This document shows, in pieces, positions 1 to 64,000 of a DNA stretch of 64,000 nucleotides (position 1 is its first letter; every line of letters starts with the position of its first letter). The stretch is from contig OZ059900.1 in assembly GCA_964057225.1 (NCBI GenBank), positions 13,950,001 to 14,014,000 on the forward strand, read 5' to 3'. The stretch is from Auanema rhodensis (Eukaryota; Animalia; Nematoda). A program made the position numbers and the translations under genes. The notes beneath the pieces were generated by a model. The model had not been told where the DNA came from. It did no database searches and was given only the letters and a program-made list of their open reading frames with translations.

Positions 1-2017
1 TATTAATTACCTGTGTGAGTTTACTTGAAACTATTTTGAAATCAACAATATGTTGTTTGATAAAACCATATCTATATATCTATATATATATCGACTATTG
101 TTTTAATGTTTTCACTCGCATCTTAAAAAACTCGCAATCATGAACATTCTTTCAAAATTTGTCTGTCAAACCATTGTTGAAACGTTTCTATATATTTTTT
201 GAATCTCAACAAGTAAGCCTCAAAGGCAAATCACCAAAATCCTTGTTTAACGACTTCAACAATTGATTCTTATGCCATTTTTTTTAATTAAAGAGTTTTA
301 TAAGATATTATTATAACTATTATTATTAATATTCATTTATAATTATCTTTTTCAAACTGCATACTCGCACAATAAAATTATTAAAGTTTGGTGTTCACAT
401 CTCTTTGAACTAGATGTTCCAAGGTGAGGACATAGAAATAAGCAAATTCTCGGATTGACCAAGCTGACTCATGTTTTCTTCATAGTTACTAGAATTCAAA
501 TATGTTTCAGCTGCATATACTAAACAGAAAAAAATAACATAATTGAGAGAATTTCTCCAAATCCTACAGACTTTTTGTATTTTCAATAAACTTTTTCACA
601 ATAAATATTGTTCAAAAAAGTTGTCAAAGTTTTCATTATCACAACTGTGAGATTTTGATTGTGTTCCTTGCTTAGTCATGCAGGTCGGCACTTTTTATGA
701 ATTTCTTGACTTTTTGAAATCTCAGATCTGCGCTCTCACACAGCTCTGTCATAGTTTTCATAGTTTTTACTGACAACGATTTGAATAGGTAGCGTGTCTC
801 ATCATGTTCAGTTTCCATACTCTCTCGAAGGTTCTGCTAACTGTTTCTCCAAAAATGATTGTAATCCTCAACCACTTGCTAATTTGAAGCTCCTCTTGTA
901 ATTTTAAATAAATTTATAACAAAACTCTTTGTCGTGTGTTATTTTGTTTATAAATGCTGTATTACTAAACGATAAAAGAAATAGTAATCACCAGCATTTA
1001 TTTATATTTAAATAGATAACGCATAAGATTAGATCAACTTGACCTTTACCTCCAACTATAACTAGAACTTTGGCTTCTTGTTTGTGAAAATGTTTCTAGA
1101 GCCTTTTTTGGAGAAAGCAATATAGCGAAGCTAGCTATAGTTGCTTTTTCATGCGTTTCATTAAAAATTTAAGTTAACTTGTCTGTGATTATTCATTTTA
1201 GAAGATTGAACTCGACTACAACGATATGACAAACAATTCTTCTAGACACTATACCTTATGGTCAGCTTATATTCAGATTGTAATACTAGATGTAAGATTT
1301 TTAAATATTCACTTTTCTCAAGCTCAATCTAACAAAGGTTTACTTGCAGAACGGTCGAATTCAGACATATAGAATTAAACGGAGTGAGCCGATGTCGAAG
1401 ATTTTCAATCACTATTTGGAAAGACGTTGCACCGCTAACTTTGAAATGACGTTAGATTATCACTTCAATGTGTTAGTTGGATTATATTTATTTAGCTTCT
1501 GGTACGATGGGCATAGGCTCAACGGAATTGAGACACCATACAGCTTAGTATTGCACAGCGGAGACACGATTGAGGTAATTTTCAGGAACCTGCAAGTTGT
1601 GGTATGAAAAAAAACTTTCAGGTTCGAAGAACTGAAACATCTGATTTCTATTAGACTGTTAATATATTCGACGTATTTAACCACTTCTTGTTGTTTCAAG
1701 GTTCCAAGATTTCTTAAACTGTTATTCTCGTTAAGATATTTCAAAAATTTACTTAGTTGAACAAATTGTTTTGATAACTCAACATGATTTCATCTCAATT
1801 TGGACAAATGTTAAGATATCGTTTATTAATTACCTGTGTGAGTTTACTTGAAACTATTTTGAAATCAACAATATGTTGTTTGATAAAACCATATCTATAT
1901 ATCTATATATATATCGACTATTGTTTTAATGTTTTCACTCGCATCTTAAAAAACTCGCAATCATGAACATTCTTTCAAAATTTGTCTGTCAAACCATTGT
2001 TGAAACGTTTCTATATA
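1..2017. repeat. Direct repeat with 1823-bp period; probable right end of a tandem duplication or array
   Basis: Bases 1-194 are identical by eye to 1824-2017 and the match runs to the window edge. One full unit is 195-2017. Confidence 0.9.
1226..1607 (+). CDS. Divergent SUMO-like (ubiquitin-fold) protein, ~92 aa, 3 exons, no C-terminal di-glycine
   Basis: Exons 1226-1291, 1350-1450, 1496-1607 with GT..AG introns give MTNNSSRHYTLWSAYIQIVILD-NGRIQTYRIKRSEPMSKIFNHYLERRCTANFEMT-FWYDGHRLNGIETPYSLVLHSGDTIEVIFRNLQVVV. This follows the SUMO pattern (FKIKxxTxMxKLxxxY...FxFDGxRIxxxxTPxxLxMxDxDxIEV). Confidence 0.75.
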
Positions 2018-2064
2018 AATTTTTTTACTGTTATTGTAATATTATTATAATTCTGTGTTAATCT

Positions 2065-4070
2065 CATATGTATTTGTCTCTTACGCTGCCAAAAAGCTCT
2101 CTCACTTTTCTCTGTAGTCTCATATATTGCGCAATCTCTAACATCTATGTTCGTCTCTCACGCCGCCAAATGAGATCTCATGTTTAGCACACTCTCTCGC
2201 TTTTCTCTTTACTCTCATATATTGCATGATCTCTAACATCTGTGTTCGTCTCTCACGCCGCCAAAAAAGGTCTCTTGCTTATCACACTCTCTCGCTTTTC
2301 TCTATACTCTCATATATTGCTCAATCTGTAGCATCTGTGTTCGTCTCTCACGCCACCAAAAAAGATCTCATGTTTAGCACACTCTCTCATTTTTCTCTGT
2401 AGTCTCCTATATTGCATGATCTCTAACATCTGTGTTCGTCTCTCACGCCGCCAAATGAGATCTCATGTTTAGCACACTCTCTCACTTTTCTCTGTAGTCT
2501 CATATATTGCGCAATCTCTAACATCTATGTTCGTCTCTCACGCCGCCAAAAAAGGTCTCTTGCTTATCACACTCTCTCGCTTTTCTCTATACTCTCATAT
2601 ATTGCTCGATCTGTAGCATCTGTTTTCGTCTCTCACGCCACCAAAAAAGATCTCATGTTTAGCACACTCTCTCGCTTTTCTCTATACTCTCATATATTGC
2701 ACAATCTCTAACATATATGTTCGTCTCTCACGCCGCCAAAAAAGATCTCATGTTTAGCACACTCTCTCGCTTTTCTCTATACTCTCATATATTGCACAAT
2801 CTCTAACATCTGTGTTCGTCTCTTACGCCGCCATATGAGCTCTCATCCTTTGTACGATCTCTCGCTGTTCTCTGAACTCTCATATATTGCTTAGTTTCTA
2901 ACATCTGTGTTCATCTCTCACGCCGTCAAATGAGATCTCATGTTTATCACACTCTCTCACTTTTCTCTGTACTCTCATATATTGCACAATCTATAACATT
3001 CGTGTTTTTCTCTCACGCCGCCAACTGAGATCTCTTGTTAACCACACTCTCTCGCTTTTCTCTATACTCCCATATATTGCTCAATCTCTAGCATCTATGT
3101 TCATCTCTCACGCCGTCAATTGAGATCTCATGTTTAGCACACTCTCTCGCTTTTTTCTGTAGTCTCATATATTGCACAATCTCTAACATCTGTGTTCATC
3201 TCTCACGCCGTCAAATGAGATCTCATGTTTATCACACTCTCTCACTTTTCTCTATACTCTCATATATTGCACAATCTATAACATTCGTGTTCGTCTCTCA
3301 CGCCGCCAAAAAAGATCTCTTGCTTATCACACTCTCTCACTTTTCTCTATACTCTCATATATTGCACAATCTATAACATTCGTGTTCGTCTCTCACGCCG
3401 CCAAATGAGATCTCTTGTTAACCACACTCTCTCGCTTTTCTCTATACTCTCATATATTGCTCAGTCTCTAACATCTGTGTTCATCTCTCACGCCGTCAAA
3501 TGAGATCTCATGTTTATCACACTCTCTCACTTTTCTTTGTACTCTCATATATTGCGCAATCTCTAACATCTATGTTCGTCTCTCACGCCGCCAAAAAAGG
3601 TCTCTTGCTTATCACACTCTCTCACTTTTCTCTATACTCTCATATATTGCACAATCTATAACATTCGTGTTCGTCTCTCACGCCGCCAAATGAGATCTCT
3701 TGTTAACCACACTCTCTCGCTTTTCTCTATACTCTCATATATTGCTCAATCTCTAACATCTGTGGTCATCTCTCACGCCGTCAAATGAGATCTCATGTTT
3801 ATCACACTCTCTCACTTTTCTTTGTACTCTCATATATTGCACAATCTCTAACATTTGTGTTCGTCTCTCACGCCGCCATATGAGATCTCATCCTTTGTAC
3901 GATCTCTTGCTTTTCTCTGAACTCTCATATATTGCTTAGTTTCTAACATCTGTGTTTTTCTCCCACGCCGCCAAATGAGTTCTCATGCTTAGTACGATCT
4001 CTCGCTTTTCTCTAACCTCTCATGCAATGCTTAGTCTCTAATATCTGTGTTCGTCTCTCACGTCGACTTT
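2065..4070. repeat. 95-bp tandem satellite, ~21 copies, with 3-mer (285-bp) higher-order structure
   Basis: The anchor CTCATATATTGC (or a 1-base variant) recurs at 2119, 2214, 2309, 2404, 2499, 2594, 2689, 2784, 2879, 2974 and onward with exact 95-bp spacing. Core: aacatctgtgttcgtctctcacgccgccaaatgagatctcatgtttagcacactctctcgcttttctct. Confidence 0.97.
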
Positions 4071-4441
4071 ATACAATAGTCCCTAATTCATCTCTGAACT
4101 CTCATAAAACTCTCAGTGTCTATATATTTCTGTCTACTGACCAAAAACACGCCAAATGGGCTGTCGCAAACGCTACGCAGGATTACGCGGGACTGCGTTG
4201 TCCATCTTAATTATTAAGTTTTTTAATTTAAGCTTCTAAAGTTCGAAATTATTAATGAACTGTATTTTTTTGTGTCTAAGCTTTTTGCATATTGTTAACC
4301 TGTATTTCCTTTTTTTAGCGGTGTCCACAGATTAGTCATTTTGTTTTTTTCGTTATCGATCCTTTTTATCAGATGTTTTTTTGACAATGTTTGTTGTATG
4401 CTTTCTTGTCTGATATGTTCAAGATATAGCTTGTTTTTCAG

Positions 4442-7400
4442 ATGATGGATGATATGGGTTCAACGTTTCTAAACGTTGAATGTCCTGTTAGCTTATTTCA
4501 TGAGGATGAACTTTTGTCTTCTGATAGCTTAATAAGAATTTCTAAGAAAAAACGTTTTGAACTTACTTTCAGAAACAAAGAAAATGAAAATATTTCTATT
4601 TATTTTGATGAGAATCCGTGAGTATTCAACAGAATATATTCATATTTTCTTGTTTTCACACTTCCAGATCTGTTTCTTTGCCTACTGATGGTTTTCGAAA
4701 TCAATCATGCTTTTTTAATGGAGTTTACGATAATCATCTGAGTGCTCTGAATTTGTGTGATAATAAGTCTATTTCGGGAATTATTATTACTTCAAAAAAT
4801 TATTTTGCGTTTGAATATAGAAATGGTCTCTTTGTCCTTCTTCCAAAAACATTTCCGAGCTGCGGTCTGTTTGTGTATCTAAACTTATATTTGTTGTTTT
4901 CTTTTTTCAGATTTTACTACTCGATCTAAGCGAGATGCAGCGCCCAAAACTGCTCCTGGGTATTACTCGAAACTGTCCGATGAAAAAACAAGATATTTAG
5001 AATTAGCTCTAGTTTTAGATAATTCAATGGTCGGTTATACTTCCTTTAATTAGATAAACTTTGTTTTACAGTTCAAAAAGTATGACAGTGATGAGAAAAA
5101 AGTGACAGAACGAGCACAAGCAACTGTCAACATTGTGAACGCGGTAGTGTTTTTAAAGTTTGTTTATTTTATTTTATTCTTTCTTTTAGTTGTATTTTCC
5201 GTTAAAAGTTAGAGTATCATTGGTGTATGTTGAAATTTGGAAAGAAAAGGATGAGTTTGATGTTGCAAATGCAGCCGAGAAAACTCTAGATAAGTTTTTG
5301 GAATATCGTCGGAAAATGATTAAAGAACATCCTCATGACAACGCTCACTTGCTCACGTTAGTAGTTTTGTGAAATGTAATATAGTAAGTGTGTTTAGTAA
5401 CATCAAGTTCGAACAAGGAGTGCTAGGAAAAGCATATAAAGGAACAATGTGTTCTTTCGATTATTCTGGAGGTGTTGATGTGGTTTGTATTGTTTGCTAT
5501 AACTTCGTTATGTATTTAGTTTTAGGACCATTCAACTAATCCTGCAGCAGTGGCTGCCACTCTAGCTCATGAAATTGGCCATAACTTTGGAATGGATCAT
5601 GATTTAACCGATGCAGATACATGTTCTTGTCCTAGTGCTCATTGTATTATGGCTCCTGCTTTAGGGTAAAATAACATATCAGAAAAGGGTTGCACTATTT
5701 GTGCTTATTTAGATCTATTATTCCTACTTATTGGTCGGAATGCAGTGTTAATAGCATTGTCAACAGTTTTGAGAGAGGAATTGACGTTTGTTTGGAGAAC
5801 GTACCCGAAAAAACAATGACAAAAGCAACATGTGGTAATGGGATTGTTGAAGGAAACGAGGTGATTATCATTTATCTTATATTATTTTCAATAATTATTA
5901 TCTCATTTGCAGGAATGTGATTGTGGAAGAAAAGATTGTCAAAATAAGTGTTGCGATGGAACAATTTGCAAATTGTTTGAAGGAGCTGAATGCGCAGAGG
6001 GTACATGCTGTGATCTGAAAACATGCAAAGTAAACTGAATGTTCTTCTATTCCTTAGTCATCATTGTATTTAGCCTAAACCACGTGCCACAGTTTGTAGG
6101 TCGGCAACAGGAATTTGTGATTTAGCGGAATACTGTAATGGTGAGACAAGTAATTGTCCAGCAGATTTTTATATGCAAGATGGCCACCTTTGCCCCGAAA
6201 GGAGCGATGTAATGAAATTTGGGAATGAACTCTTAATACTTTTGCTTGTTTCAGGAATATTGTTATAAAGGAAAATGTGGTAGTAGACATGATCAATGTG
6301 TGACTATATGGGGTCCAGATTCTCAATCCGCCGTTCCACAATGCTTCAACTTAAACAGACGAGGAGACTTTGGAGGAAATTGTGGCTATGATTTTCATCA
6401 AGGGAATTTTACTGCTTGCCCCGAAGAGTAAAACATAAAACATTTTTCCAATGTTACAGTGTAAATTCAGGGACATTCAATGTGGACGTCTTCATTGCTC
6501 TACACAGAGCGAACGACCAGTTATAGGAACACCTCAAACTGTTCAACCATCATATACGTATATACGAGTAGGTCAGGAAGGCATTAAGATCATAAGACAA
6601 AATAACAAATTACTTTTCCAGGTAGAACTGATCATATGTGCCATGTAATCAAAACAACATTCTCATCGGGTAAGAAGAAAGAACGAGACTACGGCATGGT
6701 TTCAGATGGTGCAACTTGCGGGACCAATAAGGTACTACTTATTTTATTAATAATTAAGTGTTAAATATTATTATTTTACAGATTTGCGTGGATACAAAAT
6801 GTAAACCCAGAGCTGAAGTGAATAAAACTGTATCACTTTGTACTGATAATTGCAATTTAAGAGGTATTACTTATCATTATATAATATTTTTTGATTTATT
6901 TAATATTTTAGGATTCTGTAACAATGTTGGAAATTGTCATTGTTATAATGGATTTGGAGGTATCGCATGTGAAATACCCGGATATGGTGGTTCCGTAAAT
7001 AGTAATACAGCAAATGTATATAGAGGGTACGAATAGAATCTGAAAGTATTTTTCAATATATTTCATTATAGAATAACTCCTTCGAGTGTATTTTTGGGAC
7101 TTAGTTTAACAGTTCTTGTCTTGTTTGCTATTGCTGTAGTCGTATCCGCAATAAGAGAGAAGCGAAACTTACTATTAGAGTACAGCCCATTTCTGTTTGT
7201 ATGCAAACTTATTATATTTTTAGATTATGGGTATGGATTAAAAAGGCTTTCAGAATGGAGGGAGTCTTAGTTCCTGTTCGTAGAGCTCCATCACCACCTG
7301 ACAAAAATCGACATTCTTCTCTGTAATAACTGATTTTATCAAATAATTGTAATAATTATCTTTTTAGCAATTCATCTAGGGTACCTACATATGATACACG

Positions 7401-7857
7401 GGTTACATATTCAACGAAGAATGATAAACCATCATATCAATCTACTCCAACTCTTCCTAACTCGTTAATTTGTTCCACAAACGATAACCAAACTCAACAA
7501 TATCGCCAGATGCCAATTGAGGAAAAAGTAAATTATTCTGTGACCGACCTCAAGAATTTCTGTCAAATTATAGAATGAACTGCAGCGTGTACGATCCATA
7601 CGCCCTAATGTGCCACCTCCTTCTGTACCAATTCGCCCACGAGAAGAAAATTTAGCAAGATTATACGAAGAAAAAGCAGAAGAATTAGGACTTATTTCGT
7701 ATGAGTAGCTTCAAAAAGTATTACTAATTCCTTTATTTTCAGTTGGAACAGCAACAATACTGTTCCGTCGCCTTCAAACACCGATGACACAACAACCAGT
7801 GCCAAAAAGAATATTCCACCTCCTTTACCACCTAAGCCACCTAAACAGAAACAGTGA
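4442..7857 (+). CDS. adm-2: ADAM (meltrin-type) metalloprotease-disintegrin, multi-exon; true start and signal peptide uncertain (~4370-4442)
   Basis: Prodomain; furin site RSKR (~4922); [14 protein letters not shown]; zinc motif [12 protein letters not shown] (5568-5603); Met-turn CIMAP; disintegrin [15 protein letters not shown]...CDLAEYCNG; Cys-rich and EGF domains; TM segment (~7090-7150); proline-rich tail ending PPKQKQ*. The intact catalytic motif argues against unc-71. Confidence 0.9.
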
Positions 7858-8102
7858 ATTGATCTCATTTTTTTGAGGTTTCTGTGAAGCCTCTATTCCT
7901 AAATCAATATACATATATTTATAGCATTATGAATTTGTTTTAATTACGGATTTGAATTGATATCTTAGCCTGCACTTTTTGCACATTTCATTTCTTTCTA
8001 TTTTATTTTGTTTCTTGCCTTAATATCCTGTTACGAGCGTTAATTTCAAAGTTTTAAAATAAAATATTTTTAATACATTTTGATATTTTCGATACAAAAT
8101 TC

Positions 8103-8302
8103 TTTTTCATCTTATTTAGCTGAATATTCTTGTTAGCTTTCTGGAAAAGTATAATTTCAATAATGTGAGGTGGTAGTTACTGACAGTTTTTACATATTTT
8201 ACACGCCATCTACGCAATCGGAAGTTAAAGCATATTATGAGAGATGTATAAACTCTGAATTATGAAAACTCCATACATTGAATCGTAGCACGCAGAGAAT
8301 GA
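8103..8302 (+). repeat. Isolated copy of the ~200-bp module also found in both palindrome arms and the spacer
   Basis: Matches 11584-11763 directly (cacgccatctacgcaatcggaagttaaagca...gaatcgtagcacgcagagaatga) and 10411-10590 and ~11000-11189 in reverse complement. Confidence 0.9.
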
Positions 8303-9301
8303 TTATCTAAAAATTATATACATATAGTATATGCATATAATTTTGAGCTTCCCTAACTTTTTTCTCAAATTCAGGTTTTTATCCAAATTATTTAGAAGTT
8401 CTTTAAAATAAAAAGTAAGAGCGGCAATTTAATGAAATTAGACTTGTACACCAAGATGAAGTTAACAAAAAAATAATAATATAAGTCATTTTTAATTTCT
8501 TGTAACGAAATATGCATTTTTTTAAAAAAAATGCTATCTGCTATGGATAAAACTACGTTATTGATTTTTTTCAACTATGATTATGTTGATCTCTTATACT
8601 ATGTATGTCCCGCTCTCAGTTAACATATAGGAAAGAGATGAGCATTAGACGTGTTGCTCTTGGCTCATACAGTCAGTCAAAAACTCTCTTTCTTACGAAG
8701 TATCAGCATCAGTCCAGTTCGCTGAGTTACACATTTAAAGAAGGTTGTATTTCATACGCTATTTCTTTATATTTCGCTATATTGTAGAGCTTTTATCACA
8801 TTTTCTTTCAATTATAGTTCTTTTCAGGATCATTTTGGTTTTTTTTGCTAATAAATGTCTTATACAAAGTGAGAAACTTCTATTGTTGATCGTACTAGAA
8901 TGAAAACACCACATCTCTGGATTGAACCGAAAAAATGTGTTTTTTCATGTTGCTATTTTTTGAAGCGGAAAATGCGAACTTCTAATAATTTTTCCAATGA
9001 AAAGAATTTAATGAAATATTATTTTTGGGTTTATGTTTATGTTTTTTTCACTACGACCAAGTATAAACACATGTTCAAACTGTTTTGAAGTATCAGATCA
9101 ATGTCACAATATTATGATAAAGTTGCTTCAATTGTTGTGCTATTCAACAATTATTTGTTGTATTTCTATTAGTATATTCAATTCTTCAATCGAAAAAAGC
9201 ATTCATTTTCATAATTATGTTAGTTGCGAATTCTTCTAACTATATCATAATTGGCTTTTGGGAAACAAATACAATTTGAAGAAACAAAGTGAAGAAAAAC
9301 T

Positions 9302-12300
9302 ATAGTCCAAAAAAATTATCATTTATCAAACAAACAACATATGCTTTCAAGAAAAAAAATGATAACAGAAGAATAATGAAGAGAAAATACAAAAATCAAG
9401 TTGGTTAGACTCTTCAGGAACAAGCCGATTCTCCAATTTACAAGTTCTTTAAAATATAGAGTCACTTAGCTGTCAATAGCAAAAGGTATGCAGACATGAG
9501 AGGATCATTAGATATTGATGTTTTATTTTTGGTTTTTGTATTATTGAACGAAATAAATCCGCAATTATACAAATACTACAGTAATAGTAAAAATGAAAAA
9601 AAATATGAGAAATGGTAAACACTTTCCAATTTTTTCCGCCAAGACACTTTATGGCGTCTTTTTTGAATATATATGAGATATATATTAGTATTTTAATGTT
9701 ATTTATCATTTTTTGAATGTTTGCCAATTTTTTTATTTATAATATTCGACAGTTTTTAGGCTTTTGATATCTTAACTATGCTTACCAATATCATTTATCG
9801 AGTTATGAAAACGATCTTCGGATTCATTCCCCGCTTATGTTTCAATTATAAGCCAAAGCGGTGTGAAAGAGCTAGCCATTCTCATATATACTCATCTCCT
9901 ATCTCCCATTCAAGTAAGATTCAAATCGTTTCTTTGCTTTGAAGACAGATTTTTTCAAATATAGCCGATTTTACGGAAATTCTTCAAACTCCACGAAAAG
10001 GCCTTGCTTCCAGTCAGACGAGAGGTAACGATTTGTATTTCATTTCATTACAATGTTTTTTTGTTTAGAACATTCTTCCCGTACCAGAAGAAATATTGCC
10101 AAAAAACTTTTCTAATTTTCTTTTTCTTTGAATTATTGTGCATTCTCATAAGTATTACTTTCTATGAATATTTGTATTTTTTTACAAACAAAGATTCTGT
10201 GATTTTCTTTTCAAGAATGTAAATTTTCTGTTTATTCATTCGCATATACATTACCTGCATATACTTTATCCGCATATACTTTATCCGCATATACTTTATC
10301 CGCATATATAACCTTTTTTGATTGTGAAACTATATTATAACTTTTTTTATTAAATAAAATATTTTTATAATTAGAAGCATCATTTATTTGATTAAAAAGG
10401 TGAAATAATTTCATTCTCTGCGTGCTACGATTCAATGTATGGAGTTTTCATAATTCAGAGTTTATACATCTCTCATAACATGCTTTAACTTCCGATTGCG
10501 TAGATGGCGCGTAAAATATGTAAAAACTGTCATTATATTATAATTTGTCAGAAAGCTAATAAGAATATTCAGCTAAATAAGATGAAAAAAAGTTTTTTTA
10601 GTGTGCGCAAAAGTTTCTGGCCAACCGCACTGAAATTTGAATAAAAATTTAAAAATTGTAAATTGCCATAAACCAAATTTCAAAATAATATTCGATAAAG
10701 TGTTTTTAATTGAAATTATTTTAAAAAATTCTATTTCTGCTTTTTCGTTTTGCTTCTGCTCTTGTTTTCTAACTGTTTTAAGCTGTATTTCAATCGAGGT
10801 TTGATTGCTTTGAATACTCTTAACCTTCTTCAATCCACTTAGGGTGAAGATATTGCTTCCATAAGTATTTGTGTATCAAATTTTATGTAACTCCTGGTGA
10901 AGCAGTAATAAATGAAATTGAATTAACTTTTTTTATTAAATAAAATATTTTTATAATTAGAAGCATCATTTATTTGATTAAAAAGGTGAAATAATTTCAT
11001 TCTCTGCGTGCTACGATTCAATGTATGGAGTTTTCATAAGTCAGAGTTTATTCATCTCTCATAACATGCTTTAACTTCCGATTGCGTAGATGGCATGTAA
11101 AATATGTAAAAACTGTCAGTAACAACCAGCTTGAAATTATAATTTGTCAGAAAGCTAATAAGAATATTCAGCAACGTAAGATGAAAAAGAATTTTCATTC
11201 TTATTTCTTGTCAAAATGTTTGTTCATCTCTCATAACATGTTTTACTATAATTCAATTTCATTTATTACTGCTTCACCAGGAGTTACATAAAATTTGATA
11301 TACAAATACTTATGGAAGCAATATCTTCACCCTAAGTGGATTGAAGAAGGTTAAGAGTATTCAAAGCAATCAAACCTCGATTGAAATACAGCTTAAAACA
11401 GTTAGAAAACAAGAGCAGAAGCAAAACGAAAAAGCAGAAATAGAATTTTTTAAAATAATTTCAATTAAAAACACTTTATCGAATATTATTTTGAAATTTG
11501 GTTTATGGCAATTTACAATTTTTAAATTTTTATTCAAATTTCAGTGCGGTTGGCCAGAAACTTTTGCGCACACTAAAAAAACTTTTTTTCATCTTATTTA
11601 GCTGAATATTCTTATTAGCTTTCTGACAAATTATAATATAATGACAGTTTTTACATATTTTACACGCCATCTACGCAATCGGAAGTTAAAGCATGTTATG
11701 AGAGATGTATAAACTCTGAATTATGAAAACTCCATACATTGAATCGTAGCACGCAGAGAATGAAATTATTTCACCTTTTTAATCAAATAAATGATGCTTC
11801 TAATTATAAAAATATTTTATTTAATAAAAAAAGTTATAATATAGTTTCACAATCAAAAAAGGTTATATATGCGGATAAAGTATATGCGGATAAAGTATAT
11901 GCGGATAAAGTATATGCAGGTAATGTATATGCGAATGAATAAACAGAAAATTTACATTCTTGAAAAGAAAATCACAGAATCTTTGTTTGTAAAAAAATAC
12001 AAATATTCATAGAAAGTAATACTTATGAGAATGCACAATAATTCAAAGAAAAAGAAAATTAGAAAAGTTTTTTGGCAATATTTCTTCTGGTACGGGAAGA
12101 ATGTTCTAAACAACAAAACATTGTAATGAAATGAAATACAAATCGTTACCTCTCGTCTGACTGGAAGCAAGGCCTTTTCGTGGAGTTTGAAGAATTTCCG
12201 TAAAATCGGCTATATTTGAAAAAATCTGTCTTTAAAGCAAAGAAACGATTCGAATCTTACTTGAATTTGAGATAGGAGATGAGTATATATGAGAATGGCT

Positions 12301-12884
12301 AGCTCTTTCACACCGCTTTGGCTTATAATTGAAACATAAGCGGGGAATGAATCCGAAGATTGTTTTCATAACTCGATAAATGATATTGGTAAGCATAGTT
12401 AAGATATCAAAAACCTAAAAACTGTCGAATATTATAAATAAAAAAATTTTGAAAAAAATTGGCAAACATTCAAAAAATGATAAATAACATTAAAATACTA
12501 ATATATATCTCATATATATTCAAAAAAGACGCCATAAAGTGTCTTGGCGGAAAAAATTGGAAAGTGTTTACCATTTCTCATATTTTTTTTCATTTTTACT
12601 ATTACTGTAGTATTTGTATAATTGCGGATTTATTTCGTTCAATAATACAAAAACCAAAAATAAAACATCAATATCTAATGATCCTCTCATGTCTGCATAC
12701 CTTTTGCTATTGACAGCTAAGTGACTCTATATTTTAAAGAACTTGTAAATTGGAGAATTGGCTTGTTCCTGAAGAGCCTAACCAACTTGATTTTTGTATT
12801 TTCTCTTTATTATTCTTCTGTTATCGTTTTGTTTCTTGAAAGCATATGTTGTTTGTTTGATAAATGATAATTTTTTTGGACTAT
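9302..12884. repeat. Large inverted repeat: arms 9302-10925 and 11249-12884, 323-bp spacer
   Basis: Four mirrored ORF pairs in the track (e.g. 10573-10833(-) and 11341-11601(+)). Coordinate sums are 22174 (inner) and 22186 (outer), consistent with one 12-bp indel. Roughly a dozen substitutions. Confidence 0.97.
11866..11940 (+). repeat. 15-bp minisatellite (TATATGCGGATAAAG), 3 perfect plus 2 degenerate copies; mirrored at 10234-10308
   Basis: Directly visible; it produces the YADKV repeats in the ORF track. Confidence 0.92.
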
Positions 12885-13327
12885 TCTTCTTTATTATTAA
12901 AAAATTCCAATAATTACAATAAATGAAGGTAACTAATATATGAATATTGAATTGTATTAAAAAAATTTGATTGAATCGTAAGGGTATATTAAAACTAGTT
13001 CTTTAAAGAAAGAAAAATATATATATATATAGATAAGAACTACAGAGAGATCTCTTGATCTAATACATGTTACACATCTACATGCTATGTCTACAATCCA
13101 ATATGATTACTTGTAGAACAAAATGAGAGGGCGATAAAACACAGCGAGTATTGTCATAAATACAACCGTTACTGAGTCACACGTATAAAGTAAAGAAGAA
13201 TTGTAATTATTAATACAGAGATATTAAAATATATCAAAATTAAAGAAGTCAACAACAGCGTGATTAGAGCATAAAATATTAAGATGAGAAATATCAAAAT
13301 AGATGTTTTTGAAGTTCATAAATTCAA

Positions 13328-18960
<5,633 letters not shown>

Positions 18961-19599
18961 TAATACTTCCTTTTATTAAACTGTTTATTAAAAAGAGCAA
19001 TTGCCAAAGTAAGAAAATTCAACGGGTTAAGACTAAAAAACGGTTGTTCCTTTAGTTACTATAAGAAATATCTTACCCGTGGATCTGTGCATATAAAATA
19101 AGAAGGCTATGCCTATCCGATGAGTTTTATTACCTTAAAAAACTTATTTTTAAGTTGTTTACTCTTAGTTGTATGAAGAGAGGATACTAAAGAAAAATAA
19201 CAAAAACTGTAATTGTAAATATATTGATGAATACAAAGATTTTGCAAAGTCTTGAAATTGATTTCTTCTCAATGAAACAATAGTTTAATCTTTTTGAATG
19301 TCTTTTTTTGGATTTAAGAATTAGAATTAACAGATATTCAAAAATTTTAAATAAGCATGCATATTGTAAAACAATCTTTCAAAATCTGTACGATAAACAT
19401 TAAACAACATAAAAAAAAACTTTTAAACGTGTTTTACATTTTTTTAATAGCCGTTAGTACTTTTTTGATTTATTGGTTAACTGTACACTGATGAAATATA
19501 ATTAAAAAGAACATAATATAAATAGTATTAAGGAAAATCTGAGTGTTTAACTATAAAAAATTAATATATCGAAGAAATGTAAAATCACCACGCTTATGA

Positions 19600-19860
19600 A
19601 CTCGTTGCTCAGGTGCTTACTTGCGTATGCATCGCCAACTAAGAGTAACTGTGCCGGTACCAGAGATACAAAGACTAATTGAGTTGCGAGCGTCAGGTCA
19701 AAATAGAGACATAGAAAGACAACCTAGCAACCGCACGCACTGCCATATGATCGATTTGTTTTCGCGCCAAGTGAAAATAGTGTGCTGAGGTGATAGAGTT
19801 TGACTGTTAAAGAGAGTGCAAAGACGACGCGGCGGTCTCTTCGTTTACCATACTATTTCA
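19600..19860. promoter_or_regulatory. GC-enriched putative hpk-1 promoter island with an E2F/DRM-type site
   Basis: Local GC/CpG rise ~0.7 kb upstream of the ATG; TTTTCGCGCCAA at ~19759-19770 matches the E2F consensus. Confidence 0.4.
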
Positions 19861-20569
19861 AATTCGCATTGAGTCATACTTCAACCAGTATTTCGAATAT
19901 TTTTTGAATGTATGAACTAATTCGTAAATATTTCAAGATTTTCTATTGAACCATTATTACAATTTGGAAAATTGGCGCACAATCTCCATTATAAAAACAA
20001 AACACTGTTAAAAAAACATTTATCTGTTTTTCATATCTAATATATGATGGAGAGAGTAATCATTAGAATTAAATGACAATAAGCATTAATTCCTTTTTTT
20101 TTCAAAATTATAGATATCTTTGGTTTATAATTACTTGATGTGTCAGCATCTTTAGAAAATAATTTTAGAGTATATTGGAAAGTAAAACACTGAGCATGCT
20201 TTTTATGATACAAACACAACCATATAACACCCTATCCTTTAAAATCTATTTGAATAAATACTGATTAACGATTACGAATCTATTTATATGAAGAAAAGTA
20301 ATTCATGCTTTGTTTTCTCTTCACTACACAATGCTGCATTTGGTTTTATCAAACATTTTGAATAACTAAAACTTTGTAGAAAAATAAAAAATGTCGAATC
20401 TTCAAAAGAAGAAGATGTTCAAAATTCTATATCTTGGTTAAGATTAAAATACATATCGATGAAATAGTAGAGCAAATCAATTAGAATATGTGATCATTTA
20501 AAGAAAAAACAGTTGAGAAAATATAACACAAAAGAAAAAAAAGAGATATCAGAGAAATCAAGAGAGACC

Positions 20570-20700
20570 AAAACAACAAGAGAGGAAATACATAGGATTG
20601 CTAGAGTGAAAAAGAAATAGAGAGAAAAAGAGAGAGAAAAAGAGAAAGAGAGAGAGAGAAAGATTGATAGAGAGGAAGAGAACAGTACAAAAACAAAAGG
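20570..20700. repeat. GA-rich low-complexity purine tract
   Basis: agagagaaaaagagagagaaaaagagaaagagagagagagaaag... Confidence 0.7.
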
Positions 20701-21516
20701 CGATTAAGTTGAAAATAAATATAGAACGATTATCTGATAACTCCTTCATTGTCTTTTAGAGCAATGAAAATCACGAATCATAAAGAAAGCAATAACATAG
20801 CTGATCTTCTTTGAAGATTTTATTTTTTTGAATCTGTTTTACATATATTTCAAAACAACATAGAGTTTGAAGCAGCAATACTGATTGTTTTTGATAAATG
20901 AATTGATTCAAAGTCGAAAAAAACAGTTTTTTTTGTTGGTTTTTAGTGATTACAAGGGCTGTATCATGGTTTACGAAGATTAATTATTTTGATCGTTGAC
21001 ATTGGAAGCATTATCATTCATGTATTCTAATATCAACATTAACAAGAAATTCAGATTAGGAACAAATTTTTGAAGTTTTTTCTTTTTAAAAGTTAACATT
21101 GTTAAACTTAAAGTATAAAATATATAGTATTATAGAAATAATAAATGTTTAGTACTGTTTCAAGGTTACTAATATCAAAACTATTACCATTAAGTTTGTT
21201 GCACAAATATGGTTTGAAGTTTTAAATTGAATTCACGTCTTCCTTCTATTGTAGAAGAAAAAAATGAAATTCTGGAAATGGAAAAGTATGTTTCTGAAAC
21301 ATTGTTTAGGTTTAATACATTGATCGTTTTCGGCAAACCCAAACAATTATGATATTTTATAATTACCATATACTATTCTTATATCTCATCTGTAATTAAA
21401 ACGGGAGTTTGATGTCAAAAAACATTGTGAATACCATTTTTACTTGAGCTTCACTAATGTGAACACATATATATACAACATTATTAAAACTTGATTCTAA
21501 AAACAAGAATTTTTCA

Positions 21517-23359
21517 TTAGTGATATGTTGAGTTTGGGCCTGATAACGCTGTATCCTCATCGCTTTTTTCATCAGATTCGCTTTCAAATGGATTTTTGTA
21601 AAAGTGTAAAGATCCACCACATTGTTTAGCAGCATCAGCTACGGTTTGTTTTCCCACAGGAGTTGCTTCTATAGATCTGTCACGTCTTCCCTGAGGAGAT
21701 ACTGTAATAGTAATTCCTGAATGTTTTAAAGACAAAAAAGTTGATCATACATGCAGATTCACTAGTTGTTTTTTCTCTCATTGTCGACCGTTGTTTAGGT
21801 TGTATAAATGCTCGAATGCCTGCTACTAAATGTTATAATAATAATGTATTTAGTAAAGCTTACCGCATACACTTTGATCATTATCTTTCGACATAATTAG
21901 CAACTGCCGTTGCAATGATAACTCTCGTAAATGCCTTTGAGTATCTCTCACATTAGCATATTCTTCTAACTGAGTTCTAAGTTCAAATATTTTAAAAATT
22001 CAAAATGAATATTTTATACTTTGAAGTTTTGTAGTCTCTCCATTGTTGCCCTTCTCTTTTTCCAAAGAATATAATGCTTAAAACTAGAACAAGGAAGATA
22101 CAAACTACAGCTATAACTGGAAAGAGCAGGATTCCTTCTAAAAAGCTGAATCTATTATTCAAGCTTCTAACTTGATGAGGGGGATCTTGCGGTGCTTCTT
22201 CCTAAATATATCCTATGCAAGTGTTAAATACATATCTACTTACTTTATATCCTTCTAAGTAAATAGGACGAATTGTGTTTTCAAGTGAAGGCTGATATGT
22301 TGCTGAGGGAAGATTTGTATACTTTTTCTTCAATATTTTAAATTAGAAATTGAGCGTAATTGATTATTACATACGGTTTTCGTTTTACACCAGTCAATAG
22401 AGAATCGAAGTGAAGCAAAGTGACGATTAACGGGAATCATATGGTTTTTCTTACACGCTGCTCCACGATTTTGTAAAGAGCTTACAAAATTATGTAGTCT
22501 AGTCGTAAATCTGCTTTGAGTACCAATCGATATTACAACTCTAGAATATATATTTGTAATGCATACTAAACAACAGAGAACTAACCCTTTATGCTCGGAT
22601 TGTAATAGTTTTATACCAGGAACTACAAACTCAGGCGCTATTTCAAATATGTATGGGTACGCTTGATCAGCACTGAAAGCGGTGGAAATAGCTCTTTCCA
22701 GGTTTTCTTAAAACAATTTAATTACTCCGAATGTTAAGAGAGGATACCAATCATTCCAGTTCTATCTCTTAGAATACTTTCTGGATCCTTTTCCGATACA
22801 GTTAATTGTAGTATTTCTTGAGTTACCCCAGTGAATCGCTCTGTAATTTTAATAACTTAATCAACTATCTTTTTTAAATATTTAAAAACCATCTTCATTG
22901 AGTGAGATAACAAGTTGTTGCTGCTCACTCTCAAAAGTGTCAAGACGTGTAGCTATGACATGTATCAATACTTGCTTTTGGGTGGTTATTGGCGTTCCTG
23001 TAAAAAATAGACAAATACAATAATAACAGTGCTTGTACTAAAACTGTGAAGTCACAAACCTGTGAGATACGCAAGAGCAGAGTACTTTGATTCGACAAGC
23101 TTTAGCCAATGTGGTAAAACTGGACGGTTCTTGGACGTTGCTGACCATTTTACACCCACTTAAAAAAAGTTTTTTTATTACAATTATTAAACCCACAAAA
23201 AAAAATAATGAAAATATTACCGGTAGAATTAAAAAAAGAGGCTGAATGAAGTGTATGAATAAAAAATTTTCCTTTAATAGCCCGTGCTTCAAGTGTACGA
23301 AAAGTATATACAATTGAGGTGTTAATTAAAAATAAAATTAGAATAGCATAGAACTGCAT
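21517..23359 (-). CDS. sgca-1: Alpha/epsilon-sarcoglycan, multi-exon
   Basis: Signal peptide MQFYAILILFLINTSIVYT; cadherin-like segment WSATSKNRPVLPHWLKL...AYLTGTP; TM LLFPVIAVVCIFLVLVLSIIFF followed by GKREGQQWRDYKTSK-TQLEEYANVRDTQRHLRELSLQR, matching the RREG..RD..T..IQ...LR cytoplasmic motif of the family. Confidence 0.85.
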
Positions 23360-24554
23360 TTTGGCAAGCACACTCAATCAATTCAAACGAGAAGATGGGA
23401 AAATTGAGAAGGAAACTTTGAGGCAGAAAAATTACATCGAACAATTGGCAATGCTAAAGTGTGCAACAGCTGACAAACATATCTCTGTTACAACTGATAT
23501 TCGTTTTGATTGGCAAATAAAAATTGCTCGGATATTAATACTAATGACGTTTGACTTAATAAAAAAATAATTATGATAAATTGATATTGTTTAAGAAATC
23601 AGAAAATCAGTTTTTTTCAAAAACAAATTTTTTGGTTATCTTTCAATTGTCACGAAAAAACCATTGCAGAACTCCTAAGCCAATACTAAGCATGGTTTCT
23701 AAAATCTTGCATTTTGAATATTATCGTATTATTATATTTTTAAAATAGTGTTCAATTCAGCTTTGTAATGGTTTTTTTTATTATAAATTGTTCGTTTATA
23801 GCCTGTTGGGATGAGACAACAGCCTGGAAATAGAGGTCTTAGTTTCACAGGATATTACAGATAGAACAATACTCTTGTCGCTTGTAAACCCATAGAATAT
23901 TTCTTAATGATTTAGATCTCATACTTCATCAAAAGATCTTCAATTTATATATTCGTAATGTTTATTATTGTATTTCAGAAAGTACTATTTGGTGAAAAAG
24001 ATGCAGAACAAAATAACATTAAAAGAGGTCATAGCCAGTCGAACAACGGAGAAAATCAGTAAGAAGACAATCTGCAAGGTCAGACCTTCTCAGAAAGTTG
24101 TTTAACCGTCATGCTAGACGAGAACAGTTCTGCACTTTAGATCGATCTATGTCTTATGAACTCTTACAACACAGACAAATACATGAGTGATGGAAAAAAC
24201 TTTGTTTATAATAAAAGAATAACTAAAAATATGAAAACACTTCAATCATTCGCATCATTAAAAAGCTGAAAATAAAATAACATTCATAAAAAAAAACTAG
24301 GGAGGGGATGGGGAAAAAGGGGGTTATATTTATTAAGCGGAGACGGTCTAGATAACATGATTGAAAACAATAATACGATCAGATCTTCCTTTTGAAAGCT
24401 TCAAAAAGTATTTGTATTTGTATAATACAAAATACTTTTTGCTGGGAAAATTAAATAAACTATAACATCTGTAGAAAACTTTTTGCAGTTCATAAATAAT
24501 TCAAATTCATCAAGAATATTGATTAATTAGAAAAAAAAATTATATGCTATATGC

Positions 24555-25004
24555 TCAAAAACGTATTCGTAAATGGCTGCGCACACGGTCTAGCTTTATG
24601 GAATCATCTTTTGTAAGATCAATTAATGTGAGTATTCCCTCAATATGATCCATACCTTCTTCATAAAAGTAATCAAATTCTCTTTGAAATTCATCCATAC
24701 ATACTTCAAAAGTACTGTTTGTAACACCTCGAGACAGAAAAAGACGAGTAATCAAATGTTTAAGAGTATAATGTACACGTCGTCCTTCAGCTAATTGCTC
24801 ACAACGTCTTATAGCATCTTCTCGAATATCTTCAACACATGTGCAGTCTACCATATGACTTTTAGAATGTTCTTCAAATTGTTGATACAAATCTCGAGCT
24901 GCGCGCGAATCACTACGTACGCCTAGTAACAATTTTTCTACTTTTTCTCGTAAAAGATGGCCTTCCTGTAGTGATTCCAGGCTGTGACATAATAGCATAA
25001 TCAT
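24555..25004 (-). CDS. Uncharacterised ~149-aa soluble, probably helical protein; intronless CDS
   Basis: Long ORF with protein-like composition in AT-rich DNA. ATG immediately follows a TTATAG acceptor; an upstream non-coding exon has a GTAAGT donor (~25061). Confidence 0.7.
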   Translation of the reverse strand: MIMLLCHSLESLQEGHLLREKVEKLLLGVRSDSRAARDLYQQFEEHSKSHMVDCTCVEDIREDAIRRCEQLAEGRRVHYTLKHLITRLFLSRGVTNSTFEVCMDEFQREFDYFYEEGMDHIEGILTLIDLTKDDSIKLDRVRSHLRIRF

Positions 25005-28000
25005 ACTATAATAATACAAATAGATAAATATAATTAAATGATTATTACTAAATTACTTACGTTTATAAATATATAATATAACAGTTCCCCCTTGATAAAT
25101 AAATTCAAAATCACCTACAAACTAATTAAATTAGTGGAAATATACCCTGAAAACAAAAAAATTAGATGAATAATATTAAACATATTGAACATAGTCAAGA
25201 ATAAATGTCATAAAACCTAATGCAAATCATAAGAGAAAAATGTGTGAGAACTTTTGATTCAATCAGATTAGAAGGATTTCTTCTTTAGCACGGTATGTCC
25301 AAAACATAGTGCGTTTGATAGGGATACTAGCAAAGACAAAGGACATTAGGGATGAAAAGTGGGGAGTAATAGAAGAGAAGACGAAGAAAAAGTGTGATGG
25401 AAAAGAGCGAAATGGAGTATGAAAGATGGTTGGCTATGACGGGAATCTGGAAGGGGTAGAGGAGATGAAATAAAACAAAGGACCGCACACAACGAAGATA
25501 AGAAATACCACCAAAGATTCATCAATTGAAATATTCTCATGTCGAATACTGACTTATTTAACAAAGCCGGTTCACCAACACCTGCTACAATGCGTAAATG
25601 TTCAAAATAACGCAAGCAAATAAAAGTAAAGTCGAAACTAAAATATTGAATAATTGAAATGAAACATTTTTCTAAAATCCAAGAAAGAAACAATACTAAA
25701 TTGAAAGAATAAACGATTCTATTTGAAACAAACCTACGCACTCCAAACGCTCTTTATTATGACCCAAAATAATGAGGACATGCATACACATTCAACAGCT
25801 TTGCCTTGAAAAGTCACGTTAATGTTGTCTAGAAGTGGCCTTTAGCGTATGCACTTTAAAATCGATTCGCCTAGTTCGATCAACCTTGATTTGTAAGGAA
25901 AATACTTTACGAAGAAACGAAGGATGAGAAAAAAGATTAACTATTTAATCAAGAAGTCGTTAAATGGTTCAGGGCTATCTCTTTCCTCCATCCGTTTTAA
26001 AATATGTACAGTATAACTAAATGTTCAAGTATTTAATATTCAATAGTAAGGCAAAAAATCGTTTTATACAATGTTTGCAATGTTCAGTTCCTCTTTTTTG
26101 ATGACGAGTGCAACATTGTGGTGGTGGATATTCAATAACAACAAGCAGTTTTCTATAAGATTATAATAGTGGAACAATTTCCTAATTGAAATAAAGTATG
26201 AATTGATTTAAAAATATAATCAAATTTTGAGAAAAGAAATATGTGTCCAACCATCTGGGTGATGTATTCTCAAACAAACTAACAGTTACCCTAGTTTTTT
26301 CATTTCATTTCTCATTCTGAAAAAAGAGATTTTAGACTATCAGTACGTAATTTGTAATTTTGAAATATTATGACTGGCCTGTGAAATTGAATTCAAAATT
26401 TTTAAGCTAAAATTTCTTTTCAAATTATATAGGTTTTCAGCATAAATGCATATTTTTCTCATTTATTGCAAAAGCCATAAATAGTGTCTGATATACTGCA
26501 TATATTAGAATAATGAATACTAGCAATTGCTCCAAACGTTATAATTATTATTGTTTATGTAAAATATTAATAGTGCATCCCCTTTTTAAAATATTTGAAA
26601 CTTGTCATACCAAAAACTAAGAAGAGTAGATTATTAATTAATTCAAGGAAGCTTCCAATTATTAGTTTGCTGAAAATTCACACTATTAGAAATGAGAAGA
26701 GTGTCTAAAGAGTTGATTAATGAAACTCTTCTCACAAATAATTCATCCTTAAATTATGTGAATATTTAATAAAAACTATGATGAAGTACATGATCACTCA
26801 TTTTTTTACCTGTCCTTGTCTGAAACAGTGATTACTTGTCGATATTTTAGTAAAAATTTGTTGTTAGGAATCAACTCAAAACAGCCGGATCATAATCTTG
26901 ACTTTTTTCTCTCTCTTCTATTATCTATAAATTCTCTCATGCATAGAAAATAAGAATATGTATGCATTACTAAATAAGAAAGCCGCTGAAGCGCATCCGT
27001 TGACTTTTAAAATGAACAAGAAACTTTATTTTTTGAACAGTTACTATGTCATATCTTGCTGAAGGCTGATTGATGAATTACCCTGTTCATGTTAGGAAAT
27101 GAGTTCTTCTTGTATAAGAATAACTAACTACTAATCGTTCTATTTATTCTTTCATCAAAACCTTTTCATAATCCTTCATTTGTTTTCGTATTCTTTGACA
27201 TAATCACATTTCTCCTTTGAACAATATTTCGTTTAGAAAAAGTTTTCAAAAATTATATAATTTGCTTAATTTGTTTCCACTATGCCACTAAAAAGAACAG
27301 CATGCTACAATCTCATTAGCATTGTGCCAAAGCAAGCGTTTTTGTAAATAAATAGCTTTTTGTTTGGGGAGATATAACTAAAGGTTTCAAATAACTCAGG
27401 AAATTTCTCAGATTACCACTATAACTAACAGAAAATAGAAAAGTTTTATAATTATTTCTAAGCTCTTAGTTATTATTTGCTGCACTTCCCGCTAAAATTG
27501 TAAGCTATGACAAAATAAGAAACAACTATTTACAATTTGTCAAATATTCATTCTCATTTAAGTTTTCTTGTGGATGACGAGAAGACAAAACGGGAATAGA
27601 TAGGCCTCTGGGGAACAAACTCTGTACAACAAAACGACACGTTTGCTTCACAATAAGGTTTTTATGCAAGCTGTTTTTTCTCTTGGCTGCCAATCTGAAC
27701 CCGTAGTCTATAGCAATTTTTGATTCGTATTCGTATGAACTATGTTTTTTTATGCAAAATACGAATTATTTTTACAACAAACTTTTTCTTTGATAAATTT
27801 TATTGAAAGTTGACTCATTCATGTTATACACACTCATATTTGTTTTTAGAATTTGAAATGATTAATTTTTGAAAACTATTGAATGAATATACTGCCACTA
27901 ACAACTTGAAATTAAGTTTTATATTTAATAATTAAACCCATATTTCTCTTAATTTTGTTATTTATTATTCTATCTTAAAGTCTTATCTGGCAGCTTACCC

Positions 28001-30269
28001 AAAATCAACGTTTAGAAATAAAAGAAAGCAAGATTCATATAAGGAACTGCGATGTACAGCTAGCTGTCATATTTTTTCTGTGAATTTGCATAGCTATTTC
28101 TTTGTTTTCTGAATTATTCAGCAATTATTCTTGTGTTTTTTTGCTAAGTTATGTTAACAATTTTGATTTGATCATATATTTACCCTAAAATATTTCGATT
28201 TATTGACAATATTTAGTTTAGCTATGCTCGAGTACTTCATTACAAACTGAAAGTAATATTGCTGATGCAAATACTCGTTGGAAAATGTATGATATATGAT
28301 ATGGTAACTGATAGCTAAACGTCTAATTGCTTTTCAAGCTTGTAAATGCGATGATTTGAGAAAAGATGAAAATGTTCGTATTAACGTATTTTATACCGAC
28401 ACATTCTTCCTCAGTATCCTCTTTTTCATTTTCTCTCCGCATCATTTTTATCCTTTATTTCTTAAAACTATGAGATGAACTCAATTACGCTTTTATTCCT
28501 CCCTTCATCACCCATTTGCGGTAGAATTATTGAGCAATTAAATTTTTGGTCGGTTACAGACAGCATAATAAACTTTATTTGATTCAATTGGAATAATATG
28601 AAGCTAGAAAAAAAAATTCATTTTCCGTGTTGTCTCGGTGCTTGAAATAGATTTAGTGAGAAGAATGTTCATGGCTTTTATAAAACATGCAAAAGAGTGC
28701 TCTTAAGCAGTTTACCAGAAATGAAAAATGAGTATAACAATGATGTATTATTTCTAGCGAAAACGGGATCATGTGAAAAACGTTTTCTCATTAACTAACA
28801 TGATCCTTTAACTGAGCTGATATATGAGCTTCAACTAATTTGGTTAACTTAAGCCATACACTAAATTATCTGACATCAAGTATTTCAAACCATTTTGCCG
28901 ACTAGCTTAGACGTTTTCAAACATATATATATATTTTTTTCAAAAAGCAATTTCAAGCTTAAGATTTGAATAATATGGCATTCTTTTTGAATTCCAACCA
29001 CTTTATCTTAGATATTGATTTTTTGTTCAAAATTGTTTGCGTTTGAACTTCAAGCTTTATCTGAATTTATTCTAATCATCTTGAACATTCAAGCAAGCGC
29101 ATGATGAGCATTAATAAAACATTTCATTAACATTTTCTTTTTTATTCGCAAACATGTTTAGGAAGCTAATATTTAAGAATTCTAGCATTCTCACAGTTAC
29201 CTAAAGGAAGTTATACATTAATTCTTCACACACAGATTAAGGAAAAAAGTTCTTTCTCTCTAAGTTCTATTCAAATACTTTCATAAGGGTCAGCAAACTT
29301 TATAATCGTACATCATTCATTATATCCCTCCATTCAATATGCATTAAGTCCTTCATCCACTTCTTCCTCTACATCTTTCTCACAGAGGTTCTCGCACTTC
29401 TCTTAAATAGTCACGCTATTTTCTATTTTTCTCTATCTCTCCAGTATTTTCATAGTTCATTTCAAGTTCTCACGCGCAATTTCGCTATTCTTAAGTTGGA
29501 TTTATTCTTCAATATTAGTGATATAAGCTGATGAATGTAGCTGAACATTGTGTCTTTTAAAAGCATTATTTGTTTATGTGAACACAATGAGTACTCAAGT
29601 TTTTTCTCTTTTTTTCATATCAACTATTTGACTTTTTCAATGTTTTAAAATTTATATATAAAAAATTTCATAATGGATCTTTTTCAGTAATAAATTGTAT
29701 ATTAAAATATATAATTAATGCTCAGCATGGTCATGATGTCCATTGGAACGAATTTTAATTAGTTTTTTATGTACGTATATAGTTTATTCAGCAATTCGAA
29801 AACTATTTTTGAGTTGAATATCACATGATTGGAGAGTATTCCCAAGTCTCATTCCAACAAATGTTATAATTAACGTTTTAGCATAACTTAAAAGGTTAAC
29901 TTAGTACGAAATATTACTTATGAATTCTTTATTGAGAATGAAAAAGTTTAAAAAAAATACATAAAAAGAAATATTTTTAAAATTTGCATCCAAAAAAATA
30001 TTAATCAAGCTTTGGAATGATAAATTTCTTCTGGATACCTATATTGCCCTTTCTTAAGCTGTCAAAAACCAGTTTTTTATGTGTGCCGACACAAGGACAG
30101 AAGAAGTTTTCTACGAAATGCTTGTTCACCTTCGAACGGGCTTCAAAAAATGCATAATAAAAAAAAATTAAAATTTTTTTGTTTGATTCGTTGAGATAAG
30201 AAATATTATGATAGTTGGTTTCGTTCAGTTAAAAATAAGCGTATGGAATTTTGTGCAATTGGGCGTTTA

Positions 30270-30310
30270 GACAAGTTGTTCCGCGGCAATGACGTAACAC
30301 GCGCCTTTTT
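30270..30310. promoter_or_regulatory. CpG-rich element upstream of grk-1 with CRE-like TGACGTAA and CGCGCC
   Basis: gttgttccgcggcaatgacgtaacacgcgcc, ~290 bp upstream of the ATG. Confidence 0.35.
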
Positions 30311-30587
30311 CAATTACAGCAGCAGTTTGATATAATAATCAAGTTAACCGATTTATATTCATGGTAGTCCATTTTTTTCAGTTTTTTTCTCTGGTGTATA
30401 ATCCTCGTTTTTATTTCGTTTGTGTATATTCGTATATGGTTTTTTTCACAATGTTATTGTATATTGACTGAGTTATGTATATTTTTCAGGCAAAAATCAA
30501 CTCAATTACTGCTTTATCTGATATTGATCTAGTTTGTAAAGCAATTTTGATATTTAAGACTTCTGAAAGTCAAGAGAGATTCTCCAT

Positions 30588-33560
<2,973 letters not shown>

Positions 33561-36401
33561 ATCAGTTGCGTATTTTATTTCAGTAAAATTCTTTATTTAT
33601 TCCAACAGAGATTGCACTATGCATTGATAGATAAATAAAAAAGAAAATATAAAAATATTTTAAGAAATGTAAGTTGGTTAAGTCTTCAAATTTTGATTTT
33701 TACATTTAATTTCAGATTTCTCAATTAGCTACAGCGCTTTCAATGCATTAACGTTATTAATATTTATAAAGTATCAAATGATTGTATCATATTTGAATGT
33801 TAACCATTCCTCCAACGTTATGGATTTCTTCATAAACATTATCAAAACATGTATGATTATCATATTCTATTGATAACTCAAATGGTGAAAAATATTTCAT
33901 TGAACATGTTCAATTGTACGTATATATATAGCTATATCTATGTATATATATATAGTTATATCAATTACTTTAATCATAATTTGTTAATTTTTTGTTCGGC
34001 TATTTCTTGCTATTTATACTACAATTACCTATATTTTATATACTATGTTACATTTTTTGACAATTAAGCCTACGTGACAAATGAAAAGTGCATATTTTTT
34101 AATGAGATCTAATGTTTTGTCTTGTTCTCTTCTTTACATAACATCATTCTTATGATTGTTTGTGGTACTCATGAGCTCAAACTCTTGGCAGCTGCATTGT
34201 TCATTGCCTTTCAAATTTGATATACCAATATTACATTACTAATAAAAATAACTTAAGCGTTACATGAGATGCATTTGTATAATATGTTGAACAACTATTG
34301 TATATGATTGTTGAAATTTAAAGAAGCTTTAATATATCGAACATTTTTCTTTTTTTTTTAATTACGCTTCCTGTGGAATGCTTTCTATAAGATTTTTTAT
34401 CTATTAGTTTTGAAATTTTATTTTATGATTTTCAACCTTTTTTTGCTTTTCTCTATGTACATAACGGTATTTTTTTCTTTTTTTTAAAGTTTGTACAATA
34501 CATGACTAGTAATTTCATAACACCTCCATCCTATCTCTGCTATTGTATCATTTTTAAAATATGAAGAAAAAGTGCTTTGAATTGAATGCATTATCCTGAT
34601 TTTTATACTTTTTCCCAGTTATATTGAATGAATCAGATTAGTTCCCATTTATGTTGTTCGTATGAAAATTATTTTTACAGTGATAGCTTCTGAATAGATG
34701 TGTTGAAATTTTTAAAAAAATTTATGAAAATGCAGTTAATTCACCTTCAATTTCAAAATTTTCTTATTAAAACTATATCCATTTATACATAAGAAATATT
34801 CATTTATCATTTAGTTACCGAGCAGAATTAAAAAAATTCTGAAAAAAAAATAATTTCGAGCAACTATATTTCACAGCTAAGTATGAGCAAGACATCTTAT
34901 GTGGTTCAAGAATATAAAGGAGCTGGGGGTAATGAGTCTCACCAGTACTAGAAAGGCATTCAATGTCAGACACGCAGAACAAATAAGTCGATTCGAGCTG
35001 CATGCATATTTCTCTGAATATAACCTCCGTTCGATATATCCGTGCTTCTTCTTTGGATACTCAACGCTCACAACTTTATCAAAAATCCATTACAAGACGA
35101 GCATATCAACTCGTATTGCACTTTTATGTCTTACTAGCAGTTGCAACATCTTTTTTTTAATTTTGCGGCCGAAGAATAACTTTAGAAATATGAGAATATT
35201 CAAAGGACACTGTCTCAATTAAAATATCAGATAAGTAACTCAGCTATTAAACTTGTTTTCAAACTTTTTACAACGTTGTCATCGTATTAAATTTAAATTA
35301 ATTGTATATAAATGAACATTTTAACAGCTGCATTCATGTATCTCCTTTTCTATACACTCAGTTTCTGTCATCAAAGCCTTATTAACATCAACAAACAAAA
35401 CCGGCAATATAATTAAAACAGGATAAACCAAATATAATAGTCCGTGTGAATATGTTTCGTTTCCGATTAAACCTTTTTTTTTGTTCTCAATTCAACACAT
35501 GTAAGAGCTTTATTTTAAAAACTTGAATATTTTGAATGCTAAGGAATTTTCAAATAAAAACTACGATTATTCATCATTTCAAAAAATAATCCCGTTTAAT
35601 GAACGTTTTTGCCTATTGCAATTAGTTTCCCACACACGAATCTAATTCCCATGCATACACCAAATGAAAGATCGATTCAAAAATCCAGCAGAAAAACGAA
35701 AAGAGATTGTTATTGTAAAATAAGGTTCACGTGCTTTTAAGCCAACAATTTTTTTTCTGCTTCATGCTGTTTTGTAAACACATTCTACTTTCTTTGCACA
35801 TAAAATTCAAATCTTTTTTGTTTAATTATCCAATTTGAATACCAGGCGACTGTAAATATGGTTATAATCACTATCTGGCTTGTATTTTTAAAATGATGCT
35901 TCGTATTTCAATCGTATTTCAACAAATATAAAAACATTATACTATATTAGTTGAATGATACATATCTCCAGAATTAATATCTCAATAATTCACATAAATC
36001 GATTATAGTTCGACATTGCATCTGGAAAAACCAATACCAACGAAAACAAAACCATATATTAGCCTCACCAATTATCGATTGTTTCTAAGTACAACATAAT
36101 CTACACATTTTTTTTGGAAATGTTCAAAATACTTTATATACTATATTCATATATTTATATATATTTATATAAATTAGTTTGTTAAAGCATTGTTTAAGCA
36201 ACAGATCTAATACAAAGTTTTAAAAGCATAATGGTATATTTAAATTGTTTTATCCTATAATAATCCTTTTTTAAACAACATTCTTAAATATTATGCGCGC
36301 ATTGTTTGTCATAAATTGACTCGTCAACTTTTTCTGAATGTATATAATTTCAGAACAGAATTAAACTCATTTAATATATAAATATATTATAATAATTCGT
36401 G

Positions 36402-39400
36402 ATGATAACAGATAAGGAGAAAGAATTATGTCCACGTCTTATTGATTACTTTGTTGTAGTTGGAAAACGATTTCGTTCCAGGTATATTAATATTTTTTCC
36501 TACGAAAATGACAAACATTGCATTATTGAGCAATTTTCAGCAGTACAGTCTCAGAAAAAAACGAACTTCAACCAGGACAAATTCTTCATAGTTATCCAGA
36601 AATATTAAGAAGGTTTTAACAATATTTTCGAACAAATTAGTTAAAAAATGATTTATTAGGTATCCTTCAAATGATCATGACGACTTTCCATTACCATCAG
36701 AAGTTGCAGTATTTTGTCAGCCAGAAGGATGCTCAACATTATGTATGACAAACATATTATTTTTGTTTATATATACTAAATTTTAGCTCATACAAGTTGG
36801 CCCATAGCACGATCAACTTTTTTTATGTTTCAACTAACTGAAAAAGATTCAGCAAAAACTCGATATGGATTTTGTTACAGTTCTCATCAAGCATTTACAC
36901 TGAATCATCTGTCACATGAATCAGAAGAGTCGTGAGTTGTCTTACAGACAGATATTATTAAAAGAATCATAATGTTAAAAAACTTATAATTTAGGCGCGA
37001 GGTGTCATTAACAAGTTTATGCCTTATATCACATCATCCGTTTGTGTCATTCTTTGAAGACATTCTAACTTTTCTCCAGTCTATAATTAGTAACTGTGAT
37101 GCCAGAACTAGAAAAGCATTGAATATCAAGTAATAGCTTCAGTTTCTGAATTCATAATGAATACTTTACTATCGTAGGAATGTAGTGTGGTCAGTATTGA
37201 CAGGAAATTGGATTGAAACAATACCAACTCCTGCAATAAAAGAAATAAAAGAATTGGAAACATATATCCTCACCTTACTCAGTGCACCTGTTCCAGTTCC
37301 TGGAAAGACGAAGCTTGTTATAGCTGTAAGATTTAATTATAGTCTGTATTATAATTATGTGTTTTATTAAGCTTGTGCCAGATAATCAGCTGCCAGATTA
37401 TCAAGTATGCTTACCTGATCATACAAGATTTAATCTAGTAGATTTTCCAATTTACTTACCATTCGAACTATTAGGGATAGATTTAGCTATTCAGGTCCTG
37501 ACTGCTATAATGCTTGAATTTAAGGTAAATTATTATCAATCTAGTTCTCACTTTCCTAAAAAAAACTTATTTATAGGTTGTTATACAGTCAAAAAATTAT
37601 AATGATCTTAGTCTCAGCGTTTTGGCGTTTATAAATTTATTGTATCCGCTTGAATACATGTTTCCAGTTATTCCATTACTTCCAACGTTTTTGCCATCAG
37701 CAGAACAAGTATTTTTTGAATTTTAGTTGTAACCAATACAATTTTTTTCCAATACAGATTTTATTGGCACCTACGCCATTTGTTATTGGTGTTCCTGCTA
37801 TGTTTTTCAAACATAAAAAAATCAAAATTCCCTCGGACATAATTTTAGTTGACGTCGACGCATGTCAAGTTATAGTTCCTGATGATATATGTATACCAGT
37901 GTTACCAGAACCAGAAGCAACAACTTTAAAGGTAGTCTTGCTCTGAAAACAACTTTAAGTCAATTTGGAAGTTTTTTTTAGAAAATTCTTGCCACTGCGC
38001 TAGAAAAAAGGTACACCATAAATGAAGCTCCCAGGCAACCGTTACATAATCCAGAGTATCCACTAATATCTGATACTACAGATGTATCTTTTAGAATTGC
38101 AATGGTAAATTAAAAGTCAAACAACAATACTAATTCTATTGTTTAAGGTCAAATTTTTCAATTCTCCAAACGTTTTTGGAGATTTCAGTGAGCATACTAG
38201 AACATTACGGTTATATCCTCGACCTGTTGTTGCACTTCAAACTGACTCTTTTTTGCGAAGTCGCCCAAATCAATGTCAATTTATTGTTGATCTCTGCAGG
38301 TGGCTTTTATATCCTATCATAGTATATTATTTTGAAACAGGACGCAAGCTGTTGAATATTTTGCTGAATATTGTTTGTGTCCTTCAAACGAAACTTTTGT
38401 TCGGATACAGGCAGGTATTGAAGCCGACTGGCAAGTTGGGGACAAACCCAGATGGTACGCTGACAATTTAATGCCCGTGCGCTTTGTGGTATTCTTTACA
38501 ATTTGGTACAACAAAATTCAAATCCACTTAGGTTTATACGGCATGTTCAAGTGTAGGGTCGTCTTTTTTCAAATGTGATGATGAATATCTCTCGGATAAA
38601 AAAGAAGTTGAAGATATTGCTTCACTTACAAGCTCAAGCAGTTTGAGTGATTTAATATGTGAACGTGTATCAGAAAGTCAGTTTTATAAATAATGATAAA
38701 AATAAGATATGAAAATATCTGTTTAGACGAAGATTGGCTAATCAAGCCTATAACTGAAGTCAGCCATGTCTATAAAGAACCTCTAGAATTAAAACTTCCA
38801 GAAAAGGATAATATATCGGAGAGTTCTGCTAGTAGTGGAAGGTTTGCTTATCATTTTTCGATGCATTCATTTTCTGTTTTGTTAGATCAACTCCATCCTC
38901 TGTCTCTACATCTGCAATGGGTAGTGAAGTAGATTTTGCTCGTTTAGCGAATAATATGGCTTTGAAATCGAATTCGAAAGTATGATATTCCGGCTAAATG
39001 TCCAAGAAAAATATGTTATTCTAGGGATCTTTCTCATTTGATAATGCTGATGATGAAGATGTTGAAAGTACACCTGTTCCTCGTAAACGATTAGATCAAA
39101 CTGATAATGATAACATGGATAGTGCCACAAGTACTGAAAACTCTAGTGATTCTTCAAATAGCTTTAGTAGTATAAAGAAAAAAGGACTTCGTCTCAAAGT
39201 TGGAAAATAAGAAATAAATATAATTATATTTTCATTTGTAGGGTTTATCTTCATTAACAGAATCTGGAGAAAAAGTTCTTGGACAGAACCTGATGTTCAC
39301 TATGGTTGGATACGCAGAAAAATCGCAAGACATATTAAGTCAGGTACGACAATATTTTTATTGTATTATTGATCATTTTGTTTATATTTGTTTAAGGTTA

Positions 39401-42400
39401 TTGGAAAAACAGCTCCAAAAGCTCAGGCGTTGAAAAACCGAGCAATTGCACCTTTAACGGGTTCTACCGCAGATACAGGAAAATCGCCTTCAAACAGTAA
39501 ATCTTCAATACAATCAAGCGTTCAAGCAGCTTCGCAGCAAAATAAAAATCAAATTGCTGTACGAGAAATTTGTGATCAGGTCATTTCCGGCCAAGGAGTT
39601 GGAGTTTTTACATACAATAAGTTGAAAAAGTAAGGATATGTCATATATGATTCAGGAATAATTATATTTAAAGATTAATGGAAGACGAAAGCTTACGAGA
39701 GCTGGCTTGCACTAAACTCAACTTAGGCTTGGAAATGAAATTACAAGAAGATGATTATGTTAAAGAAATAGTAATCTAAGCAGAATTTCTTGTTTTAAAA
39801 TTTAATTTTAGCAACTTTCTCGTGCTCAGTACAAAGGCTACATCAGAGTTCTCCAAGCTTGTATTGCAGGCTTAGAGGTGAAATTGAAATTGTGAATCAA
39901 ATTAATGGCTTAGTTACAGGCTTCGTTTAAAACCCCTGGATGTTGTGGAATGGCTAGCACATTCCATATACTTGAAATCTGTCACACACATTACTGGTCT
40001 CGCAATGATTATGCTACACCGACCAGCTCTTCACATCGTTTTGATTTTCTAACTCCAATTGATTTGAAATCCCCACTAATGTAATGTATATGCATGGGAT
40101 ACGAATTTTAACATTCTTTTATACAGGCCTACCTCAAAACCCATTCAAAAAGTGGATACTGAAGTAGTTAAACCAGATAATACAGTCACACAATCCATAC
40201 AACAGGCTCCGTCTACAAGTGAAGTTGGTAAAATAGAAAATGGCAACGCAAAGAGCACAAAGAGATCACCACCACCAGTGCCTCCACGAATACCTCCCCG
40301 TCCAACCATCAATCAGGTTTGATTAATATATTTTTTGGAATTCTATATGGATGAAGCTTATGTTTTCCAATTAAGAACAAGTCGGCTAATGCTCCTACTT
40401 CATCAATGCCAGTGCAACCACCTCCAACTGGTCCACCTCCTCCTATACCACAGTCGTGTTCTGCTGCTTCAATAGGGCCGCCACCAGCTGGCCTTCCTCC
40501 TCCAAGGCCAATTGTAGACAAACCATCTGTCCAAAATGGACCTACTACGGAAGACAGCAGCTGTTGTTTGAATCGAATAGATAAAACTCTTCCTGGCCAA
40601 ATAGATATAGGGAACGCAGTAGTCAGATCAGACACGCTTGCAACTGATAGTACAGTACAAGAAAAAAGTACCGCTTCCAGTAGTAGCAATTCGGATAATA
40701 AAATTGCTGATCGCACCAAAATAGTTTTGCCAGGGCTCACTGATAATCGAAAAATTTCAACAGTGGATGGAACCAAGCACTATTTATACCAAGACCTCAT
40801 ATGTAAGTTTTTTTGTTTAAATGCTGACAAATGGTTTACTCTCTCAGTACCCACTCATAATCCTTTATGGCAAAACCTTGTATTTTGGGAAAATGTTTTT
40901 GTGGATATAGTTGCACAAGAAAGGGAAATTGTAGGAATGGATGAAGAACCTTCAGAGATGATTGATAGGTATGTATAATCATATTTAGTAGCATATTCTA
41001 TTCCAGATTCATTCAGAAAAATTATAAATATAAAATAAAATTGATTTCAGGTACTGCCAGCTAAGCGATGTTGAGAAGAAAAGATTGGAGCTCGATGAAG
41101 ATCGTCTATTGGGCACACTTCTGCATAATTTAACCAGTTTTATGATTATGTCGGGAACTGGACAGCAATCTATTCAAATGGTTACTTATTCATTCACAAA
41201 GTAAATAAGTTTCAATAAATTTAGAAAGTTCGACGTTTACTGGGAAAGGCGCACGTAGGTCTTTTAGCATCTCAGGGAATCAATAAATTATTAGACGACT
41301 TACCTTCAGAAGTAAGAGGCACATAATCTGATTGTCGAATCATTGTTTACTATTTCAGCAAAGCAATGCTATTCCATTGCGTCCGCTAGGCAGTAGACTT
41401 ATACAGAAACTCAGCTTTGCCGTGTATCTCACACCAAACGCAGAAGGAGAAATGATGTTTGTAGATGTATGCGAAGATGCGATGGTTGTTCGAGCTGTAA
41501 CAGGCTGCGTAGTAGAGCGATGGTGGTATGAACGGCTTGTCAATATGACATACTCACCAAAAACCAAATTATTGTGTATATGGAGTAGACAAGAAGACAA
41601 AGTTCATATGCATACATTTTATACAAAGAAGGTTTGTGCTCATTTGAACGAAATAGTTTATACATTGAACTGAGTTTAGTGTAAAGAGCTTTATGAAGCT
41701 TTAAAGTCTGCAATGAAACGTGCTGCTGATCGAGGACAGTATAACGTTGAAGATCGAGCATTGGGAGGCGAATTCCCAATTCACGATATAGAGCGCAATG
41801 AGGGTGGTTTAATTCAAGTGAGAAGTGATGGAATTGTTATATTATTTGAGAATCATAAAGTAAATTATGGTTTCGAAACGAAGTTATTGAAAATTTGAAT
41901 AATTTAGTTGTTTATCGATTTGAAGAATATCAAAAAGTGCAACACTTTTGGAGGAAATATTTTTCTTCTTGAAGAATACAGTATGTTATTTTTATTTGTA
42001 TTAATTTACTTTTTATAATTTGTTCTAGATAGGGAAACCGGAGCAGTTAATGCCAGACGTTTTTATTCAAATATGGTGGGTTAATTAAATTTTTTTAAGA
42101 TAAATATCAAAATTGCTGGTTAAAATAAAAACAAGCTATATGCTAGCATCTTAAACATGAACGTTGTGTAGTGTTAACTCTGATGTTGTGAGAAAAAAAG
42201 TTCATTGTGATGTTGCTTTTTTCAAAACCATTTGCGTGAATACTGTGCTAATATTTGTATGAATAAGAGAAAATATTAATTTGGAATGGACGATGATCTA
42301 CTTCAGGCACCTGCAATTGCTTTATCGCTGCATCGAGTATTTAGTGTGATGTTTGTGGCGAAGCAGTCAGACGAATAACTTCAACAATGACAGATTATAC

Positions 42401-43133
42401 ATATCTTCTTCATTACATGGATTCTGATTTGTTTAGTAATTGCATGTCTTGTAGCGCTGTTGTGCGATTTATGGTTTTTCAGACGATGCCTTCTGTAATA
42501 AGTACCGTATAGTTTTGAACTGTAGTATTAATAACGATTCCTTAACAACCCTGGTGAAACATATCTTAATCCATATTCACGCATGCCTTAGCACATTTTT
42601 AATTTTTTGTTTATCAAATTCAAGTTGTTGTTATAATGCTATAATAGCTTATTAGTTAGTTATAGTTAGTGTGTCAATACTTAATGTGTCTGTTATACGT
42701 GATTGTTATTACGGATTATTTATGCCTTAATTCATAAATTTTATTGACATTTAGTTAATAAAATCACTCTCTGGCTTTATATTATAAATTATTATTTATT
42801 ATTTCAAGTAAATCAAACTACTTATTAATGCGAATTAAAAAAAAATGAAAGAAAGAATATGATTTTTCAATTCAATTGGCAGCAATCAGCCATTCGAATG
42901 ATTTTATACAGTTGTCAGCATTTTCATTTCGAATATCTAAATATTCTCGAAGTTTTTATAAATTTAATTGTTTCATGTGAATACTATTTGAGCTGATGCT
43001 TCAAACAATCTTAATTATATATAGTTTTCTTTTCAATCAGGCTGATCAAATAACATATGCTGTTCTATGCGTCTTTTCTGTAGCGGCTGCTAAATCGAGA
43101 CATGATGACATCAAAACTAATATCAGGAACTAA
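36402..43133 (+). CDS. aex-3: MADD/DENN-domain Rab3/Rab27 GEF, multi-exon
   Basis: [23 protein letters not shown]; FCQPEGC; LCLISHHPF; [11 protein letters not shown]; [13 protein letters not shown]; [12 protein letters not shown]; [17 protein letters not shown]; [18 protein letters not shown]; terminal [14 protein letters not shown]. Confidence 0.95.
42307..42378 (+). CDS. aex-3: Alternative terminal exon of aex-3 ([23 protein letters not shown])
   Basis: CTTCAG acceptor, phase 0 matching the donor after 42075; aligns with the distal exon 43041-43133 ([18 protein letters not shown]). Confidence 0.7.
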   Translation, partial: APAIALSLHRVFSVMFVAKQSDE

Positions 43134-46100
43134 CCAGACAAGTATGGAATATTAAGTCAATGAGCAAATCTGTAATATGTCATGGATACCTGCGTAGTCA
43201 TAGTTTTAACTTTTCTTCTCTTACTACGTAAATTTCTTATATTTTACCAAAAGTAAGAGAAATAAAAAGTTTATTAATTATTTTTTTCTCCTTGTACTCT
43301 TTCTTCATCTGTCGTTTTCTCCTGTTTAAGCGCAATAATTCGTATAATAATCATAGGCAAACAATAATTTTCAAAATAAATTAGTATATGAAGAGAAAAT
43401 AAAAAACATATTACTCATATAACTTTTGTTTATTATTTTTTAAAATTCTGCTATAGACAACTAAGAAGTAGTAGCTATCTTTGTTTTTTACACTATGTAT
43501 TATTACACTTATGCTCTGTATAATAAAAAAAATCACTGCATCATTTCAAAGAAAAATTTTGAATGTCTTTTCATGTGAACATGGCTGTATCTCAAAAAAG
43601 GAACTAGATTTCCAAGCTTTAATAAATAATGTATGTGTCTTGCTCTTTTTTTATTTTTTTCTCCTTTTTAACTTCGCGTTTGGATAACTTCATGAATTAT
43701 GGAAGTAGAGGTAGTAGAATGCTTTTTATTGTTTTAGGATCAAATACAGTTCTTAATCAGTTGTTGATGAATTGCATAGTTTTCATTCCAATTATTTTAT
43801 AAAATAATATACTAATAGGTTTGTGTGGCAGGGTTATTGATATTTAGCAAAGCTGAGATATTCGACAGAAATGCTCGGAGTGTATTATGATGCCGATTCA
43901 AAATCATAGCTAATTAGTGGAGAACAATGATTTTTGGCTCTGTTAGCTTAGAAGAACATTAAGAAATTGGATGAATAATGAATTATTTATCTAATTAAAG
44001 CGTTCTCATAGAAAAAATGTAATATTTAACGACATTTCAGAATTGTAAATTTGGACCATTTTACTTTATTAAAATATATTTGATTTTTGATGTGAATAAG
44101 TTGATTCTTCATTATAATTTCAAATATAAACTCAACTAGAATTCAAAGCATAGTCCTTTTTTTAACCTCTTTTAACGGAAATTTCTTCTGCAGAAATGTA
44201 GACTGATTAGTAGCAACAACAATAAAAAAAACTTAAGAAGATTACGGAAAGGTTCAAAATTGAACTATTCTCTGTATATAGAAAGCTTAAAGCAAATTAC
44301 TCGTTCGCATTGCTTAATCGACACCTACTTCCTCCAAAATTAATGGCTTAGCGTCATTGATTTAAATCTGAATAAAAAGCAGCCAGATTCTCTTTAAAAT
44401 ATTTTTACCCTTTTCTTACAACCTTTTCAAATTTCTTTTAATATATATATTTTTTTGTTGTTAAAAAGGTTTTCTTTAAATAAACAATAGGTAGAAAACC
44501 AATTTCCTTTTAGATAATGTGAGTGAACTCACCGAAGCAGAAGTAAGCATATGCATACATATATAATATATTTTGTCACAACTTAACATTATTTTAAAGT
44601 CCTTATACATGTTACCTGTTCATGAAAAAAGACATAAAGTTTGTCTTTTTCTAACTTTCGTTTTTGCTTCCTTGAATGATGCGTGAAGTAGAAGCAATCT
44701 GATACGTTTTGCTACTCAACAATCTCATATCTATATTTAATATAAAATATATAAGTAATACTATGCACACAAAGATATTCAATCTGTGAGCATTCCTTAT
44801 ACTTTCTTCATTTTGAGATGATGAACAGAACACTTCAACTATTACATTTCATTCTGAGAAAAAGCTTATTGAAGTCTCATTCGTTCTTTTTCATTATAAG
44901 TTTCTAGACAGAAATCAAAAAATATTTCTAATCCTATTTGCTGAAGTAGTACTTGTTTTCATGTTTTTTATCTGTTTAGTCATAAATCACACCCAACTTT
45001 TTTTATTATAACAGTATGAACAATTCATATTAAATAAGTAGATTCATAATTATTTTGTTTGGCAGCAATATAATGGATGAGTAATCCAATTTCAAAGTAT
45101 ATTCTGGATAAAATTTGTATTTGCCAACTTCAATATATAGATTTATACTTTTGCTATCGTTATATTACTTTTTTTTGGTTATTTCCTGAAATTATTAAGT
45201 TTGAGTGGGTGTTTGTGTTTGAACTGCAGTACTCGTTGTAGTTTATTTCGTTAATTAGTTTATAAGTTGCTACGCTGTAACTTTATTATTCTTTCTCGTT
45301 AACTGATTCAATTTTTTGGTCCTCTGCTTTTGTTGTTAGTACGTCTCTAACCGAGAAATTTTTCAAATTTGATACGAGAAATCGATCATATATTTAATCC
45401 TCAAACGGCTGGTGCAAAATGCATTGGTGGTCACAATTTCTTTACACTTTAATTAAACGTGTACGTTGTTGAAGAATTTTTTAATTAATTGTGATTCTTC
45501 TAACTGAAATGCGTAGCAAGTCTCCTTTTACAGTACCACATTGTTTAAGAGTGCTGTGTGAACTGGCCTTGTTCACTTCTTTTTTTCTTCTTATTTGAAA
45601 CATTATATTACATTTGTTCCTTATGGAGCATTAATTTATGCGTTATTTGGCATATTCTTCTGTTTCTAATCAAAAGCATACAAATATTTGAATGACGTAT
45701 GAATGAAGTTTGAGATAACCACTCTATTTTAAGAAAGTTTCTGAGAAGAGGATAATGCAACCTTTATAACATATATAGTTACACGTTTTTTGAACTTCCT
45801 CCATTTTTATGGAATACTTGCACCGTATGAAATATTGAGAAGCTTGCGAGCATGAGATTAAAAATTATATCTTTAGTTTTGTAATTCTGCATATGCTTTA
45901 TTATAGGAATGTTTCTTTTGAGGTATAATGTTACATCAAGTTATTAATCATTTTTTTCTAGTTCAATAGACATATATAGCATATTGTTCGAATATTCATT
46001 ACGTAATTTTATATTTTTCACGCATGATTTTCTGATTCTCATTTTCAAAGGAAGAGAAAACCGCCAATATTTCATATTTTGTTTTTATTTCAGCTTCTTC

Positions 46101-49100
46101 TAGTATATAACATTGTGTTTACGTCTTTGTTTTACTAATTATTCACGTAAATATCTAACATTTACACGTTTCCTTATCCTTACCTTGTTTTAAGCTTAGC
46201 TTCTTGTGATTAGAAGAAAAACTTTGAATAAACGCTTAAAATGCAACTTAAAGCTGATTGAAGTTTTAAGAAAAAAATAGCGTTGCAAGCGTTTCCTAAT
46301 GACTTTAAGAGGAGAAAATACAATTAAACTAAATATATTATAACTTAACAACATTTAAAAACTTCAACTTTACTGAAACAGTTCGATTTAATTTTTAAGT
46401 TTTCTCGACTATTGCTCATGTGATAATTTTGAAAAAAAGTGTATAACTCATCTTGAAAACTTCAGTTTTAAACTTTTATTTTTCCCTAGTCCATTGAAAA
46501 CTATGCAGTACACTTTTTACCGCAAACGGGATATCATGGTAAAAATGCGTGAGGTTTAGTGGGGTAAAATCTAAACTGAAAAAGTATGTGTACACGTAAA
46601 ATTCATATGTGTGGGTAGCTTCCGTGTGTGCTAATCAACATATTAATGATGTTTCGTGATCAGAAAAGAGCAAATGATGAAAAAGACTAGCAAAATGCTC
46701 TTATCATGACATGGAAATATCTTTCTCAGGATACTTGTCTTGTAATAGATCTCAATAACACGCACATACCTTTTTCTCTAATATTTTCCTTGTTGTATAT
46801 TTTCAACAGCTTCATGAACTTTCCCCTTATAATCATTTATTGTTTATTATTATTAAGATATATATATATAGATATCAACAGCTGAAAGCTATTCATATTA
46901 AATATTATGATCATAAAGCTCAAACTTGTTTGATTTTTATTTAAAAAAAAGAATTATATTGTTTCATTTATCTTAATATTCTGACTAAAGATTTTTTTTT
47001 CGTAACTTTTATTGCAACCATAGTCTCAGGATTTGAATTGTGACATGAAACCTACTGTAGATAAAAATGCCGATATTAAAATTTCAAAATGAGTCGAAGC
47101 AATAATAATGAGATTTAGCTCAAATGAAAAAAAAGTTAATGAAAAATGGGATTAATTGAATCAGTTGAATAGCATGAGATATGATACATTTGCTGATTTA
47201 CACAATTATTTTGCATGAGTAAAGTAAATTTTTTGTCTCTGTTTTCCAGTATCTTTTACCAAATGAAACTACTTGTCACATAAAAAAAAAGGAAATTTCT
47301 ATTATGAATCGAAACTTTGATCTTGTGAAGTTATCTGAATTATTCTTTGTCGCTTGAAAATCAAAGAGAATAAAAGAATTTATTTCCAATTCAACGCACT
47401 CCAAAATTCAGTAACTCTCTTTCTTTCATTTACATTAAAGAGATACTTTTCAAAATGATTATTCGCGAAATCGACTTTTTCGATATAATGGGGTTCATGG
47501 CCTGTGGGCAATAGGGGGGCTTAAGTGAAGCCAAATAAGAGAAGTAAGACGAAAGGATGAAATGAAACGGAAAAGAAAAAAGATGAAGTGAAATACTGAG
47601 AAAGACTAAGATGCTGAAAGAGAGAGAAAGAAAGGAGAACTATTAGTAGGTTGAGTGGAAGTACCCATCTGGGATTCTTGTCTCAGCGGAAAAAGTCTTC
47701 AACTACGGGAATCACAACGGAGCTAAAAAGGCTCGCCCGACAATTTTGGCATAGAAGTTTTCTGCTGATTTTAGACTATTTCCATCTATCTGTCTACGGT
47801 CTTTTAATAGATCACCACTCAAAGCTGAAAAGAGAGTTCTGAAAAGAGAAGAAAAAAATGTTTTTTTTTACTTCTCATTCAGTTTTTTGATTCTCATAAA
47901 TAGTATTTTCACTATTGTCTTTCATTTGATCTAAATGAGATTATATATTATTATGCTAATATAAATGTTTTTTTCTATTTTCTGTAAATATATCAATGAA
48001 TATGTGTAATACATGAAAAAACATCAGATAGCCAGATAAGGTTGTTATATTGTAGTCTTTACTAACCCCCCCTCCCCGATGCATTTTCTTGATTATGAAA
48101 TAAAGCAAAACATGTACTTCTTACATGTGTGTTTGATGTAACAAAAACATTTGATATTGCAAAGATTTGTATATATATATATAACTCGAAACTTTACTAT
48201 TTTTATTCTTGCTACATAATATATCCACCTGTTTTGTATTTTGCGAGTTGGAAATGAGAAAAGCTGGAAACTAATCTCGTTTACCTTGGACATTTTCTAA
48301 AGTATACATGTCTTTTTGTTTCTTCCTTCTTTAAATTGGCATGTACCGATCTGTGCTCTTCCACTTGTCACCATTTATGCAATTCGTCCAAACGATGTTG
48401 CTTTTTTTCAGGAAAACATATAGTTGACTTGACTATTACTTACTTGATCCTTCGTTTGTTATAACAAACTTTCAAGTTCAACAACATAAGCTTTTCATAA
48501 ACATCATCGATTATAACATTTGAGATAATATAACTATGCTGCTCTCTGCTATAGTTATACTCAATAGAAATCGTTTCAGATTATCCCCTCAGTCTTTCCA
48601 TTTTTTCACTTTTTTCTGTTCTCTTTCTCATTTTCTCTCTTTATTTTACGCTTACATCTCTATATATCTCCAACATTTCATATCGTCTATATCTTCCGTT
48701 TTCTTCCTCTCTCTTATCCATTTGGAGATCTTTGTTCAAATGTAACTCTATGAAAGCACAACCAATCTAAGCACAGCTCGATTTTCCATATTATTCATGT
48801 GATAGGAAATTGCGTTCCTGAGAAACTAACCGTTTAAATATTTTAGTTTACATTTCTTATTTCTGGTGTGTTCCATCAAAACCTTGTTGTTTTAATAATT
48901 TAATAAAACATTTGTGTAACAGAAGAGGAAAACGTATATGTCGTCTTCAAGTTTCTATTTTCAAGTAATGAAAGAGAATAATGGAATTAAAAATTTTTAA
49001 ATTAACTTATTAATTACTCAAATATCATATGTGAAACTATAGCTCTCTTTTCAATGTTTGAGATAGAAGAGTAGGTCTCCGTGTATTTCAATTCTCGAAT

Positions 49101-50656
49101 TTTGCTTTTTAATCGAATTATGCTTGCCTCACTCATGAAACTCTATGGAGTTTATGAATTTCAACATTTCTAGATTAGAAAAGCTATAACAAGAGAAATT
49201 AACATATATTTCGATATATATTTATACATCATCTCACATCGCAACCGTTTATCTATTTATATATCGTTATATGTTCATTTGTGTGCCATTTTTTTATAGT
49301 AAAAAGATCTTGAACAGAAGTTATAAGATGGCTTGTAGGTTGCATTGCTTCATATCCTTATACCCGCCCGAATTGTTATGACTTTTTCGGTTGTCTTTGT
49401 AAAGAGCTTTAAAGAGGACGAGAAGAAAAAAGAAGACGATGAAATGAATGTTGAATGAGGAAAGAACGAGAAATAGAGAGGGTAAAAATGAGTATGCAGC
49501 ACAATCACGCGACAAGTATTCGAACTTGCCTATCTTCTTTCTACATTAGAAGCGAGATATTGGAAAAAACCACATTTCATATCTTCCATATTCATTTTGT
49601 TTTTTCATAAAGGCTTTCTTTTTCTTATATCTACACTTTATGCTTGCACAAGTTCTACTTATGTAGATGCCCTGTAAAATATTTTTAAAGCTGGCAATAG
49701 GGCATTATGGAATGAGAGTGTTTTCTATATTCAAGTGGTATTTTTGTTTTAATTCCGGAACGCTATTGTTCAGATAAATTTACAACGACATTTTTCTATT
49801 CATATCAGGTGCGGCTCTTTAATTCTTTCTTCTATCCCTTATTATTAGTTTTTTATCCGTACAACGCAATGAAAAAAATCTGAATCATTTTAATAAAGTC
49901 CTCTGTCAAATAGAAATTTTGTTATGTTTACTCATCCAAAAAGTAAGCTTTCAGAATTATAATTAAAAATGAACTATAAATTTATAATATATAAAATTAA
50001 GAATTGGTTCCTTCAGCTAGTAAAACATTTTAGAATATTCACATATGTCTATATTCACCTGTTAGGCGTATGTGTAAAGCTACTACAGCACCAGATTTTT
50101 TTCACTTTTTCACTTTTTAAATATGCTTAATATTATGCATTCAAAAAAAGCGTGTGCAAAACAGCAAATATCATAATAGAGACTTAAAAAATTCTCAAAA
50201 TAGCAGATTTTTGATTAGTTTCGTCTATATTCACCGGGTTTCTCTGTCCTATTTTTGGCGAACACACATAATCGAGTTCATGCGCTTTTGAAAGGAAAGA
50301 GAAAAAGAAGATTTAAAAATTGAAAGATTTTCTATATGTTTATGTATATGTATATATATATATATGTATATAAACAACATACACATACATATTTATATAC
50401 ATTTTCTTGACACAACTATATTCTTTCTACAAATAAACACTTCTTTTTCAATCTAGCATTTTCTTTGACAGATTGCTTTTACTTTTTTAAACTTTCTAAT
50501 TGTTACATTTTTTTTCCTTTTTTTCACATAAATTTGTAATTGTCGATGACTTTTAATGTGATGTTGTTGCAACAGATTTGTGATTATTCTTGAAAAATTC
50601 CAGTTTTGTTTTTGTGTTATCTGTTTCCAGAAATATATTTTGATTATAGATTAACA

Positions 50657-52245
50657 ATGAAAGATGACCCCCATGCTCTTGATCGCCACAAGGCAAACAA
50701 TAATTCATTATATATGTTAATGTTAGTTAATTATACTAAATGATTTTTTTATAATTAACAATACTATATGTTTTAAGCTTTGATACAAATAGGAGAGATG
50801 ACTTGATAACAGTTACAGTCTGGATGATTATGATACTATATGCTCTAGTTAGCAATATTCTCATTATTGTTGGCATATTGAGAAGTGCAGCAATGAGATC
50901 TGCTACCAGGTAGCTTTTTCTAATTTTATAAATATTTTTTGAATTCTTGTGTCTCTTGCAAAGTATAATATCGAAAATAGTTTTCATTATGCTACTTATT
51001 GTTTTTTTTAAGTTATTGGTTCATAATATCATTGGGTGTGTGTGATATAGTAATGATATTTATTTCTCTCATTCATCTGGTTCCTTCTACAGCATTTCAT
51101 GAAGATTTTGTTCTTTTAATGTCAACTAGAAATGTCGTCATGCTTTTTTTCTACAATTTGTTTTGGTACACAGGTGTTGTGCAGCTAGGATTGATGGCAT
51201 TGAATAGGTAACAAAATGAGAATTTTTAAAAAATTACCTAAAATATAATTTTTTTTGAAAATGCATAACTATGCATCTAAAAAATAATTAACTAGTAAAA
51301 CTGATTACGTTATTTCGAAACTTTTAGATTTGTTTCGATTGTTTATCCTATGGAATATAAAGTGATTTTTTCACGGCGGAGATCATCTTTGCTGCTCTTA
51401 TTAGGATATTTTTTGGGATTCCTTGCATCACTCCCTACGTTATTCTCTTGTTGTTATCTGCTATGGGATTCTTCAACTTATGCTACAATTTATGTTCAAC
51501 CAGATACATGGTGAGATCTGGTTTTTTACATCAAAAACTTCAGCACTTTCTTAAAGGTATAAATATGTTGATATGGGTGTGAATAGTGTTTCGTTACTTA
51601 TGATGCTTGTTTCGTATGCTGCAATCATACATAAAGTGCGAGAAAGTGGTCGAGCTGTTAAGAAATACCAATTGTCCATTCGAATGAAGGTAATTCCATG
51701 TTTACAGTTTTATTTATTAAGTTTTTTTTCTAAATATAAGTTTTTTTAATGTTATTCATTATTTATAAATTCAATAAACACTCAGTTGAAAAACAGATAC
51801 AAAATCAACAATTTCTAAGCTTTAAACTGCTAAATGTTTTTAGCAAAGTGGGGCTTTGGTTGTTGTCCCACCAAGTTGTCCAGGGGGCTTTCACAGAACC
51901 CACTCTTTTAAAGCACCAGGAAGCCAAGTCAGTAAAAAAGAGCTACGCCTATTCATACAGGTTATTAAAATTAATTTTCATAATTAATATTTGATTTTCA
52001 GTTTTTTTTGGTATCAATAATATTCTTGCTTACGTGGACAACATGGCAGTGGCTTCCACGCTTTTTTCAGTCTAAATGGGCATGTTTCGCCATGACTTCA
52101 TTGTTTTTTATTAACAATTCAGTAAGACAACTTAATGGAACTTCAAATTTTTAACTATTATTTTAAGGTCAATCCCACCGTTTATTTGATTTTCAATACA
52201 CAATTACGGCGAGAGCTATACAAATTATTCTGCATTCGTCGATAA
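50657..52245 (+). CDS. npr-19: Class A / Srx-like 7TM GPCR, NPR-19 orthologue
   Basis: Spliced product has seven hydrophobic segments: MRSATSYWFIISLGVCD, LFWYTGVVQLGLMALNRFVSIVYPMEYK, YKYVDMGVNS, KKELRLFIQFF, TWTTWQWLP, MTSLFFINNSVNPTVYLIFNTQLRREL. It matches my recollection of C. elegans NPR-19 (C02H7.2), a neighbour of aex-3 (C02H7.3). Confidence 0.82.
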
Positions 52246-54059
52246 TGCTGCCATTTATAACCCAATAATAGCTGACATTTGTTTTAATTTAATCAGATTT
52301 AAAACACGATTCCGGTAGCCCATGTCTACATTCATTCATTGCTTGTAGATGAAAAAAAAATATCAAGCTTGTTATAAGTATCAATGCGACTTTAGATTTT
52401 ATTTAGCTTTCACCGCAATTGTCCTTTTTATTATACGGAACTGGCATTTTTCCTTTTGTTCAAAAATAGTGTCAATTGGATCTCAATTAGAAGTCGTACA
52501 TATTGTACATTTTATTCATTCGGCTTTACTGCTTTTGATAAAAATTTTGGAATTTAATATTGTTTTAAACATTCTGAAAACATTGCGTGCTGAAATGAAA
52601 TATTAGAAAAAGTATTCACTATGCTATCACGTAACTCTATTGTGAATGTTCAGTAAGAAATATTTTTTTATCTCTTTGTATTATCCTTGATTTTGAAACA
52701 GTTTATTGTTGTTTTTTAATTGCATCTGAAAAACTATCATTTTTCAATATTCTTCATTAATAAAAAATGTACATCGCTTGCGTTTATTATTAAATATAGT
52801 CCTAATTAAGATTGAAATTATATTAATAATGCTAATGAATTGAAAAAGCAAGAAAAACAAAAAAAAATGTTCACATTGTCTGTAAAAGAAATTGAAATTT
52901 TTGCATTTAGGAATGTGAAAAAGAAGTTTTCCGCAAGATTGTAACTAGAAAAAACTGAAGCTTAAAAGTATGATGACATTATTGACAAAATTTCGCCTCG
53001 ATTATTTGATAAGAACTACAAATCTCTTTTCCAAAGTATTTTTATATATAAATTTTTTATTCTTTACGAGCCAAATTCCAACTCTATTTTTCAATTTAAA
53101 TAAGTAGTTTGGCTTAATGTGTCTTCTTTATGGTTATTTACTCGTTTTTCTTAATTATCTATAAAAAGGGGATACAATTTAAATCTCAATTTGAAATATG
53201 GAGGGTGGTGTACTTAAACATATATGAAAAAAACGTCAAATGCATGAAATCAGTGATAAGAAATTTTTACTTTGAGAATGTATAAAATGCCTATATTATA
53301 AATGTTCGTTATCCTCGTATTAACTCTAGGGATTAGTCGTGTTATCTCGATTTTGTTGATAAATTGAACTGTTTTTCTTAAACAGATTTTTACACTTTTT
53401 AACAATATGTAGTGCATATAACTGTGAGTCATCTCGGTCTTCAGCATTAGTTTTATCGTTTTCGATCTCCCTACGTGTCGCTGCAATCATGTGTCTCTCT
53501 GTTTCTAGGTTAAGTAACACTTACATGTTCATATTGATTAAATATTCGCAATATTAATTTTTATTGATCGAAAATATTATGCACAGGTGAATTGTATTGT
53601 AACAGTTCGAAAACTAATAACCTCATATTATTTAATGAATTTCATTAACTACTCGGTGAAACGGCATTGCTTTTACGGTGTTTACGCACTGTGTTTACAA
53701 GGCGATGATAAATTGGCGCATATTTCCAAAGGTTGTGCGTCATCATCGTCATAAGCTTGGCATTTATACACTTTTCTCTTAATTATTAGTATTATCTTCA
53801 TTAAATAGAAAATCATTCTTTCATTTAAACATTGTATCTTATTGTGAATATTGGTTACAATCGTTAGTTTTTTTGTTTTCAGTTTCAAGAGTAGAAAAGG
53901 TTTTACTTGTTAAAGACCGAAGAAGCTATAGGTATGCGTTAACCAAATAGTTATAATTATTCCTATTCTTTCCTTCCTATTTTACTAGTGGCCTAACAGA
54001 AAGTTATTGCTTCCTAAGTACTAAATTTCTTTGTACAGATTGGTAGTTGAATTATTAAA

Positions 54060-56225
54060 ATGAATGCCATCACATCAGTTTTTCTTCGAGCTCAACGTGC
54101 GATATTTGGACATGAGGTAACATTATTATTTTCATTATTTTCTTGAAAGTTAAGAATTAATCGATGAAGGATTCAATTGATTTGCACTGTGACTCATTCT
54201 TTTTTTCTTTTTACACACAATTGATACTAAGTGAAGAAATTTATCATAAAAAAATGTGTTTTTAACCTGAATTAAATTAAATTTACATTTAATTTATTTT
54301 AAGGGTTTTCAATCCGATAGTCCCGAGTTTCTACAGGCTCAACAAGCTATTTTAACACTTAACCGTCAGGTTCATTCACTTTTTTCTTCATTTTTATCTG
54401 TTGTATTAATAGGACAGAAAAATAATTGAAAGAGTGTTCAAAGCAATAGATGAAATCATGAGAATTTTCCATTCCTCTAGAATACCTTTAAAAAATTCTC
54501 CACCTTTTATTATTGAAATTTTGCCCGACACATATGCGCATGTGAGTTCAAGTTAATTAACGTTTTTTCATAGCATAATATTATAGCTAGCCGTCATTGT
54601 CGGACACACTCCGAGTTATGTATCGGATAATCCATACCTGAGAGCATTCTTGCAAAATTTTTACAACAAATCAAAAGACGTAATGTTTTCACGATAACTT
54701 ACAGAAAACGTAATCTGATATTCTAGGTCATAAAGTTGTTTAAAAATCCCGGAATTTTTAATGAATCTTCTCCAGAACGTAGAGCTTTAATGAAATTATC
54801 TTTGACATTTTCCAATATGTTATTTGAATTAAAAGCCTATTTTCCAAACGGTTCTTATATAGGTTTAGAGTCTAGACGTTTTTGATAGCTTAAACAGTTT
54901 AAATTTTTAGGAGAAAATTATCGCATTACCAAACGCGAAGCAGAACGATTCTGGAAATCTTATTTTGGAAAACGGTAAGTAACAATTAATTATTTCAATG
55001 TAAAACGACATGTATTAAGTGTTTTTGTGACGTGGGATGAGTTCAGCGCTGTTTCTCATAATCTTCCTGGTGGCCCTTTGAACAATAATGAATTTCAATT
55101 ATTGCGTGAAACAATGGATATAATAGGGCATCAATTAATGTCTAGTTTTGAATTTGATGTTTTTACAAGGTATGTATAATATGCTGTGAAAATAACATCT
55201 TACTTTTCAGGTTATTTTATCCCTGGAGCTCCCTTTTACGAAACTGGAGAGTATTAACCACAGCTCATCCCGGATATGTTGCTTTTCTTACCTATGATGA
55301 AGTGAGGCAACAGCTAGAAAAAGTATTAGATTTGCCCGGAAGGTTTACTTGAATATTATTCCACAAAGATCAATATATATTTTATTGCAGTTATATTTTC
55401 CGGTTATCATGTACTCGCCCAGGACAATGGGCCATAGGATATGTAGGCCCTGATCGCAAAATATATCAGACCATTCCACAAAACAAATCGCTTATTGTTG
55501 CATTACATGAAGGCAGCAAAGAAGGATTGTAAGAAACGAATTATTAACAAGTATTGTTTGTTCTAAATTTATAATTTTCAGTTATCTTTATCCAAACGGT
55601 AAAAAAATTAAAGATGTCGATTTAACAGCAATGCTGGATATTCCGATTGCCGAAAAACTTGCAGTATCATTTTAAGTTTCAACAATCATTTTTATAGCAT
55701 ATATGCTTGAGGTTCCTGATGATCAATATGATGCATATTGTGAAATGGGATCATCGTTCGAAATGTGCAAGATTTGCGATGATCGAAACAAGAATGTTAG
55801 AGTTGAACCTTGTGGTCACTTGTTGTGCTCTACTTGTCTTAGTAGTTGGCAGGTATGTACACGCAAAAAGCAAATCCTAGCTTTTCATATTTCAATTTTG
55901 ATTTTAGCAATCTGAAAACGGAAACACTTGTCCTTTCTGTCGTGATGAAATAAAGTCAACTAGTTTGGTTGTTTTTGAGCGAATTTCTACCGGTCCTGTA
56001 CCTAAATCTATAAAATTAGAGACAGAATCAATACTTACCGGAGAAACGACACAGTTGAAATCACAAGGTAGTGATCTAAAAGTAGATTTTAGTAAAACCG
56101 TAAGTATTCTTAAAATTTACATAACATTAATTATTGTTCAGGACGATAATGACACAGGTAAAAATGACATTCCGGAATGCCCACCTCCTCTTCCCCCCCG
56201 TACAACTCGACGAACGTTAGCATAG
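54060..56225 (+). CDS. sli-1: Cbl-family E3 ubiquitin ligase (TKB + linker + RING), short form
   Basis: [16 protein letters not shown]; [13 protein letters not shown]; [13 protein letters not shown]; [19 protein letters not shown]; [37 protein letters not shown]...CPFCRDEIK; PPPLPPR. Confidence 0.93.
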
Positions 56226-57365
56226 ATGCTGAAAGAGCCTTTCTTGCAAATGTCTGTATTAAGTTCACTAAGAATTTGAAAAACTAGAGAAAAATGTTCA
56301 GCTATTGCTGAAATCGGGTTTATTTGAACTTTTTTGTCCTAACCATTGATTCCAACAATTTTCGGGTTGATGTATATTTATTATTCAAACATCCCTACCC
56401 TAGTGTTTGAAACATTTGTGAGAACAATTTTAGTTTTACCTGTATTTTAGTGCCATTTGTTCACGAAATTTAGACGGAAAGCTTCTTAAAACTCAGCGGT
56501 GAACTATGATAATTATGGGTTGAATCATGTTTGTTATCGTACAAATTATTGATTCTTTATTTGGTAATCTTTGAAACAAACATATTAGCTTTAACGTTTA
56601 TATTTCTTTTGATCAGATTCCAAGATGTTTTATGTTTTTCGTGTATTTATTTCCCTGAAAATAGAATCTGTGATAATCTTGATGAATGAACTAAGATTTC
56701 TCAATTTTTTTAGTGAAAATCTTGCAGATGTATTCTATTATCCGTTTATAAGCATTCTGTCAATTTCATGTTTGCCAATTACACTGATAGGCTTCTGTTA
56801 CTTCTCACGCATTCCTTATTGTACCTTCCTTTCTATCAACGGGTGTTATTCACCGGATTTGTTTCTTAATATTGTGAAATGAGTTTATATATAGCCGATA
56901 TAGATATATTTATGTTATATTATGCAAAAATTATTGAAATAAAAATGTTTAAGAATTGAATGAGGTATTAAAGAAAGAAATAACTTTGTGAACTTCTCGA
57001 AAATATAAGAAAAATAAGGGACAAAGCACTTTGCAATTGTGTAGTAAACGCTTATATAGTCCAGGTTTGCATAATTAGAGTAACATCGTATTAAGAGTTT
57101 TCCTCAGGAGCGTGCACTGACCTGTTTTATTATAGTGACCTTGGCATTGCTTTGTCTCTTTATGAGATCTCACATGCAAGACAGTATTCAATCCATCGAT
57201 TGACCGATGGGTTTGAATACCCTGTTTCCAATCATGCACACAATTTAAACGCGATCTCTAAACCAACTTATAAGTTTAAAAAATTTCTTTTTGTTGTACG
57301 TGTTATACAATTCTAGATAAATTGCATTTATTTTATTTTCTGATTTTTCAGCAATATTATAACAA

Positions 57366-58347
57366 ATGAATCGTTCAAATCAGAAATTTGCCGAAAAATG
57401 TAATTTGGTGTCAGTTATCATTTTAATTATTGTTTCTTCGGCTCTAAGTGCGGCTGGCTTACTAAATCCCAGCTGGCAGGTAGTCGACATTCAAGAGTTT
57501 AGAGCTGAGCATCATGTATTTTTTATATTTTTTCTAAATATGTATATATATAAATATATTAGCATGGGCTGTGGTTGGATTGTACAAGATCTGATAAATT
57601 ACAAGCTGTTTCTAATTCGGCTCCTACACCTACTTCTTCGGAACCTTTTCATTGCACGTACAAGTTTGATGTGTCAGCTCTGCAGGTAATCATAATAATT
57701 TTTTTAAAGTAATTAATTTTTATTTTCAAGATGATCGATGAAAATATTGATGATATCAACGAAAACAGTGCTGCTGGAGAAAGCGAACATCATCAGTTCT
57801 TTGGTATTTTATAATAAATAAAATATCAACAAAGTAATAACTCACTATAGAATGGCATAAAGTGGTTTTGGTTTGCATGATATCGTCATTAGTGCTCAAT
57901 TCAGTTGGTTTATGCTTGGCTATCTGCGCCTCATGCAATGGCGGATGTTCGACTATTTTTTCAATTTTATTAGGAATATCACGTTAGCAAATATTTACAA
58001 CTTTTTGTCAAATTATTGTTTTGCAGTTTTTGTGGCCATCATCGGAGATGCGGTATTTTTTTTCGCTGCTCATAGAGTCGATAACCGTTTTGTCCAAGGC
58101 TTGATAGGTACTTATGAGGTTCGCAGTTTATTTAATGCTTGAGAATAATAACTTTTTATTATGTTTTCAGCAACACATAGGCGTTGCGTTTTACATGCAT
58201 TTATCCGGATCTCTTTTGCTACTTTTTTCGTTGATTCTTTCCATTGTGTTAGCATATCAAATACTTGGAAAAAGCGTATCGGACGACATATCTGTACATG
58301 ATCTCACTTTATTTTCCTCAAATCAGAGAAGAAACAGTCCAATCTAA
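57366..58347 (+). CDS. Nematode claudin-like (Clc-like family) four-TM protein
   Basis: TM1 followed by PSWQVVDIQEFRAEHHHGLWLDC...HCTYKFD (W-GLW-C-C signature); AAGESEHHQFFEWHK; three further TM segments; C-terminus NSPI resembles a PDZ ligand. Confidence 0.88.
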
Positions 58348-59864
58348 AACTTTTCTCAAAATTGATTACGTGCTCATGTTTTCGTTTTCGAAAATAAATT
58401 TTCATTACACTAGTGTCGATATTTTGTTTTGAAAACAGTAGGACGTTATGTTTGAGTCATTTTCGGTCATCTTTTTTTGGAAAATATTGTTGAATATTAG
58501 TTTTTTTGCACTCAAAAAAACAATGATGATGATGATAACGAATGTCTTTTTTATAGAAAGTATAATTTCTTTTTCATTGAAATCTAGTAAAATACTTCTT
58601 TTGAAATATAATATCATGAAGCTTTTCATATTATTAATCAGTATATTATACTGACGTCACAATTATTCGCATTTTCGAAAGTTAGGGAAATTAGATATTA
58701 GTATTCATTCTCTGAAATGCTATATTAATTTTATCTTTTTCATTAAATGATTAATCTGTTTTAGAGATTTTAAATTCATTGATAATTCCAAGAATAGGAA
58801 TATTGAAAATCGGAAGAGAGAATCATATACGAACTGCATAAAGGAAATCGAGTAAATTTGATTTTTGTTCGATGCAACCAGAGCGAGAAATCGGGTGGGC
58901 AACAAATAAAAAAATTTAAAAAATAAAATATATAAAAGTAGAAAAAAGGGTGATAGGGCCATTCTTGATTGCATTTGTTATTCATTGACCATATAATACC
59001 CTTTCAACAATTAGTGTGAGAAATTTGAATCTATTTTGAACCCCTCATACAACCAGGAAGTAAAAGTTGCATTAAACCACGTCAGAAAACCAGCCCATTG
59101 AATGACAGAGTCCCGTAGCTGTCCAACCAATATTCTTTTCTTCTCAATTTTTTCTCTCTCTTTTCTCCATTCATCTGTTCGTTCTTTCTTTTTTTCTTTC
59201 ATTTTGTCATCTTTCCATTTTTTCTATCAGTCACACTGCATCTCTTCTCGAAATTTACTCTCTCATCATACGTCAGTGTACGTCCGCTCTCTGATATTTT
59301 CGTTATGTTTCTGTTTCGCTTCGGCTTCCCTGCTTCTCATACATTTTGCTTCTTTCTATCTTATTTTGTCTGCCTTCTCTTTTCTAGTAATACGTGCACA
59401 CTTTAGGGCGTTCTCTAATCGTTTCATACTATTGCAACCTCTTTTCAAGTCTTCACTCAATACAACAAGCATTTCATGTGTTTCTCATTTTTTCTATTTT
59501 TTTGAATCACGTTCATTATATTTCACTGATGCAACATTTTATTCTTACTTCTATCTGTTTTTATCATACACCATCTTTGTGACATAAATTTTTAAATTAT
59601 CTTCATCATCTTCCTCTCGGCATTCTTTTATCTGCGGATTAAACTTCCTATTTCGACTTTTGTTCTATTTCTCTATTTGTGAATTATTTTACACTTATAT
59701 TAACGACAAGCCAATATTGTTTTCAAAAAATGAGAATATTTGAATTCAAAATCTTTTTCACTCTTTTAGCCGAACAAAAAACTTCCTGTTATTGTGATTG
59801 TTACTCTTTCTTTGTAATCCAAATCAAGAAACAACATACTTCTATGTGATGTTTTTCACTTTTG

Positions 59865-59930
59865 TCTCTGCTGTTGCGCGCGGCGGGTGCGAAGCGTATT
59901 GATTGGATGCCCGTGAGCTATTGAGCGAAA
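59865..59930. promoter_or_regulatory. GC-rich island upstream of nfki-1, preceded by a long pyrimidine-rich tract (59100-59620)
   Basis: gctgttgcgcgcggcgggtgcgaagcg in otherwise very AT-rich DNA, 1.2 kb from the ATG. Confidence 0.35.
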
Positions 59931-61092
59931 AAAAGTGCTAATCTCACTAAAATGATGAAATGCTTGGAAAATAAATATGCTTGCTATTCAAAAACGTCAT
60001 GATTTCTGATTTATCTCATCAAATATAATAATATTGTTGTTATCTAATAAACAGGTCAAACTGTATTATCTATATAATATAGTGAGTGATCGCAACTTTT
60101 TCTATAAGAAAGCGAACTATAAAAGCGAAATTTCATATGAAATAACATTGAAATATACTCTTAAAAGCTTATTTTTTGAAATTACTCAAGTTCCACAAAC
60201 TTTGTTTTATCATTAAATACACCAAGAACGATCCATTCAGTTTTTTAGTGAAGTGAAGATTTGTTAGAAAGTTCTCTTAGCCTGTTTGTTTTCTGCCAAA
60301 CCGAAGAACAAACAGGCTATGAGAATTTTTTTCTGTTTGTCTGCGTTGCTATTTACTCTGTATTTGTCTTTACCGTTCACAAAGTCATTATCTATATGCT
60401 TTTTTGATTTCATTTGATTTTGATGTCAATAAATATCTTGGGCTCTACTCTTTTAAAATGTTCTTCATAGCAGACTCTTTCGTTTGTCTCTGGTGAATTC
60501 GCTATTACTCATAATATTTTAACGTCTCTTGGCAATCAATAGGTTATTTTTTGCAACTTTGATCGCCAAGTTCTAAAACAACTTGCTGTGCGCACTCTAG
60601 GGGGAATACAGTGAACAAGAGATTGAATAGAGCGATGGCACGAGGAACGGTTTTGTTTGTGAACGTGAAAAGAAAATTAGTTAAACATAAATCTTTCTGG
60701 CTTGTTTGATTTTGTGTGTAATAAAGAAGGGGGGAAGAGAGAAAGAGAGTAAAATCAATTTCTTTCTGTTTGTATAGAAGTATCACTATTTCCTAATACT
60801 CTCTTACAAATATAAACCCAACTTTACTATTTTTTTCTATATTAATCTAATTTCATTAAATCTATGATTTATATTTTAAAATTTATTAAGCTAATATTAT
60901 CTTATATGTTCGTTGTTTTTAAAAGTTTATTCATTATTCCAACTCATAGTATTTTCTTCCGTCTTCTAGTATACTCTAAGTGCATTCGTCAACTTTATAT
61001 GTTTGAGTATTTTTTTTTTAAAAACATGGAATAATGCTATAGACATAAAGATCATGTATTTGTTTCAATAATTGTGTTTTGTTGTAGTTGAA

Positions 61093-63909
61093 ATGACGGC
61101 AAAGCCAGACAAACAGTTAATTCAACGATGCGTTCCTGCTCAAAATGAGGATGATGTAACTGCTCTTTTTGAACAATTGCGTTTGAATAATGCTGTTGTT
61201 GTTGCTGACGTAAGTATAAAACTAACCAAATTGAAAATAGTGAAAGTACTGATAACAACTTTTTTTTCGATAACAATATTTTTTTTTACACCAACTGTCA
61301 CGAATATGTTTGTTTGACCCGTTGTGTGAAAGATATGTTGAAATATACAATATGTAACTATAAGTATTGTAAAAAAACCAAAAAAACAGTTTGTTGCAAT
61401 GAACATGTAAACTTTGTTCATTATACTAAGGCTTCAAACAAAAATGTCTCTTGGAATACTTGATTTTGTTTTCAGAAAGCACCAGTAAGTCCATCTGACT
61501 TTGTAAGCTTGCAAAGCATTAGATGTTCCGCCTTGGCACGACGGCCAAACACCACAATGAAGTTTTCCAGCTATGCTGATACACTTCTGAGTGATCTACT
61601 CAATCGCGAGTGCACTTTAACAGATGACAAGCTGGAAAACAAGGTATTTAATTTGATTTAAAAAAATAAAAATTTTCAAATAGATTTTGAAATAAATCTA
61701 ATCATTTTTTTGGTTAGTAAGCTCTTACTAGCAGTTTGAAAGCCTTTTTTCCTTGATGCCATAATTAATTGCATTCATTTGCAAGACAATTATATAGTAC
61801 ATTCAATGACGAAAATGAAATAAAACAGCAAATATAATATGAAGCACTTGCTTAGTCTCATCATTTATTGCTTCCAGGCAGAGCAAAAGAAGGAGGATCA
61901 TATAAATACCAAAAATGAAGAAACCAAATCAGAATTAGAAAGCACAGAGAAAAAGGACGTCATCACATTAGAGAAAGCAAGTATATCTACTGAACATGAA
62001 GAAATAGAGAAGAAAACAGATGAAACAACAAATGAAAAAGCTGAAGTAATAAAAAAAGACAAAGAGTCAGAGGACAGCAATACAGAACTGTTACCTCGTG
62101 GACCAGTTCGCAATGCAAGAAACTACGGTCCACATCATCATCCTTATCCATCAGGTAAAAAAGAAGTACTCTCTCTCCAAGCTATTCATATAAATTTTCA
62201 GGTGAGCTTCAATATGGAACTGCCGCTTTGACCACAGTACAAGACTTCACAGCACTTTCCAATTTTGGAGGAGGTTATGAATGTGGTATAACATGGGAAG
62301 ACTCACCTGACCGTGCTGGGTGAGAAACATAGTTTTAGCTGAAAGATATGGTTAATTTACAGATGCCTTTCACAATCATCCACCCCGGATACAATGTCCG
62401 ATCAAGGATACTCTTCTTCGTCTCCAATACTCACATCACCCGGAATTCAAATACGTGAAAAACATGTTGTTACTCAAAGTAAGCGATAATCAGATTTATT
62501 CAACTATTCATATCTTTAGAGCTGACAAGAGAATGTAAAGAACTTCCTGATACACTTGTTGACTTCATTCTCACTTTTTCCCGTAAGCAACATTGCCTAA
62601 TAGCTGAAACTTTTCTATTCATATTACAGATACCGAAACTGATCGACCAAAATCAAATAACTCTGCTTACAATGAAAGCCCAGAAGGTCCTCTTGGATGT
62701 CAAAGGTTGCCGTCTACGTCACCATTTCATTCAAACGCAAATATTTTTATAGTGGTCCTACGACTCCTCATTCTGTTCAAAACCGCAGCGTGAACCAGAA
62801 AGGAAATCAACGAACAGCCTGCTTTGCTCTTCGTAGCAGCATACCAAGAGATAAATTCGAAGAAGCGTGGGCTTGGGCTTTGGTTAATCAAGAAGTAATT
62901 GAAAAAAAAACTTTTTAATATAAGATTTATTAATATTAGATGATACTGGAAAACAAAGGAGATACAGATGGTGACACCCTGCTTCACATCCTCGTCTCTC
63001 AACAGGATAATGCTAAAGTATATGCTGCTATAGAACACCTGAGAAAGCATGACGTGGGAATTAACAGTCGTCAATACGACAAACCAAATAAGAATAATGA
63101 AACACCATTGTATATTGCAGTTTTACAAGGAAACCTTCATGTAATTCTTTCTGCTAAGTTAAATTCTTAAAGAAATATCTTTTCAGCTTGTCAATTATTT
63201 CTTGGAACTTGGCGTTGACACAAATATTCGCAGCTATCGTGGAGATCAAGATTCACCATTGCATAATGCTGCTGCTCGGGGTAATTTCGAAATTGTGAAG
63301 GTAATTTTAAATTTATTTTTATTACTTATTAGTCATCGATTTATAGAGTCTCTGCAATCATTCAAGCATTGATATCAATAAAGTAAATGCTCGTGGACAA
63401 ACACCGTTGCTTTGTGCTATCCGCAGTCATGGTGCAATAGATGAAGAATCAAGCTGCAAACTTGATAACAGCGATATCATCAAGTTTTTATTGAAAAAGA
63501 ACGCAGATTCTGCTATTGCCGTATGTTTTGAATGTCTAAATACTACATAGTTATTCAAAGAGTTAGTCTTTATTTTATTCATTTAGGATCACAATGGTCG
63601 TACGATTGTGCATTATATAATTGAAACCGGTGAACCAGAACTATTGGATGTAAACAAATATTCTAAAAGATGAAAATGTATTTGATATTTTAGCTTCTTC
63701 GCAGAAACGTTGATGATGGTAAAGTGACAACACTTGTGAACCAAGAAGATTATTCTGGCATTTGCCCAATGAAAATGATTCATAACATTCCTAATGTAAA
63801 AGATAGGTATGATTCAAATAATATATTAAATATTTCATATGTATTTTCAATAATTTTCAGAACAGCAATGGTTCTTCCAATGTTGACATGTGGAGCTGGT
63901 CTTCTCTAA
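61093..63909 (+). CDS. nfki-1: IkappaB-zeta/Bcl3-like ankyrin repeat protein
   Basis: Low-complexity N-terminal half, then ankyrin repeats DTDGDTLLHILV, NETPLYIAVLQG, DSPLHNAAARG, GQTPLLCAIRSHGAIDEE..K.DN (insert I recall from NFKI-1), GRTIVHYII; ends MLTCGAGLL*. Confidence 0.83.
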
Positions 63910-64000
63910 CTCCAAGAAGCTTTGCAAAAAAAAGAAAGAGAAACATATTGCAGAATATATAATCTTACAGAAAATATAATCAAAACAACAAATTCATCTA

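Follow-up and report, generated by a model that had tools for sequence, protein, structure and literature searches.

In the 64,000-nt stretch of Auanema rhodensis DNA that was analysed (contig OZ059900.1, positions 13,950,001 to 14,014,000; hereafter the window), positions 1 to 2017 hold the right-hand end of a tandem array with four + strand exons in each gene set (1202-1291, 1350-1450, 1496-1574 and 1622-1654). These exons probably encode a diverged SUMO-like beta-grasp domain without the diglycine, which is repeated in about 4.6 units with five exon sets and is predicted to be a non-covalent SUMO look-alike.

The repeat can be read from the window itself. Positions 1-194 equal 1824-2017 with 0 mismatches in 194 nt and divergence begins at 195/2018, which gives a period of 1823 bp and means that the window starts inside the preceding repeat copy and that the array ends at 2017. 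The window thus holds the tail of the preceding unit (1..194, + strand; 100% identity with the 3'-UTR stretch 1824-2017), so that the array extends past the left edge of the window, and one full 1823-bp period (195..2017, + strand), the array having its right edge at 2017/2018 and its left edge outside the window, at unit position 922. The second copy within the window comprises 194 nt only, and tandem repetition was otherwise drawn from contigs of four public runs (X1, X6, X12 and X13, from three studies) that were compared with 195-2017. The joint 2017>195 was present in contigs of all four runs, and DNA contigs from two studies close the unit into a circle. The DNA run X1 contains the unit as a circular 1853-nt contig (1823 plus 30 of overlap) with a depth of 225, against a depth of 48 for the two long flanking contigs. 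This ratio of 4.7, contig depth being a mere proxy for copy number, suggests about 4.7 units and fits about 4.6 units with five gene copies. A 9614-nt flank contig enters the unit at position 922. The unit consists of segment A (922-2017, 1096 bp), which carries the exons, and segment B (195-921, 727 bp); the array layout is flank-(A-B)x4-A-flank, with a total of about 8.4 kb and five exon sets. An array of this layout is to be expected if two copies of the gene-bearing 1.1-kb segment A underwent unequal crossing-over.

It could be objected that the tandem repetition is an assembly artefact, given that the visible part of the second copy in the window is only 194 nt and that X1 may be the source sample of the assembly. 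We consider this extremely unlikely, because the second study (X6) has the same joint 2017>195 in its DNA contigs; the joint is likewise found in the RNA contigs, and the depth of the X1 unit contig argues against an artefact as well. There is hardly any difference between the copies. Only 2 of 1823 positions distinguish the window copy from the collapsed unit contig: at 547 the window copy, the last of the array, has G and the DNA runs have A, and at 1224 it has A where all four runs have C, a change from GAT to GCT in the codon directly before ATG 1226. Since the copies collapse into one contig and differ so little, the array was either amplified very recently or is subject to homogenisation between its copies. 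The 1823-bp tandem unit and its recent amplification, both proposed by the first-pass annotation, are therefore well founded, and the read-depth check that it had called for points the same way. No extra copy outside the array was detected when the exon peptides were searched against the window with tblastn. In X6, which has a different organism label, several contigs together make up the unit and branch off sideways at 1032-1061 and 1349-1378, implying that copies or strains differ structurally at these places.

The gene is expressed, as contigs from two RNA samples of one study show. The RNA labels of these two runs (X12 and X13) are guesses, and their contigs are regarded as transcripts because they contain three skips bounded by GT..AG, none of which occurs in any DNA contig. 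The first exon within the unit (1202..1291, + strand) follows an acceptor AG at 1200-1201, is open in frame from 1202, where the match of the RNA contigs begins, and ends in the beta1-like YIQIVILD. It is joined over intron 1 (1292..1349, + strand, 58 nt, GT..AG) to exon 2 (1350..1450, + strand), which is defined by the RNA joints and encodes beta2 and helix alpha1 (GRIQTYRIKRSEPMSKIF...), the region of the SIM groove in SUMO. Intron 2 (1451..1495, + strand, 45 nt, GT..AG) is in frame and stop-free, and appears as an exact 15-residue insertion against all SUMOs compared. Exon 3 (1496..1574, + strand), with the translation FWYDGHRLNGIETPYSLVLHSGDTIE, corresponds to SUMO beta3-beta5. The joints 1291>1350 and 1450>1496 were seen in RNA contigs only and never in DNA contigs, which confirms the spliced + strand gene and both of the introns predicted from sequence.

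Moreover, both RNA contigs contain a third skip that is absent from the DNA. It was reported as 1572>1620; cut two nucleotides further on, it corresponds to intron 3 (1575..1621, + strand, 47 nt, GT..AG) with the sites GAG|GTAATT and TTTCAG|GTT. Once it is spliced out, the codons for IFRNLQVVV are gone and ...SGDTIE continues directly with VRRTETSDFY, which together with the stop TAG (1652-1654) makes up the last coding exon (1622..1654, + strand), assigned from the translation and the RNA joint and without diglycine. The C-terminus IEVIFRNLQVVV given by the first-pass annotation arises from reading into intron 3 and has to be replaced by IE|VRRTETSDFY. A three-exon gene that retains intron 3 and ends in IEVIFRNLQVVV is highly unlikely to be the main product: the ORF 1344-1607 is indeed open and ends accordingly, and the Pfam score rises slightly with that tail, but 1575-1621 is spliced out in both RNA contigs and the retained form occurs in no contig.

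The 3' UTR (1655..2017, + strand) runs on into the next unit, the RNA contigs covering 1620-2017 and then 195-292. Correspondingly, 195..300 (+ strand) is the 3' UTR end of the transcript of the preceding copy; the contigs pass the joint 2017>195 and stop at 277 and 292, and an ATTAAA signal lies at 287-292. Because the 3' UTR crosses into the next unit, the expressed copies include at least one that has another unit behind it. The stretch upstream of the acceptor (944..1155) is represented by separate RNA contigs of low depth (950-1155 in X12, 944-1151 in X13). The segment 940-1160 of each unit has a far stronger tendency to fold than its shuffled counterparts (z -3.1 on the + strand and -4.8 on the - strand), and 944-1155 may be a remnant of an intron or outron, or a small structured RNA. 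Rfam gave no match for the whole window at gathering scores, nor for 150-2100 at E<=1.

The search for SUMO likeness was done exon by exon or with a contiguous stretch in which intron 2, in frame and free of stops, is retained. With phmmer against PDB, the piece 1350-1604 matched SUMO2/3 (E about 2e-4), Drosophila Smt3 (6e-5) and also NIP45 SLD2, with overall E values of 6e-5 to 1e-3. The alignments were collinear, with a 15-residue gap placed exactly at intron 2. Exon 2 alone aligns to residues 18-42 of SUMO2, and exon 3 alone to residues 51-76 of both SUMO2 and NIP45 SLD2 (E 0.017 for the latter) and to positions 44-69 of Pfam Rad60-SLD. When the sequence was aligned with ten SUMO domains, it proved to carry the residues of all five invariant columns (F, G, R, T and D). 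The Pfam profile Rad60-SLD (PF11976) scored 23.3 bits for 1350-1604 and 19.1 bits for 1350-1574 against a cut-off of 23.8, both queries being without beta1 and with the 15 residues of intron 2. The SUMO-like spliced gene of the first-pass annotation is therefore supported by PDB matches collinear with SUMO2/3 and by the kept fold core, and the profile check that it had suggested is answered in part: the PDB matches to SUMO are there, the Pfam score stays under the cut-off. A feature search of a protein atlas yielded weak Rad60-SLD leads only.

For exon 1 alone there was no significant match in PDB or Pfam, and its local alignments to SUMO N-termini were not meaningful. A direct reading shows that YIQIVILD and the subsequent NGRIQTYRIK are compatible with the spacing of beta1, turn and beta2 in SUMO, but for one residue less. 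An AlphaFold2 model of 1350-1574, which is without beta1, retains intron 2 and was built with SUMO rows, reached a pLDDT of 81, and the best 50 Foldseek PDB matches of this model were all SUMO, Smt3 or NIP45 SLD2 (TM 0.55-0.67, E from 4.6e-3). Since a truncated piece and SUMO rows were used, the model leans towards SUMO and is supportive but not independent.

The diglycine is absent from the spliced C-terminus (...SGDTIE|VRRTETSDFY) and from the intron-retained reading (QVVV*) alike, in agreement with the first-pass annotation, which closes the canonical route to conjugation. For SUMO the diGly motif is essential for conjugation (PMC6680281). Without a GG, the product is not expected to undergo processing, activation or conjugation. 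The acidic surface near the C-terminus is largely replaced, as had also been proposed: within the SUMO2 stretch E77-D85 four of the six acidic residues are exchanged, D82 and D85 being kept as D and E, and the net charge is approximately neutral, in contrast to acidic SUMO. The C-terminal tail that is processed in SUMO is lost as well. The SIM groove shows the exchanges F32>Y and K33>R relative to SUMO2 and keeps I34, K35 and R36, together with P39, S41, K42, Y47, E49 and R50 of the helix. The motif FWYDGHRL aligns with FFFDGTKL of NIP45, and its D matches Asp394 of NIP45. It is through the acidic FxxDG residue that SUMO, Rad60 SLD2 and NIP45 SLD2 dock on the back of Ubc9. Asp394 is needed for the function of NIP45 SLD2 (PMC10497417), and C. 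elegans SMO-1 binds SIM peptides at the beta2/alpha1 groove (PMC5646861).

Because the beta2/alpha1 groove is largely kept (an aromatic-R-I-K-R strand, then a P-M-S-K-I...Y.ER helix) and the D of FWYDG is retained, we predict binding to SIM proteins and/or to the E2. The product would act non-covalently, as a look-alike of SUMO and not as a modifier, and might dock on SIM-bearing proteins and/or on the back of UBC-9, either as a free protein or as a module of a larger one. A decoy function towards SIM proteins, Ubc9 or ULP proteases, as imagined in the first-pass annotation along with possible germline expression, would be one form of such non-covalent SUMO mimicry.

Whether the domain is free depends on the 5' end of the transcript. 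At the acceptor 1201/1202 both RNA contigs show a cis-splice to sequence that is no spliced leader and lies outside the unit and the window, and they extend upstream of 1202 by 185 nt in X13 and by 3895 nt in X12. The upstream exon ends in ...TTCAGAAAAT, and its 30-nt end is absent from both strands of the window at up to 3 mismatches. Since the contigs run upstream into sequence absent from the window, the RNA has at least one exon before 1202-1291. The SUMO likeness holds, but the reading as a small, free SUMO mimic is doubtful given this cis-splicing to at least one exon beyond the unit. We regard a free protein of 92 aa starting at ATG 1226 and a C-terminal domain of a larger protein as having roughly even chances.

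In the latter case the exons would be the 3'-terminal exons of a much larger gene to the left of the array, encoding a long protein that ends in one non-conjugatable SUMO-like domain, comparable to Rad60/Esc2/NIP45 or UAF1, and the four copies downstream would serve as alternative cassettes of terminal exons or as spares; we assign this model a little less than an even chance. In addition to the splicing exactly at 1201/1202, it is favoured by the frame, which is open across the 10 known codons of the upstream exon and the 8 codons of 1202-1225 into ATG 1226, weak evidence because none of the three frames contains a stop in the known 30 nt. It is also favoured by the left edge of the array, which lies just 280 bp before the acceptor, so that copy 1 is short of unit sequence for a promoter of its own. 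However, ATG 1226 is located at the normal start site of SUMO, 14 residues before beta1, and the TTTTAG acceptor 24 nt before this ATG represents the usual nematode trans-splice layout. Furthermore, spliced-leader tips of 22 nt are dropped in contig building, a minor read-through isoform could dominate the path of a contig, and a contig spanning two genes is no proof of a single transcript.

An exhaustive phmmer search of 1.84 billion representative proteins returned generic SUMO and poly-SUMO matches with 30-44% identity; nothing more closely related than generic SUMO was present among these proteins, nor was a full-length partner protein. The gene is therefore an orphan, and lineage-specific as the first-pass annotation had supposed. 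The read-through piece found nothing in a word-indexed protein collection, a search that is blind to longer proteins. The genome's own smo-1 lies outside the window. At the base composition of the unit 6.7 stops are expected in 92 codons and none was found (P(none) about 1e-3); open 92-codon stretches make up only 1.3% of all such stretches in the window. The divergence from any SUMO amounts to about 60-70%, with a single length difference of one residue. Judged from the sequence, the coding frame fits long-term purifying selection on a protein rather than a decaying copy, because the frame is intact, the core residues are kept and three introns are spliced correctly despite an identity of 30-44%.

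The opposite view would be that of a young amplicon without function, i.e. a decaying SUMO duplicate that is carried into RNA by read-through from a gene farther upstream and plays no part at the protein level. The absence of the GG and of relatives and the Pfam score under the cut-off could be explained in this way, and plant SUMO paralogues that lie in tandem pairs or are without diGly are regarded as pseudogenes (PMC6680281). This nevertheless seems rather unlikely, since neutral sequence would have accumulated about seven stops in 92 codons, the length differs from SUMO by only one single residue, three introns with canonical sites are spliced precisely and all columns of the fold core are kept. 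A processed (retro-copied) SUMO pseudogene was ruled out separately by the three spliced introns, the intact frame and the lack of any spliced form in the DNA runs.

The array is followed, 80 bp past its right edge, by a 95-bp satellite (2097..4062, 20.7 copies, 86% matches) that is not part of the gene and has a strong skew of C over G and of T over A. Beyond the satellite lies an ADAM metalloprotease gene on the + strand with a 12-letter protein motif. Repeats are found between the ADAM gene and the next gene (8096-8302 with 11578-11763, 10241-10308 with 11866-11933), as are mirrored 15-bp tandem repeats. The neighbouring genes are adm-2 and hpk-1, which we take to be X-linked in C. elegans, and from this comes the idea of X-linkage here. 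The worm is known for skewed X transmission and for massive programmed elimination of DNA. Conceivably, an ampliconic and possibly X-linked gene for a non-conjugatable SUMO mimic might tune or sabotage SUMO-dependent meiosis or chromosome handling, and would then reflect dosage-driven intragenomic conflict instead of a housekeeping paralogue; we mention this as a speculation that is unlikely to be correct. A 2026 preprint on this worm describes a 180-Mb germline genome of which 61% is eliminated from the soma with the loss of few genes, and makes no mention of SUMO (10.64898/2026.08.27.747507).

The sequence and copy number of SUMO are normally under tight control. Non-conjugatable SUMO-like domains are already known; the five-fold amplification of one in an animal is unusual. 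If our reading is true, an expressed, frame-preserved and five-fold amplified SUMO look-alike constitutes a natural non-conjugatable SUMO mimic in an animal, which could be a handle on non-covalent SUMO signalling, for example on SIM recognition or the backside regulation of the E2. Moreover, the array may exemplify how quickly genes can be amplified in a genome whose chromosome biology is unusual. Should a large protein prove to end in this domain, nematodes would have a SUMO-like-domain protein that had so far gone unnoticed.

A comparison with known systems begins with SUMO itself (SUMO/SMO-1/Smt3, PF11976). The array gene shares with it the collinear order of beta2 to beta5, a plausible beta1 (YIQIVIL) in exon 1 and a similar length if ATG 1226 is the start (92 aa), and it keeps the FxxDG, TP and DxIxV core and most residues of the SIM groove. 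In contrast to SUMO, it is without diglycine and ends in VRRTETSDFY, has 30-44% identity and has lost 4/6 acidic residues before beta5. Human SUMO2/3 match it better than does C. elegans SMO-1 (5XQM; E 0.023). The array gene is present in multiple copies; in C. elegans SUMO is encoded by just one gene (PMC5646861).

With the RENi proteins (Rad60, Esc2 and NIP45 SLD2) the array gene has in common a SUMO fold without GG. RENi proteins dock non-covalently, which we infer for the array gene. Exon 3 is as similar to NIP45 SLD2 (E 0.017) as to SUMO, and the equivalent of Asp394 is kept; also, the transcript may carry a long N-terminal part. The RENi proteins differ in having two tandem C-terminal SLDs (PMC10497417), where the unit shows one, the upstream exons being beyond the window. 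The array gene displayed no similarity specific to RENi, and RENi genes are not tandemly amplified.

The plant SUMO paralogues (Arabidopsis SUMO4/6 and SUMO7/8, and a Brassica SUMO5 copy without diGly) resemble the array gene in that tandem duplication was followed by fast divergence and that some of them are without diGly (PMC6680281). These plant copies are held to be pseudogenes or are weakly expressed (PMC6680281), whereas the array gene has an intact frame, introns and fold core, gives rise to spliced RNA and has undergone a five-fold, nearly identical amplification.
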